Shown here: one piece after another, positions 1-64,000 of the stretch
Layout of the letters: each line of letters begins with the position of its first letter
Numbering within the stretch: position 1 is the first letter of the stretch
IMG/VR virus record: IMGVR_UViG_3300014205_000182
Span: 64,001-128,000 of that record
Length of the DNA stretch: 64,000 bases
Reading direction: 5' to 3' (one strand)
DNA from: a virus
Lineage: Duplodnaviria; Caudoviricetes
The notes under the pieces: model-generated
The model's input: the letters and a program-made list of their open reading frames with translations, nothing else
The model's database searches: none
What the model was told of the DNA's origin: nothing
Made by a program: the position numbers and the translations under genes

Positions 1-56
1 TTTGAATCACATGCAGAGCTTTAGCTCTTACTCTCTGCCAGACTGGTGATAATTGC

Positions 57-686
57 TTAGGGTCGATAGTTCATAAACGCAGTACGCGGAGGCTTGATAG
101 GTCCGGTCGGAAGAACTCCAAACGGGCTAGGCGTATATCCCTCGTGCCACGGTGCCGTAGAAGGCATCGAGACGCGACAGAACTGGCGGAAGGTATCCTC
201 AGGCATCTCCAGCGCCTCGTGAACGCACGTAGGCGAACACCACCACAGCTGGTTGCTCTTGATCAGCTTGGCCTCACCACACTCGTGGGCAATGTTGGAG
301 CAGTCACCATTCGGCAGAGGAGTGCCAGCGAAATCCTGATTCCACACGCGACAGCCGGTGTGACTGGAAATCATGTACATGCCGTTCTTGGCATAACCAC
401 CACCACCGCCGTAGGGAGCATCTCCACCGTCTTCACCGATCCCGTCCACGTGGATACCGGGGCGACGGTGGGTCGTACCAGCCTTGACGAGCGCCTCGTC
501 AATCGTGAGATACCCGACGCCCTTAGCGCCGGCGATATCGGAAATCTTGGAAACCACAGAACGCCAACCACCAAGCTCCGGCAGTGTGCCGGCAGCGTCA
601 TGCAGATGAAACGGCATCATCATGACACGGACGCCCGAGAAGGCAGGGAGGTTCATTTGCGCAATCAGCTTTGCTTCACTCTTCAT
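57..686 (-). CDS. 2OG-Fe(II) oxygenase-like protein
   Basis: HxD (GIHVDG), distal H (CVHE) and R (RQFCR) spacing typical of the DSBH dioxygenase fold. Confidence 0.55.
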   Translation of the reverse strand: MKSEAKLIAQMNLPAFSGVRVMMMPFHLHDAAGTLPELGGWRSVVSKISDIAGAKGVGYLTIDEALVKAGTTHRRPGIHVDGIGEDGGDAPYGGGGGYAKNGMYMISSHTGCRVWNQDFAGTPLPNGDCSNIAHECGEAKLIKSNQLWWCSPTCVHEALEMPEDTFRQFCRVSMPSTAPWHEGYTPSPFGVLPTGPIKPPRTAFMNYRP

Positions 687-692
687 GTCAAC

Positions 693-721
693 ACCTTAAG
701 CATCGGCTGGCTAGGCGTCAA
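693..721 (-). promoter_or_regulatory. sigma70-type promoter, leaderless geometry
   Basis: TTGACG-17nt-TAAGGT-6nt-ATG(686). Confidence 0.75.
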
Positions 722-778
722 GGGGTGCTAAGCTTCTGAATGACCAAAAACACCAAGATGTCTCTATTCGGCCTAGGC

Positions 779-1699
779 CTAGTTGTTGCTATTGCCGGCA
801 TTCTCGCCGCCCTCGGATTGAACGGGGTACTTGGCTAAGGCTTCCTCATAGGCAGCGTTAAACTCCTCAACAGGGTCAATGTTCCCGAGCCAGTTAGCCT
901 GGCCTCTAAAATGATCTACGTGGTTACCAATTAGTTTCTTAACGCACTCGTAGATATCTTCCAAGGGGTTAAAGCTTGCGGCATAGCCTCCCAGAATAGA
1001 CATGTCCTTACCGTGCTGGTTCGCACGCGGCGAAGCGCCGTGAGGGTCTACCACACGCCACTTACCGTCGTACTTGTCCATGGAATCGTTGACGCGAGTC
1101 ACTAACTCCAACGTCTCGTGCTGCAAATACAGTGTCCAAGCGTACGTCATGTAAAGCTCGGCCATCTCTCTACCTGGCCACGCCCCACACTGGAAGATCA
1201 TTTCGAAGTTATTGTAGCGCCGGTCTGAAGTTGTATCCTTCATGTTGAGGATAGAAAACTTCCCGTAACACGGCATCTGATGTTGTGAATAAATGGTAGG
1301 GGTTCCAGAGAAGTGTGGTTGTACAGAAACTAGTGGGTCAGGGTGACGAAACACCAACTTCGCAGCAACACCAGACCACAGTTTACGCATAGCCTCACGC
1401 TTGGCAGACCACCTACTTTCGGCAGAGTACAGCGCTCTCGGGCGATCGAACCGAGGCATGTCAATTGCCCTCGGGTAAGCGTAGATTGCTTCACCGTTCC
1501 AGTTAATCTGGGTGTCGCCACCGAAAAACATGTCGCCACCGAAAAACACGAACTTCACATTGTGAAGTGTGCGATCCTTCTTAACCGGCTCGACAGTCGC
1601 ACGTGCAAATCCGCCCAGCTTCCTAGGCGGACGGTGGCCCACCTTCTTAGCAAGCTTAGGATCTGCCAGGTGCCCTAGTGCTTTCTGGTAAGCGTTCAC
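779..1699 (-). CDS. hypothetical protein
   Basis: 306-aa ORF with 4-bp overlap to the upstream gene. Confidence 0.7.
   Translation of the reverse strand: MNAYQKALGHLADPKLAKKVGHRPPRKLGGFARATVEPVKKDRTLHNVKFVFFGGDMFFGGDTQINWNGEAIYAYPRAIDMPRFDRPRALYSAESRWSAKREAMRKLWSGVAAKLVFRHPDPLVSVQPHFSGTPTIYSQHQMPCYGKFSILNMKDTTSDRRYNNFEMIFQCGAWPGREMAELYMTYAWTLYLQHETLELVTRVNDSMDKYDGKWRVVDPHGASPRANQHGKDMSILGGYAASFNPLEDIYECVKKLIGNHVDHFRGQANWLGNIDPVEEFNAAYEEALAKYPVQSEGGENAGNSNN
1513..1548. repeat. perfect 18-bp in-frame tandem duplication
   Basis: tgtcgccaccgaaaaaca x2, giving FFGGD-M-FFGGD. Confidence 0.9.
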
Positions 1700-1953
1700 T
1701 TCTCAGCCTCATCAGCCGCTCTTAGCAGCATTCGTGCCATGTGACGTGCGTCTGTTGGCGAGACCTCAGAAACGAGCCAGTCAGCCTGAATCCAAGGCCC
1801 ATCTTCGTCACCCTTAATCACCTGAACAAGGTCAAAACCACAAGGATCAGCCTCAGCTAGGAGATCAATGATCCCCATACCTAGCTCGACCATCTCTTCG
1901 CTCTGAGACTTTACGAGATTGTTAGCGATGGCTATAAGATCAGCAACAGTCAC
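1696..1953 (-). CDS. hypothetical protein, distant paralog of 30047..30373
   Basis: shared C-terminal AR.hA..LLRAA motif. Confidence 0.65.
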   Translation of the reverse strand: MTVADLIAIANNLVKSQSEEMVELGMGIIDLLAEADPCGFDLVQVIKGDEDGPWIQADWLVSEVSPTDARHMARMLLRAADEAEK

Positions 1954-2246
1954 AGGGAGATCCTAAAGTTAAGATAGACAGTGTAATCGGCAGCTTTGAC
2001 CCAGCGTGAGTAAAACTCGGGCTTCAAGTCGTAAAGCTCCTTAACGCTAGCAGGAGCACTGGCGATCTTGAAAGGCTCAATCCCTAGCTCGACAGCCGCT
2101 TCTACGTGAGCAGCCACGATTCTAGACATCTCCTCGACGAGATCGAATAGTGACTGAGCTTGCGAAGCCAGGTCAATTTCTACACACTGCCCGACGTACC
2201 AGAGGCCGTCACGAGTAAGTAGGACGCTGAGATGTTTGACGATCAA
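1950..2246 (-). CDS. HicB-like antitoxin-domain protein
   Basis: WYVGQCVEIDLASQAQSLFDLVEEM pattern resembles the HicB partial RNase H fold. Confidence 0.55.
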   Translation of the reverse strand: MIVKHLSVLLTRDGLWYVGQCVEIDLASQAQSLFDLVEEMSRIVAAHVEAAVELGIEPFKIASAPASVKELYDLKPEFYSRWVKAADYTVYLNFRISL

Positions 2247-2515
2247 ATCTGTTCTCCACAGTGATCACAGTAAACACGCATATCACCAGAGTCAACCCCT
2301 GGTGCGCTACAAGCTTCGTGCTGACACTCACCCCAGAACCGTGAGGTGCTCGGGTCCAGATCTTCTGGATCGATAACCTCTTCCAGGTCGTCCTCTAAGT
2401 CATCCAGGTGGCATGCTTGAACGTTCTTCGCACCACCCCTCGGCTGCAAACGATGCTTCATGACAGCAGGAGGGCGATGCTGGGCTGCGACTGCTTCTCC
2501 GCTTCGCTTCTTCAT
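2243..2515 (-). CDS. small Cys/His-containing hypothetical protein
   Basis: CQHEAC and CDHC motifs; own promoter. Confidence 0.65.
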   Translation of the reverse strand: MKKRSGEAVAAQHRPPAVMKHRLQPRGGAKNVQACHLDDLEDDLEEVIDPEDLDPSTSRFWGECQHEACSAPGVDSGDMRVYCDHCGEQI

Positions 2516-2521
2516 AAGAGC

Positions 2522-2549
2522 AACCTAAGCACTGCTAGGGTGTTGTCAA
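2522..2549 (-). promoter_or_regulatory. sigma70-type promoter, leaderless geometry
   Basis: TTGACA-16nt-TAGGTT-6nt-ATG(2515). Confidence 0.7.
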
Positions 2550-2704
2550 TAGAACCACCTAGAAGGGAGTACGGTAGACCAGAAAGCTGGAACCTTACGA
2601 TCATAAAGCTCCTTGACTCGCTCACGAGCGTAGTATTCACTGGGAACGGTTCGCTCGTAAACTACGTCGCCGTTGCGAACGCTGAATACGTAGTAGTGAG
2701 TCAG
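2546..2704 (-). CDS. 52-aa ORF with probable CTG start
   Basis: fills the gap exactly; CTGA overlaps the upstream stop; (M)THYYVFSVRNGDVVYERTV... Confidence 0.5.
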   Translation of the reverse strand: MTHYYVFSVRNGDVVYERTVPSEYYARERVKELYDRKVPAFWSTVLPSRWFY

Positions 2705-3228
2705 ACGCTCTCACTTTCTTCCTTAGTAGCCTCAGTAACCAGCCGGAACCCAAGGATCTTGGGACGGCTATCCCACGAGTTGATCTTGGGAGCAGCTGCG
2801 AATGCTAGAGCTTGCTTCTTCATGAAGTCAATCTCCTTGAGAGTCGGCTTACGAGACAGAAAAAACTGAACACTCTGGTACGCAGGCCAGGGAGTGTTCT
2901 GCCAAAGCTTGGCTTTCTTGCGATTAGCTGGCGTATCCTTGTAGTGATTACCTTTGCCGTCGTTGAAGAAACCAGGCGTAGGGGCGATCGTCACACAGGT
3001 ATCTTCCGGGATGTCATCAGACTGATGCAGACGGTACTCCAGTAGTTCTTCAAAATCCACCCCAGCTTCGATCGCTGCAATCACGGCAGGCTTCGAATAA
3101 TCTTCGTAGTTCATGCCGGTTGCCCCATCCGGACAATTCTGCTGTCCGGTAACGAAATAGAGCATTTCGCGCTCGAAGTTACCGGAGTATCTGTCGGTGT
3201 CGATCAAGAAGGAGTAAGACTTTCTCAC
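2701..3228 (-). CDS. hypothetical protein
   Basis: ORF coupled to its neighbours. Confidence 0.7.
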   Translation of the reverse strand: MRKSYSFLIDTDRYSGNFEREMLYFVTGQQNCPDGATGMNYEDYSKPAVIAAIEAGVDFEELLEYRLHQSDDIPEDTCVTIAPTPGFFNDGKGNHYKDTPANRKKAKLWQNTPWPAYQSVQFFLSRKPTLKEIDFMKKQALAFAAAPKINSWDSRPKILGFRLVTEATKEESESV

Positions 3229-3485
3229 GAAATCACCTCAATGCGAATTGACTTAGGACCACCAAGATAAAGTCTTGGCACAACTTCCTCAGTCAACCAC
3301 TTCTGGCAAGCTTCAGAGTAGAGATCTGCCAGCGAAATGTGAAGCTCCATGCGCCAGATTCGCTTGCCTGCAAAGCTGGTACCGATTGCAGGATGGTCTT
3401 GCGTGCCATCCCTGTAGACGACGTTTAGCCAGAACTTACCCATGTCACCACACTCCGAAGGATGCCCACCTGGACGGTAGGTCAC
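3225..3485 (-). CDS. hypothetical protein
   Basis: coupled ORF. Confidence 0.6.
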   Translation of the reverse strand: MTYRPGGHPSECGDMGKFWLNVVYRDGTQDHPAIGTSFAGKRIWRMELHISLADLYSEACQKWLTEEVVPRLYLGGPKSIRIEVIS

Positions 3486-4099
3486 TTGTACCGGTGACGG
3501 CCCTTGGCCGGGTCAAACTTGCCACCGTTGCTGATGATGTTCTGCATGATCATCGTCAGGCAGTCGTTCTGGTTGCCTTCAGTAAAGATGGGGGAAGTGT
3601 TGATTACATGATCTTCGATGGTAATTCGATAATCGTGGCGCTTATACTCGTCCCACTTCTCGAAGAAACATTCGACGAGATTCAGCTGGTTTACTGAGAA
3701 CCATTTCTTGAGGTAGTTGACCTCAAACTGCCGCAAAGGCATATCACGGTCAAAGAAGTCAGCCACCGGCAGGTGGTCAGCATTAAGCACTGCACTGGCG
3801 AACAGTCCTCCGATACCACAGACCTGACAGGACGTCTGAGCGATACACTCCGACATATCCATGTTAGCCTCGACGGCAGCAGAGGTGCCCAAAACGTACT
3901 CACTAGGGCCACCGAAGTCAAAGTAAATGCTGGTTGCAGAGAACTTACCTGCCTTCAGCTGAGCGATGACGTCTCGCGCGATAGCGATACGTTGCTTTGG
4001 CTTCGTCAGAGCCTTAAAACGCTTGTTCTTGGCCTTGAGTCGACGTTGAATGGTGGAGCGCAGGGCTCCTTCGGTCTGGATGGTCTTTGTTTGTATCAT
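3482..4099 (-). CDS. unknown family, paralog 1 of 3
   Basis: QRIAIARDVIAQ...CQVCGIG.LF...NIISN.G.F shared with 5970..6581 and 8854..9456. Confidence 0.85.
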   Translation of the reverse strand: MIQTKTIQTEGALRSTIQRRLKAKNKRFKALTKPKQRIAIARDVIAQLKAGKFSATSIYFDFGGPSEYVLGTSAAVEANMDMSECIAQTSCQVCGIGGLFASAVLNADHLPVADFFDRDMPLRQFEVNYLKKWFSVNQLNLVECFFEKWDEYKRHDYRITIEDHVINTSPIFTEGNQNDCLTMIMQNIISNGGKFDPAKGRHRYK

Positions 4100-4105
4100 A
4101 TTACC

Positions 4106-4134
4106 TCTGTAAGCACTAAGGGTGGGCTTGTCAA
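4106..4134 (-). promoter_or_regulatory. promoter-like element
   Basis: TTGACA-17nt-TACAGA-6nt-ATG(4099). Confidence 0.6.
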
Positions 4135-4427
4135 CGCTTCTTCAACAGATCGCCAAATGAGAAACACAGTCGCTTGTTAGGGGAGTAGTCTTCACGCTTG
4201 CGAGGGACCCCGTTAGGCCCTTCCCAAATGTACGGGTGCAATGAGCACTTACGCGGGTCGTCTTTACAGGTGCAGGTCATATCAATCCTCTGCAAGCTCG
4301 TCGAGTATCTCTTGAACGTAACTCTTGACCTCGACGAGGAAATTCCACTTCTCGTCAGCAGTCATGCTCTCCATGAGTACACTGAGGGTCTCACGAGTGA
4401 TGACCATGTGCTCGGTTTCTTTAGGCA

Positions 4428-4694
4428 TTAGTCCACCACCCAACCATCAGCCAGCATTTCCTCAAAAGAGGCATACTGCTTTGCCGGGATTCCCGCCAGC
4501 TGAGGTTCCAGCTTGCCAGTCTCCAGACGCATCACGTTGCCGAGGTAGACCCACGTCCTACCCTGGACAACAAACCCGATCTCGGGCATCCCAGAGCCCT
4601 TCGGGCGCTTCATGGGCATTACTGGACCCAGAGGCCAGGTCTCTGGCCTGCCAAGAATATCTAGGTCATGCGGGCGCTTAGGTGTCAGCATCAT
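4428..4694 (-). CDS. hypothetical protein (start revised to ATG 4694)
   Basis: TTGACA(4729-4724)-16nt-TACGAT-7nt-ATG. Confidence 0.65.
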   Translation of the reverse strand: MMLTPKRPHDLDILGRPETWPLGPVMPMKRPKGSGMPEIGFVVQGRTWVYLGNVMRLETGKLEPQLAGIPAKQYASFEEMLADGWVVD

Positions 4695-4740
4695 GCATCC
4701 TATCGTAATCACGTGCTACGCTTTGTCAAGTGGAGTGAAT

Positions 4741-5214
4741 GTGAAAGAAATCAAATACGGGGCAATCCCCACAATATACCGAGGCATCCAGTTTCGCAGT
4801 AGACTCGAAGCAAAAATCGCTTGCTTCTTAGATTCGTACGACCTGATCTGGGATTTCGAACCACTTGATCTCAAGCGGTACATCCCAGACTTTATCGTCG
4901 AGTTCCCTTGGGGAGCGACGCTAGTAGAAGCCAAGCCTGCCGTCAGGCCAGCAGAATTCAAACCAGCCTGCCGTAAGATCACACGCAGTGGTTGGACCGG
5001 ACCGGCGCTAGTGATAGGCTCTCAGCTAGCTCTAGGTCCAGATGACCGAGCAGACCTCACGATGTTTGGCTCTACGCAAGCGGAGGATGGTTGCTGGAGC
5101 AGAGTAGGCAGAGAGAGGTGGCCAGCGGACTGGGGATCTGAGTACGTGTTCCCAGACTGCTTCACTAAGTGGGTAGAAGCTGGGAATGTTACGCGCTGGG
5201 ATCCGGGTCAGTGA
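4741..5214 (+). CDS. PD-(D/E)xK nuclease
   Basis: YRGIQFRSRLEA...YIPDF...VEAK; GTG start after GGAG. Confidence 0.75.
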   Translation: MKEIKYGAIPTIYRGIQFRSRLEAKIACFLDSYDLIWDFEPLDLKRYIPDFIVEFPWGATLVEAKPAVRPAEFKPACRKITRSGWTGPALVIGSQLALGPDDRADLTMFGSTQAEDGCWSRVGRERWPADWGSEYVFPDCFTKWVEAGNVTRWDPGQ

Positions 5215-5401
5215 ACACGAATTTCGGTACCGCCGTGTACCTGCCTTCGATCGGAGGCTCTAGCTCGCGCCAGATTACTTTCATCGCTGTAGAGTAGTAG
5301 TGTTCTTCTGCTCCCTCGGGATCCTTAATCCAAACACCGTTCGACCAGAACACGTTGTCTTGTCCGTTACGAACCCATACAATAACGTACTGATAGGTCA
5401 T
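5189..5401 (-). CDS. hypothetical protein
   Basis: coupled small ORF. Confidence 0.55.
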   Translation of the reverse strand: MTYQYVIVWVRNGQDNVFWSNGVWIKDPEGAEEHYYSTAMKVIWRELEPPIEGRYTAVPKFVFTDPDPSA

Positions 5402-5970
5402 TCGCACTCGCCCCTAATCTTCTGCAACTTGCTGAAGATCTCGGGCATCTGAGAACCGTCGTACCGAATAACATTCGGCCCAAGCTTCTCGATGTTCTTG
5501 TTCCAGGGCTGCGCGACTGAGATTACCAGACCACGGGGACGCCACTTGATCCAGCGCTCGACATACGCAGGCCAGTCATCCACCAGAACCTTGCCGTAAA
5601 CAAGCCCCTTGTCCTCCGAGAGTGTGATCGGCATGTGAGGCACGTGCTCCTCACACCACTCGACCTTCTCCTGCCAAGCCGCCGTCGACTTGCGGGGACC
5701 CTTGCTGAGGATGTTGCAGCGAAACTTCAAGGCCATCAGAGTATTGACGATGTCAAAGCCTGCCTGGAGCCTGGGGAGGTTGCGCCAGAATCCCGGCAGC
5801 TTCTTGATCAACCTATGACGCTGCTTCACGTAGGTCTGATCTTCGCCCGAGTAGTCATCCGGCTTTGTCTCCTCAGGTGAGCGAATCAGGCTGAGGTAGT
5901 GACGCATCGACTGATCGAAATCGGCGATCGTACCGTCCATGTCGATCAATGCGACAGGTTCAGCCAACAT
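5398..5970 (-). CDS. 5'(3')-deoxyribonucleotidase (NT5C, HAD family)
   Basis: DMDGTIADF, EKVEW, LVDD, QPWN motifs. Confidence 0.85.
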   Translation of the reverse strand: MLAEPVALIDMDGTIADFDQSMRHYLSLIRSPEETKPDDYSGEDQTYVKQRHRLIKKLPGFWRNLPRLQAGFDIVNTLMALKFRCNILSKGPRKSTAAWQEKVEWCEEHVPHMPITLSEDKGLVYGKVLVDDWPAYVERWIKWRPRGLVISVAQPWNKNIEKLGPNVIRYDGSQMPEIFSKLQKIRGECE

Positions 5971-6581
5971 TACCGGGTCCGATGCTTACCAGCAAACGGG
6001 TTGAAGAACCCACGATTGCTGATGATGTTCTCCATAATCATCACGAGACGCTTCTTAGGGGAACGCTCCAAATAAATCGGAGAAGAGCGCAGAGTCTTCA
6101 GCGTAATCTTGACCGACTCAGGCCAGAGGTACTCGGTACCAGGACGCCACTTCTCGAAGAAGACCTCCACGAGATCCAGCTGATCCTCGGAGAACCACTG
6201 CTGGAGATACTCGGTCTGCTTGCTGCGTTGTTCGGCCATCGTCGGCCAGGTACAACCTGCGGGACGTAGGTCAAAGACCTTCAGCTTGTCGGCGTTCAGG
6301 ACAGCACCAGCAAAGAGGCTGCCGATACCACAAACCTGGCACGAAGAAGCTTGGGCCACCACATCAGCAACCTCAAGCTCGTCCCTGGCGCCGCTGAAAT
6401 CGCTGATGTCAAAATAACCGCTGAACGCCTTGAACTTGCCGGCGTAGATCTGAGCGATCACATCCTTCGCGATGTGGATGCGCTGCTCATGCTGAGGAAG
6501 CTTGGCAAACGCCTTATTCTTCTGCTGAACGAGCTTACGTGCGGCTTCAAACTTCGGTCCCTGATTGCTGATCACTTGCAT
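5970..6581 (-). CDS. unknown family, paralog 2 of 3
   Basis: QRIHIAKDVIAQ...CQVCGIGSLF. Confidence 0.85.
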   Translation of the reverse strand: MQVISNQGPKFEAARKLVQQKNKAFAKLPQHEQRIHIAKDVIAQIYAGKFKAFSGYFDISDFSGARDELEVADVVAQASSCQVCGIGSLFAGAVLNADKLKVFDLRPAGCTWPTMAEQRSKQTEYLQQWFSEDQLDLVEVFFEKWRPGTEYLWPESVKITLKTLRSSPIYLERSPKKRLVMIMENIISNRGFFNPFAGKHRTR

Positions 6582-6587
6582 ATATCA

Positions 6588-6616
6588 CCTGTAGTCATCT
6601 GTTTAGCTTCTGTCAA
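6588..6616 (-). promoter_or_regulatory. promoter-like element
   Basis: TTGACA-17nt-TACAGG-6nt-ATG(6581). Confidence 0.6.
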
Positions 6617-6722
6617 TGGCACACACTCAGGTCTCGCACCTGTCTCATCACCTTCAATTTTACGTTGCTTCAGTTTTGAGCGCCCTGATCCTTTACCGTG
6701 CCCGATAAAGCCAGCTATGTGT
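6617..6722 (-). ncRNA. CCA-ending structured RNA with T-arm-like hairpin
   Basis: ACACA/TGTGT closing stem + G-CCA; CAGG-TGCGAGA-CCTG; shares ATAGCTRGC and AAAAT(T)GAAGGT with 42976..43061. Confidence 0.5.
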
Positions 6723-6860
6723 CGTCGTCTTTCCGACTGTCATACCGGCACCACGCGTAGCCCGGTCGCGTATTGTCAACGGGGTACGTTCACTCTACCC
6801 GTTGTCCCTCTCTCCCTGAACGCTATGACGAGAACTTAATCTCGACTACCTAGAGAGGTG
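6723..6860 (-). ncRNA. structured RNA candidate
   Basis: GTCATA/TATGAC, CAACGGG/CCCGTTG, crossing ACGCG/CGCGT and ACCGG/CCGGT; ends GACAGTCGGAAAGACGAC. Confidence 0.45.
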
Positions 6861-6869
6861 TGGGAGCAC

Positions 6870-8447
6870 TCACTTCGCCAGACGACGGCGAACCTTCATG
6901 ATCTTCGCCACCAGCGTGGACTTGCCACCCGGAATCTTCGAAGCTCCGTGGATCTTCAGTCGACCCGAGGCGTACTTGCGCAGATTCTCGATAGGCTGCT
7001 CCATAAGCTCGCGAGTGTTCATGCGATCCAGAGGGTAGTCGACCTTTTCGAACATGCTCGTCTGTGCAGCAGTGACCGGTGGGAATTCCTCCTGGGTCGA
7101 CAGCGGCTCGGGCGGCGTCTCCTTCGACTTCGCCATGTCAACGAGGACCTCGGCGACGAGCTTAGTGATGCCGTTCAGTGCTTCGCCCGGCGTGCCGGCG
7201 AACCAGCTCAGTGACGGGAACTCCGCCACGAGTCCGACGTGCTCCTGATCCTCCTCGGACCACCGCACGCGGTAGGTGTACTTCTCAGTCTCAGACTCTT
7301 CATCAATATCATCCACATCGACCTCGTACTCCTCGTCAGGAAGATCCGAGTCATCCGCAACAGCGGTCATATCCTGACCAGACCAGTCGCCAATAACCTC
7401 GTACTCACAGACGCGCATCTTCTGCGCATTGTGGTCCTCAGGGACACACACGACGTTCTCAGGGTCGACACGAACGACCACAGTCGTACCGTAGCCAAAA
7501 CCGTGAGCGTACGAGCGGGCACCGACATGCAGACCGACGTGGCAAGTCTGGCTCGGGTTGTCAGAGATCTGGTTGCGAGGCATCTTGACCACCGCGCCCG
7601 GCTTGTTCGAAATCGTGCCAGAGTACACGTCGAGATAGTCGTCTCGAAGGCCCTTGTATGCCAGGAACGTACCATCCGGCTCGATGGCGATGTTGAGGTG
7701 CTGAAGGAACCCGAAGACCTGCTCACGAGAGCGATAGCTCGGATTCTTGTCCAGGCGCTCGTAGAAGCGCAGCAGCGGAGACGGATCCTGACCAGCGCTG
7801 GCCATCGCGTTGATGCGGTCCGAGAGCGCAGGAGGCAGTGCAGTACCGTTGTACTTCACGACACCGTTGTCCAGAGCGAAGGCAGTACCCAGATACTTCT
7901 GGAGAGCACCACCCGGGGCCAGAAGAGCCGGGATACCTGCCCAGTCCTTTTCCAGAATTGCCTTCTGGATCTGGTTGTACTGGACGGTACCAGCGTGATG
8001 GGTGTGAGGGGTACCGTCAACAAAGACGGTAACAGAATCGCCGGTCATGGAGAATGGAAGTGCGTTTGTCATAGAGGTAATATGCTCACTGTAGATGCGC
8101 CCGTCAAGGGTCGTCAGGCGGTAAACGTTACGATCGATCTCGACCAGGTGAGGGGTGGCAAGCATTGCAAAAAGCGCGCCCGTCATGTGCTCGACAATCT
8201 GCCCGGTAGTGCCCTTTGTACACCCTACAGATTCTGCGAGTTTAGAGATGTCGATCTGAAGCATCTCTGTCTGGGAAACCGACTTCAATTCTTCAATACG
8301 CCATAGGAGATTGACTGCAATCTCGTTGAGAGTACTTCGCCAAAGATGAGGGACTTTGTCCGCATTCAAAGGACGTTCAAGGAATGGGAAAATAGTGGAG
8401 TAGGTTTGCGTACCGAGATCGAGAATAAATTTGTCGGTGTTACTCAC
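6870..8447 (-). CDS. rIIB: RIIB-like protein with N-terminal extension and internal HicB-like domain
   Basis: NPSYRSREQVFGFL, DGTFLAYKG, C..GLHVG, VPEDH..KMRVCEY; downstream of rIIA. Confidence 0.85.
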   Translation of the reverse strand: MSNTDKFILDLGTQTYSTIFPFLERPLNADKVPHLWRSTLNEIAVNLLWRIEELKSVSQTEMLQIDISKLAESVGCTKGTTGQIVEHMTGALFAMLATPHLVEIDRNVYRLTTLDGRIYSEHITSMTNALPFSMTGDSVTVFVDGTPHTHHAGTVQYNQIQKAILEKDWAGIPALLAPGGALQKYLGTAFALDNGVVKYNGTALPPALSDRINAMASAGQDPSPLLRFYERLDKNPSYRSREQVFGFLQHLNIAIEPDGTFLAYKGLRDDYLDVYSGTISNKPGAVVKMPRNQISDNPSQTCHVGLHVGARSYAHGFGYGTTVVVRVDPENVVCVPEDHNAQKMRVCEYEVIGDWSGQDMTAVADDSDLPDEEYEVDVDDIDEESETEKYTYRVRWSEEDQEHVGLVAEFPSLSWFAGTPGEALNGITKLVAEVLVDMAKSKETPPEPLSTQEEFPPVTAAQTSMFEKVDYPLDRMNTRELMEQPIENLRKYASGRLKIHGASKIPGGKSTLVAKIMKVRRRLAK

Positions 8448-8854
8448 GAGGCCCCCACAAACTTCACTGCAAATCCAAGCTTCTTGAGGATCGGAATCAG
8501 CTTCTTCTCGCGTTCCTCTTCCGAAATCAGGGTATCGTCGTTGATCTCCATCGCCGCATCAGTTGCAGCGCGATTCGTCATCTTACGCTGTCCGGTGCTA
8601 CGCGTGACACGCACCAATGGCGAGAGCTTGTCGAGTAGGTAATTGAATCGCGTGTCGCTAATAGCGTCATCGCTAGCGATGTCGTCGGGTGCCGGCCGAT
8701 CGTCGATCGCTTCACGAGTCAGCCCGAGCTTTCGGCAGGCGAACCCAAGGCAACACATGTTGTCTTGTTCGTTGAGAAGGCTCGACATGCCGCCCTTGTT
8801 GCCACGGACCCAGCGAGAACGGTTAATTGTGAGTGGAATCAGTTTCTTCGCCAT
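8444..8854 (-). CDS. hypothetical protein
   Basis: INRSRWVRG...MCCLGF; coupled ORF. Confidence 0.7.
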   Translation of the reverse strand: MAKKLIPLTINRSRWVRGNKGGMSSLLNEQDNMCCLGFACRKLGLTREAIDDRPAPDDIASDDAISDTRFNYLLDKLSPLVRVTRSTGQRKMTNRAATDAAMEINDDTLISEEEREKKLIPILKKLGFAVKFVGAS

Positions 8855-9456
8855 CAGATCTTGTGCCTTCCCTTGAACAGGTCAAAAGTACCCTTGTTGC
8901 TGATAATATTCTCCATGATCATCAGCAGCCGCTTCTTCTTCGAAGAAGTACGAAAAATCGGAGAGTGCTTGAGCACGATGTCAGGCATCGCCACTTGCTG
9001 TGAATGGTGTTCACCCTGAGTATCTTCATACCAGCGCTCAAAAACCGTCTCGATCAGGTCCAGCTGCTTGGACGTAAACCAGCGCTTGAGGTAAGCGACC
9101 TGGTTGTCACGTTCAGCACCAAAATTGAAATCCTTCAGCTTGAGCTTGTCTGCGTTGATCACAGCACCAGCAAACAAGCTACCGATACCACAAACCTGGC
9201 AAGAAGCCTGCGCTATGCAGTTACTCATATCCAGATTTTGGACACTATCGTCATACTCGTTATCAACCGAACGATTGAATTCAAAATAGGTACTGGTCGG
9301 AACAAAGCGCCCAACCTTCACCTGAGCAATGACGTCCTTTGCAATCGCGATGCGTTGCTGAGCACGTGTGAGCTTGCGGAACTTGGCGTTACGCCGCTTG
9401 AGAGCGGTTTGAATTGCTTCGAACCGTGGACCTGAGGTAACAATGTTTCTAGTCAT
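8854..9456 (-). CDS. unknown family, paralog 3 of 3
   Basis: QRIAIAKDVIAQ...CQVCGIGSLF. Confidence 0.85.
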   Translation of the reverse strand: MTRNIVTSGPRFEAIQTALKRRNAKFRKLTRAQQRIAIAKDVIAQVKVGRFVPTSTYFEFNRSVDNEYDDSVQNLDMSNCIAQASCQVCGIGSLFAGAVINADKLKLKDFNFGAERDNQVAYLKRWFTSKQLDLIETVFERWYEDTQGEHHSQQVAMPDIVLKHSPIFRTSSKKKRLLMIMENIISNKGTFDLFKGRHKI

Positions 9457-9474
9457 ACATCCTTTGTAGTCACT

Positions 9475-11517
9475 CTAGGGAACGAGCGCAAGGGCCGGCT
9501 TGCGATTAGCGTTGCGTTCGTCAACAATCTGAACATACTCAATCCAGTGAGCCGGCTCATTATGCCAGGTCTTCCAGAGATTCACGATGTTACCACCGCG
9601 AAGAAGAGGGTAGCTGTCCGTGATCAGTTTGTAGGCCATACCTGCCTCAGAATCCTTGTAGTAAACCTTGGCGCGGTCTGCCAGAAGCTCCGTCAGACCG
9701 TTAGTCTTGGCAGCGTTCTCACGGGTGATCATCTGGCAAATCGGGTGAGTGTCACCCAGAGCAGCAGCCAGAGCCTTCGCACCGTCACTCTCGTCGGCAT
9801 CAGGCCAGCTAAACCAGTCGCTATCCCCCTGGGGCTTGTGCCAGAAGTGATCCTGAATCTTCGCCAGGTTGTCTGGAGTAAGCAGCGAGGTGATAAACGT
9901 GTCACGCCAAGTGTAATACTCGACACCCTTCATTCCGGTAGCAGGCTTCTTCTCAGAAGTCTTGTACCCGTAAATCACGGGCATCGTCGTGCCAAACTCC
10001 TTGGCAAGCTTGCGATCTTCCAGGTACTCCTTGAAGAAAGAGTCACGCTCATGCGACGTGAACCCAGAGATCAGCAGATAAACGTCGGTGTCCTCGGGAA
10101 TCCGGTCAACCGTCGTCCAGTGATCCGACAGAGGCGAGGGAAAACTGTTCTTGGTTGCATCCAGAGTGAACATCCGAGCCTTGTGCTTCGGGTTCACGAC
10201 CTTCTTCTGCTTGACCGGACCAGCATTCCACGACAGGGTGCTCAGAAGGATAATCGTGGCACCCGTGAGCCCGGAATCCGTCAGAGCCTGCTCCAGCAGA
10301 GCCTGCGTGTCAGCAGGCGTCCTATTCTCACCACGAACAACGTAGTCATCCGGCGTGAGATAGTAGCCATCCAGCTTCTTGCCGGTGTCATCAATAATCA
10401 GACGGGTCTTCGACGTCACGGTAATGCGCGTCGTGACCGTGGAATTGTGGAGCAGAACGAACGTACCAGGAGCGTAGGTGACCTTGGCAGTCTGGAACGC
10501 AAGATCCTTGTACTCCTCAGGAAGTGGCAGGCCCATCGTAGCGAGAACCTGAACCTTGAGGCGCTTATCCCACTCCGAGACGCCAGGCTTTTCCAGGTCA
10601 ACCAGAGCCTTCATCACGTACTCATCGACGAGATCGTTGAACTTCTGAACCAGTGCAGCCTTCGTGGCCGACGAGTACTTAAGCTCCTCGCGAGAGGTGG
10701 AGATCTGAACGTCACCAATGTTGAAGAACAGCGAGCCAGAAAGCGTGCTCAGGCAGCGAGCAACCAGCGACTGATCCAGCTGTGCCAGGTTGACACGGTA
10801 CGGGACGCAGCCCATGATCGCGATCCACTCGGAGTTATCGTACTGACCCTTCTTGACAATTGCACCGTGGGTCAACACAGTCTGCTCTGCTGGTTCCGAC
10901 GGAAGCGAAATGTTGATCTCGGGGCGAGGTGAGAAGTGGCGGTAGAGATCGCGAGCCTTCCGCTCGAAATCATAGAGATCTTCCGAGCGAACCGCGATGA
11001 TAATCTCGACGCCAGTCTCGCTAGGATCGCAAGGAGTCTCAGCGAGCAGGGCAAACTGACCCTTCTCAGACTCGTCCATGAAAGCGTTATAGGTACGCTT
11101 CCACCCGCCGTGCCAAGAAATCACAGTGAACGTGTCGGAGTAGGCAAAGCCAGACTTCGAACCGATCCCGAGCATGCCAACCGCATCGTTGGTATCACGC
11201 TTCGTAGAATTGCCGTAGGCACAGAAGATATTGAACGCATCCTCATGCGAGAGGCCGGGACCGTAGTCCCGAATGCGCAGCGTCGAGTCGTACCGCGTTG
11301 GGATCGTCACCTTGATCGGAACGTCGCCCTTGCCAACCATCTTGTGGGCGTCCCACGCGTTGGCAGAGTACTCACGGAGGACGGCAAGCACCTTATCGGT
11401 GTAGATACCGTCGCGAAGCATACCCATGATGGCAGCTTCATTGGCCTTGGAGATGTGGAAAGAGGTGGAGTCGAGGTTGCTGCTCAGCGTCGAGCGCGTT
11501 TCAATGGTCGGCTTCAT
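9475..11517 (-). CDS. rIIA: RIIA-like protein (GHKL ATPase N-terminus)
   Basis: LREYSANAWDAH, IRDYGPGL, GMLGIGSKS, SREELKY. Confidence 0.9.
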   Translation of the reverse strand: MKPTIETRSTLSSNLDSTSFHISKANEAAIMGMLRDGIYTDKVLAVLREYSANAWDAHKMVGKGDVPIKVTIPTRYDSTLRIRDYGPGLSHEDAFNIFCAYGNSTKRDTNDAVGMLGIGSKSGFAYSDTFTVISWHGGWKRTYNAFMDESEKGQFALLAETPCDPSETGVEIIIAVRSEDLYDFERKARDLYRHFSPRPEINISLPSEPAEQTVLTHGAIVKKGQYDNSEWIAIMGCVPYRVNLAQLDQSLVARCLSTLSGSLFFNIGDVQISTSREELKYSSATKAALVQKFNDLVDEYVMKALVDLEKPGVSEWDKRLKVQVLATMGLPLPEEYKDLAFQTAKVTYAPGTFVLLHNSTVTTRITVTSKTRLIIDDTGKKLDGYYLTPDDYVVRGENRTPADTQALLEQALTDSGLTGATIILLSTLSWNAGPVKQKKVVNPKHKARMFTLDATKNSFPSPLSDHWTTVDRIPEDTDVYLLISGFTSHERDSFFKEYLEDRKLAKEFGTTMPVIYGYKTSEKKPATGMKGVEYYTWRDTFITSLLTPDNLAKIQDHFWHKPQGDSDWFSWPDADESDGAKALAAALGDTHPICQMITRENAAKTNGLTELLADRAKVYYKDSEAGMAYKLITDSYPLLRGGNIVNLWKTWHNEPAHWIEYVQIVDERNANRKPALALVP

Positions 11518-11523
11518 GACATC

Positions 11524-11552
11524 ACCATAAGCATGTAGGGGAAGGTCGTCAA
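11524..11552 (-). promoter_or_regulatory. sigma70-type promoter, leaderless rIIA
   Basis: TTGACG-17nt-TATGGT-6nt-ATG(11517). Confidence 0.75.
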
Positions 11553-11555
11553 GGG

Positions 11556-11915
11556 CTAGCGAGGGCCGAGGTAGTCAATGTGTCCGTTGAATCGATTCAC
11601 ACGGGCGATACCCCCACGAGGATTGACGATCGTGAAGAACTTGCCACCCTCGCGAAGTTTCACTAACATCTGGTACTTCCATTCAGCTTTGTCACGAATG
11701 CGCTGGTCTTGAGACCGCCATTTACCACGATGGTGTGTGCGCTTAGCATCTACGTATGCAAGAACCAGAGCATTCGGCCCGTCTTGTGCTTCGAAGATCC
11801 CAGCCAGAAGGTCTAGTTTTCCATGCTCTGCTTTCTTTTGCCAAACAGTAAGCCCGCAACGAAACCTAGATCGACTTGGGCGATTATCGTCGTTATGATG
11901 TCTAGTACGACTCAT
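11556..11915 (-). CDS. basic hypothetical protein
   Basis: 119-aa ORF. Confidence 0.6.
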   Translation of the reverse strand: MSRTRHHNDDNRPSRSRFRCGLTVWQKKAEHGKLDLLAGIFEAQDGPNALVLAYVDAKRTHHRGKWRSQDQRIRDKAEWKYQMLVKLREGGKFFTIVNPRGGIARVNRFNGHIDYLGPR

Positions 11916-11917
11916 CG

Positions 11918-12000
11918 CGCTCGGGGAAGGGCTCGCACCTTCCAGTATGTCTCACCGTTACCGGACATGAGACGGCCGGGCGTTACTCCCCGGACCAAGC
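11918..12000 (-). ncRNA. tRNA-like cloverleaf with non-standard anticodon arm
   Basis: GCTTGG/CCGAGC, CCGGG/CCCGG, GTCTCA/TGAGAC around a 13-nt insert, GGAAGG-TGCGAGC-CCTTCC; no encoded CCA. Confidence 0.65.
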
Positions 12001-12005
12001 AAGAA

Positions 12006-12257
12006 TTAGTACATGAACTTTTTGAGTTCTTCGCAGAGCTTGTAGCCAATGAGTTGCGGTAGTGTAGCAACACCAACTTTCTCGTCGTAGGAACGGTGAG
12101 GATGATCGATTTCCTCCATCAGATCACCATTATCGGCCACCCACTGGTCGTGCCCCAGACCGGCCTTGGCACGGATAATGTCAATAGCGGCTTTGATGAT
12201 ATCAGAGTCACGAACCTCGATGTTCACGATCTGTGACTGTGTACCGTTGATCTTCAT
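12006..12257 (-). CDS. hypothetical protein
   Basis: coupled ORF. Confidence 0.65.
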   Translation of the reverse strand: MKINGTQSQIVNIEVRDSDIIKAAIDIIRAKAGLGHDQWVADNGDLMEEIDHPHRSYDEKVGVATLPQLIGYKLCEELKKFMY

Positions 12258-12478
12258 TTCTTCTCCGCTCGATACTTCTCGACATCAGAATACCCCTGCG
12301 CCTTAGCCACTTCTTCATCCTTCGGAGCCGTGAGTACCTTGGCCCTGAATTCAGAACCATAAGCGTAAGGCAGAAGATTGCCCAGACGGTCATGAACATT
12401 CTCAGGCGTGATATCAAAACCGTCCTCGACCCAGGTCTCGGCGACTTCGATTTGAATGGTCCACTTGTAGAACTTCAT
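12254..12478 (-). CDS. hypothetical protein
   Basis: coupled ORF. Confidence 0.65.
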   Translation of the reverse strand: MKFYKWTIQIEVAETWVEDGFDITPENVHDRLGNLLPYAYGSEFRAKVLTAPKDEEVAKAQGYSDVEKYRAEKK

Positions 12479-12825
12479 TCGTCCACCGTCATAGCCATGC
12501 GATAGGCGTGCCCGACATCTTCCATGTCGGTACCACCACTATAGATTACCCACGGCTCTTCCGGGAAATCGTTACCACGAGCCATACGGACGCTGTGGTA
12601 CACGTCTTTGTGTGTGTCTGTCTCCAACCATGCCGCCCCCATGGCGCAACACGAGTCGGCGCCATCAGGACCGGTGTCTATCCCGCCACATGGCTCACCC
12701 TTCTTAAGGTAGGCTGCTCTCTCGGCGAACTTCATGTTGTAGGCGTGAGCATTCTGGATTAGCTTAGCCAAAAGAAGCTCCTTGGCGTCTGTGCTCTTGG
12801 CGGGGCCGAATGTCTTTTGCTTCAT
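12475..12825 (-). CDS. hypothetical protein
   Basis: SCCAMGA motif; coupled ORF. Confidence 0.65.
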   Translation of the reverse strand: MKQKTFGPAKSTDAKELLLAKLIQNAHAYNMKFAERAAYLKKGEPCGGIDTGPDGADSCCAMGAAWLETDTHKDVYHSVRMARGNDFPEEPWVIYSGGTDMEDVGHAYRMAMTVDE

Positions 12826-13880
12826 TTGTTCCTCAGAGAGTAAATCAGTTGCTGAATTCGTCGTTTAGTTACGTGATGACCGATTCGCTTGCACTCTGGT
12901 CCAACGTAGATAGCTCCGTCAAGTAGCTTGCAGCGGCAAGGGTCACCGTGCTGTATCACCACCTTGCGTCCGTCTGGATCCATACTAACCATCGAGAGGG
13001 AAGGCGTCAAGTCCACAGGCCAGAAGAAACGACGCCCTTTCGCCTGGCACAATCACTTCATCAGCAATTGCTAGAGCAGTAGCGCGAATTCCTGCCTGGT
13101 ACTCAAGCTCGAAATTACACTGCCGTGCGCGGTTTACTGCATTAGAAATCACGAGGTGCTTGCGAGAGAGAGGGGTGCGAGGGGGCCTCACTTCTTTCTC
13201 CCCTTACGTTCCGATTCTCGCCGCTCTGTCTGAATAACTTCGCCCATTGCCATCAGGAGTTGGCCAAAGTAAAGCACCATTTGCTGCTGCTGATCGCGAC
13301 TAATCAGGTAGTTGTCATTGACGTCACGGACGAGTGCTGTTAGCTCTCGCTGGAGATGGTCCGCGTAGCGTTTCACGTCGTCCTGACGGATTTCTCGCTC
13401 CGTCCATGCACGCGGTTTATCAGCCACGGTAGCCCTCCCAGAGCACCTTGCCGCAGCGCTCGCAGATTCCACAGGTCATTTTTTGACGTTCTTTGTGACC
13501 AAACAGCTTGCAAATGAGGTCATAGATCTTCATCGTACCACCCGAGCTTTCGGAAAAACGTAGCGAAGCTTAGCCCACTCTTCGCGGAAGTGTTTACACC
13601 ACTGAGCCCACGAAGCGTACTTCAGACCGTTCAGGTCCAGGTACACGATAAAAGCGATACATGAAGGTACCAGGAAGAAATAGACTACACTGAACCAGAA
13701 AGCGTAAGTCATGCAAACCTCACATCCCTTGAAACCTGGTCCACGTTAGCAGGCCTAGTGTGATCGTGAACAAAGTAAAAGTAGTAATGCCCCAGTGGAG
13801 ACTTCTTCATCGTTGAGGTGTAAGACAACCTTGGCCAACCGCCCCTGTAAAAGTGCTTAGCGTACGGGTCTTCGGGCCAC

Positions 13881-14213
13881 TTACTCACGCTCGTACTCCT
13901 GCGAATCGTCCCAAGCATCAGCAGCCTTGTCAGCCGCCATTTCTGCTGCGTACTCCTCGACATCCTTGGGACAGTCACCAGTGCCGAACCAGTAGCCCTC
14001 AGGGATCCCACAGCCGGGATCCTTACCCTCATACTCGCAGGAGACTACAGAGTCAACCGGAATACCACCGTCACGGAAGTGCCAGGTAACGACGTACTCG
14101 TCGTCACCAAGGTCGATGCACTCGTCGATTTCGATGTTCTTGCTTCGCATAGAGCTAATGTAAGCACGAGGAGAACCGTTTGTCAGGTATCGGTGGGGTA
14201 GCCAAACCCCCAA
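13881..14213 (-). CDS. acidic hypothetical protein (start uncertain)
   Basis: ORF; DPGCGI motif. Confidence 0.55.
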   Translation of the reverse strand: MGVWLPHRYLTNGSPRAYISSMRSKNIEIDECIDLGDDEYVVTWHFRDGGIPVDSVVSCEYEGKDPGCGIPEGYWFGTGDCPKDVEEYAAEMAADKAADAWDDSQEYERE

Positions 14214-14488
14214 ATCATTCTTGCAGCCACATCGCGCAAGAACTGGTCATCTTCACAACGAAGTTCCCAATCGGAACCTGGGCCGGTACTAGTGCCTGGC
14301 AAATCCTGAGCCAGCAACGGCAGATCTTCCTTGATCGAAGCTAGTGACGCGTGAACGTCAATTTGGATCATACCCTGACTATTGCGAATCTCGTACCAGT
14401 AGTTCTGTTTACGTCGGTTGAAATCCCAGTCTACTTCGTAACCGAGGCTACGGAAGTAGTCGACGACTTCACTTTTTGCAGGAATCAT
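14183..14488 (-). CDS. hypothetical protein
   Basis: ORF directly after a promoter. Confidence 0.65.
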   Translation of the reverse strand: MIPAKSEVVDYFRSLGYEVDWDFNRRKQNYWYEIRNSQGMIQIDVHASLASIKEDLPLLAQDLPGTSTGPGSDWELRCEDDQFLRDVAARMIWGFGYPTDT

Positions 14489-14494
14489 GAGAGC

Positions 14495-14556
14495 AATGTA
14501 AGCATCGCGAAGGCTGGCGTCAACCCCTTGACATACGAGCCGATGGTGTTTAGGCT
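14495..14556. promoter_or_regulatory. back-to-back divergent promoters, both leaderless geometry
   Basis: minus TTGACG-17-TACATT-6-ATG(14488); plus TTGACA-17-TAGGCT-6-GTG(14563). Confidence 0.8.
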
Positions 14557-14562
14557 GGTAGG

Positions 14563-14844
14563 GTGAAGAACGATCTCGCTAGTATGTTCAGCAGTCTCAG
14601 AAACAGACTTTCCGAGGAGTTGAGCACCGCTCACGACTTGTGGACCTGGCTCCCATCCTACAAGGTGGCGCAGAAGAATCACGGTGACTACGCTAGTGAG
14701 TATTGTCCGTGTGTCAAGGACGTGATGGTGGAGGCTGCGATGTTCATCGCTGTGTTGAAAGCAGAACCTCTGCGGGACTACACCCTTGATGAAAAAGACT
14801 GGTTCAACCGTTGCCCTTGTGGCGAGGAGCATGTTGATGAGTAA
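14563..14844 (+). CDS. hypothetical protein
   Basis: CPCGEEH terminus. Confidence 0.65.
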   Translation: MKNDLASMFSSLRNRLSEELSTAHDLWTWLPSYKVAQKNHGDYASEYCPCVKDVMVEAAMFIAVLKAEPLRDYTLDEKDWFNRCPCGEEHVDE

Positions 14845-15223
14845 CTGGCTTGAAACTGAAGCCGAATCCGAGATCAAGCACGGAGACGATGACTCCCAGG
14901 AGATCACCTATCAGGGGATGCTCCTGAAGGCTGGCGCAATCGAGTACGGAGACACTGTGCAGGGGCAGGAAGAACTCGCTGCCAAGCTGGCGATTCTCAA
15001 GATCCAGGAAGAGGAGAACGCCAAAAAGGCAGCCCTCAAGGCCCAAGAAGAGGAACGCCTGAAGACTCAGATGGTTCCTATCATCTGTTCCTGTGGCTCC
15101 ATGAAGTGCTACGCAATTCGCTGGTACGGACTCCCTAAGCCTGTGTATCAGGAGCACATCAAGCCTCTACCTATGATGCTGAAGGATCCGACGGCTGCTC
15201 GGATGAAGGCGAGTTATGGATAA
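14837..15223 (+). CDS. hypothetical protein
   Basis: coiled-coil-like segment plus CSCG. Confidence 0.6.
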   Translation: MSNWLETEAESEIKHGDDDSQEITYQGMLLKAGAIEYGDTVQGQEELAAKLAILKIQEEENAKKAALKAQEEERLKTQMVPIICSCGSMKCYAIRWYGLPKPVYQEHIKPLPMMLKDPTAARMKASYG

Positions 15224-15681
15224 TGTCTATCATCACGGCACGTTTCGACTCAATTTGTTCGATTTGTAGAAAGCTTATCTCCAAAGGAGATCAGGTAGAG
15301 TGGTCTCCAGGTTCGTATGCCAAGCATGTGGCCTGTGTGGCACAGGTTGTGAAGACCGGTCCGCCGCTTACACCACCACAGGCAGTGAATATCGACGATC
15401 TTTTCTCAACCCCTATGACTGAATTTAGGGTAGGCAGCTTAAAGCTAGACGAGTGGCCAACAAATGGCGCACCAGATACCCGCACCGACTACTCTATCGA
15501 AGGCGTTGCTAAGGCGCAAGTCAGGCGAGCGCAAGAAGCGTTCATGACAGCGATGTACCTACGATTTATTGAGCTAACCAAAAAGATCGTACTCCTATGG
15601 GCAGAGAATTTGTCGGACACAGAACTTCGCGTCGTAATGCTAGAGTTGCGCGAGGTCCCATTACCCGTAATCCGAAGCTAG
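15223..15681 (+). CDS. hypothetical protein with N-terminal Zn ribbon
   Basis: CSIC...HVAC. Confidence 0.6.
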   Translation: MSIITARFDSICSICRKLISKGDQVEWSPGSYAKHVACVAQVVKTGPPLTPPQAVNIDDLFSTPMTEFRVGSLKLDEWPTNGAPDTRTDYSIEGVAKAQVRRAQEAFMTAMYLRFIELTKKIVLLWAENLSDTELRVVMLELREVPLPVIRS

Positions 15682-16041
15682 CTACAGCTTGTAGCCGACG
15701 ATTTGCTTGATACGCAAACGTGTATCGCACGCGGCCAAGTCCGTACAGCGGCCACGATTACCAATCTTGGTGGGTTTTACACCAGAACCCCAATTGCCGC
15801 ACATCCAGCACTCAAGTGTCTTGGGTACCCACTCGCGGGGTTTATCGCCCATGAGCAGCATTCCAGGCGTTCATGTGAGATTGCCAGATCCGCCCAGCCG
15901 CGCCTGTTAGAGACTTCTCAGGCCATGGTAGATCTTCTAGCGAGTAGTCGAGCGCTTTTTGAGTGCGCAGGATGCGATCCTCCGCTTCAAAAAGCAGTAT
16001 TTCCGCTTCGGCTAGTGGGAACCGCTTTGCTTGTTCGCCGG

Positions 16042-16689
16042 TCATGCCGCCTCATCGGGGATGTAGAGGTTTGTGGCGTTGTCCTTGTGGAGACTTACGT
16101 CTGGTGGGAAGGTGTAGCGATCCTCCAAATAATCCCCCGTCATGGGGTCTTTGTCGCGCCACTTGTCCAAGCTAAAGGTGTAGGTGATATAGTGTAGGCC
16201 CTTCTTACTAGGAACGGTAGCAACGAGGTGTGGCTGCTTGCTACGAGCGTCTGGCGTGGCCAGCCACTTTCCAAACGCCTCCGATTCACTTGAAATTCTA
16301 TCGACGTCAAACATCCAAAGCTTCTTGTTGGGCGTGACGATGCCGCAGGCTCGGGTATAAAGTGACTTCATGCCGGCAAAATTCCCAGTCAACGAAGCGT
16401 CCACCACCAGGCGCGTGAACTCGGCGCCCACCTTCTTGAAGCTACGCGTCGAAAGTCGAGTGTATGCTCGGACCTTCAGTGCATCACAAAGCGCCACCAT
16501 TTGCGGCATGTGGCGGTCAAAGTCTGCAAGTGACCGGTGATAGAAAGTCTTCACAATCCGCACTCCGTTGTTCCCGACGCGCTTTGTGCGGTCAAGAAGC
16601 TCGGTGTACAGAAAGTGATCTCCGTTAGAATCCAGGCCTAGCTCCTCGCCAGGAAGAAAGCGTTTTACGAGGTCGTAGTTGTTAATCAC
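16042..16689 (-). CDS. archaeo-eukaryotic primase (AEP)-like protein
   Basis: FDVD, SKKGLH, HKD match AEP motifs I-III in order. Confidence 0.5.
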   Translation of the reverse strand: MINNYDLVKRFLPGEELGLDSNGDHFLYTELLDRTKRVGNNGVRIVKTFYHRSLADFDRHMPQMVALCDALKVRAYTRLSTRSFKKVGAEFTRLVVDASLTGNFAGMKSLYTRACGIVTPNKKLWMFDVDRISSESEAFGKWLATPDARSKQPHLVATVPSKKGLHYITYTFSLDKWRDKDPMTGDYLEDRYTFPPDVSLHKDNATNLYIPDEAA

Positions 16690-16695
16690 CCTCTC

Positions 16696-16777
16696 AAGCT
16701 AAGCACCGGGCAGCGAAAGTCAAGTGTAACCTCGCGCAGCGAGAAGGCTTGACACGGGCACTGGGAGTGATTACTGT
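16696..16777. promoter_or_regulatory. divergent promoters, leaderless geometry
   Basis: minus TTGACT-16-TAGCTT-6-GTG(16689); plus TTGACA-17-TACTGT-7-ATG(16785). Confidence 0.75.
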
Positions 16778-16784
16778 TGGAAAC

Positions 16785-17144
16785 ATGGACTACTCAAAAA
16801 CTATAAAGCATATGGAAGACGAGATGTCGAAGGGTATCTTCGAAACACTCACCAGCCAGTCAAAGATTCCGTATCCAGGGAAACTGTCACCCCACCAAAA
16901 GGAATGCCCTGTTGGTCGAGTAGGAGACGGCTCTGCCACCAAAGCAATTCTGGCTAAGTATCTAGACAACATGCGCGAAGCTGTGAACCCGGACGGAAGT
17001 CCTCGCCGTTGGAAACTTACCGGCCAGGAGAAGCTGATTGCTCGCGACGCTTGGGCCAGGCAGCTTGCTGCTCTTCAGACCGAGCAAAAGGCTAAGGATG
17101 CCAGTCGTGAAGTGACCGTGGTTACACAGAGTGAGGATGACTGA
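16785..17144 (+). CDS. hypothetical protein
   Basis: ORF after promoter. Confidence 0.6.
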   Translation: MDYSKTIKHMEDEMSKGIFETLTSQSKIPYPGKLSPHQKECPVGRVGDGSATKAILAKYLDNMREAVNPDGSPRRWKLTGQEKLIARDAWARQLAALQTEQKAKDASREVTVVTQSEDD

Positions 17145-17695
17145 TGACGGTATTTTTCACCTCAGATACTCACTACGGCCACGCTAACATCATCAAGTTT
17201 AGCGAACGTCCCTTCTCTTCTGTTGAAGAGATGGACGAGGCAATGATCACAAACTGGAATGCTGTTGTCAAGCCCGGGGATCTCGTCTACCACCTCGGCG
17301 ACTTCTCGTTCGCTAACCGAGACCGAACCATCAAGATCGCTAAGCGTCTTGCAGGACAGAAGTTTCTGGTCTACGGTAATCACGACAAGGCAATGCGTCG
17401 TGACCGTGAGTTCAACGAGCAGTGGCAGTGGACCCGAGATCTCACGCAGATCGAGGTCGAGGGCCAGAAGATCACGCTCTGCCACTTCGCTATGTTGACT
17501 TGGAATCAAAGCCATCGCGGAGCGTGGAATCTCCACGGGCACTCCCACGGCAATCTCACGGACGACCCTAACGCGCTACGAATTGACGTAGGGGTCGACT
17601 GCTTCAACTACGCACCAGTTTCGTTCGAAGAAGTTCAAGCCATTATGGCCAAGAAGACGTTCAAACCAATCGACCACCACGGAGACAGGAGCTAG
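17144..17695 (+). CDS. calcineurin-like metallophosphoesterase
   Basis: DTHYGH, LGD, GNHD, HGHSH, DVGVD. Confidence 0.9.
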   Translation: MTVFFTSDTHYGHANIIKFSERPFSSVEEMDEAMITNWNAVVKPGDLVYHLGDFSFANRDRTIKIAKRLAGQKFLVYGNHDKAMRRDREFNEQWQWTRDLTQIEVEGQKITLCHFAMLTWNQSHRGAWNLHGHSHGNLTDDPNALRIDVGVDCFNYAPVSFEEVQAIMAKKTFKPIDHHGDRS

Positions 17696-17881
17696 TATGC
17701 AGGTTATTTTCGATATTCAGCGCACAGGCCGTCGTTATATGTCCGATGCAGACCTTCAGCAGGAGTGTCTGTTTCTCGGACTTGAACCTACCGCTACCAC
17801 AGCAGAGATCGCCGCCGAGCTTCACCGACGCGGGCTGGATGATTTCTCGGCAGGTAGAGCGATGAAGATGGGGCCGAAGGC

Positions 17882-18190
17882 GTGACTAAGCCGATCACCC
17901 CAGCCGAAGTTGTTACTGCCAAAGCAGCAGCACTCCCAGACGGGGTGCTAGAGACTTTCAACGACTTAATCGCCAAGAAGTGGAACGGGTACTCAGCCAC
18001 TTTGAAGATTGGTGAAGTCTGTAAAGCTTTGCGATTGAAGATGAATCTAACCGAAGGTGTTGACGCGTTGCCTGGAGAGTGGCTAGACATCGAACCCGTC
18101 TACCGAAAAGCTGGCTGGTACTGTGAATTCGATAAGCCCGGGTATAACGAAACCTACGAAGGTTATTACACCTTCAAGAAGAAGCCATGA
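17882..18190 (+). CDS. hypothetical protein
   Basis: YRKAGW...DKPGYNE; coupled ORF. Confidence 0.7.
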   Translation: MTKPITPAEVVTAKAAALPDGVLETFNDLIAKKWNGYSATLKIGEVCKALRLKMNLTEGVDALPGEWLDIEPVYRKAGWYCEFDKPGYNETYEGYYTFKKKP

Positions 18191-19026
18191 AGCCACCAGA
18201 CGAACGTTTCCTAAACACTTTCGCCGTTTGTGTCCCCTGCCATAACCATCACAACCTGTGGGTAAAGTGGCACGACGAGTACGGTGTGCCGTGGGAACAG
18301 GACTCACTCGGTATGTGGCAGGAGATCGGCAAGGTTGACAACCGTCCTGTTGTTGTCTCCGTTAACTGGGCTGATATCGCGGGACGACGAGTAGCGTTTG
18401 TCGAGCCAACTAGCCAGCTGGTTGACTACGTGATGGTCGATAAGTGGGCCAAAGAAGTGTTCCCGAACGCTATCGAGTTCGTGGACGATAACAACTTCCA
18501 CAACATCATCCATCCGATTGCTGCGGCGATTGGTGTCAAGTCGATCATGGCACGGAAGCCAGAGATGAATCTTTACGCAAAGTACGCTCCTAAGGACCCC
18601 GATTTCATGAAGAATCTGGTAGGTGCGAACACGAGAACCCCGGCCTCGCGTGTCGGTCAACTGTTCAAGCGAATCACGTATCGTGACCTGCCGAAGCAAA
18701 ACCACGGGTGGAACAAGAAGCTAAGCAGCATGGACTGGTCTGAGGTATGCCTCGACGGCTACCCCGGCTGGCAAATCGAGATGGCTGATGGTCAGAAGGC
18801 GCCCGCCTTTGTGAAGCTGACACACGTCCGAGGCAAAGGTACCGTGGAGTCTAACGATCTCGCTACTAAGTGGGACGATATCGCCAGCGAGACGTTCTAC
18901 CAGCGCGACTGGACCGACGATGGTATCCCGTTCGTTCATGAGCACGAGGTTTACTGGTCGGGCTGGTGGTTCAAGACGATTGCTGAGCGAGATCGCTTTG
19001 TGGCTTGGCAAGCCGAGCAGAAGTGA
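18187..19026 (+). CDS. hypothetical protein
   Basis: 279-aa coupled ORF. Confidence 0.65.
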   Translation: MKPPDERFLNTFAVCVPCHNHHNLWVKWHDEYGVPWEQDSLGMWQEIGKVDNRPVVVSVNWADIAGRRVAFVEPTSQLVDYVMVDKWAKEVFPNAIEFVDDNNFHNIIHPIAAAIGVKSIMARKPEMNLYAKYAPKDPDFMKNLVGANTRTPASRVGQLFKRITYRDLPKQNHGWNKKLSSMDWSEVCLDGYPGWQIEMADGQKAPAFVKLTHVRGKGTVESNDLATKWDDIASETFYQRDWTDDGIPFVHEHEVYWSGWWFKTIAERDRFVAWQAEQK

Positions 19027-19039
19027 TTACCTTTGAGCT

Positions 19040-19819
19040 ATGGCTCATTGGATCCTTCAGAACAATCTCTACGAGGAAGAGGGCTTCGCCGCCCTCACGG
19101 GCGCTCTAGACCGTCTAGAAGTACCGTACTCGATTCACAAGTGCGTGCCCTTCGTCGGCACACTAGAGCCCGAGGCCACCCCGCCTGCCGGGCCTGTTAT
19201 TGTGATGGGTTCCTACACCCTCGCCCGGCACGCCAAGCAGAGGGGCTGGACGCCGGGCGCTTGGCTGGACAATCTCGACTTCGAGGTCCAGCGTAACCAC
19301 TGGGGCAACCACATGCTGAACGCTGACGCACACGTCTGCAAATTCGGTGAGATCCCGTTCCAGCGTGAGCCTTTCTTTTTGCGCCCTACCGAGGACTCCA
19401 AGGCCTTCACCGGTTTCGTGTGCGACTGGCCTTACTACGAGGGCTGGCGAGCCGGCATCGAGCGCATGGGACCTGAGCCTGATTTCAATCTTGACACCTG
19501 GGTGATGGTGTGTTCCAAGAAGGAGATCTACACGGAGACCAGATGCTGGGTCGTACACAAGCGTGTTGTCACAGCTTCTCAGTACAAGCTAGGAACCCTC
19601 AAACGGTATGAGGAGCTTCGCAGGTCGCGTTTTGATAGTGACCTAATCGCGTTTGCGGAGGATCGCGCACTGGACTGGTCACCTAACGAGGCTTACGTGA
19701 TGGATATCGCGGAGACACCCGAGGGCTTGAAGATTATCGAAGTGAATAATCTCAATAGTGCAGGCTTCTACAAGGCTGATATGAATAAGCTCGTCATGGC
19801 GCTGGAGATGATCGCGTGA
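19040..19819 (+). CDS. ATP-grasp protein (DUF4343/R2K-like)
   Basis: FLRP..DSKAFTG, E.R.WVV, YVMDIA, IIEVN. Confidence 0.8.
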   Translation: MAHWILQNNLYEEEGFAALTGALDRLEVPYSIHKCVPFVGTLEPEATPPAGPVIVMGSYTLARHAKQRGWTPGAWLDNLDFEVQRNHWGNHMLNADAHVCKFGEIPFQREPFFLRPTEDSKAFTGFVCDWPYYEGWRAGIERMGPEPDFNLDTWVMVCSKKEIYTETRCWVVHKRVVTASQYKLGTLKRYEELRRSRFDSDLIAFAEDRALDWSPNEAYVMDIAETPEGLKIIEVNNLNSAGFYKADMNKLVMALEMIA

Positions 19820-20199
19820 AGGTTGCTAAACAAGTCATCGTAATGCGCAAGGATCTCAACATGCGCAAGGGTAAGATGGTTGCACAGGGAGCCCACGCTT
19901 CTCTGGGCGCTGTTCTGGTGATCCGTAAGGAGCTAGACGGTGAGCCAGGCCATGCCTGGGGTGAGGCCTTTAGGCAGTGGATGACAGGCACCTTCACCAA
20001 AATCTGCGTGTCTGTAAGTTCTGAGAGCGAGCTTATGGATATCTTCCACGCCGCTAATGACGCTGGTCTGCCGGTCAAGCTAATCACCGACGCCGGGCAC
20101 ACCGAATTCCACGGCGTACCAACACGTACGTGTTTGGCTATTGGTCCCGCATGGTCCGACGACATCGACACTGTCACAGGAAAGCTAGCACTACTATGA
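19816..20199 (+). CDS. pth2: peptidyl-tRNA hydrolase, Pth2 type
   Basis: KQVIVMRKDL.M.KGK..AQGAHA, DAGHTEF, TCLAIGP. Confidence 0.95.
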   Translation: MKVAKQVIVMRKDLNMRKGKMVAQGAHASLGAVLVIRKELDGEPGHAWGEAFRQWMTGTFTKICVSVSSESELMDIFHAANDAGLPVKLITDAGHTEFHGVPTRTCLAIGPAWSDDIDTVTGKLALL

Positions 20200-20419
20200 G
20201 CGAGCAAATCCTACGTCAAGTCAAACTCACGCGACCAATGCATAACGGCCACGCCGAGGAGATTGCCTGGATCGACAACGAGAAAGCCAAGCTCAACAAG
20301 TTCGTCGAGGACGAAGATGGGGTCGTTTGGCTAGTAGCGGAGCTTTACGGCGCTAAGCCGTTCTCAGCTGTCGATCGAACGGCGAGGGTGGCTAGAGAAG
20401 TCGCTGACGTCCTCAAAGA

Positions 20420-21022
20420 TCACTGAGGCATTAGCGTACGCATCAGCTGACCACGTCCGAACACATCGTAAAGCCCGTGCTTCACAATGTAGTCAGCTAC
20501 ATCCTGGTGAACTAGCTGACGGAAGTCTTCGCCGTCGACAATCCTCTTCTTGACCATCGTTGAAGAGATGTCTGGAACGACCGCGTGAGCAGCAAGCGCC
20601 GGTAAGTCGTACCCGTCACGGCGCACGACAATCGGAGGCGCAATCTCCACAATCTCAGCCCAGCCTTCCCAGGTCGTGAATGAGTCGACTAGGTCAGAGC
20701 CAAGGATCAAGCGAAATCGGTCATTTGGCCACTCCTCCTGCACATACTTGACGAGGTCAATAGTGCGGCTACCGACGAAGCCAGGCTGCTTGGCCAGACG
20801 CTGCTCAGCACGACACACCGACGTACGTGGGAGGTCGCGAGCCATCAGCCGACACATCTCCAGGCGATGCTCGAAGTCGAGCAACTCCTTGCCAAGCATG
20901 TGCTTGTATGTCGGAACGAACCAAAGTTCATCCACCGGTTGTGTGGCTAAAACGAGTGCAGCCACCAAGTGGTGGCCGACGTGAGCAGGGTTGAAACTAC
21001 CGCCGTAGAGTGCGATGTCCAT
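20420..21022 (-). CDS. nadD: nicotinate/nicotinamide-nucleotide adenylyltransferase
   Basis: GGSFNPAHVGH, GSD, W, ISST, YI..HGLY. Confidence 0.9.
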   Translation of the reverse strand: MDIALYGGSFNPAHVGHHLVAALVLATQPVDELWFVPTYKHMLGKELLDFEHRLEMCRLMARDLPRTSVCRAEQRLAKQPGFVGSRTIDLVKYVQEEWPNDRFRLILGSDLVDSFTTWEGWAEIVEIAPPIVVRRDGYDLPALAAHAVVPDISSTMVKKRIVDGEDFRQLVHQDVADYIVKHGLYDVFGRGQLMRTLMPQ

Positions 21023-21633
21023 AGCGCTCCTGCATCTCCTGAAGGACGTCATGTCGACCTTCATAGTAGGCAATTATTGCGGTACCAATACCAAGCACAC
21101 CTACAAAACAAAGAGCAAAAAAGACCACACCCACCACCATAGCCCACTGATCCCAAGGCTTGCCGATTTTGGTAGAAGGGACTTCCGATGGAATCTCTTC
21201 TGGGTGCAAACACTCTCGTTTGATGTTAGTCATTCTCGGACTCCTTGAAGATACCCCACAGGAAAGCCCCAGGCGCTCCCCAAGCAATCGTGCTGCTGGC
21301 CAACCCAAGGTTATTTGTGGCTGCAAAGACCACAGAAGTGACTGCCGTTAGAAACACAATGCCTAGTAGGCCGATTAGGTAGAATGTGCGAGTACTCATT
21401 TCTTCACCTTCTTCAAGTCAAGCGTCGGTCGCTCAGAAGTGGCTACTGCTGCAAATTCTTCCTGCCACTCTTTGGCAAGCTCCAGCAAAGTCTTGGGCTC
21501 TGCTGGCTGGGTAATTTCTTCATCCGGATCCAGCATCTAACCCTTCCAGTCTCGCATACGCTCTGCTTCGCCCAGGAACCAGGAGAACCCGGCAACCAGG
21601 AGCATTGGCAGAACCATCAGCACAGCGAACAGC

Positions 21634-21981
21634 TTACGCATTGGGCCACACAAGCCCCTCACGCTCGCCCAGCTGCTTCAGGCGGCGCTCCATCATCGCC
21701 GGGCTACGTGAGTCGTCATGACACCACTGAAGCTGCGTGGCGAAAGTGACCCCGGTTAGATCAAGGGAGGCAGCCAGACCGACACCGTCGGCCATCAAGC
21801 CGTTGATGTAGTACCTGGCGTACTCTGGCTTTGCCGAAGCTTCCGGATCAACCCAGCCCCAAGCACAGTGGCGACCCTGGTCGTCACCGTAGACAGACTC
21901 GTCGTTGACCTGGCAACGCGTAAAGCCCTGCGAGCGCAGACCGATGACTGCGCGGTTGAACATCTCTTGCTTTGTAATCAC
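21634..21981 (-). CDS. hypothetical protein
   Basis: HCAWG...LQWCHD. Confidence 0.7.
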   Translation of the reverse strand: MITKQEMFNRAVIGLRSQGFTRCQVNDESVYGDDQGRHCAWGWVDPEASAKPEYARYYINGLMADGVGLAASLDLTGVTFATQLQWCHDDSRSPAMMERRLKQLGEREGLVWPNA

Positions 21982-22334
21982 TTGACCTCTGGAATTGCTT
22001 CAATCACAACTTTGCCAGTGAACCTGTGGTCAGGCCAGCAAGGCGAAACACGATGCACGTCGTAGGATACACGAACGATTGCGCCCGATTCGGCAGCCTC
22101 GGTCAGCTGTTCGATAGCCTCACGTTCCGAGTTGTCGACGGCAATGAACACGTCTTCACGCGACATCGAGCCGACACCGTTGCGCATCGTGCCGAGGCTG
22201 ATGTCGACCAGGGTGTAGTCAGAGCAGAAGATGGGCGTCTTCTTGACGATCTTCTTGACCTGGCCAATGGCCTCGTTGTCAGCCGAGGAGTTGCCACAAG
22301 AGGCGAGAACAGCTAGCAGTAGAATCTTCTTCAT
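21978..22334 (-). CDS. putative lipoprotein
   Basis: MKKILLLAVLASC lipobox. Confidence 0.7.
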   Translation of the reverse strand: MKKILLLAVLASCGNSSADNEAIGQVKKIVKKTPIFCSDYTLVDISLGTMRNGVGSMSREDVFIAVDNSEREAIEQLTEAAESGAIVRVSYDVHRVSPCWPDHRFTGKVVIEAIPEVK

Positions 22335-22672
22335 TAGACCTTCTCCGTAAAATACAGAAACTGGATGTGGCTACCGAAGTAACCGTGATCAATGTTCAAC
22401 GTCTTGGCATGCGCTTCCGCAGCAGCCTGATCTGGGAAGATCCCCTTGACCTCGACGTACTCTGCCGAGCCAAACGTGCAGCCGTCAGAGTAGTGTTCGA
22501 CGAGAACACAGGCCGTCTTGGCATCTGGAAGCTCGTAGCCGAAGTCCTTGGTGGTGTGCGTCAGTGAGACTGAGATATCAGTCAGACCACGCTCGCCAAT
22601 GTCCCATTCGTCGTCTGGGTTAACTTCGCGAGAGTAGTACTCGTCGTAACTTAGTGAGGCGTGTAACTTCAT
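22334..22672 (-). CDS. hypothetical protein
   Basis: YSDGCTFG motif. Confidence 0.65.
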   Translation of the reverse strand: MKLHASLSYDEYYSREVNPDDEWDIGERGLTDISVSLTHTTKDFGYELPDAKTACVLVEHYSDGCTFGSAEYVEVKGIFPDQAAAEAHAKTLNIDHGYFGSHIQFLYFTEKV

Positions 22673-22914
22673 GTTTTCTCCATAGGAATTCGACGGTCGA
22701 TCTCATCACCAACGGCGACCACTGCTGCCGCAATCAGCAATTTAACTTCCTCATCACTGAGGAAGCTATCATCAACTAGATTGAGCAAAGCCTCAGGGCT
22801 CGTATAGTACGCGATCAAGTTGCTGGTGCGTTCAGTACGTAGTGTTGCGCGGAACGCATCGAGTTTTGGCGATGTTTGATTTGCCAGATACTCGCGAGCC
22901 TCGGATTCGTTCAT
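22669..22914 (-). CDS. hypothetical protein
   Basis: preceded by TTGACA-16-TAAATA-6-ATG. Confidence 0.6.
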   Translation of the reverse strand: MNESEAREYLANQTSPKLDAFRATLRTERTSNLIAYYTSPEALLNLVDDSFLSDEEVKLLIAAAVVAVGDEIDRRIPMEKT

Positions 22915-22944
22915 AGCTTCTATTTAACCACTTTCTCTGGCTTG

Positions 22945-23145
22945 TCAAGGCTTCTCTGGACAAGCGGCAACACACTGAATAGAGTCGTCACCACTTCGCC
23001 GTAGGCAAACCCAACGTTGGCCTTGGTTGATACAATCACACTTACGTCCGTCACAAACACACACCGCCTTAGGTCCCAGATGTTTCTCAACCGTAGATCC
23101 AGACGGTAGGCAGCCAGCCAGTAGTACGAGCAAAGCGAACTTCAC
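22945..23145 (-). CDS. small Cys-rich lipoprotein
   Basis: MKFALLVLLAGC lipobox. Confidence 0.65.
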   Translation of the reverse strand: MKFALLVLLAGCLPSGSTVEKHLGPKAVCVCDGRKCDCINQGQRWVCLRRSGDDSIQCVAACPEKP

Positions 23146-23351
23146 GACACTTCGTCCGCGTAGTGCTTGGCGAAGCCGGCACGTAGCGCTTCTGAGTGTG
23201 CGCTGATCTTCAGGAAAAGCTCTTCCCCGCAGGCCTGACGCAGCTGCTTAACCAGAATCTTGGCATTCGGTTCGGCGAGCATAACCAGCAGAATTGGTTC
23301 TGCTTCGTCCGGAACCGTTTCGATCATGTGAACAAAAATTGCTGTGTACAT
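23142..23351 (-). CDS. hypothetical protein (start revised to ATG 23351)
   Basis: TTGACA(23386-23381)-17-TACTCT-6-ATG. Confidence 0.6.
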   Translation of the reverse strand: MYTAIFVHMIETVPDEAEPILLVMLAEPNAKILVKQLRQACGEELFLKISAHSEALRAGFAKHYADEVS

Positions 23352-23390
23352 GCAACCAGAGTAATCACGCACGGCAAGCCTGTCAACAGG

Positions 23391-25970
23391 CTAGTTGCTA
23401 TCGCGCAAGCCTGAGGTTGAACTTTCTGCAATCTCTGGTGAAGTGCCTTCCGGAAGACGCCACATCGGCTGCCCCTCGTCACCGAGTGTTGGCAGCAGGC
23501 CCGCCTCTTTGATAGCAGCAGAGATGCCCTTCTGGCGACCAGGAAGCTTCTCAATCTCGATGTCTAGCGCGGACTTAGCAATCTCGGCCAGCGTCCACTG
23601 ACGGCGCACGTTGACACCCACAGAATTACGACGCGACCACTCGCGAATGAGCCCAGCCCAGGTGTTCTCTGGACGACGCTTCTCGACGACAAGCGCTGCC
23701 ATATCCTGCTCGGTCTCCGTCTCAAACCACCAGCGTTCACCAGGGCACTCAGGGTGCGCCAGAGAAGGGTTCAAGTCAGCGTGAAGATAACGGTAAGCGG
23801 CCTCTGCCCACAGCTGATCGCGGTCAGCACGAAGTCGAATCGTGTCACATTCGCCCACAGCTACTGGCCAGTAACGACGGTTACCGGTTTCGTCTGGCAA
23901 GTACTCACCCTGGTTGGTCGAACCGATAAACACTGCGTATCGCTTGAATTCCTCTGGAGCCTTGCCGTAGGGCGGGCGGTAGTTGTCGACGCGGGCCGAG
24001 ATGAACGCCTTCTGGCTTTCCGTCTCAGAAGCACGTAGCGAAGCAAGCTCAGCAAGCTCGATGATCCAGCGGTAGCTGGCCATCTGCATGGAGTCCTTGT
24101 TACCAATTACGAGAGGAGAGTCAGAGAACCAAGAGCCGGCAAGTACGCTGGCAGCTTTGGACTTTCCAACACCCTGGCGACCTTCTAGAATCAGAACAGT
24201 GTCGACCTTGCTTCCGGGTACGAGTCCACGAGCACACGCCGAGATCATCCACATCGCCCCGACGCGACGGTTGAAATCTGTGTCTTCGGCGCCACAGTAA
24301 TCGATGAGCCAGGTGTCAATGCGTGGCTTACGATCCCACTTAACCGCACGCAAGTACTCAGCAACGGGGTTGTACTCGTTGCGTCGAGCGATCAGTAGAA
24401 GCTGATCTTCGATTTGCGTCCTGTTGGCAGTCACCTGCCACTTGCGGTCCATCCAGTTCATGACGTCGGTTGCCAGGACGTTGCTCGAAACGTCCTTGAA
24501 AAGCTCTGCTGTAATCTCTACTTGCTTCGTTAGCCCGTTGAATCGAATGCTGTTTCCCACTACGGAATCTCCGTTCAGAATCTGGTAAAGGTTGTTGGGG
24601 CAATTCTTGACCCCTTCACCTTCACTGTCAAGCTTTAACGTAGCCATGAGGTCGTAATCAGCCTCGGGTAGATCGGCAGGACCGCCACCAGGTGCGCTTG
24701 CAGGAGCAGGTGTAACAGGAAGGGAGTCGGCCAGGCTAGCAAACTGAGAAGCTCCGGCAATACTCTTGGGCCGAGCTTGGCGAAGCAATTCACGTGCCCG
24801 GTCTTCGGGCATGTTGGTGCCCATCAGAAGGGTGGCAAACTGATCGTCGGTCGTACCGGTAGGACAGTTACGAATCAGTGCTTGTGTAGCTAGTAGTTCG
24901 TTATCACCTAGATATTTCTTATCCAGAATCTGCGAGATTAGTTCTTTGTCGACTCCCTTGGCAGGATCCGACGTTCGCTTTGCTTTGATAGCCTTCAGGG
25001 TTTCTGTAACGAGAATGTCTGGTGGCTTCGTGTACGCCGGTAGAACAGGAGCGTCACTAAGCCCAAGAGCATCTAGACGCTGTTCCTCGCCTCGATACGC
25101 GGCACCCCAAACCGGCATGTTGGCACGCTGGTACGCCGACCAGACATGACGACCCATACGTGCGCCCCACGGAGGGACGCACTTCTTATCAAACTCCATT
25201 GCAGCTTCAAGCGCAGCTTCCGAGTCACGCACACCATAAGAACGAATGGCCGAACGCACAATGTTGAACGTCGTACCTGCCGTCGATGTACCCTTGACTT
25301 CACCAGGCTCACGAGCAAAGTGTGCCTTCATGTCTGCGATGCGTTGCTCGTTTGGAATCTTGGCGAGCCACTCCGGTTCCTCCTTCGGAATACCGACGTC
25401 ACCGACTTCGCTGGTCTTTCGCAGCGCTTCTTTCCAGGAATCTGGAAGCTCCGCAACAGCGATCTCCGTCGGACCAAGACCCTCCTGCCATGCGTAGTTA
25501 CCACCACTTGCATGGTTTGACGGCGCAACAATAATGTACGCCTTCGAACGGATAACAATTCCGCCGAGAACACCACGCACCGGGCCTCCGGGAGACTGCA
25601 CGATCGCGTGGAAGCCTTCACCAGAGCCAGAGCGCTGTGTAACCGTCGAAGGAAGCGGCCCGAGTGTTTGCTCAAGTGCTGCTAACTTAGCTAGATCTTT
25701 GTTGTACTCGTCAAGGTCAAACCCCAGGAGCCCGGAAGGCTCCATGACGACGGCGATCGATGCATCTGGCATCGCAGTCCACCAGGCACGAATTTGCGCT
25801 TCGTCTGTGGTAGCATCCGTCAGCCCGTTATTGGAACACGGGTGCTTACCAGGAGATACACATTGTGGTCTACCGCACGCACAGATCCCATCACGCATCG
25901 GGTAGCACGGGATCACGTACCAACCGATTTTACTGTAGGCTAAGGCAAAATCTAGCATCGTCGCCGACAT
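23391..25970 (-). CDS. bifunctional primase-polymerase fused to VapE-like P-loop helicase
   Basis: GKHP...GL.DAT.D...I.AWW, DLD; Walker A GRQGVGKS; TGNRRYWP. Confidence 0.9.
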   Translation of the reverse strand: MSATMLDFALAYSKIGWYVIPCYPMRDGICACGRPQCVSPGKHPCSNNGLTDATTDEAQIRAWWTAMPDASIAVVMEPSGLLGFDLDEYNKDLAKLAALEQTLGPLPSTVTQRSGSGEGFHAIVQSPGGPVRGVLGGIVIRSKAYIIVAPSNHASGGNYAWQEGLGPTEIAVAELPDSWKEALRKTSEVGDVGIPKEEPEWLAKIPNEQRIADMKAHFAREPGEVKGTSTAGTTFNIVRSAIRSYGVRDSEAALEAAMEFDKKCVPPWGARMGRHVWSAYQRANMPVWGAAYRGEEQRLDALGLSDAPVLPAYTKPPDILVTETLKAIKAKRTSDPAKGVDKELISQILDKKYLGDNELLATQALIRNCPTGTTDDQFATLLMGTNMPEDRARELLRQARPKSIAGASQFASLADSLPVTPAPASAPGGGPADLPEADYDLMATLKLDSEGEGVKNCPNNLYQILNGDSVVGNSIRFNGLTKQVEITAELFKDVSSNVLATDVMNWMDRKWQVTANRTQIEDQLLLIARRNEYNPVAEYLRAVKWDRKPRIDTWLIDYCGAEDTDFNRRVGAMWMISACARGLVPGSKVDTVLILEGRQGVGKSKAASVLAGSWFSDSPLVIGNKDSMQMASYRWIIELAELASLRASETESQKAFISARVDNYRPPYGKAPEEFKRYAVFIGSTNQGEYLPDETGNRRYWPVAVGECDTIRLRADRDQLWAEAAYRYLHADLNPSLAHPECPGERWWFETETEQDMAALVVEKRRPENTWAGLIREWSRRNSVGVNVRRQWTLAEIAKSALDIEIEKLPGRQKGISAAIKEAGLLPTLGDEGQPMWRLPEGTSPEIAESSTSGLRDSN

Positions 25971-26051
25971 AATAGCTTACCTGCCCGCAGTCTGCGGGAT
26001 AACGACCGTCATCCCAAGTAAACTACGCGAGGTACTCGCGAAACTCCGGCG

Positions 26052-26654
26052 TTACTTGGTACGAGCCATCAGAACAGCACGTCGAACCCACTCGATTGGA
26101 GCAACGAACGTCAGGTTGTCCATGTCACCGAAACGCTTGATAAGTACGCCAACAGACTCACCACGGGTGTTCATGATCGGAGAACCACTTGCGCCGAAGC
26201 CGACAACAGAAGAACAGATGCCTTCGTTATCTTCATCTCGACCTGCCCAGTAACCATCAGAGATCAGGAACTTGCCACGAGGATACCCGGCTGTCCAGAT
26301 ACGCTCACCGATTTTTGGATCATAAAGTGCAATCTTGATAGCGTTACCACGAAGCTCGCCACGAAGCACGCACACATCATGAATGTCGTCATCCACAAGA
26401 ACGGTAAAGGTTGCGCCGGCAACAGCATGCGGTCCCGATGCTGAATAGATCTCATTCATTTCGCAGCAGTGGCCAGCAGTTACTGCCAACCCGTCCGTTG
26501 TCTTCCAGACAGTGCAAGACCCGGCATCTTCTGCCAGAGCTTGTAGCTTAGCAACCGCAGGGTCAGACATAGTCGGTGCTTGACCAGGGTGCTGAGCACT
26601 GCCACAAGCAGAGCAGGCAGTGAGAAGGGCGATGACAACGGCGAGAAAATGCAT
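26052..26654 (-). CDS. exported trypsin-like serine protease
   Basis: signal/lipobox LTAC; TAGHC, D, GASGSP triad. Confidence 0.85.
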   Translation of the reverse strand: MHFLAVVIALLTACSACGSAQHPGQAPTMSDPAVAKLQALAEDAGSCTVWKTTDGLAVTAGHCCEMNEIYSASGPHAVAGATFTVLVDDDIHDVCVLRGELRGNAIKIALYDPKIGERIWTAGYPRGKFLISDGYWAGRDEDNEGICSSVVGFGASGSPIMNTRGESVGVLIKRFGDMDNLTFVAPIEWVRRAVLMARTK

Positions 26655-26729
26655 GGGAAGCTCCTATTGAGGTAACTTCATAAGCTTAGCTTATGACTCC
26701 CATTTAGTCTTCGGAGTTTCTGGAGGACT

Positions 26730-27014
26730 TTGGGTGGTTTACTTCGTATGGATAACCCTGAAACCTTCGTAGCCACCCAAGATCACCCGGTTTACTGGTG
26801 TACCCGAGACGAGGTTGCTGGGGTATTGTCGGATATTGTTGATATTTGGACAAGTCCACCAGAAAGAGTGCCCAGAGCAGATGGCGGCTGTGACTGGCTC
26901 GGCGAAGGTGTCGCACGCCTGACCTCGCGTTATGCTCAGTGGTCGCTTGCATTGTGCTTGAAGAACTGCGGAACCACACCCGACGACTCCAGGCAGTGCA
27001 TCAAGGTCGGCTAA
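26730..27014 (+). CDS. hypothetical protein
   Basis: ORF preceding the exonuclease. Confidence 0.5.
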   Translation: MGGLLRMDNPETFVATQDHPVYWCTRDEVAGVLSDIVDIWTSPPERVPRADGGCDWLGEGVARLTSRYAQWSLALCLKNCGTTPDDSRQCIKVG

Positions 27015-27015
27015 C

Positions 27016-28923
27016 ATGGCGAATGCAGGCTGGAAACACGGATCGGCATTATCTGCCGATAAGAAGACGTGGCGTTATTTTTCACCATCGACCCTGATGT
27101 CTGGTGACTTAGGCACCACCGAAGGCTGCCTTCGTAAGGTGTATTACGAAAAGGTACTGGAACTAAAGGGACCGGAGCAGAAATGGCTTACGACGGGCAA
27201 GGATCTTCACGCCGAGAACGAAAAGTATCTGCTAACCGGTGATCGTTCGCACATGACTTCCCTGGCACTGTCGGGAATTCACATGCTACCGAAGCCACAG
27301 ACTATCGATCCACGTATCAAGATCGAATGGGAAATCGCTGGCAACCTCGCCACAGCACCACTGCAAGCAGCAGGCGTGCCAATTGCCGGGTTCATCGATT
27401 GCATTCACTGGCAAGGTACGAACGCCGGGACGTCTGACATAACCGACACTATTGATCCTGAAGGCACAGTAGAAGTTATCGACTGGAAGACGACCTCCGA
27501 CGCTAAGTACATCAAGTCTCCTCAGGAAGTAGCGCGCACTCTTCAGATGACGACGTACGGCAAGTGGGCTCTCGTCACACACCAGGCCGAGTGGGTACGG
27601 CTAAGTCACGGGTACTACGTGACCAAGGGTCGTCACACGACTCGTAAAGTTTCACTGCGTGTCCATAAGGATCAGATTGACGAACGTTGGGAGTACGTCG
27701 AAGCCTTGGCTGGTTCTCTGAAGGAGGCCATCAAAGAAGACAACGTAGACAAGGTCCCGGCAAACACCCGGGCTTGCGATGCCTACCGAGGATGTCCTCA
27801 CCGTTCATACTGCTCTGCTGCCGCGCACAATAGCTTATCTTCCCTTTTCTCCTCGGATTTTGCATCAGCCCTACTAGGCTTGGACAAACCAGAAGTACTT
27901 ACCGTAGAAAATACAGGACCAGAAAAAATGTCACTACTAGCCAAACTACAAGCTGCCACCACACCTGCACCGGGACCAAAGCCCGAGGTTGCTCTAGAAA
28001 TGAAGCGACTTGCGCTCGAAGAGATCACTGTGAAGTACCCTGGCATCGGGGACACTATCACGAAGCTTGAGACTTTAGGGCTCGGTCTACCGGTCCTTCT
28101 AGGAGAGGCTGCACGTGTTTACGCTGTCATCAAGGGTAACGCTCCTTACGCAAACGGGGAGCTAGCTGGCTTCGAGTTCGACGACCCGGCACAGCTACCA
28201 GTCGTTCTCGCAGAAGCCGAGGCGATTGTTGCGGAGCGTGTCAAGAACGGTGTACCTGCTCCGGTGGTCGCTACGCCTGTAGCCGTAACCAGCCCGTTCC
28301 CAGAAGATGCTCCTCCTGCACAAGCTTCTCCACCTGTTGAGGAACTTCCGGCACCTCCGATCAACTCTGCTGCTGAGGCGATTGCCGCAGCGGCAAGTGA
28401 TGCTCCGAAGAAGAGAGCAGGCAGGCCGAAGAAGGTTGTTGCTGCCCCTGAGGAAACGACAGCAAACGTAACCGTTGTGGTTAACGGTACTGTTACCCCG
28501 CAGGAAGTCAACAAGGCTATAGAGACTGGGCAGTCAGTAGCCAAGACCATTCTTATTGACTCGGCTGAGCACGTCACTAACGTGGCAGCTGAAAGCTCAG
28601 CAGGAATCAACCTCTTCGTCGACTGCGTTCCCAGCTGCAAGTACGAATCGTTCTGGCCATATGTCGACCGTATCACCAAGGCCATGGCCAAGGAGTATGG
28701 TGGCGTTGACTACCGTGCAGCGGATAACGACAAGCCAACAGCCTTCGGTAAGTACAAAGGGTTTTTGGCACACGGACTTCGTACCCTTGCTCAGGCTGGT
28801 GAGATCCCAGCCGGTAATTACGTACTGGACGGGGCCCGAACAGAGACTGGTGGTGTAGTTGTGGAGGCTATGAGAGATATTGTTGCACAGTCGGGTGGAC
28901 TCTTGGTTCGTGGCATCATGTGA
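27016..28923 (+). CDS. Cas4/RecB-like PD-(D/E)xK exonuclease with long Pro/Ala linker and C-terminal domain
   Basis: SPST...C, GFID, IDWKT, LQM..Y, C....GCP....C. Confidence 0.85.
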   Translation: MANAGWKHGSALSADKKTWRYFSPSTLMSGDLGTTEGCLRKVYYEKVLELKGPEQKWLTTGKDLHAENEKYLLTGDRSHMTSLALSGIHMLPKPQTIDPRIKIEWEIAGNLATAPLQAAGVPIAGFIDCIHWQGTNAGTSDITDTIDPEGTVEVIDWKTTSDAKYIKSPQEVARTLQMTTYGKWALVTHQAEWVRLSHGYYVTKGRHTTRKVSLRVHKDQIDERWEYVEALAGSLKEAIKEDNVDKVPANTRACDAYRGCPHRSYCSAAAHNSLSSLFSSDFASALLGLDKPEVLTVENTGPEKMSLLAKLQAATTPAPGPKPEVALEMKRLALEEITVKYPGIGDTITKLETLGLGLPVLLGEAARVYAVIKGNAPYANGELAGFEFDDPAQLPVVLAEAEAIVAERVKNGVPAPVVATPVAVTSPFPEDAPPAQASPPVEELPAPPINSAAEAIAAAASDAPKKRAGRPKKVVAAPEETTANVTVVVNGTVTPQEVNKAIETGQSVAKTILIDSAEHVTNVAAESSAGINLFVDCVPSCKYESFWPYVDRITKAMAKEYGGVDYRAADNDKPTAFGKYKGFLAHGLRTLAQAGEIPAGNYVLDGARTETGGVVVEAMRDIVAQSGGLLVRGIM

Positions 28924-29438
28924 AGCACGGGACAGGAGGTTATCGTAAAGGGTGTCGTTGTACTTTGTGTAGAGAATCACATTCAACCTACATGAAAAAC
29001 TACAATGACACTAATAAGAAACGAGATAGTAATCGTACATGGATGGCAACAAATAGAGCTGCCTATCCAGAAAAATCCAGACTGTATCAGGCTCAGATGA
29101 ACTCAAAATACGTGGCAAACGGGCAGAAGCGACGTAACCGCTTGTTGACTGATTATGGTTTGACTCAATCTCAAGTTGACCAGATGCTTGCAGCTTGCAA
29201 CTATACTTGTGTGATCTGCAAAGAGCCGTTTAAAGCACTCACTGGTAAATCAGGCCCACACATCGATCACATCCACGGTACCAAAATTGTTAGAGGTTTG
29301 TTACACGGTCGCTGCAATACAGCACTCGGCTCTCTAAGAGACGATCCGGTGGTAATGAGGCGTGCAATCCGATACATCGAAACACAAGGTAAAGAAACAG
29401 AAGATGCAGAACTCGAATTATATGAAGGGACTATATAA
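28920..29438 (+). CDS. endonuclease VII-family (HNH-like) endonuclease
   Basis: CVIC, HIDHIH, VRGLLH.RCN. Confidence 0.85.
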   Translation: MKHGTGGYRKGCRCTLCRESHSTYMKNYNDTNKKRDSNRTWMATNRAAYPEKSRLYQAQMNSKYVANGQKRRNRLLTDYGLTQSQVDQMLAACNYTCVICKEPFKALTGKSGPHIDHIHGTKIVRGLLHGRCNTALGSLRDDPVVMRRAIRYIETQGKETEDAELELYEGTI

Positions 29439-29656
29439 TGCTGTACCGTGAATTACGTGCTTCGCGCATGATTGCACTTCTTGCTCAGATGGGCATCAAG
29501 TCCGCCGTCGATATGTCCCTTGAGGACGCTTGTCGCTCGTACTCTCGCCTTCGAAGAGGCGTCGAGAATATTGGTGTCCCGATGTCGCCAGCCGTTCTGG
29601 CTCATAAGAGCCGTCAGCGTCGCAGGGCTCGACAGACTCATAGGGGTAAGCGGTGA
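29438..29656 (+). CDS. small basic hypothetical protein
   Basis: coupled ORF. Confidence 0.55.
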   Translation: MLYRELRASRMIALLAQMGIKSAVDMSLEDACRSYSRLRRGVENIGVPMSPAVLAHKSRQRRRARQTHRGKR

Positions 29657-30063
29657 AGTCCCGAGGCATCGACACTCTAGACGCTGTGCGTGAGTTCCAC
29701 GAGAAATGCGACCAGCCCATTCATCACCTTCCTTATCTGGACGACGAAGAGGTTAACGAACTTCGACTGGACTTACTTTACGAGGAATTGAACGAGCTAA
29801 AGACTGCTCTAAAGGACGGAAATGAAGCGGCTGTTCTCGATGCTCTCACGGATATTCAGTACGTCCTCGACGGTACTTATCTCTCCCTCGGGTTTCATGG
29901 GATGAAGGAAGCTGCTTTCAGAGAAATCCATCGATCAAATCTGAGCAAACTCGAAAACGGCAAAGTGCTCAAGAGAGCCGACGGGAAGGTCCTAAAAGGC
30001 AAATCCTATCGTCCACCGAACCTAGCCCCAATTCTGGAAGCAGCGTATGCAGACGATCGATGA
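29653..30063 (+). CDS. MazG-like NTP pyrophosphohydrolase
   Basis: EELNE, DALTD, HRSNLSK, DGKVLK. Confidence 0.85.
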   Translation: MKSRGIDTLDAVREFHEKCDQPIHHLPYLDDEEVNELRLDLLYEELNELKTALKDGNEAAVLDALTDIQYVLDGTYLSLGFHGMKEAAFREIHRSNLSKLENGKVLKRADGKVLKGKSYRPPNLAPILEAAYADDR

Positions 30064-30373
30064 AACTCTGGACCTCGCAATCACTCTTCTGGAGCGTGGT
30101 GCGACTGGGGATACTGAGCAGCTGGCTAGTTGGGTTGTCGATAACCTTGTACATGTTCTGGACGAGCTTCGTTCAGGTTCACTCTCTGTTTGTGAAGTAG
30201 CTAACTACAAGGTTTGTAGGGTAGGCGAGCAGATTGGCATTGTAGTGAGGGAGAAGCCAGATTTAATGCGATCAGAGCAAGCCAGAATGCTAGCCGCCGC
30301 TCTTCTTAGAGCAGCCGAGATGGCAGATTTAGAGGCAGCAGGTGAAAGCAAGATGGGAGGATCAGATGTTTAA
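30047..30373 (+). CDS. hypothetical protein
   Basis: resembles 1696..1953. Confidence 0.6.
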   Translation: MQTIDETLDLAITLLERGATGDTEQLASWVVDNLVHVLDELRSGSLSVCEVANYKVCRVGEQIGIVVREKPDLMRSEQARMLAAALLRAAEMADLEAAGESKMGGSDV

Positions 30374-30750
30374 GAAGGGTCAGAAGGTAGTCAAAGTAAT
30401 CAACGTGAAGGGTAATAAGTCGGCGACTGAAGCAATCGTGGAGAGTGTCCGTAAGGGAATTGTACGTTTAGCTGATTCTGGACTAGAGTATACGGAGTCT
30501 GGCGCTGAGATCGATCCTCCGATGATCACGATGGGCATTTACTCCGAGATCATTAGATACGACGGAGAGTGATGCAAGCTAGGTGTCCGACCTGCGATAC
30601 TCTACAACAGGTTACGCAAACCGGCGTAGCTGTAAAGTATCGAACAGATTCTGATTTCTCGCGTATTCCAGACGGACGTACGTGTTATTGGCGTATCTGT
30701 AATCATAAAGATGAGAACGGTGAGTCATGTGAGGGCTCTGGAAAGCGTGT

Positions 30751-32844
30751 ATGACGTTAGCTGAAATCCTAGCCAACCTGTCGAAGGAAGTAGAGAGCCC
30801 GAAGCCTGCACCCCAGCCTTCGGGTTTTAAGCTTTCAGACGCTGTTGCTGATCCGATGTGTGCGCCATTCGGCTGGCAAACCGAGGCGCCCGATGACCTG
30901 TTTCGTCGTGGCGACCCTGTTGGGGATTCGGCTGACCTCCAGCGCATTCTTGCGTTGCCTCGTCGTCCGCAGCTTGACCTGACCTCTGCAACCGCCGAGG
31001 CGATGGTCGAGCTTGAGATGCAGAAGTACGCTCGGACCGATAACATCGGGCAGTGTCGCTGCAAGAGTATCGACCCTCGCAAGGGCTGTATCACGCGATT
31101 ACTGCCGGCTCAAGCGTGGATTCTGCGTGAAGTCTCGATGAACCAAGGATTACTGGCACATGCATCCGTCGGACTTGGCAAGACCCTCCTCAACATCCTA
31201 GCCGGCCTAGCACTCACGAACGTCAACACGATCCTTCTTCTAGTTCCAGCTAGCTTACGCGATCAGATCCAGCACGACTATCAGCTGATTGCCCAACACT
31301 TTATCGTGCCCGGGTTTGTCATGCATATCGGCGTCGAGAAGCCGTTGTACCCGACCGGAAAGATCCCCGGTCGTCCCACGCTCCACGTACTCCCATACTC
31401 ACGTCTGTCGATGCCTGAGGAGAGCGACTTTCTTCAGCGTCTTCAGCCAGATGCCATCATCTCGGACGAGTGCGACAGTATTCGTGCGATGACCTCTTCC
31501 AGAGGTATCCGCATCGCGAAGTGGTTCGCGGGCGGAACGACGCCAGAGGAACGTGCCAAGCGAATGGCAACGAAGTTTCTCGGCTGGACCGGTTCGCTAA
31601 CCGACTCCTCAATCACCGAGTTCAACTACCTGGCTCTGTTTGCTCTCCGTGACAAATCGCCGCTACCCCTCGACCCCAACACAGTCATCGAGTGGTCGCG
31701 CTGTCTCGACGCTACCGGCAACGCCAGCCCACCCGGCGAGCTAAAGCGCTTCTGTTCGCCTGGCGAGAACGTGCGCCATGCGGTTCGTCGTCGGCTTGCT
31801 GAGACTCCGGGGTTTATTATCGCCAACCAGACCGAGATCGAAGTAACGGGCGGTGAGGGCTTTGTGCAGAACTCGATCTCCGAGAAAGAGGCGCCGCCGT
31901 TGCCCGAGATTATCGAGGAAGCACTGGCGATGATCCGAAACGACGGCGTTCGTCCCGACTCACTAATCAGCCGAGTCAGGCCAGATATCGCCGAGATGAT
32001 GGGCGACGACCTGCTCCTCGACGAGACCCTTGAGGACGCGATGGCTATTGCTCGCGCTGCTCAGGAAGTATCGGTCGGTGTTCTGTATTTTTGGAAGTAC
32101 CCTAACCGCGAACCACGCACTCTGATCAAGGAGTGGCTGCTGAAGCGTCGTGACTACAATCGCGAAATTCGCGAGAAGACGCTAGAGGGTGAAACGTACC
32201 TCGACTCGGCGAAGCTTTGCGAATCAGCTGCCCAGCGGTTCTGGGGTGACGAGCAGAAGCGTGACGACCGGCCTGAGTGGCGTTGCGAATCCTGGCCAGC
32301 CTGGAAGGAAATCAGGAACAAGGTCAAACCACAGACGGACTCTTGCGTGCTGCACGACTTCCTGTGTGTTGACGCTGCCGAGTGGGCCAAGGAACGCCCT
32401 GGGATTCTCTGGTACCGCATGCGTGCTCTTGCTGTGCGAATCCAGGAGCTAACCGGGCTTCCGATCCACGACGGCGGTCCGAAGGGTGGTCTGCGTCTGA
32501 TGGCAGAGCGTGGAGACCGCTCTATCATTTGCTCGATCGACTCTAACGGTCGTGGTCGAGACGGCTTGCAGCTTTCGTTTGATCGCCAGCTGCTGATTAA
32601 CTGCCCGGCGTCTGCAACGAGGACGGAACAGCTGCTTGGTCGTGCTCACCGAAGAGGTCAGAAGTCTTCGCTAGTTACGACGGAGATCTATCTGCATACG
32701 CCAGAGCTTCGCAAGGCGTTGAAGCAGGCTGTGCGTAGGTCTAGGTTCGTGCGTGACATTCTAGGGGCCGATCAGAAGCTGCTGAATGGTGCTGACGCGG
32801 CGCTGCTTGGGCCTGAAGATGACGGGGAGTCCTCGGAAGACTAG
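30751..32844 (+). CDS. superfamily 2 DNA helicase
   Basis: GLGKT, DECD, TGS, QLLGRAHRRGQ. Confidence 0.9.
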   Translation: MTLAEILANLSKEVESPKPAPQPSGFKLSDAVADPMCAPFGWQTEAPDDLFRRGDPVGDSADLQRILALPRRPQLDLTSATAEAMVELEMQKYARTDNIGQCRCKSIDPRKGCITRLLPAQAWILREVSMNQGLLAHASVGLGKTLLNILAGLALTNVNTILLLVPASLRDQIQHDYQLIAQHFIVPGFVMHIGVEKPLYPTGKIPGRPTLHVLPYSRLSMPEESDFLQRLQPDAIISDECDSIRAMTSSRGIRIAKWFAGGTTPEERAKRMATKFLGWTGSLTDSSITEFNYLALFALRDKSPLPLDPNTVIEWSRCLDATGNASPPGELKRFCSPGENVRHAVRRRLAETPGFIIANQTEIEVTGGEGFVQNSISEKEAPPLPEIIEEALAMIRNDGVRPDSLISRVRPDIAEMMGDDLLLDETLEDAMAIARAAQEVSVGVLYFWKYPNREPRTLIKEWLLKRRDYNREIREKTLEGETYLDSAKLCESAAQRFWGDEQKRDDRPEWRCESWPAWKEIRNKVKPQTDSCVLHDFLCVDAAEWAKERPGILWYRMRALAVRIQELTGLPIHDGGPKGGLRLMAERGDRSIICSIDSNGRGRDGLQLSFDRQLLINCPASATRTEQLLGRAHRRGQKSSLVTTEIYLHTPELRKALKQAVRRSRFVRDILGADQKLLNGADAALLGPEDDGESSED

Positions 32845-32898
32845 GATGGTTCTCTACTAAGAACGGCAACAGACGCCGTAGAAAAGAAGAGAACAAAG

Positions 32899-33519
32899 AT
32901 GAGTGATGTACTAGTTAATGCGTTTCTTGGTGCCGAAAATGCGAAGGCTCTCAATAGCTTCTCGCCAAACTTTGCGAACGGTGAGCACACTGTGCTCCTG
33001 AAGCGATTCAATGTCAAGGAATCGGCCAAGGGTAAGGGTAAGATTGTTGAGGCGGATTTCCATATCCTAGCCTCTAACACCGAGCCTGTGGATGCCACCC
33101 GTGGCTGGCCGTGGTTCATTGGCGCTGCCGGTTGGCAGGGCACGTATGCTGAGGCTCGCCTCAAGGAGTTCTTGACCGCTGTCGCTGCTTGTATCGGTGA
33201 TACTAGCCCGATCTCTCAGATCGGTGCCATGCTCGCTGGCCCTGCACAGGCAGGTCGTGGCCTTGCCATCAAGGTTCATGTCTTTGACGGTAAGCCGAAG
33301 AAGGCACCGGCTACTGGTTTCTACCAGGAGATTCGCTGGATCCCGGTGACCCAGACGATGGAAGACATCAAGGCCGGTCGAGCCCTGCTCGATGGTGACG
33401 GTGCCGCTGCTCCTGCACCAGCGCCTGTCCAGGCTGCTCCAGTACAGCAGGTTGCTCCTACGCCCGCACCGGCACCCGCTGGAAACACGTCAAGCTTTCT
33501 CGCTGCTCTGAAGCGATAG
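32899..33519 (+). CDS. putative single-stranded DNA-binding protein
   Basis: position in replication cluster; beta-rich core with Pro/Ala tail. Confidence 0.5.
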   Translation: MSDVLVNAFLGAENAKALNSFSPNFANGEHTVLLKRFNVKESAKGKGKIVEADFHILASNTEPVDATRGWPWFIGAAGWQGTYAEARLKEFLTAVAACIGDTSPISQIGAMLAGPAQAGRGLAIKVHVFDGKPKKAPATGFYQEIRWIPVTQTMEDIKAGRALLDGDGAAAPAPAPVQAAPVQQVAPTPAPAPAGNTSSFLAALKR

Positions 33520-33540
33520 GAACAACCGACAGGTTGCCCC

Positions 33541-33569
33541 TTGACACCACCCACCAGGGTGGTTACTGT
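33541..33569 (+). promoter_or_regulatory. promoter of ncRNA operon 1
   Basis: TTGACA-17nt-TACTGT; predicted +1 near 33576. Confidence 0.8.
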
Positions 33570-33575
33570 ATCTGA

Positions 33576-33651
33576 GTCACCAAGCATGGTACCTGAGGAG
33601 ATCTCAGGGCACGACCAAGTTGTTCTTCGTTCGCATGAAACACTTGGTGAC
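33576..33651 (+). ncRNA. 76-nt structured RNA of unknown class
   Basis: 9-bp terminal stem GTCACCAAG/CTTGGTGAC beginning at predicted +1; inner CTGAG/CTCAG and TGGT/ACCA. Confidence 0.6.
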
Positions 33652-33656
33652 GATTA

Positions 33657-33732
33657 GGTGAGGTACGCTAAGTTAAAGCGGCGGGCACTATAAAGCCCGT
33701 GTTTGGTGGTTCATGTCCATCCCTCACCACCA
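33657..33732 (+). tRNA. tRNA-like RNA with 8-nt anticodon loop (ACTATAAA); identity unclear
   Basis: GGTGAGG/CCTCACC-A-CCA, CGCT/AGCG, CGGGC/GCCCG, GGTGG-TTCATGT-CCATC. Confidence 0.8.
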
Positions 33733-33816
33733 TCCGATAGTGATGCTAGCGGTTACTTCTTTGTCTAAGGACGGGTTCTTCGGGACCCGTAAATACCCGC
33801 TGCGATTTTCTTCGGA
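33733..33816 (+). ncRNA. Y-RNA-like element A
   Basis: TCCGA/TCGGA, TAGTGATG, AGCGG/CCGCT, TTACTTC; cUUCGg hairpin insert. Confidence 0.7.
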
Positions 33817-33823
33817 CTAATTT

Positions 33824-34051
33824 ATGAGCATCCCAAACTACTATAACGACGGGCATACTGCCAGCGCAGAGATGAAGCGCGACCTTGCACGTGTTCGCCT
33901 GGCTAAGCCAGAGCGCTACCTAACTCGCAAGGTGAAGGAACAGCGGCATTCAACCGAAGGTACGGTCGACGTTGTCGTCAACCGCGAGCCTGATTCGTTG
34001 GCGATGGGGCGTCGTGCGCGACACGAGTTCTGGACCAGGAGAGCTAAATGA
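33824..34051 (+). CDS. small basic hypothetical protein
   Basis: ORF. Confidence 0.6.
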   Translation: MSIPNYYNDGHTASAEMKRDLARVRLAKPERYLTRKVKEQRHSTEGTVDVVVNREPDSLAMGRRARHEFWTRRAK

Positions 34052-34497
34052 GCGTCTTCGATACTTCTGATGTGGCTGGTGAGCATGCTCCTTATTTCAA
34101 GGAGATCGAGCGGCTGGAGATGTCAAACCAGCGACTCATTGCAGAGCTAGGGCGCATTGCCGAAGCTCTGGGTGTTGAACCGTCTATGGTTAAGGTTCTC
34201 GGTAAGATTCAGGAACTTCAAGACCGGCAGGTTGAGGTTTGTTACCGATCTAGACACGTTATCTACAGTAACAAAGCAGCAGCCGAAGAAGATGCTGCGT
34301 ATTACAACGGCCAACCAGACGACGTGGTCCCTGTGTTTAAGGTGTCACCTACACTTTATTATGAGAAGGCGTACACTACGACCAGCACTCACGGTATCAA
34401 GGTATTCTCGACTTTCGACGATTATCTGAAAGCTATCGCACTTGGTACCTTGACACCGCGCCAAAAAGTCTTACTAGGGTTGCAGGAGAAAGAATAA
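34048..34497 (+). CDS. hypothetical protein
   Basis: coupled ORF. Confidence 0.65.
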   Translation: MSVFDTSDVAGEHAPYFKEIERLEMSNQRLIAELGRIAEALGVEPSMVKVLGKIQELQDRQVEVCYRSRHVIYSNKAAAEEDAAYYNGQPDDVVPVFKVSPTLYYEKAYTTTSTHGIKVFSTFDDYLKAIALGTLTPRQKVLLGLQEKE

Positions 34498-34760
34498 TGA
34501 AGAAGCTAATACTAGTAGCAGTACTGCTAAGCGGTTGTAAAAAGGTTGAACGTCCGAATACGCCACCGCCAATTGCGGACGGTAAGTGCCTGGCTGACAA
34601 GTATGTTGGCGCGACTGCAATGAAGCAGTCTTGCCTATACGTCGGCTACAACTGGTCGTGTGCGTATGACGCTGGTATCTATTCGTGTGATCGTGGGACT
34701 GAAGCAAGTGGAGAGCGCGTTACAACGCCCGTAACAGAAATTCTAGGAGCAACAAAGTGA
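34497..34760 (+). CDS. Cys-rich lipoprotein
   Basis: MKKLILVAVLLSGC. Confidence 0.7.
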   Translation: MKKLILVAVLLSGCKKVERPNTPPPIADGKCLADKYVGATAMKQSCLYVGYNWSCAYDAGIYSCDRGTEASGERVTTPVTEILGATK

Positions 34761-35743
34761 ATAAGACAGAAGTGACAATCGTAGCCGATCTCTCGGGGTC
34801 AATGCAGGGTAACAAGGAGTACAAGCTCCGTCAGATGGTTAGCCAGCTGATCCAGCAACTTGCGAACGAAGAGGCGAAGGGCAACCAGCTTTTCGAAGTT
34901 CGTTTGCTTCCATTCTCTACCAGCGCTCAGGTCTGGGGACCGTGGCCGGCTTCTGCCGCTGCTGGCCAGGTCGAGAGGCTGAACACGCGCTCTCCGTTCG
35001 GTCAGGGTACGGCGTTGATTGACGCTATCGGCAAGGCCCTCGAATCGTTCAACGGCAAGACGCCCGCGATCATCGCAATCTTCTCCGACGGCCAGGAGAT
35101 GCACAGCACGATCTACAGTGCTTCTCGCCTCAAGGCTGCGGTCGCCATCAAGGAAGCGACCGGGAACCTCACCCTGACGTTTGCCGGCCCTGACAGCGCA
35201 CGCCACATGCTGCGCAACATCGGCCTGCCTGAGGGCAACTTCCAGTCGTGGGATGGTTCTGAGCGTGCAATGCAGGAGACTGTCCAGCGCACGACGTCCA
35301 GCATGGACAACTACATCCAGGATCGTTCGAAGGGTGTTACCCGTTCGGCACGCTTCTACGCCGACCCAGGCGACGTTTCTGTCTCGGCAGTTCGCGGTAT
35401 GACCAAGAAGGTCACTCCTAGCGAAGTGCGCAAGGTAACGGCGAAGATGGACGGTCGTGCCATCTCGGACTTCTACGGCTCGAAGTTCGACCCGGGCAAC
35501 CACTACTACGAGCTTGTCAAGCCTGAGTACATCCAGGATGGCAAGGAGCTTGTGATCCTCGTCAAGTCGTCGAACGAGTATCGCCTGGGCTCTCGTGCGG
35601 TTCGCTCTCTGCTCGGTCTTCCGGAGACCGGTAAAGTTCGTGTTCACCCGGGACCACACAATGACAAGTACCAGATCTTCGTCCAGTCTAGCTCGATGAA
35701 CCGTAAGGTTGTCGAGGGCCAGACGATGATCACGGTGAAGTGA
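34757..35743 (+). CDS. von Willebrand factor A domain protein
   Basis: MIDAS DLSGS, TALIDAI, SDG.E. Confidence 0.85.
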   Translation: MNKTEVTIVADLSGSMQGNKEYKLRQMVSQLIQQLANEEAKGNQLFEVRLLPFSTSAQVWGPWPASAAAGQVERLNTRSPFGQGTALIDAIGKALESFNGKTPAIIAIFSDGQEMHSTIYSASRLKAAVAIKEATGNLTLTFAGPDSARHMLRNIGLPEGNFQSWDGSERAMQETVQRTTSSMDNYIQDRSKGVTRSARFYADPGDVSVSAVRGMTKKVTPSEVRKVTAKMDGRAISDFYGSKFDPGNHYYELVKPEYIQDGKELVILVKSSNEYRLGSRAVRSLLGLPETGKVRVHPGPHNDKYQIFVQSSSMNRKVVEGQTMITVK

Positions 35744-35954
35744 TGACTGAATCCGGCTGGCTCATTGAGCGCTACGATCGCAACGAACAGCCGATGTACT
35801 GGTGCGGACTACTAATCACCGGTAATGTGTGGTCCTACGACAGTTCGAACGCCGTTCGCTTCTCACGCGAAATTGACGCCGACACTGTCGCGAGGAATTT
35901 ACCTTCACCATCTGGTACAGCCCACGAACACGTGTGGATTGATTTGGAGCTTTA

Positions 35955-36227
35955 ATGCTAACACTGATCTTTCTTATGGTTCTAATCCTTGGCTCTGTGA
36001 TCTCGCAGACAATGCGCGAAGAGGTCTTCAGGCCTAGTTTTAGCCTTGGTCGAGTAGTGACTTACTTTATCGCTTTCGAGACGATTGAGAGGATCCCATT
36101 CAAGTCGTATGATACGATCACCTCCGTCGCTGTCTGGATCTTCGCACTGCTAGTCTTTACTATCGCGCTAGTTCTCGTCCAGAAGGGCGAGGACTACTGG
36201 TGGAAGCATGCAACTCGCAAGACCTGA
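35955..36227 (+). CDS. small membrane protein
   Basis: hydrophobic segments. Confidence 0.6.
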   Translation: MLTLIFLMVLILGSVISQTMREEVFRPSFSLGRVVTYFIAFETIERIPFKSYDTITSVAVWIFALLVFTIALVLVQKGEDYWWKHATRKT

Positions 36228-36663
36228 CCAGGTCGTACAGTTAGGCTTCACCGGCACTAAAGTCGGGATGACACCGGCCCAAGCGGTCGGTGTTGCGGCG
36301 TTTCTGGGGCAGTTTGCCCGGTTCGTCGGCCATCACGGGCTCTGCATCGGTGCTGACATACAATTCGACGGGCTGGCACGTGCTGCGCTCGGCTTTGAAC
36401 ACATGGTGATGTACCCGGCCTCAGGTGTCGGTCCAAAAGCAGGGAGCGTCCCAGCGTCGCCTGGTGACGTTATGCGAGCACCACAACCCCCACTGCTCCG
36501 TAACGCGGTCATCGCCTCCACGGTCGACGTGCTGCTAGCTACCCCGAAAGAGGAGCATATGCAGCTTAGGTCCGGAACGTGGACGACGGTTCGTTATGCA
36601 CTGAGTCACAACAAGCCGGTTTTTGTGGTGATACCGAGCGGGCAGGTGATTCCGTGGTACTGA
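36208..36663 (+). CDS. SLOG/DprA-like nucleotide-binding protein
   Basis: GFTG, HHG.C.GAD, RN, SGTW.T.RYA. Confidence 0.75.
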   Translation: MQLARPDQVVQLGFTGTKVGMTPAQAVGVAAFLGQFARFVGHHGLCIGADIQFDGLARAALGFEHMVMYPASGVGPKAGSVPASPGDVMRAPQPPLLRNAVIASTVDVLLATPKEEHMQLRSGTWTTVRYALSHNKPVFVVIPSGQVIPWY

Positions 36664-36963
36664 CTACAAAATTACAAACTTTGAAGGAGCGGATGGAGCG
36701 TGATCTGATACGCACCTGCACACACATCAAAGCAGTGGGGCGATTCGGGGAAGAGGCAGCGAGAGCCCGAATTGTCGAACGCTTTCATGACGGCATGCCG
36801 GCACCTTGCACGTTTCAAATGTCTGTTAACCAGGTGTTCCAAGCGGGACCTGTCAGTATTTACCTCTACAACGAGGAAGGACAGCCAGTTATCGAAGTTG
36901 ACCTGGACTACCCGATGGTGGTCGGACCAGGTGACGAGATCCGACTACAATTCAGAGGGATCA

Positions 36964-37401
36964 GTGTTCAATCGCTGTAAAAAAGCCAGAGAGCAAGCCG
37001 GGTTATCACTTCAACAAGCTGCCAGAGTCACTGGCATAGCTGTCGAAACGTTGCATACGTTTGAAGATCCTAAAGATCCCGGACCACCGGAGGAGATGGC
37101 GCAAGTCATCGCATCATATTACGGTTGCTCGGTCGAATGGCTGCTTGGCAACGGGCCAGATCGTGATTACGCTACAGTCAAAGCAATGAAGGGTTCGGAG
37201 CAGCTATCAGACCATGACCGAGATGTCTTGGCCGAGTTTGCTGCCAGCCTCCCGAGGCGTAAGCAACCCACCGAAATCCGTGACGGTGGTGATGAAGACG
37301 ACTGGAACCAGTTTCGAGAAATCGATCGCCTGAGGTTTCAGCGTTTTGATAAGTTTGAAGACGCCGATTCTATTCATAAAATCACCGGAAAGAAACGATG
37401 A
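36964..37401 (+). CDS. XRE-family HTH regulator
   Basis: AREQAGLSLQQAA...YGCSVEWLLG. Confidence 0.8.
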   Translation: MFNRCKKAREQAGLSLQQAARVTGIAVETLHTFEDPKDPGPPEEMAQVIASYYGCSVEWLLGNGPDRDYATVKAMKGSEQLSDHDRDVLAEFAASLPRRKQPTEIRDGGDEDDWNQFREIDRLRFQRFDKFEDADSIHKITGKKR

Positions 37402-37751
37402 AGATCCTATTCCTGGACGACAACGCTGAGCGCCACGCCAAGTTCAAACACAACCGCGTCGGTATGGACATCACGCAAGCGTGGAATTACGCCGAGGCGT
37501 GCCACCACTTGACCCTTGAGGTGTTTGACATCGCTTATCTTGATCACGATCTCGACGAGCTAAGTACTGCCGGCCTACCGACAGAGGAGAAGACTGGTAC
37601 GCACGTGGCCGAGTTTATCGCAGCTATGCCTGAGGAGAAGCGTCCTAAGTACGTGGTTATTCATTCGTGGAACTACGCTGGCGCGCTCAGGATGCTCGGT
37701 ATTCTTAGCTCGGCCGGTGTGGCTTGCATGACGGAGTCTTTTCGTGGATAA
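37398..37751 (+). CDS. stand-alone receiver-like protein (cyclic-phosphate-processing type)
   Basis: LFLDD, LDHDL, TG, IHSWN..GA.RM. Confidence 0.75.
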   Translation: MKILFLDDNAERHAKFKHNRVGMDITQAWNYAEACHHLTLEVFDIAYLDHDLDELSTAGLPTEEKTGTHVAEFIAAMPEEKRPKYVVIHSWNYAGALRMLGILSSAGVACMTESFRG

Positions 37752-38059
37752 ACGACAAGTTAGGATCATCAATAAGCAAGGGGTGCTTATAGGTGTAGGT
37801 AAGTTGCGCTATGTTAACACCGGAGAAGGGCACGGCTATAACTGCATGGTTCAGTGCGAACCTCCTGTAGAATTAACGATCTTTAGTCACCAGTACACCG
37901 AACATTTCTACTTCCTTCTGCCGTCCGGGCATTATCACGTCTGGGGTTGTGGGCATAGCGAACCTGACGACCAAATCCAGATCCACCCTGAAGACTTGCA
38001 CGATATTCTGGTCTGGCATCCACAGGAGTCTTTCAGAGGTTGAACTAGTTTTCTGATTG

Positions 38060-39550
38060 ATGCTACCAGAACGTCTGCAAACCCTACCAACAAACGGCAT
38101 AGCTTTCGACTTAGAAACGTACCTGATCCGTCCGGGGAACTTAGTTCCCCCGCTCGTCCTGGGCTCCGTTGCCTGGTACGATGGAGCTAACATTCAGGGC
38201 GCCCTGCTCGACAAGGAGCAGGCGCTTGAGTTATTTGCTCAGGTCATCGACGACACTACGAAGATCATCGAAGGCGCTAACATCGCTTTCGATCTAGCTG
38301 TTCTCGTTCGCGAGTTCGCCAAGCGAGGGATTGACATTATCCCCTACATCGCCATGGCGCTTATGGGCGAGCATCGCGAACACATGACCGGCATCGACGA
38401 CGGTCGAATCTACGACATTCAACACGCCGAGGCTCTGAACGCCATCGGTCTCGGAATGCTCGGCAAGAACCCGCGAACCGGTGAGCCTCTGAAGGGACGC
38501 TACTCGCAGGATCAGGTTATCAAGCTTAACTTTGACAGAGATGATGCCAAGATTAACGACGAATTCCGTTTGCGATACGGCGAGTTCGACGGTGTACCGC
38601 TCGATCAACTTCCCGAGAAGGCTCGCCAGTACCCAGTAGACGACGTCGTCAACTGTAAGCAAGCAGCACTGGCCCAGACTGGTCACATCCCTAAGATCGG
38701 CCCGTATCACACCTGGGGACCGAAGGGTGCGTGTGTCGACTGTGGCGCCACGGGCATGAGTACGCCGTGCTGGATCACGAAGCCTCACCTGAACCTTCAC
38801 GACCTTGCTAGCCAGACCTCGACGGCATTCTGGTTGCACATGGGCGCAGCTACAGGCTTCAAGATCGACCAGAAGTACGTCGACATCATCGAGAATTATT
38901 CGTCTAAGAACCGCATCGACGGCCTCAAGCCGTACATTGAAGCGGGTCTGATTCGTCCGAATGGTACCGAGGATCGCAGCGAACTTAAGCGCCGCGTTGC
39001 TGTTGCTTTTGGTTCCAAGGATCCGTGCCCTGTCTGCTCCGGCACTGGCAAAGTACCGAGCCCGGCCAACCCTAAGTCCAAGATCATCTGCTTTCAGATG
39101 GCCGAGGACCAGCAGACCAAGCTCAAGACTTGTGACGGCACTGGTCTGATTCTTCACCCTGATGTGCCGCGTTCTGAGAAGGACGGCATCGGTTACGGGC
39201 GTTCGTACCTGATTGATAGTGGTGACGAATTCCTCATGGGTTACGCCGAGGTGATGGAAGACGCCAAGGTTCTGAACGTCTACGTTCCGTTCCTTCGTAC
39301 TGGGCGTTTGTGTGTCTCGTGTGACCATCACGGCACGGACAAGGATCCTCACAAAGAGGGTTGTGCGATGGCCGGCTGGAAAGATATCCCACTGACCCTG
39401 CGCCCAAACCCTATCCTTGATACAGGACGTGTCAGCTACGATGGGGCTGTAATGCTCCTGCCACGCCGCCCCGGTTTTATGGGTAAGTTCTTCGAAGAGA
39501 TTGAAGTGCCAGACGACTACGTCCTTCAGGAAGGTGAAGAATGGGCGTAG
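38060..39550 (+). CDS. family A DNA polymerase, N-terminal fragment (3'-5' exonuclease, thumb)
   Basis: FDLET, NIAFD, YPVDD exonuclease motifs; TGRVS...LPR. Confidence 0.85.
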   Translation: MLPERLQTLPTNGIAFDLETYLIRPGNLVPPLVLGSVAWYDGANIQGALLDKEQALELFAQVIDDTTKIIEGANIAFDLAVLVREFAKRGIDIIPYIAMALMGEHREHMTGIDDGRIYDIQHAEALNAIGLGMLGKNPRTGEPLKGRYSQDQVIKLNFDRDDAKINDEFRLRYGEFDGVPLDQLPEKARQYPVDDVVNCKQAALAQTGHIPKIGPYHTWGPKGACVDCGATGMSTPCWITKPHLNLHDLASQTSTAFWLHMGAATGFKIDQKYVDIIENYSSKNRIDGLKPYIEAGLIRPNGTEDRSELKRRVAVAFGSKDPCPVCSGTGKVPSPANPKSKIICFQMAEDQQTKLKTCDGTGLILHPDVPRSEKDGIGYGRSYLIDSGDEFLMGYAEVMEDAKVLNVYVPFLRTGRLCVSCDHHGTDKDPHKEGCAMAGWKDIPLTLRPNPILDTGRVSYDGAVMLLPRRPGFMGKFFEEIEVPDDYVLQEGEEWA

Positions 39551-39981
39551 ATCACATCGGAAAAACGGAGAAGGGGTGTACCCGTTGCCTGGAAACTAAA
39601 CCGATTGATAGTTTTTACCTGGTCAAACACCAGGCTAACGGAAGATTTTATCGGCAAGCCCAATGTAGGGCCTGTGACGACAGTAGACGCAAACGGGAGA
39701 ACGATTGTAATCGAGAGCGTAACAAGTGGCGTGCGATTCTGAAGAAGTACGGGATTACGAAAGATCAGTGGGAGGACAGGTTCTCACAGCAAGGTTCCAG
39801 ATGTGCAGTATGTCCTGCAATTGAACCTGGATGGGAACGCGGTTGGGTGGTGGATCACGATCACAAAACCGGACGTATACGAGGGTTACTGTGTGTTAAC
39901 TGTAACTTGTTAGTGGGTCACGCCAAAGACAACCCGTCAACGCTGCGGAATGCAGCGAAATACCTGGAGACAACACAATGA
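39541..39981 (+). mobile_element. EndoVII-family homing endonuclease inserted in the polymerase
   Basis: CAVC, VDHDHKTGRIRGLLC..CN; overlaps both polymerase fragments. Confidence 0.85.
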
Positions 39982-41207
39982 AGAAAATCAAGCGATGGAG
40001 CGCACAGTACGTTCCCAGCATGCGCGAATGCTTTCAAGCTCGCGACGGCAAGGGCTATTCGTCCGAGGACTTCAAGGCCGGTGAAACGTTTACGCACGCC
40101 CAGAGTTGTATCTGGTTGCTCGGATACTCTGACCTTGGTGTCGCTCTCCTGAACGACGTCGATCCTCACGGCGCCGTCGCTGCATCCGTTCTTGGTGTGA
40201 GCTACGAAGAATGGTTCAAGCGTCGTAAGGAACCTCTCTTTAAGGCGGCTCGTCAGGGCGCCAAGCCATTTACGTTTGGAAAGCCCACCGGCATGTCGTC
40301 GATCAAGCTTGTCTTGTCTAACCGCGCCCAGGGCCAGGATACGCCAGCCGAGGGAGGACCGTCGTGGATTGACGACGGAACGTATACCGGCAAGAAGATT
40401 CGCGGGTACAAGGGTACGAGATTCTGCATTCTGATGAACGGCTCACCTACCTGTGGTGACATCAAGGTAACCAGCTGGGGTCGTCGCGACAAGATCCCGC
40501 CGACTTGCAAGGCTTGTCTGGAATGTGCCGATCACCTCGGCAAGATTTGGCTCAAGCAGTGGCGTGAGAACCAGCCGTACTACGACATCAACGACGGGAT
40601 CGTCAACGAAGGTATGATGATCACTGAGGAAGCTCTGGAGCGTTGGCCGTGGCTCAAGAAGGTCTATCGCCCTGGCACGAAGACCGAACCTGGCCAGGTG
40701 ATGCAACACTGGTCCGGTCGTTTGCGTGGTGGTATGGACTTCACGACGACGTGCAACGGGTGGTTCCAAGTCCTTCTGGCCGAGATCACCAAGCTTGCAT
40801 ACCGCCTCGTCGCTCGTGAGTGCTACGACTCGACAATCAAGGTGCCAACACAGTTGTTCTACAACTCCAACCGTAGTCGTTACGCTGGTATGCAGAGCCC
40901 ACTGTTCCGGTCTACACCGGTTGCACCATTTCACGACGAGTTGTTTATGGAGCACCCGGCGTCGATGCTGGTTGACGGTGCAATGCGCACCAGTGAAGTA
41001 ATGCGTGATGTTTTTGCGTATGTTTGCCCGGACATGGCTGCGAAGGTTGGTGCCGACCCTACCATCATGGAGCGTTGGTACAAGAACGCCGAGCCGGTCT
41101 ACCGCGACGCGGCGGGTAACAAGTGCGAGCCCGACGCGCCGGGCGCACGGCTTTCGCTGTGGAAGCCGAAATTCGGACCGGGCGCTGAGGTTGTTGGAGT
41201 CCAGTGA
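39978..41207 (+). CDS. family A DNA polymerase, C-terminal fragment (motifs A, B, C)
   Basis: RECF..., SEDFKAGE, RQGAKPFTFG, FHDEL; own GGAG ribosome-binding site. Confidence 0.85.
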   Translation: MKKIKRWSAQYVPSMRECFQARDGKGYSSEDFKAGETFTHAQSCIWLLGYSDLGVALLNDVDPHGAVAASVLGVSYEEWFKRRKEPLFKAARQGAKPFTFGKPTGMSSIKLVLSNRAQGQDTPAEGGPSWIDDGTYTGKKIRGYKGTRFCILMNGSPTCGDIKVTSWGRRDKIPPTCKACLECADHLGKIWLKQWRENQPYYDINDGIVNEGMMITEEALERWPWLKKVYRPGTKTEPGQVMQHWSGRLRGGMDFTTTCNGWFQVLLAEITKLAYRLVARECYDSTIKVPTQLFYNSNRSRYAGMQSPLFRSTPVAPFHDELFMEHPASMLVDGAMRTSEVMRDVFAYVCPDMAAKVGADPTIMERWYKNAEPVYRDAAGNKCEPDAPGARLSLWKPKFGPGAEVVGVQ

Positions 41208-41229
41208 GACCTTCGCTGGTTATCTGGGC

Positions 41230-41841
41230 ATGACGTACGAGAGACCAGATAGCCGTCCTCTGCCAGAGTTTCAGCCTTGGCCTAAGATCCCGAGACTTAA
41301 CCGTGAGGTTACCGTTTCGGAGAAGATCGATGGAACAAACGCTGCGGTCTGGATTTCTGATGACGGTACTCAAATCGGTGCCCAGTCTCGGACGAAGTGG
41401 ATCACTCCCAAGGATGATAACTACGGTTTCGCTCGTTGGGTAGAGGAAAACCGCGACGAGCTTCTAAAGCTCGGACCTGGACATCACTTCGGTGAATGGT
41501 GGGGCTCTGGTATCAACCGCCGCTACGGTCTAACCGAGCGTAGGTTCTGGTTGTTCAACACGCATCGTTGGGGTAATCCGGATACACGTCCTGCGTGTGT
41601 GGGCTGCGTTCCAGTTCTTTGGAACGGTAACTACCAGGACATGGATCTTGCTGCAATCATGGCCAAGCTCACGAGTGAGGGTAGCGTGTCTGCGCCCGGG
41701 TTTATGAAGCCTGAGGGAGTTGTAATCTTCCATCACGCCGCAGATCAGTACTTCAAGGTGCTTGCGGAGGGTGACGAGTTACCTAAGGGGATTACTACGT
41801 TGAAGGAACGCGCAACGCTTGCAAAGCTGGAGGGAAAATGA
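41230..41841 (+). CDS. ATP-dependent RNA ligase (Rnl2-like)
   Basis: KIPRL, EKIDGTNA, GEW.G, EGVV. Confidence 0.8.
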   Translation: MTYERPDSRPLPEFQPWPKIPRLNREVTVSEKIDGTNAAVWISDDGTQIGAQSRTKWITPKDDNYGFARWVEENRDELLKLGPGHHFGEWWGSGINRRYGLTERRFWLFNTHRWGNPDTRPACVGCVPVLWNGNYQDMDLAAIMAKLTSEGSVSAPGFMKPEGVVIFHHAADQYFKVLAEGDELPKGITTLKERATLAKLEGK

Positions 41842-42104
41842 GCGATCGAAAGTTCAAGATTGGTGACGTCGTTGTTCTGCGCTCGGGCGGGCCGCAGATG
41901 ACCGTACTTCAATACGAAGTCGACAAATTTAACTACGTTGAGGACGACGAGGAGCCCGGTGTGGAGTGTTGTTGGTTTGCCGAGACAGGCAACGGGTACA
42001 CACCAGACGACATCCACAGTGATGAATTTGCTGAAGAGATTCTGACACTGCTTTACACCGCTGAAGCTTTTGACAACGCCAATAAACACAAGAGGGACCA
42101 GTGA
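41838..42104 (+). CDS. YodC/DUF2158-family protein
   Basis: FKIGDVV.LRSGGP.MTV...C.WF. Confidence 0.8.
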   Translation: MSDRKFKIGDVVVLRSGGPQMTVLQYEVDKFNYVEDDEEPGVECCWFAETGNGYTPDDIHSDEFAEEILTLLYTAEAFDNANKHKRDQ

Positions 42105-42502
42105 GCCTCTGGACACGTGGTATCACATCTCTCGGCTGGATCGGAATCGATCTTGACGGAACTCTAGCCACTTACGGCACTCGCCAGTGGCCAGACATCG
42201 GCGAACCTGTCCCAGCTATCCTAGCAATCGTGAAGGATTACCTAGCTCAAGGGCGCGAAGTTCGCATCATGACGGCACGCGTCGGTAACCTCTTCAAGAA
42301 CCACGTAACTCGTGCAGAGTACGACGACGGAGTTGAGCAGGAGCGTTTAGTTCAGGCTTGGTGCATGAAGCATCTCGGCAGAGAACTACCTGTAACTGCC
42401 GTGAAGGACTATGATATGGACCTTCTTCTGGACGACCGTGCAGTGACTATCGAGAAAAACACTGGTGTGATCTTGACAAAGGATTGGAGCGTGACTAAAT
42501 GA
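42101..42502 (+). CDS. HAD-family (PNKP-type) phosphatase
   Basis: DLDGTLA, TAR, K, DDRA. Confidence 0.8.
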   Translation: MSLWTRGITSLGWIGIDLDGTLATYGTRQWPDIGEPVPAILAIVKDYLAQGREVRIMTARVGNLFKNHVTRAEYDDGVEQERLVQAWCMKHLGRELPVTAVKDYDMDLLLDDRAVTIEKNTGVILTKDWSVTK

Positions 42503-42507
42503 GTGAT

Positions 42508-42741
42508 ATGAACAATTCACAGAAGGCGGTACAGGCTCTGGTTATTCAGCTGCACGAAGCCGGTGAGCCGATTGAAGACATTACCGACGCGTTCTCGTTT
42601 GCTGGTGCCATTGCAGCGGCAAGCCTCAAGCTGCCGCGACGCAACGTCGAAGGCCTTGTCGGTATTCTTGCATCGGTGATGAACAACGAGATCCCTTCGC
42701 ATTATCCGTCCCTTGACGATAAGCCCTTGACAGAGAACTAG
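42508..42741 (+). CDS. hypothetical protein (start 42499 or 42508)
   Basis: TTGACA(42473)-17-TAAATG-6-ATG(42508). Confidence 0.55.
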   Translation: MNNSQKAVQALVIQLHEAGEPIEDITDAFSFAGAIAAASLKLPRRNVEGLVGILASVMNNEIPSHYPSLDDKPLTEN

Positions 42742-42755
42742 TTCGTAGTTAGATT
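42727..42755 (+). promoter_or_regulatory. promoter of ncRNA operon 2 / Ro60
   Basis: TTGACA-17nt-TAGATT; predicted +1 near 42761-42762. Confidence 0.85.
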
Positions 42756-42760
42756 GTTTT

Positions 42761-42825
42761 TGAGACAGTGAAGCTGACGGATACTTCATCCATTAAAGAA
42801 ACCCCGTCAACGTTATATCTTCTCA
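42761..42825 (+). ncRNA. Y-RNA-like element B
   Basis: TGAGA/TCTCA, CAGTGAAG, TGACGG/CCGTCA, ATACTTC...AAAC. Confidence 0.7.
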
Positions 42826-42829
42826 TTTT

Positions 42830-42903
42830 GCCCCTGTAGCTTAATTCTAGAGCACCGGTCATTAGGACCGGGGATCGTGGTGAAAATCCATGCAGGGGCG
42901 CCA
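42830..42903 (+). tRNA. tRNA-like RNA with atypical loop CA-TTA-GG (UUA at anticodon position, A33)
   Basis: GCCCCTG/CAGGGGC-G-CCA, GCTT/GAGC, CCGGT/ACCGG, CGTGG-TGAAAAT-CCATG. Confidence 0.8.
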
Positions 42904-42904
42904 A

Positions 42905-42965
42905 GCGGTAGTGATAGACTCGGATACTTCATGGGGAAATAAACCCGAGTCAACAATATCTCCGC
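42905..42965 (+). ncRNA. Y-RNA-like element C
   Basis: GCGG/CCGC, TAGTGATA, ACTCGG/CCGAGT, ATACTTC...AAAC. Confidence 0.7.
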
Positions 42966-42975
42966 GTTAATTTAT

Positions 42976-43061
42976 GCACCTTATAGCTAGCAGCGGCGTG
43001 AATCACCAGCAGTACTGGTCGCGAAAGCGTAGTCACGACAAAATGAAGGTAGGGTGCGCCA
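42976..43061 (+). ncRNA. CCA-ending multibranch RNA
   Basis: GCACCTTA/TAGGGTGC-G-CCA; CGTGA/TCACG enclosing ACCAG/CTGGT and CGC-GAAA-GCG. Confidence 0.6.
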
Positions 43062-43064
43062 ATT

Positions 43065-43194
43065 TGCCGATAGTGATGAGAGCGGTTACTTCATTGATAA
43101 CGAACGAGGTCCGGGCTGCAAACCCCGGCGCACCTGCAAAGGTGTGTAGCTTAATAGTAGAGCGCGAAAACACCGCAATCGATTATCTTCGGCA
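43065..43194 (+). ncRNA. YrlA-like Y RNA (element D) with circularly permuted tRNA domain
   Basis: same stem motif as A-C; inside, in order: AGGT, T arm CCGGG/CCCGG, acceptor hairpin CGCACCT-GCAA-AGGTGTG, D arm TAGCTTAATAGTAGAGC. Confidence 0.85.
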
Positions 43195-43202
43195 CTTTTC
43201 AA

Positions 43203-43248
43203 GTGCGCCCCTGGACTGAGGGTCGGGGGACGGGGTCCAGGGGCGCAC
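43203..43248 (+). other. 14-bp perfect hairpin with G-rich loop
   Basis: GTGCGCCCCTGGAC/GTCCAGGGGCGCAC; four G-tracts. Confidence 0.7.
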
Positions 43249-43364
43249 ATCCTTTTATGTCCAGCAAGCATTACAACCCTGAAAAACGTGTATGGCGAGG
43301 CCGCTCCTACAAGAACGGCAAGCGTGTTTCTGAACTCAAGTACTCCAACAAAGGTAGTGACACA

Positions 43365-45005
43365 ATGGCAAACATTCTGAATCCAAAGTCTCCGAAGAAG
43401 ATCGACCAAGTCGAAACCCACAAGAACTGGATGGGTGGAACTTCGTTCGACATCAACGATCCAATCATGCGGCTGCGCATCGCAGCTAGCTCGTGCTTCT
43501 TTGGCGAGCCACAGTACTACTCGACGGACCCTGACGACAAGCGCAAGGCGCGTCAGGCATCTATGCCTGCTAACTTCGGGAAGCCGACGACACTGCCGGC
43601 AGCGCAGCTTACCAAGCTTCGTCAGACGCTGACGGCCATCGATCCTCAGGAGTGGCGGTCGATGACGCCGGCTCAGGCGATGGTCTCTGCTATCGACGCA
43701 GCCCTAGACCACGACCCTGAGGCAACGCTCGGCATTGCAGCAGCGCTTCGCCAGGCTGATCACATCCGTACGACGCCCCAGGTTATCCTGGTTCGTGCAG
43801 CACACCACCCCAAGGTTCGTGGTACTGGCATGCTCAAGAAGTATGCTCAGGAGATCATGGCACGTGCAGACGAGCCGGCCGTCGGTCTCGCATACCACAT
43901 CTTTGCCTACGGCAAGGAGAAGCCAATCCCGAACGCCCTGAAGAAGGTGTGGGCACAGCGCCTCGCACGTGCTTCGGAGTACGACCTCGCCAAGTATCGC
44001 CTGGCTGACCACTCGGTCAAGACGGTCGACGTCGTCAACCTCGTTCACGCCAAGTCTCCAGCAATCGGAAAGCTCATGAAGGGTGAACTTACGACCGAGG
44101 GCGAGACGTGGGAGTCCATCATCTCGCAAGGCGGATCTACCAAGGAAAACTGGGAGAAGGCCATCGACAAGATGGGCCACATGGCCCTACTGCGAAACCT
44201 GCGTAACTTCAACGACAAGGGTGTTAACCCGTCGCTGTACACTGGCAAGCTCGTTGGTGGCGCAGCGACCGGTAAGCAGCTTCCGTTCCGCTATTACTCG
44301 GCGTACAAGGCTGTCGCCGGTTCTTCGGCACCGGTGATGGACGCTATCGAGCAGTGTCTGGAGATTTCGCTGGGTAACCTGCCGAAGTTCCCGGGCCGTA
44401 CGATGGCGCTTGCCGACAACTCGGGCTCGGCTCGTGGTGCAACCACGTCCACGATGGGAACGATGCAGGTTTCGACGATTGCTAACTTGACGGCTATCGT
44501 GGCCGGCAAGGTGTCGGACGACGGCTACATCGGTGTCTTCGGTGACACGTTGAACGTCGTGCCGGTGCGCAAGAGGTCGTCGGTGTTCGATCAGTTGAAG
44601 GCTGCCGACGAAGCTGGTGCAGCAGTCGGCGGTTCTACCGAGAACGGTATCTGGCTGTTCTGGGAGAAGGCTATCCGCGAGAAGGAGCATTGGGACAACG
44701 TGTTCGTGATGTCTGATATGCAGGCAGGTCACGGCGGGCTCTATGGTACGCGTGCGTCGATGGCGTCGTACTCTCGTGAGTACGGTTGGCCGGCAGCTAA
44801 CTCGCCGCACATCGACGTCGCCAAGCTCGTCAACACGTATCGCGCCAAGGTCAACCCGAAGGTCAACGTGTTTCTAATCCAGGTCGCCGGTTACCAGGAC
44901 ACCCTGATGCCGGAGTTCTACAACCGTACGTATATCCTCGGCGGATGGGGTGAAGGCGTTCTTCGCTTTGCTGCCGCGATGGCTAATATCGGAGAGGTTA
45001 AGTGA
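43365..45005 (+). CDS. Ro60/Rsr (TROVE + vWA) RNA-binding protein (alternative start 43257)
   Basis: FFGEPQYY, R.DE, MALLRNLRN, LPFRYYSAY, DNSGS MIDAS, SDMQ. Confidence 0.9.
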   Translation: MANILNPKSPKKIDQVETHKNWMGGTSFDINDPIMRLRIAASSCFFGEPQYYSTDPDDKRKARQASMPANFGKPTTLPAAQLTKLRQTLTAIDPQEWRSMTPAQAMVSAIDAALDHDPEATLGIAAALRQADHIRTTPQVILVRAAHHPKVRGTGMLKKYAQEIMARADEPAVGLAYHIFAYGKEKPIPNALKKVWAQRLARASEYDLAKYRLADHSVKTVDVVNLVHAKSPAIGKLMKGELTTEGETWESIISQGGSTKENWEKAIDKMGHMALLRNLRNFNDKGVNPSLYTGKLVGGAATGKQLPFRYYSAYKAVAGSSAPVMDAIEQCLEISLGNLPKFPGRTMALADNSGSARGATTSTMGTMQVSTIANLTAIVAGKVSDDGYIGVFGDTLNVVPVRKRSSVFDQLKAADEAGAAVGGSTENGIWLFWEKAIREKEHWDNVFVMSDMQAGHGGLYGTRASMASYSREYGWPAANSPHIDVAKLVNTYRAKVNPKVNVFLIQVAGYQDTLMPEFYNRTYILGGWGEGVLRFAAAMANIGEVK

Positions 45006-45811
45006 AGCGTCGCGATCTCAACCCAGGCGACGTGTTCGTTTATCTGGAGGTACACGACCAGCCCGTGCATAGAAAGCCTGTGCTTGGCGAGCTTCGTTAC
45101 GTTTACCAAGGTAGCACCCCGCCCTGGATCCCTGGTGTGCAGGCGAGCGGTGGCCCTAATGACATGGGCGGGGTATCGTGGTTGACCAAAGAGACTCTAG
45201 ATCTACCAGTCCTATTGATTCAGAAACCAGGAACTTAAGGAGCATTATGCAGAAGTTTACAACTAACAGCGACAATATCGTCAAGGCTCATTATGAGCGC
45301 TGCAACAGCAGCAACAACCGAGAGGTTCTGGCTCTTGCCAAGGAGATCTTTCTGCCCGAGGATAACCCTGTCAAGTCTCAGCGCGACGTAGATGCTCGCC
45401 TCGGCGACTTCGTCGCAGGAGTCGAGAAGCTCGGTTGGGAAGTTATTAGTAAGCCGGTACTGAAGTTTGCTGATCTCTTCGAATCAGCTAAATTCCAGTT
45501 TCAACGCAAACTCCCGTGAGCGAATGCTGGGTCTGTCAGGGCCGTACACTTCCTGACTATGACGATCTCCCAGGACACTGGCCTCCGGAGCCGGAGTACG
45601 ATTGCGATTGCGACTTTGAACTACCTTACGAGGTGAATAAAATGCGCGGGAAAGAAGCACGTGAGCGTCTTGAACGTCGTGAGTTAGACCGCACCAAGTG
45701 TGGCAAGGGCGACTGTAATCTAACCCCAGACCACGCTGGATCTCACCGGGGTGCTTGCGGGTGCGACACCGGTTGTGCTGCCGTGAATTGCCCTAATGCG
45801 CCGAGGTTTGG

Positions 45812-46126
45812 ATGAAGAACATGGTAGTCAATGCCTTGCCGCGTGAGCGGAACTACACAATCTGGGAAGCAAGTAAGCTTGGCACCGAGGGTACCAAGCG
45901 CTATTTGTGTTTCAGGACGTTCAACAACGCGGATCGCGATACCGTGACCGCAATCCAGAACTCCATGTTCATGTACGGATTCTTCAAGGGTGACGAGCAG
46001 GACTACGGGATGGCCTGTTGGTACGCCGTATTGACGGACGAATCGCGTGAGTTTGCTGAGCTTACGCTGGCAGGCGCTACGTATACGAAGCCTGGTGACA
46101 AGGTGTTCAACGGAGGCAAGGAGTGA
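45812..46126 (+). CDS. hypothetical protein
   Basis: coupled ORF. Confidence 0.6.
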   Translation: MKNMVVNALPRERNYTIWEASKLGTEGTKRYLCFRTFNNADRDTVTAIQNSMFMYGFFKGDEQDYGMACWYAVLTDESREFAELTLAGATYTKPGDKVFNGGKE

Positions 46127-46331
46127 GCCTTGAAGGCGTCGTACACAAACAACACTACTGTTCCGGTTGTAAGCGTATGTTACCACTGGCACCAGGCACT
46201 AGCGGATACGAGTACGGTACCATCGGTGTGGCACACGTCGTAAATGAGCCGATGTGTTTTGGAGTGCCTTGTTGGTTAGTAAAAAGCTACAGTAGAGCCG
46301 AACAACGGCGTAACTTAGAGGAGATGGTTGT

Positions 46332-46682
46332 ATGAGGCATAGTGGACGTTTCGATTGGCAGCTGGCCGGGATCATTGGGGTGATCACCGGCATAGTTGCG
46401 TTAAGTGGGCTAGGTATCTGGAAATACGCAGAGCATCGCGCCAAGTGTACAGATAACGGCGGTCACTGGGAGACCTACGACTGTCATACCGAACATTACA
46501 CGCAATGTCACCACAACGGCAGCGGCGAGGTTACGATTTGTCTGCCAGCTACACGTCGTGTGTGTAGTGAGCGTTGTGTTGGCGTGCGTGCCGAGAAGGT
46601 GTGTGAAGGAACCACCTGTTCCCCGATCAACGTCGAGTCTCACGTCGGACCGGTGCTAGTCCCGGAGTCTGTGAAGCCCTGA
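46332..46682 (+). CDS. membrane-anchored Cys-rich protein
   Basis: one transmembrane helix followed by multiple Cys. Confidence 0.65.
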   Translation: MRHSGRFDWQLAGIIGVITGIVALSGLGIWKYAEHRAKCTDNGGHWETYDCHTEHYTQCHHNGSGEVTICLPATRRVCSERCVGVRAEKVCEGTTCSPINVESHVGPVLVPESVKP

Positions 46683-46698
46683 TCTGGTTTACTGAGGT

Positions 46699-46986
46699 AT
46701 GACACCTTCAGTTCCTTTAGTAGCTCACTATAAGCGTGGCGAAGTACGCGAAATCAGCCTTCGTGTGATCGCTATCTCTCCTCAGAACGTAATGCTTGTC
46801 CTCTGGGAGAATAAGCTCGTTCCTGTACATCAGCCTCCAATGGGCCTACAACTAGATCGGGTAGAGATTTTAGTTGAACCGCCTGCTACCTCAGTAGTGA
46901 ACGTTAGCGTTCAGCCAGAGCCCAAGAAGCCAGGCCGACCGAAGAAGGTTGAATCCGACCCTGAGAAGCCGGATGAGACTGTATAA
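46699..46986 (+). CDS. hypothetical protein
   Basis: ORF with KKPGRPKK. Confidence 0.6.
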   Translation: MTPSVPLVAHYKRGEVREISLRVIAISPQNVMLVLWENKLVPVHQPPMGLQLDRVEILVEPPATSVVNVSVQPEPKKPGRPKKVESDPEKPDETV

Positions 46987-47449
46987 GTCTGGCAGTCGCT
47001 ACCTGGAGTTCGGCGATATTCGATTACCAGAACACTTTTGGTCGAAGTGTATTCCAGAGCCTAATAGTGGCTGCTGGTTATGGATTGCGTCCAAAACTAC
47101 CAACGGGTACGGTAAATTCTCAATAGCTCGCAGGCTACATCCAGCACATCGTGTCGCTTGGGAAGCACTGAACGGGGAAGTACCGTGCGGGCTGGAGATG
47201 GATCATCGTTGTCGTACCAGGTGTTGTGTTAACCCCGCGCACCTCGAAGCGGTGAAACACAAAACTAATGTCCGTCGCGGCACTGCCGGGGATGCACAGG
47301 CTGCTAGAAGTCACTGTCCTTCTGGTCATCCTTATGACGCCACTAATACCAGTATTCACCTGCGACGTGGTATGATGACTTACCGAAGATGCCGGCAGTG
47401 TGATCGTAAGCACTGGCGGGAGTATAAACGGAGGATTCGTGCAAAATAA
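46973..47449 (+). mobile_element. HNH homing endonuclease
   Basis: SGCWLW, GYG, AHRVAW, DH.C..RCCVNPAHL, HCP.GH. Confidence 0.9.
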
Positions 47450-47879
47450 GAAAAGGCTATACAAAAGCGGTTCAAAATTTGCGCTGTGGCGTTGGACCCA
47501 GACAGACACCGGCTACATCACGCGTTTTCACTTACTGAAGACGCCATGGTTTGCCATCTGTCTTCACTGGCTCAATCACCCAGACCCGGAACCATATGAC
47601 CACGACCATCCGGTTACGTTCCTCAGCCTTATCTTGCGAGGTTGGTACCGTGAACAGCGAACGGTAACGCTGACGACGACACACACTGTTAAACATCGTT
47701 GGTACAACTTCATTCGCGCGACACCGACGTTTGCACATACTATTGTGGAGGTTGCCCCTAAGACTCTGACGCTTGCTATCATGGGACCTAAGACCAGAGA
47801 ATGGGGTTACCACCTGCCTGGTGGCTGGATGCATTGGAAAACTTATACTGACCTGAAACGACGAGGCATCCAACCGTGA
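47439..47879 (+). CDS. cupin-like protein
   Basis: HDHP..F.S.IL.G.Y.E...H; GTG start after GGAGG. Confidence 0.7.
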   Translation: MQNKKRLYKSGSKFALWRWTQTDTGYITRFHLLKTPWFAICLHWLNHPDPEPYDHDHPVTFLSLILRGWYREQRTVTLTTTHTVKHRWYNFIRATPTFAHTIVEVAPKTLTLAIMGPKTREWGYHLPGGWMHWKTYTDLKRRGIQP

Positions 47880-48409
47880 CCAAGAACGCCAAGCACAGCA
47901 AAGAAACGAACCGCTGGGGGACCCCTAACGGTTCTGCTCAGGACGGTGAAGACATCGTGGATCGTTGTCGTCGAGTCATGGGTTCGATCGACTTAGACCC
48001 GTGCTCTGAAGCTCGTTTCAATGCTGTCGTAAAGGCGACCACCTACTACTCGTTTTTGGAACGAGGTGAAGATGGTCTACTTCTGCCTTGGTACGGCAAT
48101 GTCATGTGTAACCACCCGGGTGGACTGACGAAACAGTTCTGGCGCAAGGCAATCAACTCCGACGCTAAACAGATTATGTGGATCGGGTTCTCGAATGAAC
48201 AGCTTGGAATACTAGCCGACGAAGCGGCACATCCGTCGGATTTCTCCATATGTTATCACCGGAAGCGAATTCCTTTTACACGCCATGACGGTTATGAGGG
48301 TGCCCCGGCTCATGCAAACTACATCTGTGGTATTAACGTCGATCACGACGCTTTCATTCGAGAATTCGGAGATCTGGGGAAGATTCAGAAGGGACCACTG
48401 TGCCGGTGA
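47876..48409 (+). CDS. phage DNA N6-adenine methyltransferase-like protein
   Basis: WGTP, IDLDPCS, DGL...W.G.V.CNHPG. Confidence 0.7.
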   Translation: MTKNAKHSKETNRWGTPNGSAQDGEDIVDRCRRVMGSIDLDPCSEARFNAVVKATTYYSFLERGEDGLLLPWYGNVMCNHPGGLTKQFWRKAINSDAKQIMWIGFSNEQLGILADEAAHPSDFSICYHRKRIPFTRHDGYEGAPAHANYICGINVDHDAFIREFGDLGKIQKGPLCR

Positions 48410-48666
48410 CCAAGAAATACGATCCTAACGACATCGCCATCACATTCAACGGGATCCTGATCACAGGTCACGCTGACGGAACGTTTATTGAGGTTGAAGC
48501 AGAAGACGGGTTTGTAAAGCACGTCGGGTCGTCAGGTGACGTGTGTATAGTCAATAAAAACAAAGACAAGGATAAGTGGAATGGTGCCTGCGAGACATGT
48601 GGCAAGGGGACCTACACCGGAATGAATAATGTAGAGCACGAAGGAGGCAAGTGTGACCGCTCGTGA
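48400..48666 (+). CDS. truncated DUF3277/tail-tube-like N-terminus fused to a Zn knuckle
   Basis: YDP.DIAITFNGI.ITGHADGTFI...VG..GDV then CETC...H....C. Confidence 0.55.
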   Translation: MPVTKKYDPNDIAITFNGILITGHADGTFIEVEAEDGFVKHVGSSGDVCIVNKNKDKDKWNGACETCGKGTYTGMNNVEHEGGKCDRS

Positions 48667-48874
48667 TTTTGTATATTGGCTTCAAGGGTTTGCAGAGATT
48701 TCTGGTAAGCAGCCGACTGCTGCTCAGTGGGCGACGATTCGAAACCACATCAATCTCGTATTCAAGCACGAGATCGACCCATCAATGCCTGATCCGGACG
48801 GTAAGCTTCAGGAGGCACATGACGGTGACGTCCCTCTAGGAACCCCTCCGTGGGGTCCGATGTTGAGGTGTTAA
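48653..48874 (+). CDS. hypothetical protein
   Basis: FVYWLQGFAEI...QW..I..H...VF. Confidence 0.7.
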   Translation: MTARDFVYWLQGFAEISGKQPTAAQWATIRNHINLVFKHEIDPSMPDPDGKLQEAHDGDVPLGTPPWGPMLRC

Positions 48875-49002
48875 TGAAGAGAGTGGAATGGACCTGGTGG
48901 ACCCTACTGCTCCAAGTGATTTTCATTTGGGCTCTGGTGTTGCTGTACGTTTTTGTTATTAGCTAGTGCGCGCCCAAGCCCGGTGTGTTAGAAAGGTACC
49001 AG

Positions 49003-50178
49003 ATGAGCGAAGAAGACAATGACGCTGGTCGCCCACTACCCAAGCGTAAAGAGAGCAAAGTCAGGAAGCTGATTGCTTACTTGAAGTTGGCCTCCGACGT
49101 CGGTGGAATCGTGATGGACCTTCGCGACAAGCCGTCCCGCATGGACTGGTTCTCGCTGGGTATGCGTGCCGCTAACACCGGGATCGGCTGGTATTCGGAT
49201 CGCAAGAAAACCAGACTACACGGAACCACGTGGGAGTACTTCAACGAAGACGACCGTTGGGCACTGTTTCCCAATGAGTACAGCAAGATCGTCCTCGCTA
49301 ACGCTGTGGATCTCCAGGTCGCCGACGAATTCATTGATGCCGACGTCAAGGCTCCGTATGCTTGCATCGGACGTCTAGGATCCGAGACCGTTGGATGGTC
49401 CGTCGAAGCCGGTCAGATGTCTGACGGCCCGTATTATCTCGATAAGCGCGAGAACGAGACCTACGCCGAACTCGGTCGAATGCTCTGGCGAACCCTTGGC
49501 GGTAAGCAGCTGCTCTACTCGACCAACGGTCTGGTGCTCGATGCATACCACGATACTGGTGTTATCCCGACGGCGCAGATGACGTCGATTCTGGATCGCA
49601 TGACTAAGTTCTTGGCTGCCAAGGAGCCTCGTGGCTACCTGTTTAGCGGGGTGCCTGGTACTGGTAAGTCGATTACTATTCGCTGGCTCGCCGGTGTCCT
49701 GGGACTGTCGTCCGTACGCGTCGACCTGAGGCTGCTCAGCAGCGAATCCGAACGCCGTGGCTCTTCGGTCGCCATGGGTCTGGAAACGATGCTGCGAGCC
49801 CTCAAGCCGGATGTGATGATTCTGGACGACCTCGACCGCATCGAAGTCGACGCCCAAGTCCTGGCATTCCTGGAAATGGCGCGGCAGTCCTGCCGAATTG
49901 TGATGGCTTCGGCCAACTCCGTCTCAGCACTCTCGGGCGCTGCGATTCGTCCGGGTAGATTTGACGACATCATCGAGTTTGAGCAGCTGGACCGCAACGT
50001 CGTGGTTAGCATTCTCGGACCTGAGTTTGCCGATCTTGCCGACGAGGTACTCGAATTGCCGGCAGCGTATGTGGCTGAATTTGCACGTCGTTGCCGCGTA
50101 CTTGGTAGGGAGCAGGCTATTCTGGACCTGGTTGAGTTGCGTGAGCGAGCCGAGGAAACCTCCGAGGACGCTGACTGA
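49003..50178 (+). CDS. AAA+ ATPase
   Basis: GVPGTGKS, ILDDLD, RPGRFD. Confidence 0.9.
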   Translation: MSEEDNDAGRPLPKRKESKVRKLIAYLKLASDVGGIVMDLRDKPSRMDWFSLGMRAANTGIGWYSDRKKTRLHGTTWEYFNEDDRWALFPNEYSKIVLANAVDLQVADEFIDADVKAPYACIGRLGSETVGWSVEAGQMSDGPYYLDKRENETYAELGRMLWRTLGGKQLLYSTNGLVLDAYHDTGVIPTAQMTSILDRMTKFLAAKEPRGYLFSGVPGTGKSITIRWLAGVLGLSSVRVDLRLLSSESERRGSSVAMGLETMLRALKPDVMILDDLDRIEVDAQVLAFLEMARQSCRIVMASANSVSALSGAAIRPGRFDDIIEFEQLDRNVVVSILGPEFADLADEVLELPAAYVAEFARRCRVLGREQAILDLVELRERAEETSEDAD

Positions 50179-50230
50179 TTTAAACATTAGAAAACGGGAG
50201 TTTTCACTGGTCGGTCGTAGTTAACAGAGC

Positions 50231-50458
50231 ATGTCAGACCGCCCAGAAGCTATCCTGAAGTTCTTTTCGTACGACCATCTACCGGAAAAGTTGCAAGCGT
50301 CTAGCAAGATTTTTGCAGACGCGGCTGCCGAGATGCTCGTACGATGTCCAACCGCTAGCGCAGAGCGCACGTTCGCGCTGCGTCAGCTGCTACTTACCAA
50401 GGACGCATATGTCCGAGCGTGCATCGAGCACGCTATCGCAACCGGAGAAGCAAAGTGA
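50231..50458 (+). CDS. small helical-hairpin phage protein
   Basis: FF.Y.HLP..LQ..SK.F...ERT.ALR.LL..KD..VRA. Confidence 0.7.
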   Translation: MSDRPEAILKFFSYDHLPEKLQASSKIFADAAAEMLVRCPTASAERTFALRQLLLTKDAYVRACIEHAIATGEAK

Positions 50459-50678
50459 GTAAATCCAAGCTTCCTGTTCCGGTGACTAAGGTCGCGCTGC
50501 TGCCGAGCTTTGGCTACGGCCCTGGCGTGCCTCGAATCACCAAGCACACCTATTCGCGGACGATGGAATGTATTCTGCCCAGCCCGGATGGGGATGCGTA
50601 TGAGTTCCTGTTCGTTTGTTCCGAGACTGGCGTAGAACGCCGTTGGGGTACGTGGGAGCCTGACGAGGAGATTACGTC

Positions 50679-51083
50679 GTGAAGCCAGGAGATTACTCAC
50701 TCGACCTGTTCGTAAGCTACACGTCGGGCCATCTGAAAGGCTGGCTGGACTCTGGTGGTGATCCAATTAGGTGGATGGAATACAAGAAGATGAGCCTTGA
50801 GGAAGTCAACGCTATGTCAGCCCGACTGGTGGAGATGACCAAGCGAGTCGACACGTTCAACGGCGGCGGGCTTGACGTGGCCAGCGCTTGGGTTGTGGTC
50901 TGGGATCACAAGGCACGAGCACTCGGTACGATGCTTCTATCGGATGCTCTGGGAGCAAACGCCGAAGCAGTAGCAGATGACGAGCCGTCGCAGTCGACCA
51001 TCCTTTCAGTCTGGGAGAGCCAAGATAAGGCTAACTCGGCAATTGAATCCCTGGAGCCCATGTTCTTGAGGAAGATGACATGA
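50679..51083 (+). CDS. hypothetical protein
   Basis: coupled ORF. Confidence 0.6.
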   Translation: MKPGDYSLDLFVSYTSGHLKGWLDSGGDPIRWMEYKKMSLEEVNAMSARLVEMTKRVDTFNGGGLDVASAWVVVWDHKARALGTMLLSDALGANAEAVADDEPSQSTILSVWESQDKANSAIESLEPMFLRKMT

Positions 51084-51497
51084 GAGAGCCTATGAGAGAG
51101 CGCCTGTGGAAGAACTACATGGCGCTCAAGAAGTTTGTCTGGAACGGCTATCATGCGCCAGAGCAATGTCCGGATGTACGTAGCGACTCTGTCATTGCTT
51201 TGATGCAGATCGTTGAGGGCCTAGAAGCTCGCATCGATGAGCAAGATCGAATCATCGCGGAGCTTATGAAGTGAGCCGCTGCTACGGTTGTTGCCAGGAG
51301 AATTGCGGCTATACAGGCTGCACGTGTGGTTGTCACAGCACATCGTATCAGAAGCTGTACAACCCAACGAACATCATGGCACCTAAGACACACTATCTGG
51401 ATAAGTGCCCCTGCAAGAAGCATAAGAGATATCAGGCAAAACGAAAGCCTACTTCAGGTTGTGAAGAGTGTTGGCGATTCTATGTGAAGGTGAATCC

Positions 51498-51887
51498 ATG
51501 AAGTTCCTACGCAAAGCAAAAGACGGCGGACCTAAGTCCACAGTGACTGGTTACTGGCTCGCTGAAATCAAAAGCCTGTTCAGCATCGTGCTACTCAAAT
51601 TCGAAGACGGGTCTCGTGACGAGTATCATAGCCATGCCTTCAATTCTGTCAATTGGATTTTGAAGGGTAGGGTGACTGAACAAGTCATCAGCCCTACCAT
51701 GGAGACCAAGCACCTCTCGGCTAGTGCTCGCCCCGTGCTTACGCCACGCGAGCGCACGCACCGAGTCGTCAGCGAAGGTACGACGTGGGTACTGTCGTTC
51801 CGTGGGCCGTGGGCTAAGACGTGGCAGGAGTACAACCCTCGCACGTGGAAGTGGACAACGCTAGGTCACGGTCGGGTGGAGCAATGA
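51498..51887 (+). CDS. cupin-like protein
   Basis: HSH....W.LKG...E...H. Confidence 0.65.
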   Translation: MKFLRKAKDGGPKSTVTGYWLAEIKSLFSIVLLKFEDGSRDEYHSHAFNSVNWILKGRVTEQVISPTMETKHLSASARPVLTPRERTHRVVSEGTTWVLSFRGPWAKTWQEYNPRTWKWTTLGHGRVEQ

Positions 51888-52318
51888 GCCACCCGGCAGG
51901 TTTCTGGCAGAACTGGTTCATTGGGCTGGCCAAGCACGTCGCTACGGCTTCCAAGGATCCGAGCACCAAAGTTGGTGCCGTGATTGCCGATGACCAGCGA
52001 CGCATCTGTGGGGTTGGTTACAACGGGTTCCCACGTAAAGTGAACGACCATCCAGATCGTCTAGATGATCGTCCAACCAAGTACAAGTTCACGGTACACG
52101 CCGAAGTCAACGCGATCCTAAATTCTAAAGGTTCGACCGACGGTGCTGTTATGTACTGCACGTTACATCCGTGTTCCGCCTGCGCTCTACTCATTGTTCA
52201 GGCAGGTATCACTAAAGTCGTGTCGCCACCGCAGACGATTGATCGTTGGGTGGAGGACGCAAAGATTGCAGCAGAGATTCTAGAGGAGGGCGGCGTAAAG
52301 CTGCTTCTGGTGAAGTAA
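51884..52318 (+). CDS. dCMP deaminase
   Basis: GYNG, HAEVNAI, PCSAC. Confidence 0.92.
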   Translation: MSHPAGFWQNWFIGLAKHVATASKDPSTKVGAVIADDQRRICGVGYNGFPRKVNDHPDRLDDRPTKYKFTVHAEVNAILNSKGSTDGAVMYCTLHPCSACALLIVQAGITKVVSPPQTIDRWVEDAKIAAEILEEGGVKLLLVK

Positions 52319-52477
52319 TGAACTACAAAACTATGAAGGAACTACTCAAAGTCCTGGACACCCCGGACCACCCATACCTGCCAATTATGATCGACGCGGT
52401 TCGTGGTTTCGGTGTCGACGCCACCGACGAGGCGATTCTGGATGAGTACAAGATTTTACTCAAGGAGAAGATGAAGC

Positions 52478-53170
52478 GTGATTGAGTTACCCATCGAAAA
52501 GAAGGTCTTAGACCTCGGATACGTCGCGCTCACATCGGTAATGGGCGACGACCGCACGCCGGCTCGTACGGCCCGCACCTCCTTCAGAAACGCTGACAAG
52601 GAACGCAGCGAGGAGCAGGACGCCAAGCTGACGAAGTACCTGATCAACCACGCACATAACACACCGATCGAGTTCTGTCAGGTCCGATTCTACATGAAGC
52701 TGCCAATCTTTGTGGCTCGCCAGCTGGTGCGACACCGTACCGTCAGCATCAACGAAGTTTCGTACCGCTACGTTACGGCAGCCAGAGAGTTCTACATTCC
52801 CGAGCTAGACCGTATGCAGAAGAAGGCCGAGTCGAACAAACAAGGCTCGTCGTCGGAACTAGTGAAGAACCCAGGACAGTGTGAGGCGTTGATGCGCCAC
52901 GCCTGCGACGCATCGTTTAACGCGTATGACGCGTTGCTAAACGAAGGGCTCGCACCTGAGCTAGCTCGTGCCGTGTTGCCGGCGAACACCTACACAGAGT
53001 GGTACTGGCAGCAGAACCTTCACAATTTCCTCCATATGGCCGGGCTAAGGACCGATCCACACGCTCAATTCGAAACACAGCAGTACGCCTTTGCCATGCT
53101 AGACATGGTCGAACAAGTGTTCCCGTCGATTGTTGGAGCCTGGAAAGAGAAACGCAATGGCAACAGCTAA
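52478..53170 (+). CDS. thyX: flavin-dependent thymidylate synthase
   Basis: RQLVRHR..SINEVSYRY, ELAR.VLP, HAQFE. Confidence 0.95.
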   Translation: MIELPIEKKVLDLGYVALTSVMGDDRTPARTARTSFRNADKERSEEQDAKLTKYLINHAHNTPIEFCQVRFYMKLPIFVARQLVRHRTVSINEVSYRYVTAAREFYIPELDRMQKKAESNKQGSSSELVKNPGQCEALMRHACDASFNAYDALLNEGLAPELARAVLPANTYTEWYWQQNLHNFLHMAGLRTDPHAQFETQQYAFAMLDMVEQVFPSIVGAWKEKRNGNS

Positions 53171-53384
53171 AGAATCAACCAGTCGTCTATTCATGCTCGT
53201 GCGTGCGGAAGACGTTTCCGGGACCTCGGGTCTGGGAGTCGTAGCCGAGGGTGTCGAGTTTTCTGAAGGCACCTGTGTTTTGCACTGGCTAAGCCAGATG
53301 CACTCGATTGAAATCTGCGCAAATCTACATGTTGTAGAGCAGATTCATGGGCACGAGGGTCGCACGAAGGTAGTTTTCAAATGA
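53157..53384 (+). CDS. hypothetical protein
   Basis: EDVSG.SG.G.VAEGVEF...HGH.G.T. Confidence 0.7.
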   Translation: MATAKESTSRLFMLVRAEDVSGTSGLGVVAEGVEFSEGTCVLHWLSQMHSIEICANLHVVEQIHGHEGRTKVVFK

Positions 53385-53995
53385 AGATAATCGGAATTTT
53401 GGGTCCCGCAGGATCCGGTAAGAGCACTGCCGCAACTTACCTGGTCGATAAGTACGGCGCTAAGCGCTATTCTTTTGCACACCCCTTGAAGAAGATCGTG
53501 CGTCAAGCATTTGATCTTACTAAGGACCAGGTCTGGGGCAGTCAGGCTTGCAAGGAAAAGATCGATCCACGATACAACGTTTCGCCGCGATGGCTCCTCC
53601 AGCGTATCGGAACCGAAGGAATTCGTAACACACTAGGCCCGGATTTCTGGTGGGAACTTTGCATGCAGCAAATTCTGGACGACAACCCGCCGCTCGCCGT
53701 CATCGACGATTTCCGATTCGAGAACGAAGTTAACGGGTTCCTGTCTCTCAACATCAACCACGATCCTAAGTACCCGCTGGTTCACATCTGGCGAATCGAG
53801 TCGGACCGGCTGCCTAACTCCACAGCCGACGCATCACATCAGAGCGAGGCAGAGTGGTCTAAGTGTGCATTCACTGAGAAGATCGAGTCAGAGTCAGGTG
53901 GGGACGACTTTACGTCGCTGCTAAACTTCTACGAGGCCATCGACGATACTGCCGGGCAGTCTGGGCTGACAGCCACTGTACGTGTGTTACAATGA
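53381..53995 (+). CDS. deoxynucleoside monophosphate kinase
   Basis: GPAGSGKS, SFA.PLK, LQ.IGTE, DFRF.NE, H.SE. Confidence 0.9.
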   Translation: MKIIGILGPAGSGKSTAATYLVDKYGAKRYSFAHPLKKIVRQAFDLTKDQVWGSQACKEKIDPRYNVSPRWLLQRIGTEGIRNTLGPDFWWELCMQQILDDNPPLAVIDDFRFENEVNGFLSLNINHDPKYPLVHIWRIESDRLPNSTADASHQSEAEWSKCAFTEKIESESGGDDFTSLLNFYEAIDDTAGQSGLTATVRVLQ

Positions 53996-54786
53996 GCGCC
54001 ATGAAGCTAGGTGATAAGGGTGAAGCGGTACGTAGTTTACAGCTACGTCTAAACGAGAAGTACTTTGTTGTCGCTGACGGCGTCTTCGGACCTCTGACTG
54101 AGGAAGCCGTTAAAGCCTTCCAGAAAGATCAGGGTTTGACGGTCGACGGAATTGCCGGCCCTCAGACGCAGGAGAAGTTGAAGAACTGGAAGCCTGCACC
54201 TGTGCGCAAGCTACCGACATTGCGTAGCATTGCCGATCGTGTCGCTAAGGCCTGGTACTTTACGACTCAGAAGGCTAAGTACATCCTCGGCGAGGGTGGG
54301 CGTGCTCCAGTTAACCCAGACCCGTTTACGCCGAACGCGAAGGGCCAGCGAGGTTCAGACTGTATCGGCTTCGTTCTCTGGTGCCTCGGAATCGACCGCT
54401 ACCAGCCGAAGTTGTTTACACATTACGACGGCTGGATGAACACGGACTCGATTATCCAGGACGCCAAGACAGGAATCGGTGGTGGGCTCTGGAAGATCCT
54501 CAACAAGCCAGAAGTCGGTTCTCTTGTAATTTTTCCCTCCTTGTGGAAGAACGGTAAGATGGTTAGAATGGGACACGTCGGGCTTGTCGTGGAGGTGCCC
54601 GGAGAGTGGCCAGAGAACTTAACTAAGTGGGATCCGAAGGCTCGCAGAGAGTTGCTAAAGCTCGTCAAGGTGATAGATTGTAATGCTTCCTGGAAACGAA
54701 AGTTGTCTGGAAAAGCAATCGGGCAACTCACCGCTGCGGACCTCTGGGACAAGCCAGATGCTGTGTGGGTCGGTTGGGCCGGTTAA
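53992..54786 (+). CDS. endolysin-like: peptidoglycan-binding domain + NlpC/P60/CHAP-like peptidase
   Basis: DGVFGP.T..AV..FQ...DGIAGP.T; SDCIGF; GHVGLV. Confidence 0.85.
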   Translation: MSAMKLGDKGEAVRSLQLRLNEKYFVVADGVFGPLTEEAVKAFQKDQGLTVDGIAGPQTQEKLKNWKPAPVRKLPTLRSIADRVAKAWYFTTQKAKYILGEGGRAPVNPDPFTPNAKGQRGSDCIGFVLWCLGIDRYQPKLFTHYDGWMNTDSIIQDAKTGIGGGLWKILNKPEVGSLVIFPSLWKNGKMVRMGHVGLVVEVPGEWPENLTKWDPKARRELLKLVKVIDCNASWKRKLSGKAIGQLTAADLWDKPDAVWVGWAG

Positions 54787-54822
54787 CCTTTAATTGTGGA
54801 GTGATTGTGAACAGAGGTATTG

Positions 54823-55533
54823 ATGTACGATTTCGAGAAGTTGTGTCTCCCATGTTACCCGGAGTTGATTGCCTACGCCACGAAGCGTACTAAGAGCAAA
54901 GTCAAAGCCGAAGATATTGTTCAGGAATCCGTGGCTCGCGCATTAGCTGCCTGGGATCGCTGGGTCCCGCAAGGCGATCCAGAAAAGTACGCCAGAGCCT
55001 GGATGTATCGCATGGTTAGCAACGTGTTTTCTACGGCGTACAGTCGTGAGAAGACGTTCACCCGGATTACCGGTGCCCTAGCTAGTGGTAGAGGCGGTGA
55101 GAGTCTGGTCGACGTGCCGGTAAAGCGTCTACCTGAAGCTGACATGGTCGTGGCGGAATTACACCAGTCCGACGTGGCTGAGCATCCGTACTTCAAGCCA
55201 GATGACCTAGGCGACGAAGTGCGTGAGGCTCTGGATCGAATCAAGCCAGAGTGGGCTGATGTAGTCAAGCTCGTGTACATCGAAGGTACGCCGGCTCACG
55301 AGGTTGCCCAGATTCTGAATATCGCCCCAGGCACCGTACGCTCGCGTATGGCACGTGGTCGTCTAGCTCTGGCCAGAATCCTCGGACCGTTCGCAAGGCA
55401 GCGCTTCGGGTACGTGGTGAAGCCTGAGGGCGAAGTGGATCACGTCGCTGAGGAGACTCTAGGTGGCGCCGATGAAGCTCTTGGTGGCTTCGAGTCTGCC
55501 GAGTTTCCAGAGACCCAAGCCTACAGCGTCTAG
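54823..55533 (+). CDS. ECF-type RNA polymerase sigma factor
   Basis: AEDIVQE, AW.YR...N, EVA.IL....GTVRSR..RGR. Confidence 0.9.
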   Translation: MYDFEKLCLPCYPELIAYATKRTKSKVKAEDIVQESVARALAAWDRWVPQGDPEKYARAWMYRMVSNVFSTAYSREKTFTRITGALASGRGGESLVDVPVKRLPEADMVVAELHQSDVAEHPYFKPDDLGDEVREALDRIKPEWADVVKLVYIEGTPAHEVAQILNIAPGTVRSRMARGRLALARILGPFARQRFGYVVKPEGEVDHVAEETLGGADEALGGFESAEFPETQAYSV

Positions 55534-55977
55534 AGCATCGTGAGAAAGTACAACACAAGCTCGCTCAGCTTCTGTTAGTTTGTTCCAGATTCGACGAGCA
55601 CGAGGTGATTCTAACGGGTCACCTTTCGTCGTTTTTGGCACGTTACCGATCCACTCCGGAGCAGTCGGTGCAACAACTGGAACGCCAAGCATTCCTGCTA
55701 GAGCCATACCTACGCCCGCGAGTGGGAACAGATCGGCCGGGTCACCCTTCTGGATGCGGTAACACCTCGGCCACTCGATTACGAGTTCGTCGACCGGACA
55801 GTACGGGCTGACGTGTACGTTAACGAGCCTGGCGACGTTCAGGCAACGCATTCCCATTTCGAGCTTGTGGCTCGTGCCTGGGATTTTTACGCGGCTAGCG
55901 TGAGCTAATACGCCGTTCTTGAAGATGGCGACGGCAGGGTAGCGTAGGCCGGGATCTAGGGTTAGTAGGGTACTCAT
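55459..55977 (-). CDS. RuvC-like Holliday junction resolvase
   Basis: LDPG, VIE.P, HD..DAVGLG. Confidence 0.75.
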   Translation of the reverse strand: MSTLLTLDPGLRYPAVAIFKNGVLAHASRVKIPGTSHKLEMGMRCLNVARLVNVHVSPYCPVDELVIEWPRCYRIQKGDPADLFPLAGVGMALAGMLGVPVVAPTAPEWIGNVPKTTKGDPLESPRARRIWNKLTEAERACVVLSHDALDAVGLGLWKLGRLEATKSFIGAT

Positions 55978-56179
55978 AGAATCCCCAGGATCTTGAAGCA
56001 ATCAAAAGTGTTGTCGTTCTTGTAGATTGCGTAATACCAGTCCCAGTCTCGCTTGATACCGAGCTTCTCATCCTCGGCGCGATGACGCAGTCCTCGGGCG
56101 CCGATGCATCGGCAGTTCCCACGGAAATGCGCACCGGATGCGCATGGCGTCATATCCTGGCCGACGTGTGTAGGTCCAC

Positions 56180-56521
56180 TCATTTTCCCTCCGGGTAAGC
56201 CACGATAACGTCTATACGCTTGCCGTCGTAAGTTCGATAGACTTCGACATGTTTACCGTCAGGGGAGCCCTTGGATTTCCAGTGTTCACGCATCTGCTCT
56301 GCTTCGTGTGTGCGCTTCCAGCCAGCGAAATCCAGTACCATGTGAAGCTGTGCAATGCTTGCCGCTCCGGTCTTCATCGGCACAAGCACGAGATCCAAAT
56401 CGTGCTCGGATCGCCCCTTGTTCAGAACACCGCCGGCCAGTGCGACAAACCACCCGTTCACCATGAGTTGTGGCTGGATGCTTTGGATTAGTTTGAGTGC
56501 TTCGTAAAGTGACCACATCAC
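56180..56521 (-). CDS. minimal nucleotidyltransferase-like protein
   Basis: LAGGVL..G.S..DLDL...IDV. Confidence 0.65.
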   Translation of the reverse strand: MMWSLYEALKLIQSIQPQLMVNGWFVALAGGVLNKGRSEHDLDLVLVPMKTGAASIAQLHMVLDFAGWKRTHEAEQMREHWKSKGSPDGKHVEVYRTYDGKRIDVIVAYPEGK

Positions 56522-56720
56522 TTGCTCTCCTCTTCCTCTTCATCCTCGTCCTCTTCAACGATTTCGTCCTCAGCATCGTCGTCCCCATAAGTGCCGTGCT
56601 TCTCGTCGATCTTGCGACCTAAGACGTTACCGCATGCATTTCCGAGGTGACGCCCGACGTTCGTGAGTACTGGCCTTGCCACTTCTTTGACAGCGAACAG
56701 AAGCACTTTACCAACTAGAC

Positions 56721-58478
56721 TCATGTGTCGCACAGTCCCGACCGGCAAGCATCCTGGCTAAGTACGCCAGCAGTCGCCGTCTTCGCAAGCTCTAGGGCAC
56801 GTTCCAGAGGAATCGGCGTCAGTGGCTGGTTCTCACGAGAACCGTCTGGGTAAACCGTGAGGCCCTTGAGATCGGGGAAGAACTCCATCATGAGGTCGCC
56901 GAGTTCTGCGGTCGATGTGTCGTGCGGAACGTTGATCGTCTTGCTGACGGCGTTATCGACGTGTCGCTGGCACACCCGCTGCATCTCCATGTGATCACGG
57001 ATCGACAGATTGTGAGCACCTACAAAGTGAGTAACGTCGCGTCCCTCTTCTACAAAACGCTGGAACATTGGATCGACGAGTTCTTCGGTGCCGAAGATCT
57101 TGGTACCATCCGTCTGCGTTCCAGTCTGGAACCGGCGGATGTGTGCCGGAGCGAAGATTGGCTCAATACCAGAGGATACGTCGCATACAATCGAACCCGT
57201 GCCGACCGGTGCGATTGTCATCGTGGCGCAGTTACGCATCCCGTCCTTGCGAATCTTGGAGCGCAGCGAGGGCTTCAGGTTCTTGATGAACATGCCCTTC
57301 AGGTACTTGTCTGCATCAAAGCCGGGGAACGCACCCTTCTCGGCGGCTAGATCGCTCGACGCCTCGTAGGACCAGTTCTTGATCTTCTTCATCAGGTTGT
57401 CGACGAATTCCAGGCCAGCGGGCGAGTTGTACTTGAGCCCGAGTTCCAGCAACATGTGGTGCAGACCAGTGATACCCAGACCGATACGACGAAGCTGCGA
57501 GCACTTCGCCTTGATTTCTGCCAGAGGATACTCGTTAACCGTGAGTACGTTATCCAGAAATCGTACGCCCGTCTTTACGGTGTCCTTCAGCATGTCCCAG
57601 TCGACTTCACCACCGACGACGAATCGTGGCAGAACTAGCGCGCCCAAGCAGCAGCAATCGTACGGAGACATCCAGATTTCACCACACGGGTTCGTCGAAG
57701 TGAGTTCCTCGATGTACCAGATGTTTGACATCTTGTTCGCCAGGTGACGATTGAGTGCGCCAGGTTCGCCACCACTTAGGGCATTGACGACAATGCGTTC
57801 CCATAGCAGCTTCGCCGGCATCGAGCCAACCTGTCGACCCTGGTGCATAAGTGGCCATTCGCCGCCCTCACGCACGAGCTTGAAGAAAATCTCCGGATCC
57901 TCATCGAATACGACGGAGATGTTGGCGTTGTTCAGCTGCTTCAGATCTAGCTTCTTATCCAGGAATTCGGCGATGTCGCCGTGGCTCAACGACAAGCAAA
58001 GCATGAGTGCGGTTCGACGCCCGCCCCCAGCCTTGATAACCTCGCCCGTCGCGTTGATGATCTCCATGAGAGACACGGCGCCAGTTGCCTGTCCGCCCGT
58101 ACCGTTGATGCTGGAGCCACGAGGGCGCACCGGAGAGCAGTTGAGGCCGACACCGCCGCCAGTGCCCGAGATAACGATGCTGTCCGACACCGTCTTACCC
58201 CAGCCCTCTCGGCTGTCGGACGTGCCTACGACGAAGCAGTTGAGCATTTGCCCACGTGCTCTACCTGCGCCGTACCAGATTCTACCGCCAGGCATTAGCA
58301 AGTTGTTGCTCAACGCACTGAAGAACTTGTCCTTCCACGTCGTACGGGCATCGCCTGACTCGGCGTTCGAAACAGTAAGTGACACTCGTTCACAAGCTTC
58401 TAACCAGGTCTCCTTATCGTGAGAAGCGTGGCGTGTCTGGAAAATCTGTAGGGCAAATCCGGTCGGTTCGTAAGTCAC
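56721..58478 (-). CDS. nrdJ: class II (B12-dependent) ribonucleotide reductase
   Basis: PGGRI, NCFV, TNPCGEI, CCLG, TIAP.G, SGIEP; no beta subunit nearby. Confidence 0.88.
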   Translation of the reverse strand: MTYEPTGFALQIFQTRHASHDKETWLEACERVSLTVSNAESGDARTTWKDKFFSALSNNLLMPGGRIWYGAGRARGQMLNCFVVGTSDSREGWGKTVSDSIVISGTGGGVGLNCSPVRPRGSSINGTGGQATGAVSLMEIINATGEVIKAGGGRRTALMLCLSLSHGDIAEFLDKKLDLKQLNNANISVVFDEDPEIFFKLVREGGEWPLMHQGRQVGSMPAKLLWERIVVNALSGGEPGALNRHLANKMSNIWYIEELTSTNPCGEIWMSPYDCCCLGALVLPRFVVGGEVDWDMLKDTVKTGVRFLDNVLTVNEYPLAEIKAKCSQLRRIGLGITGLHHMLLELGLKYNSPAGLEFVDNLMKKIKNWSYEASSDLAAEKGAFPGFDADKYLKGMFIKNLKPSLRSKIRKDGMRNCATMTIAPVGTGSIVCDVSSGIEPIFAPAHIRRFQTGTQTDGTKIFGTEELVDPMFQRFVEEGRDVTHFVGAHNLSIRDHMEMQRVCQRHVDNAVSKTINVPHDTSTAELGDLMMEFFPDLKGLTVYPDGSRENQPLTPIPLERALELAKTATAGVLSQDACRSGLCDT

Positions 58479-58501
58479 GTAACTAGGCTCCTTTAAAATA
58501 C

Positions 58502-58529
58502 AAAACGGGCCTAGTGAAAACTAAGCCCG
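58502..58529 (-). terminator. intrinsic terminator candidate
   Basis: CGGGC-TTAG..CTAG-GCCCG followed by TTTT on the minus strand. Confidence 0.6.
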
Positions 58530-58549
58530 AGGTCGCACGACTCCGTTGA

Positions 58550-59821
58550 TTACTGGTGAGGAATCAGATGATTAATCTGTTCGATACCGATAATGTACCG
58601 ATTGATTTTACCATACTCGCGGTGGATAATATCCAGCTTCATGTCCTTGCCGCTGCGATAACCCTGGCCGTGGTGCCATGCATCGCGCCCAGCGAGAGTG
58701 CGGAACGATTCGACGGTAACGCCCGGATATTCTTTGAGGCTGTCGTGGTGGACGTGACCGATGTACCAGTAACGATGCAGAGTCTCGCCCCAGTCCTTCG
58801 CACGATCACAAGCCATCACGCCAAGAAGGTTGGCGTTCTTGGTCTTGTCACCGTGGTGAACACCGATCAGCACCTTACCGAAACGGTACCAGTGGAACGG
58901 CTCAGGTGACGTATCGATCGTTACACGCGGCTCGCGCTCGTAGAACTGCGCCAGAGCGATCGAGAGCATGATCGACGTGTGGTCGTCATGGTTTCCGATC
59001 TCGTTGATGACGGTCACGTGCTTGTGCTTCTCAAGCGCACGGTCAATCAAGCGACGCATCACGCGGATGCCGGTCGCGAGAACCTTGGGCCAACGATTGT
59101 CGACGTCAACTGCTGTGCCCTTCGTGGTCTCGTTCTTCTTGCTATCGGCGTGGAAGAAGTCACCGAGATTCATGATGATTGCCTGCGACGCTGGCGGCGC
59201 CAATCCGACAAGGTGATCAACAGCTGCAAAAAGGTTGTCCTCTGCAATCTTCAGATCAAAAGCATTGCCAGTCTCTGCTGGCCAGGCCATCATGCCGAGG
59301 TGAGGGTCACCCATCGGATACACGGCGAGAAGATCGTCATTGTAGTTCGCCTGTTGCGGGATTGGGTTTGCCAGGGAACGAAGTGGCTCGGAGATTGCAG
59401 TGAACGACTTGACCATCGCCAGGTAGCGTTCTTCCTGCTCCTTGTTTGTCTTGACCCATTTAGCCTTGACGTTACCTTCACCATCGAATAGGGTGGACTC
59501 ACCCTTTACGTAGTAGCCTTCGGGCGCCTGGCTCAGACCAGTCAGATCTGTGACAACTTCAGACTTTTCAATTTCAACCTGAGTATCGAACGCTTCGACA
59601 CTCGGGAATCTAGAGTTACGACCGTCGTCGGGCCACTTACCTGTACGGATGAATGTGTTTTGTGCTTTAGCTTCGACTTCATCCAGCAGAGGTGTCTCGC
59701 GTCGAACGCGAGCCATCCTGGCCTTGCTTTCGCACTTACGACAGATGGTTCTCTGTGGACGAAAATCTCTTGTAGCAATGCCGACGGTGGAGCACCGTGT
59801 ACAAACTTTGGTCATGTTCAC
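58550..59821 (-). CDS. metallophosphoesterase with N-terminal Zn finger
   Basis: DPH.G, GD, GNHD, HHG, GHVHH; CTRC...CRKC. Confidence 0.85.
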   Translation of the reverse strand: MNMTKVCTRCSTVGIATRDFRPQRTICRKCESKARMARVRRETPLLDEVEAKAQNTFIRTGKWPDDGRNSRFPSVEAFDTQVEIEKSEVVTDLTGLSQAPEGYYVKGESTLFDGEGNVKAKWVKTNKEQEERYLAMVKSFTAISEPLRSLANPIPQQANYNDDLLAVYPMGDPHLGMMAWPAETGNAFDLKIAEDNLFAAVDHLVGLAPPASQAIIMNLGDFFHADSKKNETTKGTAVDVDNRWPKVLATGIRVMRRLIDRALEKHKHVTVINEIGNHDDHTSIMLSIALAQFYEREPRVTIDTSPEPFHWYRFGKVLIGVHHGDKTKNANLLGVMACDRAKDWGETLHRYWYIGHVHHDSLKEYPGVTVESFRTLAGRDAWHHGQGYRSGKDMKLDIIHREYGKINRYIIGIEQINHLIPHQ

Positions 59822-59848
59822 CTGATCTTGGTAACTAGCGAAGGCTTG

Positions 59849-60199
59849 TTAGAACTTCAAGCCGATGTAAGTTCCCGTGATCAGACCGACTGCTACTCCG
59901 AGCGCAATCAAACGCCAAGGAACTTCGTCAGCTGACTCACGAAAACTATCGTTCTCAGCCTTCAGACGAATTTCTTGTTCCTGTAGACGCTTCTTCTCAA
60001 TTTCTAGAAGATCCCACTCGCTGCCGGTGATGATGTGAGACCCTTGAGGGATATCGTACATCAGGCCGTTGATATGAAGTACACCAGGAGCAGAACGCAT
60101 CCAGAGATGCGCACTGGGCATTTGCTGAGGTTCTGCCTCTGCCGTCGTAGGCATTGCAACCAGTAAGGCTGCAATCAGAATCGCTGCTTTGCAGCGCAT
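59849..60199 (-). CDS. exported/membrane protein (possible lysis accessory)
   Basis: signal peptide, coiled coil, C-terminal transmembrane helix. Confidence 0.55.
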   Translation of the reverse strand: MRCKAAILIAALLVAMPTTAEAEPQQMPSAHLWMRSAPGVLHINGLMYDIPQGSHIITGSEWDLLEIEKKRLQEQEIRLKAENDSFRESADEVPWRLIALGVAVGLITGTYIGLKF

Positions 60200-60201
60200 C
60201 T

Positions 60202-60786
60202 TTAGATCTCCGTTACGTTGTTGGTTGGCGTGCCAGCGGGCGGGTTCTCAGAGACAGCCTTGTCCCCAGCAACCTCGGCTGCAACCTTAGCCGTAGGCTT
60301 ACCGAATGCCCAGAGGAGCATCGGGAAGATCCACTGCAACCAGGCCGGTGCCTTAGGCTGTAGCTTGACGAGTACAGGCACAAGCAGCGTCTTGAGTAGT
60401 GCGTAACCGCCAGCAGCACTGACAGCGATCTTCAGAGCAGCCCATGCGAGCGCGCCCGTGAGAACAGCACCAGGACCAACTGCTGTCAAAGCAGCGATGG
60501 CCGAACCAGCGAACGCAAGTACAAGCACCGTTGCAGGCTGTCCATATTCACCGTTAACAAGTTCGCCAGCCTTACCAGGCAGATAACGCTTTGCAGCAGT
60601 CGTTGCAAGGATCAGACCGAACATCGCGGCGAGCCAGTACTGCCCACCCATGATGGCCTCGTAGAACGGCTTCGCCAGATCCAGAAGAGGCTCCTCACCG
60701 GTGACAGCGCCCTGTGCAAGCGCAACCCCTACGAAAGAGAAATAGGCCAGAACGGCGAATAGAAAGGCTGTGGTTAGTTTCTTCAT
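60202..60786 (-). CDS. multi-pass membrane protein (holin candidate)
   Basis: several hydrophobic helices at the end of the tail operon. Confidence 0.55.
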   Translation of the reverse strand: MKKLTTAFLFAVLAYFSFVGVALAQGAVTGEEPLLDLAKPFYEAIMGGQYWLAAMFGLILATTAAKRYLPGKAGELVNGEYGQPATVLVLAFAGSAIAALTAVGPGAVLTGALAWAALKIAVSAAGGYALLKTLLVPVLVKLQPKAPAWLQWIFPMLLWAFGKPTAKVAAEVAGDKAVSENPPAGTPTNNVTEI

Positions 60787-60991
60787 AGGTTCCTCAGGAT
60801 ATTAGCAGGCAGACATGATAGTGGCCACTGTGGTGCAAGGGGCCTGGTACTTTACGGGGAGAGCGTGACAAACAAGGCTAAGGATTGCGCCTACTAAGAC
60901 GGCCCATTTAGCAACCCTCTTAAGCGACTCTTTGGCGCACGGTCGGCACTGGACTGAACCAGCTGCCAGAACGGCACCACATTTGCAAGTT

Positions 60992-61891
60992 TTATGGTCG
61001 GTCATAAAAAACTTCTACACGCCAGACAGTGTTGCCGGTAGTCCCGCCGCCGCCTACTTTGATATAGTAGTGGTACTGAGCAGCAACTGTAACGTTCTCG
61101 GACGCCGGGAGCGACGTGTCTCCGGGCGTGATCTCGTCGTTGATAAACTCAGCGCCAGCGGTAGTTTCGCCACCCGTGTCGTGTTGTCTGTATAGCCTGG
61201 CACGGATAACGTCAGTACCAGCAGTCACTTTAGTCAGATAGACTTCGTAACCAGTAATTCGCGTGCCTACAGGAAGTTCGATTGGGTAGATGACAGGGTT
61301 AGAAGCGTATGTCGAAGTACCTAAAGTCCAACAACCGCCTGTGCCCTGAGCAAGTCCGCCAGCTGCACCCGGAGTGTCCAGACAACTATTCCAACCAGAG
61401 ATGGGCAGCGTGAGGACGCCAGTATGCTTGTACTCCGTCGCAGTCCAAGGTTGTGTCGAGGTTCCGCCGACGAACGTAGGGATGTCGGTGAAGTTGGGCG
61501 TGCCGGTAACGTTACCGTTAAGTGCAGCTGCGCCAGTGACACTCAGCGAACCTACAGTCGCGAGACCACCGACGTTTGCCGTCAGGTCGACCTGAAGATC
61601 GCCATCGATGTTCACGTCATCGTCAACGTCGAGATCACCGGTGACGTTTAGGTCGCCAGTGATGGAGTGGTTACCTACGAATGCGTTGCTGTTAAGGTAC
61701 GATGCCCACTGGCTAAGCCAGTAAAGCATGTAGTTGAGATTCTGGGCCTTGGGCTTCTGCTCCGGGCGATAGCCGACGTCGTCGTACGTCGAGGCCGGCG
61801 TAACCTTAGTTGGAGTACCCGCTTCCGGTTCCGCACCGGCAGGGTAATTGGCATCTTCTGCCCAAACGGGTAATGTGACTGGCTTGGCCAT
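60992..61891 (-). CDS. tail fibre/baseplate-associated protein
   Basis: N-terminal WA...G......PKAQNLNY.L....QW..YL, then beta-helix-like repeats. Confidence 0.7.
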   Translation of the reverse strand: MAKPVTLPVWAEDANYPAGAEPEAGTPTKVTPASTYDDVGYRPEQKPKAQNLNYMLYWLSQWASYLNSNAFVGNHSITGDLNVTGDLDVDDDVNIDGDLQVDLTANVGGLATVGSLSVTGAAALNGNVTGTPNFTDIPTFVGGTSTQPWTATEYKHTGVLTLPISGWNSCLDTPGAAGGLAQGTGGCWTLGTSTYASNPVIYPIELPVGTRITGYEVYLTKVTAGTDVIRARLYRQHDTGGETTAGAEFINDEITPGDTSLPASENVTVAAQYHYYIKVGGGGTTGNTVWRVEVFYDRP

Positions 61892-61934
61892 ACGGGAGGA
61901 TTATGGCACGGATAGTACAGTTACGCACGCGCGG

Positions 61935-62483
61935 CTAGACTACGTTACCGAGCTTGCCACCGGTCAAAGTGTCATAAGATTCAAAGCCTTGGCCGGGTCC
62001 GAGGCCTGTGTCACCGTAGTCGTCGAACGTAAACGCGTCCGCGTCGCTGGTGTTGTTTGTTTCCAGATAAATTCGCACTCCGGCAGCTACGGCATCCTGG
62101 AGCAAACTAGCCAGCGTTAGCGATGTCTGGACCGAGACGATGACGTCTTCGATTGACATCGTGAGAGCGGCGGCGCCGTGGTTGTTGACCTTCATGTATG
62201 CAAGGTCGTCGTACACAATCAAACTGGCAATCTTGATCAGGTCACTGATCGTGCCCTTAGATCGATTCACGGAAATGCGAGCACGGACCACACGACGATA
62301 GTCATCGTCGTCGAGCCCGGCACGTTCCTGACCAACGATACGACCCAGTACGTTCAGCTGTTCACCGACGGCAGTATCCACCGAACGGTCGACTAGCAAC
62401 TTCTGAAGTTCACACTCTAGTGTCTGAACCGGAGTGACCAGAGCACGAATTAGTTTCTTGATGTTGTTTTCAGTGTCACTCAT
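61935..62483 (-). CDS. baseplate wedge protein (DUF2612-like)
   Basis: DTAVGEQL..LGRIVG..R....DD.YR. Confidence 0.75.
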   Translation of the reverse strand: MSDTENNIKKLIRALVTPVQTLECELQKLLVDRSVDTAVGEQLNVLGRIVGQERAGLDDDDYRRVVRARISVNRSKGTISDLIKIASLIVYDDLAYMKVNNHGAAALTMSIEDVIVSVQTSLTLASLLQDAVAAGVRIYLETNNTSDADAFTFDDYGDTGLGPGQGFESYDTLTGGKLGNVV

Positions 62484-63148
62484 AGCTTGCCTTTGAATTG
62501 CTCGCACAGACGATCAAATGCTGCCTGAACATGATCGAGATACTCTAGATCCTCCGGAACATACGGAGCTTCAATTAGAACACGTGGCTCGTCTTCAACA
62601 GTACCTACAGCCACACCAAACCAGTATACATATGTGTCTGCACCCGCATCGTCGACCCGGATAGCCATCGGGAACGGGCTAAGTTCACCCAGGTCGAACT
62701 CGTAGTAGTAAAGACCACCGCCGGATTCACCGCCGCTACCGTTTGCAGTCTCCCAGGTAGTGACGGCCCATTCAGTATTACCATCGTCGATGGTCAGACC
62801 CTCAACACCTACTCCATCCAGAGACAGGTAGATAGGCACGCGACGCGCACGTGCTTCTGATGTCGTCGTGATCCCGTCACCGATGAAGCGCATGAATGGG
62901 TACGGCATCGCACCAGTAACTTCGACGAGCAGTGCAAAGTATCCTTCGGTGTCTGTCTCGTCAGCTGTCGGCGTGTATAGGTAGTAACCTTGCCCTACCT
63001 CTAACCACGTCCCGGCACCATTGACTAACGTGTCACCGCTCTTGGTGACACGTAACTCCGCACCAGTCGGAGTGACTCCTGTTACTGGAGTGCCCGACGA
63101 CGATTCAAGGTAAACAGGTACAAGCTGACCCGCCTGGTTTCTAATCAT
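62480..63148 (-). CDS. virion structural protein with two internal repeats
   Basis: VPVYL...G.G...E.G.G.Y.Y occurs twice. Confidence 0.6.
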   Translation of the reverse strand: MIRNQAGQLVPVYLESSSGTPVTGVTPTGAELRVTKSGDTLVNGAGTWLEVGQGYYLYTPTADETDTEGYFALLVEVTGAMPYPFMRFIGDGITTTSEARARRVPIYLSLDGVGVEGLTIDDGNTEWAVTTWETANGSGGESGGGLYYYEFDLGELSPFPMAIRVDDAGADTYVYWFGVAVGTVEDEPRVLIEAPYVPEDLEYLDHVQAAFDRLCEQFKGKL

Positions 63149-63987
63149 TCGGCTCCCAGGCGGAACAAGTAGATTAGACCAGGCCCACCGTCAAACCCGT
63201 CCTTGTTAGCGGTAACGTTCGCCGCTCCAGCAGTTCCGTGAACACCGCCTGCGGCTGAGCAGGTCGGAAAATCACCTGTACCAATGAAACATAGGATAAC
63301 ACCACCACCGCCTCCAGACCCTGCACCGCTGTTATTACCTACAAGCGGCCCAGCGTTCCCACCTTTACCACCTCTACAATTCAGGATACCAGTACCTACG
63401 ATGGTGTTAGCGGCGACTACACACACTCCACCACCACTGCCACCACCTCCTGCACCTGATCCGTTGCCACCGGTCGCACCACCACGACCACCACCGCCGC
63501 CAGTTCCGCCGAAGAACTGAACTCCTGTAACCGATCGTCCGTGTATCGCGTTCCAGGGCGAGGATAGGTTGTTACCAACGTTGTCGTTGAGCAGGGTAAT
63601 GCTACCACCAGCGCCGGTTCCTCCACCGGCCGCTGCGCCGCCTGCGCCGCCCTGACACGTTCCGCCTGTGCCTGTGGCACCACCGGCAGTCATGCCCTTG
63701 GCTCCGGAAACGTGAGCACCCCCAGCACCGCCAGCACCACCACCGCCGCCGTTGGCTCCTGCGCCACCGATAGTACTGCCGCCGAGAAGTGTAGCCGCAC
63801 GAGCAGCCCCACCCGCTCCACCTAGAATGGAACCGGCTGCACCAGTAGCGCCATCTCCTCCCCAGAAACCGATACCACCACCTGCACCAATCGTAAGCGT
63901 GCCGGCTACAAACACGCGATAACCGCCAGTGTACAGCCACACCCCAGGATCGATTGTCAGGTTATTTGCGAAGATATCAAACGTCAT
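63145..63987 (-). CDS. glycine-rich tail fibre-like protein (probably 5'-truncated by the window edge)
   Basis: GGxGG repeats. Confidence 0.7.
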   Translation of the reverse strand: MTFDIFANNLTIDPGVWLYTGGYRVFVAGTLTIGAGGGIGFWGGDGATGAAGSILGGAGGAARAATLLGGSTIGGAGANGGGGGAGGAGGAHVSGAKGMTAGGATGTGGTCQGGAGGAAAGGGTGAGGSITLLNDNVGNNLSSPWNAIHGRSVTGVQFFGGTGGGGGRGGATGGNGSGAGGGGSGGGVCVVAANTIVGTGILNCRGGKGGNAGPLVGNNSGAGSGGGGGVILCFIGTGDFPTCSAAGGVHGTAGAANVTANKDGFDGGPGLIYLFRLGAE

Positions 63988-64000
63988 GATGTACTGCTGA

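What the first reader, a model, noticed from the sequence alone, without database searches (positions are those of the whole stretch)
43065..43194. Circularly permuted tRNA mimic (YrlA architecture) in element D
Seen: the order is variable loop AGGT, T arm (43111-43128), acceptor stem closed by a GCAA tetraloop (43129-43146), then a canonical-looking D arm (43147-43163). The anticodon stem is reduced to CG/CG and continues into the shared stem. Known: this permutation defines YrlA Y RNAs. It cannot be aminoacylated, and it anchors the identification of A-C as Y-like RNAs.
Basis: partly seen in the sequence, partly recalled or inferred. Interest (0 to 1): 0.75.

Follow-up and report, generated by a model that had tools for sequence, protein, structure and literature searches.

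The report
Phage Y RNA with rotated tRNA
The 130 bases just upstream of a phage Ro60-like (Rsr) gene encode a Y RNA whose centre folds like a tRNA with its arms in rotated order; this kind of RNA (YrlA) has been known since 2014, and this copy belongs to a divergent, uncurated phage branch of it.

Summary
At 43065-43197 (+) the order is scaffold stem, UUAC motif, small hairpin, CG, AGGU, T arm, a 7-bp acceptor stem closed by GCAA, UA, D arm, G, CG, linker, scaffold stem. It is not chance. A covariance model built only from 18 relatives upstream of other phage Rsr genes hits it full length (69.8 bits, E 1.6e-14). In those relatives 24 of 29 pairs show compensatory changes.

The curated Rfam YrlA model scores it only 14.9 bits (cut-off 69). 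The canonical GNCGAA Rsr motif is absent; G-N-AGUGA and GG(U/A)UACUUC take its place.

The D and T loops are not canonical. They match a G55/A18 elbow variant used by real tRNAs of this phage, plus one extra T-loop base.

In 18 of 32 relatives, and more weakly here, the hairpin beside the 2-bp stem completes a 5-bp, 7-nt-loop anticodon-arm look-alike.

Verdict: a YrlA-type Y RNA of a divergent phage branch, most likely bound by the adjacent Rsr. Expression and binding are untested. Other first-stage notes of this scan had already flagged this same stretch.

The parts
43065..43197 (+). Element D: whole YrlA-type Y RNA (scaffold plus rotated tRNA-like module)
   Evidence: R1 hit, 69.8 bits, E 1.6e-14, model positions 1-137; MFE fold
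43066..43073 (+). Outer scaffold stem, 5' strand (G66-A70, bulged U71, A72-G73). It pairs with 43187-43193. The family motif AGUGA is at 43072-43076.
   Evidence: R1 alignment; this helix covaries in relatives; motif frequencies
43187..43193 (+). Outer scaffold stem, 3' strand (CUUCGGC)
43082..43085 (+). Inner scaffold stem ('stem 3') GCGG, pairs with CCGC at 43173-43176
   Evidence: all 6 pairs of this helix have compensatory changes in relatives
43086..43092 (+). UUACUUC motif, the YUAY motif of YrlA and the most conserved block of the phage branch
   Evidence: column counts U 37/37, A 33, C 37, U 32, U 35, C 37; YUAY is described in PMC4201824
43090..43104 (+). Small hairpin: UUC/GAA, an A.C mismatch and the loop UUGAUAA. 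It corresponds to the 'V' stem-loop of YrlA and is read here as a weak anticodon-arm look-alike.
   Evidence: in D the MFE fold prefers ACUUC/GAGGU instead
43105..43106 (+). 3' strand of the 2-bp anticodon-stem remnant (CG), pairs with 43165-43166
   Evidence: 27 of 32 relatives keep at least 2 bp here against 10.7 +/- 2.2 in shuffles
43107..43110 (+). Variable loop AGGU. U43110 is position 48, the Levitt partner of A43154.
   Evidence: the 15:48 pair is A:U in 17 and G:C in 13 of 32
43111..43128 (+). T arm: 5-bp stem, 8-nt loop CUGCAAAC (UGCAA core with G at position 55, plus one extra C)
43129..43146 (+). Acceptor-stem mimic: 7 bp closed by the GNRA tetraloop GCAA
   Evidence: all seven pairs of this stem have compensatory changes and 94-100% of cells paired in relatives
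43147..43163 (+). UA (positions 8 and 9) plus D arm GCUU/GAGC with loop AAUAGUA (A14, A15, A18, G19)
43164..43172 (+). G26, CG (5' strand of the anticodon-stem remnant) and the A-rich linker back to stem 3
43365..45005 (+). Rsr/Ro60-like TROVE protein gene, the presumed protein partner. The open frame reaches back to ATG 43257 and GTG 43203, but homologue N-termini fit ATG 43365.
   Evidence: Pfam TROVE E 5e-13; PHROG 850; PDB TROVE proteins E 1.5e-14; N-terminal alignment
42727..42755 (+). Promoter-like site TTGACA-17-TAGATT just before the first Y-like hairpin of the array
   Evidence: 10 of 12 matches; consensus match only
42760..42829 (+).
   Evidence: R1 31.9 bits, E 1.3e-5
42903..42970 (+).
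   Evidence: R1 28.8 bits, E 7e-5
33732..33820 (+).
   Evidence: R1 33.8 bits, E 4.8e-6

Best explanation
Element D is a non-coding Y RNA of the YrlA type. It is the last and largest unit of a promoter-driven array of Y-like RNAs just upstream of the phage's own Rsr (Ro60-like) gene.

Its two ends pair into a long bulged scaffold stem that carries the branch-wide motifs G-N-AGUGA and GG(U/A)UACUUC. This scaffold is inferred to be the Rsr-binding part.

Its centre folds into a rotated tRNA. A short anticodon-stem remnant leads through a 4-nt variable loop into the T arm. A 7-bp acceptor stem closed by a GCAA loop follows, then UA, then the D arm. The A15:U48 Levitt pair and an A18/G55-type elbow would hold this in a tRNA-like L shape.

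By analogy with D. radiodurans Yrn1 and Salmonella YrlA, the RNA would sit on the Rsr ring. It would gate that ring or tether it to a tRNA-recognising or RNA-degrading partner during infection. The RNA ligase and phosphatase genes next door point to tRNA/RNA surveillance or repair.

Shown here: the sequence, the fold, homology and covariation, and the genomic linkage. Inferred: expression, Rsr binding, the 3-D fold and the role.
For: - R1, built from relatives only, hits D full length at 69.8 bits, E 1.6e-14.
- In 89 sources R1 gives 137 hits, all on the Rsr strand and nearly all within about 700 nt upstream of Rsr.
- Helices covary: 93.2% of cells paired against 66.2% in shuffles and 42-52% when partners are slid; 24 of 29 pairs have compensatory changes.
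- The Levitt pair is kept in 30 of 32 and the short anticodon stem in 27 of 32. D fits both.
- Rfam YrlA matches relatives at 30-52 bits, E 1e-9 to 6e-3, often over the whole model. It matches D over model positions 30-81.
- The downstream gene is TROVE/Rsr.
- D's D loop and T loop follow the UGC/AG elbow class found in 8 of 8 such tRNAs of this and related phages.
- Overlapping ORFs have no Pfam family.
- Literature: YrlA RNAs lie within 4 kb of rsr on the same strand and were reported in 22 phages (PMC4201824). A crystal structure shows the tRNA-like L shape (10.1101/312249).
Against: - There are no expression data.
- The curated Rfam YrlA cut-off is missed by a wide margin (14.9 against 69 bits).
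- The canonical GNCGAAN0-1G Rsr motif is absent in 0 of 37, so Rsr binding rests on linkage alone.
- The T loop has 8 nt, the only such case among the 37 aligned elements.
- When the module is rotated back in silico, ARAGORN of 32 relatives a tRNA but not D.
- The nearest-neighbour energy model prefers other pairings in the scaffold's internal loop and in the V region (-47.1 against -31.1 kcal/mol).
Confidence: 0.82

Rival explanations
1. D is further processed. RNase P opens the 7-bp acceptor hairpin at the GCAA loop, the new 3' end is trimmed and given CCA, and the result is a two-piece tRNA-like RNA. That RNA could be protected from exonucleases or even charged. This adds to the Y RNA reading rather than excluding it.
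For: The acceptor stem is exactly 7 bp and is followed by G then CAA. The two neighbouring tRNA-like elements end in G-CCA. M. smegmatis YrlA, with a 7-bp stem, is cut by RNase P and receives CCA (PMC4201824; 10.1101/312249). Most relatives also have 7-8 bp acceptor stems.
Against: Stable GNRA and UUCG tetraloops cap many acceptor stems in this branch, which suggests a closed stem is intended. No cleavage was seen in Salmonella YrlA or in Yrn1 (PMC4201824). Nothing here tests cleavage.
Confidence: 0.15
2. D is not a free-standing RNA. It is part of a cis-acting leader of rsr, where Rsr or a tRNA-binding factor binds the leader and controls read-through of the hairpin at 43203-43248.
For: D lies directly upstream of rsr on the same strand. 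A 14-bp hairpin and a short U run follow it, before the rsr start.
Against: In several relatives the same elements lie downstream of rsr (L012 4134-4294, L083 4190-4320, L057 4319-4459, L112 4233-4367). Copies also occur far from rsr (33732-33820 in the window; G000:C1:12931-13008). Known YrlA RNAs are stable trans-acting RNAs (PMC4201824).
Confidence: 0.06
3. D is a decaying copy: a once canonical YrlA-like gene that is losing its tRNA mimicry and no longer functions.
For: It has the only 8-nt T loop among the 37 aligned elements. Its R1 score lies in the lower third of the tRNA-module-bearing hits, about 30 to 50 bits below the best members. The small hairpin is weak. ARAGORN fails after rotating the module back.
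Against: Every helix is intact, with only G-U wobbles. The Levitt pair and the short anticodon stem are kept. The D-loop and T-loop changes are the coordinated G55/A18 pattern of working phage tRNAs, not random decay. D is the only long-form copy in this 90%-complete genome.
Confidence: 0.07
4. Chance: an intergenic cluster of hairpins that happens to resemble tRNA arms.
For: A loose structural descriptor finds about 6-8 distinct such arrangements per strand in 64 kb.
Against: R1 gives E 1.6e-14 from a model that never saw the window. Strand and position are tied to rsr in 137 of 137 hits.
Confidence: 0.01

Closest known systems
YrlA (Rfam RF02553; Chen et al. 2014, PMC4201824; structure of the Salmonella tRNA-like domain, PDB 6CU1, bioRxiv 10.1101/312249)
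   Same: Encoded next to rsr on the same strand. The arm order is V region, T arm, closed acceptor stem, UA, D arm. It has a YUAY motif, a Levitt 15:48 pair that switches between G:C and A:U, and a short anticodon stem that leads into a long terminal stem. YrlA was already reported in 22 phages.
   Different: - D scores 14.9 bits against a cut-off of 69. Relatives score 30-52 bits.
- There is no GNCGAAN0-1G motif. G-N-AGUGA with a bulged pyrimidine, and GG(U/A)UACUUC, are conserved instead.
- An extra outer stem is present.
- In D the T loop is UGCAA-type with 8 nt and the D loop lacks GG, so TruB cannot make pseudouridine 55.
- Short paralogues with the same scaffold and no tRNA module occur in the same array.
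Mycobacterium smegmatis YrlA
   Same: A 7-bp acceptor stem, as in D.
   Different: That RNA is shown to be cut by RNase P and to receive CCA. Nothing is known for D, whose stem is capped by a stable GNRA tetraloop.
Salmonella YrlB and other small Rsr-bound Y RNAs
   Same: The short elements A-C of this phage are, like YrlB, Y RNAs without a tRNA-like module encoded beside a YrlA-type RNA.
   Different: Here the short and long forms share one clearly homologous scaffold. According to PMC4201824, YrlB shares only the short GNCGAA motif with YrlA.
Circularly permuted tRNA genes (Cyanidioschyzon merolae and some archaea; cited in 10.1101/312249)
   Same: A closed acceptor stem and ends that meet in the anticodon arm.
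   Different: Those are precursors that are spliced into working tRNAs. D has no intact anticodon stem to ligate, and bacteria are not known to have the splicing endonuclease.
Metazoan Y RNAs (Rfam RF00019) and D. radiodurans Yrn1
   Same: A Ro60-bound RNA with a long terminal stem that bears a bulged pyrimidine on the 5' strand.
   Different: No Rfam Y_RNA match at E up to 10. Metazoan Y RNAs lack the tRNA-like module. Yrn1 has its arms in another orientation (PMC4201824).

Membership tests
YrlA (RF02553 / Chen et al. 2014) | Encoded within 4 kb of a Ro60/Rsr (TROVE) gene on the same strand | tested here: met
   D ends at 43197. The TROVE ORF starts at 43257 or 43365 on the + strand.
YrlA (RF02553 / Chen et al. 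2014) | T stem-loop, then acceptor-like stem-loop, then D stem-loop, with 0-nt and 2-nt (UA) junctions | tested here: met
YrlA (RF02553 / Chen et al. 2014) | Levitt pair 15:48 kept as G:C or A:U | tested here: met
   A43154:U43110. Relatives have 17 A:U and 13 G:C of 32.
YrlA (RF02553 / Chen et al. 2014) | Short anticodon stem formed by the bases before the variable loop and after the D arm | tested here: met
   CG/CG in D. 27 of 32 relatives have at least 2 bp against 10.7 +/- 2.2 in shuffles. The Rfam structure line has the same helix.
YrlA (RF02553 / Chen et al. 2014) | Conserved YUAY before the V region | tested here: met
   UUAC at 43086-43089. These columns are nearly invariant.
YrlA (RF02553 / Chen et al. 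2014) | GNCGAAN0-1G motif near the 5' end (proposed Rsr contact) | tested here: not met
   0 of 37 elements of this branch have it. D has GCCGAUAG, one mismatch, in a stem whose sequence is not conserved in the branch.
YrlA (RF02553 / Chen et al. 2014) | Nearly invariant T loop (UUCGA) and D loop (GG) forming the elbow | tested here: not met
   In D the T loop is CUGCAAAC and the D loop AAUAGUA. All but four of the other 36 aligned elements have the UUC[GA]A T loop, and nearly all that keep a D arm have the GG D loop. D follows the G55/A18 class of real phage tRNAs.
YrlA (RF02553 / Chen et al. 2014) | Score at or above Rfam's gathering cut-off (69 bits) | tested here: not met
   14.9 bits, E 4.4, model positions 30-81 only. 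Relatives score 30-52 bits.
YrlA (RF02553 / Chen et al. 2014) | Bound by Rsr in vivo; carries tRNA modifications (dihydrouridine, pseudouridine 55) | not testable with these tools
   Needs an Rsr pull-down and modification mapping. Pseudouridine 55 is impossible because position 55 is G.
Phage Rsr-linked Y-like scaffold RNAs (model R1, defined here) | Full-length match to R1: outer stem, G-N-AGUGA, stem 3, GG(U/A)UACUUC, T/acceptor/D module | tested here: met
   69.8 bits, E 1.6e-14, positions 1-137. The model did not include the window.
tRNA (RF00005 / ARAGORN) | Cloverleaf in the normal order, or after rotating the module back | tested here: not met
   No tRNA call at D. After rotating back, ARAGORN of 32 relatives but not D. 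ARAGORN is lenient: 36% of shuffled controls are also called.

The most novel reading that the evidence does not exclude
In this phage branch the module may be a complete tRNA look-alike rather than a tRNA lacking its anticodon arm. The hairpin that the literature calls 'V' abuts the 2-bp anticodon-stem remnant, so the two stack into a 5-bp stem with a 7-nt loop of consensus C-U-N-N-N-A-A. The Y scaffold leaves through a break in the 5' strand of that stem. Such an RNA, held on phage Rsr and encoded beside an RNA ligase and a phosphatase, could act as a decoy or damage sensor for host anticodon nucleases. The elbow would be kept by a G55/A18 variant that escapes TruB.
Probability: 0.15. Interest if true: 0.75.

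Novelty: new variant of a known kind. Interest (0 to 1): 0.42.

Why it matters
What the tRNA-like domain of bacterial Y RNAs is for has been open since 2014. This locus adds three things.

1. A large, covarying phage branch: 137 elements in 89 loci, often in arrays of up to five, with its own scaffold motifs. Rfam's cut-off misses it.
2. Cultured phages that carry it and could be used for experiments: Caulobacter phage CcrColossus, Xanthomonas phage Tabio and Bacillus phage G. The elements are unannotated in their records.
3. Testable structural ideas: an anticodon-arm look-alike built by stacking, and a G55/A18 elbow.

For element D itself the result is mainly a confirmation. It is a divergent member of a known class, not a new kind of RNA.

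Tried and rejected
- Rfam at gathering cut-offs on the whole window found nothing. Even the 47.5-bit tRNA at 42830 was lost to the filters.
- Rfam YrlA on D: 14.9 bits, not usable as proof.
- Rfam Y_RNA (RF00019): no match at E up to 10.
- blastn of 42700-43300 against the phage collection: no match.
- A structure-only descriptor is too unspecific to show significance.
- Sequencing runs: no RNA holder listed. The only full holder is a landfill metagenome that may be the source.
- ARAGORN on the rotated-back module: negative for D, and only a modest enrichment over shuffles for relatives (66% against 36%). I give it little weight.
- The energy model does not favour the 2-bp anticodon stem in D. 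I kept that stem on comparative grounds.
- Overlapping ORFs 42974-43219 (+), 43086-43421 (-) and 42749-42904 (-): no Pfam family.
- The supplementary tables of PMC4201824 (list of the 22 phages) and the review PMC10870794 are not held. I could not check whether CcrColossus or phage G were already listed there.
- I recalled from memory a resemblance of AGUGA...GUUACUUC to human Y1 RNA. I did not pursue it, since no tool supported it.

Full report
**What is there.** The window is bases 64001-128000 of a 143.7-kb IMG/VR phage record. Positions 43065-43197 on the + strand read, in order:
- an outer stem, 43066-43073 with 43187-43193, with U43071 bulged, and the AGUGA block;
- an inner stem, GCGG 43082-43085 with CCGC 43173-43176;
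- the UUACUUC block;
- a small hairpin, UUC/GAA around UUGAUAA;
- CG, then AGGU;
- a T arm, 43111-43128;
- a 7-bp hairpin closed by GCAA, 43129-43146;
- UA;
- a D arm, 43149-43163;
- G, then CG;
- an A-rich linker back to the inner stem.

The MFE fold recovers the T, acceptor and D hairpins and the enclosing stems (z -3.4).

**Is it more than chance?** Structure alone is not convincing. A loose T/acceptor/D descriptor finds about 6-8 distinct places per strand in the window.

The downstream ORF is a TROVE (Ro60/Rsr) protein. I fetched 106 loci that encode its relatives at 47-65% identity from viral and metagenome contigs; 90 of them are unique. The block [AT]TAC[TC]TC is concentrated in the 600 nt upstream of their rsr genes. 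About 25 nt after it, many loci carry a T arm, a hairpin and a D arm in the same order.

I aligned 18 such elements, leaving the window out. RNAalifold predicts 29 pairs, 24 of them with compensatory changes. With controls, 93.2% of cells are paired, against 66.2% after shuffling and 42-52% when the partners are slid. The covariation score is 0.725 against 0.21.

The covariance model R1 built from this alignment hits 43065-43197 over its whole length at 69.8 bits, E 1.6e-14. Over 89 sources it gives 137 hits. All are on the rsr strand and nearly all lie just upstream of rsr. About 32 are long forms with the complete tRNA-like module and about 100 are short forms.

**Details of the tRNA likeness.**
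- *Levitt pair.* In 32 long forms the 15:48 pair is A:U in 17 and G:C in 13. D has A43154:U43110.
27 of 32 keep at least two pairs (CU/AG, CC/GG, CG/CG, GC/GC, up to 5-6 bp), against 10.7 +/- 2.2 in shuffles. The Rfam YrlA structure line contains the same helix.
- *Elbow.* D's loops are not canonical. The T loop is CUGCAAAC, the only 8-nt T loop among the 37 aligned elements. The D loop is AAUAGUA, without GG. This is not simple decay. Among 185 ARAGORN tRNAs of this phage and its relatives, T loops that start UGC (G at position 55) always go with a D loop that has AG and no GG (8 of 8). UUC loops go with GG in 152 of 161 (Fisher p 4.6e-10). One tRNA-Ile (L034) has AAAUAGUA and UGCAAAU, almost the same as D. 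So D carries a recognised elbow variant plus one extra base. Pseudouridine 55 cannot form.
- *Anticodon-arm look-alike.* The hairpin just 5' of the 2-bp stem, the 'V' stem-loop of Chen et al., abuts that stem. In 18 of 32 long forms the two together make 5 bp and a 7-nt loop with consensus C-U-N-N-N-A-A, like an anticodon loop. Shuffles give 3.3 +/- 1.7. D has a weaker version: UUC/GAA, an A.C mismatch and UUGAUAA. The energy model prefers ACUUC/GAGGU there.
- *Rotating the module back.* ARAGORN then of 32 relatives a tRNA but not D. The control shows that ARAGORN is lenient.

**Relation to the known family.** Chen et al. 2014 (PMC4201824) defined YrlA RNAs by several features:
- a position within 4 kb of rsr on the same strand;
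- a GNCGAAN0-1G motif;
- a YUAY motif;
- V, T, AS and D stem-loops;
- a covarying Levitt pair.

They reported YrlA in 254 bacteria and 22 phages. Wang et al. (10.1101/312249) solved the Salmonella domain and describe YrlA RNAs as resembling circularly permuted tRNAs with a closed acceptor stem.

D meets the linkage, the arm order, the junctions, YUAY, the Levitt pair and the short anticodon stem. It does not meet three features:
- the Rfam cut-off (14.9 against 69 bits);
- the GNCGAA motif (0 of 37);
- the nearly invariant T and D loops.

Its relatives match RF02553 significantly but below the cut-off (30-52 bits, E 1e-9 to 6e-3, often full length). I therefore file D as a YrlA-type Y RNA of a divergent phage branch, not as a member by the curated definition.

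The branch also occurs, unannotated, in cultured phages: Xanthomonas phage Tabio (101.9 bits), Bacillus phage G (84.4 bits) and Caulobacter phage CcrColossus (five to six elements).

**Context and likely working.**
- A promoter-like site, TTGACA-17-TAGATT at 42727-42755, precedes the array.
- The array runs: short Y-like, tRNA-like with UUA, short Y-like, CCA-ended tRNA-like, D, a 14-bp hairpin at 43203-43248, then rsr.
- Upstream lie an RNA ligase gene and a PNKP-phosphatase-like gene.
- The phage carries 30 tRNA genes elsewhere in its genome.

By analogy with Yrn1 and YrlA, D most likely binds phage Rsr through its scaffold and presents a tRNA-shaped domain to a tRNA-recognising partner, in an RNA surveillance or repair setting. 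Iyer et al. 2021 (PMC7824862) note TROVE proteins with a tRNA-like partner in jumbo-phage RNA-repair sets. Expression, Rsr binding and the role are inferred, not shown.

The rivals are further RNase P processing, a cis-acting leader of rsr, a decaying copy, and chance. They are weighed in their own section. Chance is excluded.

**Verdict.** D is a new variant of a known kind, of moderate interest.

Noticed in passing
window 42830-42903 (+): A cloverleaf with encoded CCA and the triplet UUA in the loop CAUUAGG, where A replaces U33. The Rfam tRNA model gives 47.5 bits in E-value mode, but the hit was missed at gathering settings on the whole window. Its D loop (AAUUCUA) and T loop (UGAAAAU) could form a swapped elbow (C18:G55, U19:A56). 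It is probably a non-decoding spacer or processing signal.
   Followed up: partly
window 42976-43062 (+) and 33657-33731 (+): Two more CCA-ended elements with good 7-bp acceptor stems but no normal cloverleaf. A Y-like scaffold follows each within 0-3 nt. This suggests that RNase P and 3'-end processing punctuate the array.
   Followed up: partly
G000:C1:12931-13008 (-), outside the window: A fifth Y-like scaffold (R1 31.7 bits) lies inside the phage's tRNA cluster.
   Followed up: no
phage tRNAs, G000:C1:4391-17393, and tRNAs of related loci: The tRNA elbow covaries. T loops that start UGC (G55) always go with D loops that have AG and no GG (8 of 8). UUC goes with GG in 152 of 161. These tRNAs cannot carry pseudouridine 55.
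   Followed up: partly
L002:2070-2195 and L002:2610-2750: The same scaffold (GAGUUACUUC with a matching 3' strand) carries other cargo. One has a normal-order tRNA-Tyr-like cloverleaf (Rfam tRNA 49.9 bits at 2633-2703). The other has D arm, anticodon arm and T arm followed by a GAAA-capped hairpin (tRNA model positions 6-65, 56.4 bits). The scaffold appears to accept tRNA modules in several topologies.
   Followed up: partly
L120:1609-1776 (Caulobacter phage CcrColossus): The annotated tRNA-Gln (L120:1613-1680) lies inside an R1 hit of 73.7 bits. It may be the tRNA-like module of a Y RNA rather than a tRNA gene. The intergenic space 1437-2398 holds five R1 hits and is otherwise unannotated.
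   Followed up: no
window 43203-43248 (+): A perfect 14-bp G+C-rich hairpin followed by AUCCUUUU lies between D and the rsr coding region. It may be a terminator of the Y RNA array or a regulator of rsr. The rsr start is more likely ATG 43365 than ATG 43257 or GTG 43203.
   Followed up: partly
window 41005-42502 (+): An RNA ligase gene (Pfam PF09414, PHROG 548) and a small HAD/PNKP-phosphatase-like gene lie directly upstream of the Y RNA array. Together with Rsr they form an RNA-repair-like neighbourhood.
   Followed up: partly
L017:1423-1763: A phage-encoded tmRNA (Rfam 77.8 bits) lies about 400 nt upstream of the Y RNA array of a related phage.
   Followed up: no

What the first reader, a model, noticed from the sequence alone, without database searches (positions are those of the whole stretch)
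46973..47480. HNH cassette captures a gene's start and supplies a fully recoded replacement N-terminus
Seen: the HNH begins M-RLYKSGS-RY and the next gene begins VQNKK-RLYKSGS-KF. All seven identical residues use different codons (AGA CTG TAT AAG TCT GGC AGT versus AGG CTA TAC AAA AGC GGT TCA), so there is no DNA repeat. Inference: the element inserted about 9 codons into the cupin gene, uses the original start, and carries its own GGAGG plus a recoded 5' end. That restores the gene and would remove the target site: splicing-free, self-repairing homing.
Basis: partly seen in the sequence, partly recalled or inferred. Interest (0 to 1): 0.72.

Follow-up and report, generated by a model that had tools for sequence, protein, structure and literature searches.

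The report
HNH cassette replacing a gene start
A selfish DNA-cutting-enzyme gene sits ten codons inside a phage cupin gene, borrows that gene's start codon and brings a foreign substitute gene start, so the cupin stays whole without an intron or intein, as known from yeast and fungal mitochondria.

Summary
The HNH_3 ORF (46973-47449) begins MRLYKSGSRY. The next ORF (GTG 47439-47879) begins VQNKKRLYKSGSKF. All seven shared residues use different codons, and no DNA repeat links the two copies.

The motif is the native N-terminus of the downstream cupin-fold family; nearly all of about 120 homologs start that way. None of 222 other HNH relatives carries it. Their start Met aligns with residue 11 (CTG) of this ORF.

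A syntenic relative without the HNH (L001) shows the empty site. Its cupin start resembles the stub now fused to the HNH (19/27 nt). It does not resemble the working 5' end (10/27 nt), although the gene bodies are each other's closest relatives. The working gene is therefore probably a chimera of a foreign start and a resident body.

A related HNH clade sits directly upstream of cupin homologs in three other phage lineages. In one of them (L202) an 18-codon cupin stub is stranded before the HNH, about 15 nt from the junction seen here.

Best reading: a splicing-free homing cassette that replaces a gene end, a 5' phage mirror of yeast WHO elements. Cleavage and immunity of the new end are untested. 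This scan has noted similar cassettes on other DNA.

The parts
46699..46986 (+). Upstream 95-aa gene of unknown function. Its last 14 nt overlap the captured start codon. It would serve as the left homology arm for homing.
   Evidence: ORF list. It has a homolog directly upstream of the cupin in the HNH-less relative L001 (65% aa identity).
46973..47002 (+). Stranded resident 5' end of the cupin gene: the start codon plus 9 codons (MRLYKSGSRY), now the in-frame leader of the HNH ORF.
   Evidence: It matches the family N-terminal motif. It is 19/27 nt identical to the L001 cupin start, the same level as the gene body (0.71). The region upstream of the start aligns to that of L001.
46973..47449 (+). 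HNH_3 endonuclease ORF (158 aa), translated from the captured cupin start.
   Evidence: Pfam PF13392 scores 48.6 bits against a cut-off of 24.8. PHROG 826 E=1e-42. All 27 invariant family columns are kept. There is no other canonical in-frame start before residue 76.
47003..47449 (+). Native part of the HNH gene. Its first codon, CTG (Leu11), aligns with the start Met of most relatives.
   Evidence: Alignment A2. Relatives begin M-x-F-(L/G)-D-x-R-L-P.
47430..47441 (+). Ribosome-binding site GGAGG (47430-47434) and GTG start (47439-47441) of the working cupin gene, embedded in the 3' end of the HNH ORF (11-nt overlap).
   Evidence: Sequence. The start position fits the family, which has 0-6 residues before the motif.
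47439..47490 (+). Replacement 5' end of the cupin gene, with foreign ancestry. The right-hand boundary is approximate (about 47480-47505).
   Evidence: Only 10-12 of 27 nt match L001 in protein-conserved windows, against 17-24 elsewhere, and 0 of 7-8 codons are the same against a 37% baseline. There is a 21-nt identical run (47450-47470) with L031, whose gene body is only 60% identical.
47439..47879 (+). Working full-length cupin-fold gene (146 aa), a chimera of the replacement 5' end and the resident body.
   Evidence: 291 homologs. PHROG 4786. AlphaFold2 mean pLDDT 89.9, with Foldseek matches to cupin dioxygenases and HppE. The body is closest to L001 (0.71 nt, 0.81 aa).

Best explanation
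This is a free-standing HNH_3 homing-endonuclease cassette of the gene-end-replacement kind.

Shown from anatomy and comparison:
- The unit, HNH gene plus ribosome-binding site plus GTG start plus about 14-17 foreign cupin codons, lies after codon 10 of the resident cupin gene.
- The resident start and first ten codons are left as a stub that is fused in frame to the HNH. The HNH has lost its own start and is translated from the host gene's initiation site.
- The cupin gene is whole again because the cassette supplies a new start and N-terminus joined to the resident gene body.

Inferred mechanism:
- In a mixed infection the HNH cuts or nicks a naive cupin allele in the DNA that encodes the conserved Y-K-S-G-(S/T)-x-W stretch.
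- The break is repaired from the HNH-bearing genome. The upstream gene plus stub is the left homology arm, and the cupin body is the right arm.
- The cassette is copied in and the recipient's old 5' end is stranded.
- The replacement 5' end differs from the stub at 11 of 27 positions, and so would not be recut.

The first formation of the in-frame fusion probably needed a one-sided, illegitimate join at the break.
For: 1. The motif is native to the cupin family and foreign to the HNH family.
2. There is an empty site in the syntenic relative L001/L002. It has the same gene order of TROVE, small genes, cupin and methyltransferase-like gene, and no HNH.
3. The stub and its upstream ribosome-binding region are orthologous to the L001 cupin start (19/27 nt). 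The working 5' end is not (10/27 nt, 0 of 7-8 codons the same against a 37% baseline). Instead it shares a 21-nt identical run with L031.
4. The HNH depends on the captured ATG and keeps every family-invariant residue.
5. There is no room for an intron or intein and no signal of either. The ORFs are contiguous or overlapping, and there is no Rfam hit.
6. The arrangement recurs. A well-supported HNH clade (SH-aLRT 99) sits directly upstream of cupin homologs in L007/L043, L195-L201 and L202.
7. L202 keeps an 18-codon stub of a different cupin allele right before the HNH. The stub is 75% identical in DNA to the HNH-less allele L203. Its junction lies at Y-K|S-G, about 15 nt from the junction in the window.
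8. The design matches the experimentally supported WHO model: a chimeric host gene, discordant ancestry of the replaced end, and a stranded old end (PMC7282813). It also matches intronless homing and one-sided illegitimate repair in T4 (PMC2988022).
Against: - No cleavage data exist, and the target site and the immunity of the new end are inferred.
- The exact fusion occurs only in this genome among 223 HNH-family proteins inspected.
- The window's HNH does not fall inside the cupin-linked clade. The tree is poorly resolved, and its nearest relatives sit next to other genes.
- None of 84 other HNH loci has a cupin within 2 kb, and only about 4 lineages out of about 95 cupin loci carry an HNH.
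- The statistics for the chimera rest on short segments (p about 0.03-0.04 for codon identity).
- An allele like the replacement end also occurs in an HNH-less phage (L031), so it is not exclusive to the cassette.
Confidence: 0.7

Rival explanations
1. One-off accident. A single illegitimate recombination placed an HNH gene and a piece of a foreign cupin gene here. The arrangement is a frozen scar, and the HNH is no longer mobile at this site, or is inactive or domesticated.
For: The fusion is unique to this genome. The nearest HNH relatives lie in unrelated contexts. One-sided illegitimate repair is documented in T4 (PMC2988022).
Against: The HNH keeps all invariant residues and an intact full-length ORF. 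A related HNH clade shows the same linkage in three other lineages, one of them with a stub whose junction is about 15 nt away. As it stands, the architecture already provides both homology arms needed for homing.
Confidence: 0.2
2. Two tandem cupin paralogs once stood here, as in L049. The HNH replaced all but the first ten codons of the first paralog, and the downstream gene is simply the second paralog, not a repaired gene.
For: L049 carries two cupin genes about 1 kb apart.
Against: The closest syntenic relative, L001, has a single cupin between the same neighbours. Both the stub and the body of the working gene are L001-like, while only the working 5' end is not. That fits a chimera, not two whole paralogs.
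Confidence: 0.05
3. A local duplication of about 30 bp arose at insertion (like a target-site duplication), and the two copies later drifted apart at synonymous sites.
For: The two copies flank the insert in direct orientation.
Against: All 7 codons differ, including two Ser switches between codon families that each need two or more changes. Yet no amino acid changed in the stub, which has no evident reason to be conserved. The two copies also have different nearest relatives: L001/L030 for the stub and L031 for the working 5' end.
Confidence: 0.02
4. Metagenome assembly chimera that joins two strains.
For: The record is an uncultured virus contig.
Against: There is no shared sequence at either junction that could mislead an assembler. 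Logan's separate assembly gives an identical 97-kb contig at depth 16, with no loose ends at the junctions, though probably from the same sample. L202 shows the same architecture in another study.
Confidence: 0.02

Closest known systems
WHO elements at FBA1 in Torulaspora and Lachancea yeasts (Coughlan et al. 2020, PMC7282813)
   Same: The nuclease gene homes into a coding region without an intron or protein splicing. The element carries a replacement gene end, so the host gene becomes a chimera. The old end is stranded beside the nuclease. The replaced end and the gene body have discordant ancestry.
   Different: WHO replaces the 3' end, whereas here the 5' end is replaced together with a ribosome-binding site and start codon. 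WHO proteins are intein-like LAGLIDADG/zinc-finger proteins of a eukaryote. Here the nuclease is a 158-aa phage HNH_3 enzyme that is also fused in frame to the stranded stub and uses its start. Cleavage has been shown for WHO6 and has not been shown here.
Mobile endonuclease ORFs of fungal mitochondria that carry a duplicated host-gene end (Tremella fuciformis, PMC7315562; Allomyces macrogynus atp6, from my own knowledge of Paquin et al. 1994, not read here)
   Same: A foreign partial copy of the host gene travels with the mobile element and replaces part of the resident gene, which leaves a duplicate.
   Different: Those are organellar LAGLIDADG or GIY-YIG elements, often inside introns. The duplicates span tens to hundreds of codons. 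They have not been described for phage HNH genes.
Intronless homing by free-standing phage endonucleases (T4 SegF, SegG, MobE; review PMC2988022)
   Same: A free-standing HNH or GIY-YIG gene between phage genes cuts the neighbouring gene in naive genomes and is copied in with co-conversion of flanks. L007 and L195 show that classical arrangement next to the cupin gene.
   Different: Classical cases sit between genes and leave no stranded gene end. Here the insert lies inside the coding sequence, and a replacement end keeps the gene whole.
Endonuclease insertions that split phage genes (Aeh1 mobE in nrdA, T4 mobA in gene 60; PMC2988022)
   Same: An HNH gene is inserted in a coding region with no intron or intein.
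   Different: Those insertions leave two polypeptides that must reassemble. Here the gene is not split, because the short N-terminal piece is replaced by a full substitute.
One-sided, illegitimate double-strand-break repair during T4 intron homing (Parker et al., as reviewed in PMC2988022)
   Same: Homology on one side only gives junctions at ectopic positions. This is the likely origin of the stub-HNH join.
   Different: That was described in engineered crosses with introns. Here it is inferred from a natural junction.

Membership tests
Pfam HNH_3 (PF13392) endonucleases | Domain score above the curated cut-off | tested here: met
   48.6 bits against 24.8 over residues 57-101. PHROG 826 'HNH endonuclease' E=1.4e-42.
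Pfam HNH_3 (PF13392) endonucleases | Conserved catalytic and metal-binding residues retained (D-H...N...H core, Cys pairs) | tested here: met
   All 27 invariant columns of a 28-sequence alignment are present. The ORF is full length.
Homing endonuclease gene (functional class) | Sporadic presence at an otherwise conserved locus, with an empty site in relatives | tested here: met
   L001/L002 are syntenic and lack it. Only about 4 lineages of about 95 cupin loci carry an HNH.
Homing endonuclease gene (functional class) | Site-specific cleavage of the empty allele, with its own allele resistant | not testable with these tools
   This needs enzyme assays. The only hint is two independent junctions about 15 nt apart in the Y-K-S-G coding stretch.
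Gene-end-replacement homing elements (works like WHO or fungal mORF elements) | Nuclease gene inside a host coding sequence without intron or intein | tested here: met
   The stub runs in frame into the HNH, and the HNH 3' end overlaps the new start. There is no Rfam intron hit.
Gene-end-replacement homing elements (works like WHO or fungal mORF elements) | The element supplies a substitute gene end that yields a full-length host gene, and the old end is stranded next to the nuclease | tested here: met
   The working gene has the complete family N-terminus. The 30-nt stub lies at 46973-47002.
Gene-end-replacement homing elements (works like WHO or fungal mORF elements) | The replaced end and the gene body have different ancestry | tested here: met
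   The body is closest to L001 (0.71 nt), whereas the 5' end scores 0.44 with L001 and 0.69 with L031. The stub is L001-like. Support is moderate because the segments are short.
Gene-end-replacement homing elements (works like WHO or fungal mORF elements) | Recurrence of the same design at the same gene | tested here: met
   L202 has an 18-codon stub, then the HNH, then a new 5' end. No second copy of the window's own fused form was found.
WHO protein family (membership proper) | Intein-like LAGLIDADG nuclease with zinc finger, at FBA1 | tested here: not met
   The nuclease is HNH_3 and the host gene is a phage cupin. It works like a WHO element but is not a member of the family.
Intron- or intein-borne endonuclease | Flanking ribozyme or in-frame intein splicing blocks | tested here: not met
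   No group I or II model was hit at E<=1. No non-coding space exists. The host gene is a separate ORF with its own start.
Cupin superfamily (downstream gene) | Double-stranded beta-helix fold with conserved metal-binding His residues | tested here: met
   AlphaFold2 mean pLDDT 89.9. The best Foldseek hits are HppE/Psf4, cysteine dioxygenase YubC and 3-mercaptopropionate dioxygenase, with E about 5e-5 and TM 0.5-0.58. H55, H57 and H100 are invariant. There is no Pfam hit. The biochemical function was not tested.

The most novel reading that the evidence does not exclude
Phage HNH cassettes use a 5' mirror of the yeast WHO strategy as a regular way of life. They home into the first codons of a conserved gene, live off that gene's translation start, and carry an immune substitute start. 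On this reading, the strikingly variable N-termini of this cupin family are the accumulated product of repeated 5'-end replacement. Those N-termini have 0 to about 37 residues before the invariant R-x-Y-K-S-G, and some include a membrane-helix-like leader.
Probability: 0.4. Interest if true: 0.7.

Novelty: new variant of a known kind. Interest (0 to 1): 0.6.

Why it matters
Selfish endonuclease genes were long thought able to live inside genes only when hidden in introns or inteins, or at the price of splitting the gene. A third way, bringing a spare gene end, was demonstrated in yeast only in 2020.

This locus gives a compact phage example at the 5' end. It comes with an empty-site relative and a second independent case, and the two junctions narrow the likely cut site to about 20 bp. 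That makes splicing-free homing directly testable with one small enzyme and two short DNA substrates.

It also matters for annotation. Such cassettes create chimeric genes, misleading N-terminal 'extensions' on nucleases, and local phylogenetic discordance.

Tried and rejected
- Megablast of 3 kb against 50,697 phage records found no match. tblastn of the cupin there gave only weak partial hits.
- DNA for the contigs of P0005 and P0122 was not available.
- I looked for a cupin near 84 other HNH-family loci and found none within 2 kb. The link is therefore not family-wide.
- The contexts of the window HNH's nearest relatives and of the sisters of the cupin-linked clade are unrelated genes such as YqaJ, PDDEXK and amidase.
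- An HNH tree could not place the window's enzyme. It sits weakly beside P0123, and a single origin of cupin linkage is neither shown nor excluded.
- A profile search of PDB sequences with the HNH alignment gave no hit.
- Base composition is uninformative. The replacement 5' end is 39% GC against 52-54% around it, but it is only 51 nt long and Lys-rich, and the HNH itself has genome-like GC.
- The promoter and terminator scan found nothing inside the cassette. The Rfam scan gave only a chance-level lncRNA hit.
- Sequencing runs: no RNA holder is listed.
- A 2025 freshwater run holds two 151-nt unitigs, one identical and one with five differences, covering most of the upstream gene. The second ends at 46989, so it cannot show whether that relative carries the HNH.
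- My first reading was a purely one-off illegitimate repair scar. I downgraded it after finding L202 and reading the WHO model.

Full report
**1. Observation**

- The window comes from an uncultured virus record of 143,724 bp, estimated about 90% complete. It holds one copy each of the HNH and the cupin gene.
- Around the finding, all genes lie on the + strand and overlap or abut.
- ATG 46973 lies 14 nt inside the end of a 95-aa gene. It opens a 158-aa ORF that begins MRLYKSGSRY and ends at TAA 47447-47449.
- Inside the last codons of that ORF lie GGAGG (47430-47434) and GTG 47439. The GTG opens a 146-aa ORF that begins VQNKKRLYKSGSKF.
- The seven shared residues use seven different codons, and both serines change codon family.
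- A repeat search with 6-nt seeds finds no direct repeat between the two copies.

**2. What the two genes are**

- The first ORF is an HNH_3 endonuclease: Pfam scores 48.6 bits against a cut-off of 24.8, and PHROG 826 gives E=1e-42.
- The second ORF has no Pfam family. It matches PHROG 4786, annotated 'cysteine dioxygenase'.
- It has 291 database relatives.
- Its AlphaFold2 model has mean pLDDT 89.9 and is an all-beta barrel. The best solved matches are cupin enzymes: HppE/Psf4, YubC cysteine dioxygenase and 3-mercaptopropionate dioxygenase, with E about 5e-5.
- 'Cupin' is therefore right at the fold level. The enzyme's function is unknown.

**3. Whose motif is it?**

- Nearly all of the 120 listed cupin relatives begin with M, then 0-6 residues (a few have longer leaders), then (R/K)-x-Y-K-S-G-(S/T)-x-(W/F).
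- Several begin exactly MRLYKSG(S/T). R6, Y8 and G11 are invariant.
- Among 223 HNH-family proteins gathered in two searches, only the window's own has the motif.
- The relatives start M-x-F-(L/G)-D-x-R-L-P. In the alignment, their Met falls on Leu11 (CTG, 47003) of the window ORF. One relative has a few residues before an L-E-F-L-D stretch, so the join is at the native start or within a few codons of it.
- The only canonical in-frame start codons before the conserved HNH N-terminal region are ATG 46973 and a poorly placed TTG 46949. The next one is at residue 76.
- The HNH has therefore lost its own start and depends on the captured one.

**4. The empty site**

- L001, and the shorter L002, is a metagenome contig with the same gene order: TROVE gene, small genes, a homolog of the 116-aa gene, a homolog of the upstream gene, the cupin, then a methyltransferase-like gene. 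It has no HNH.
- Its cupin starts at a GTG that overlaps the stop of the upstream gene, and it reads V-K-N-R-L-Y-K-S-G-M-R-W.
- The DNA before and across this start aligns with window 46955-47002, including the purine-rich ribosome-binding stretch.

**5. The working gene is a chimera**

Comparisons with L001:
- The cupin body is the closest of all relatives (0.71 nt, 0.81 aa; the next complete genes score about 0.63).
- Protein-conserved 9-codon windows in the body share 17-24 of 27 nt.
- Codons 6-14 of the working gene share only 10-12 of 27 nt.
- None of the 7-8 identical residues in that 5' region uses the same codon, against a 37% baseline in the body (p about 0.03-0.04).
- The stub fused to the HNH shares 19 of 27 nt and 3 of 7 codons, which is the normal level.

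Comparison with L031:
- The working 5' end has a 21-nt identical run (47450-47470) with L031, a phage whose cupin body is only 60% identical.

Conclusions:
- The stub is the resident gene's own start.
- The present start is foreign.
- The join between foreign and resident sequence lies somewhere around 47480-47505.

That all seven codons differ is expected 3-8% of the time for two unrelated alleles under this phage's codon usage. It excludes a recent duplication but does not prove designed recoding.

**6. Recurrence**

- A first survey found a related HNH (48% identity) directly upstream of a cupin homolog in L007/L043. That HNH has its own start, and its stop overlaps the cupin ATG. This is the classical free-standing arrangement.
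- A search with that HNH found close relatives (80% and 73% identity). All of them lie directly upstream of cupin homologs: L195-L201 (seven contigs from different samples) and L202.
- These three HNHs form a well-supported clade (SH-aLRT 99). Their sisters sit next to YqaJ genes.
- In L202, an 18-codon ORF (MKFLAALFTLSAWFRSRK, then a stop) lies between the upstream gene and the HNH start.
- That ORF is the beginning of another cupin allele. It matches the HNH-less gene of L203, from a neighbouring run accession, at 13 of 18 residues and 75% of 44 nt.
- The working cupin downstream of the L202 HNH starts with a different leader, like that of L195.
- The L202 stub ends at Y-K|S-G. The window's stub ends five codons later.
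- This gives two independent stranded starts, with junctions about 15 nt apart in the most conserved coding stretch of the gene. That is what a site-specific cut followed by repair from a cassette-bearing genome would leave.

The window's own HNH lies outside the cupin-linked clade in a poorly resolved tree, so common or separate origin of the linkage stays open. Other members of this large family (over 5,900 proteins at E<=1e-20) sit in many other contexts.

**7. Mechanism**

Shown:
- the anatomy;
- the origin of the stub;
- the HNH's dependence on the captured start;
- the separate ancestry of the new 5' end;
- the absence of an intron or intein;
- the absence of internal promoter- or terminator-like sites.

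Inferred:
- The HNH cleaves naive alleles near the Y-K-S-G coding stretch.
- Repair uses the upstream gene plus stub and the cupin body as homology arms.
- The cassette is copied in, and the new 5' end escapes recutting.

This is the logic demonstrated for yeast WHO elements at the 3' end of FBA1 (PMC7282813), mirrored to a 5' end. The first creation of the in-frame join fits the one-sided illegitimate repair described for T4 (PMC2988022).

**8. Rivals**

- A frozen one-off scar remains possible (0.2).
- Tandem paralogs, local duplication with drift, and assembly error are each poorly compatible with the data.

**9. Novelty**

- Gene-end replacement by endonuclease elements is known in yeast nuclei and fungal mitochondria (PMC7282813, PMC7315562, PMC8393795).
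- Intronless homing and gene splitting are known in phages (PMC2988022).
- In the papers I searched I found no description of a phage HNH that replaces a 5' gene end and takes over the host start codon.
- Earlier notes of this scan report similar cassettes on other DNA. I did not check them. One of them led me to the WHO paper, which I did read.

Noticed in passing
L202:246-302: An 18-codon stranded cupin start lies immediately before a related HNH gene in a 955-nt Logan contig. The matching HNH-less allele is L203, from a neighbouring run accession. It is a second natural example of the same design.
   Followed up: yes
L049:2024-3435: One phage contig carries two cupin-family genes about 1 kb apart, possibly tandem paralogs.
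   Followed up: no
cupin family, proteins P0030, P0040, P0062, P0064, P0091; L195:2915-2990: The stretch before the invariant R-x-Y-K-S-G varies from 0 to about 37 residues. In several members it is a hydrophobic, membrane-helix-like leader, and in L195 and L202 that leader type travels with the HNH.
   Followed up: partly
window 43203-45005: A 600-aa ORF whose L001 counterpart carries a precomputed TROVE (Ro60-like) Pfam hit. Earlier notes of this scan describe Y-RNA-like elements just upstream.
   Followed up: no
If so, this phage carries several homing-type elements.
   Followed up: no
window 46648-46989: A 2025 freshwater metagenome run holds two 151-nt unitigs here, one identical and one with five differences. 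They cover most of the upstream gene, and the second ends 17 nt into the captured start. A close relative therefore exists in another habitat, with unknown HNH status.
   Followed up: partly
window 47876-48409: The gene after the cupin matches PHROG 111, annotated 'DNA methyltransferase' (E=4e-10), and is conserved in L001 and L017.
   Followed up: no
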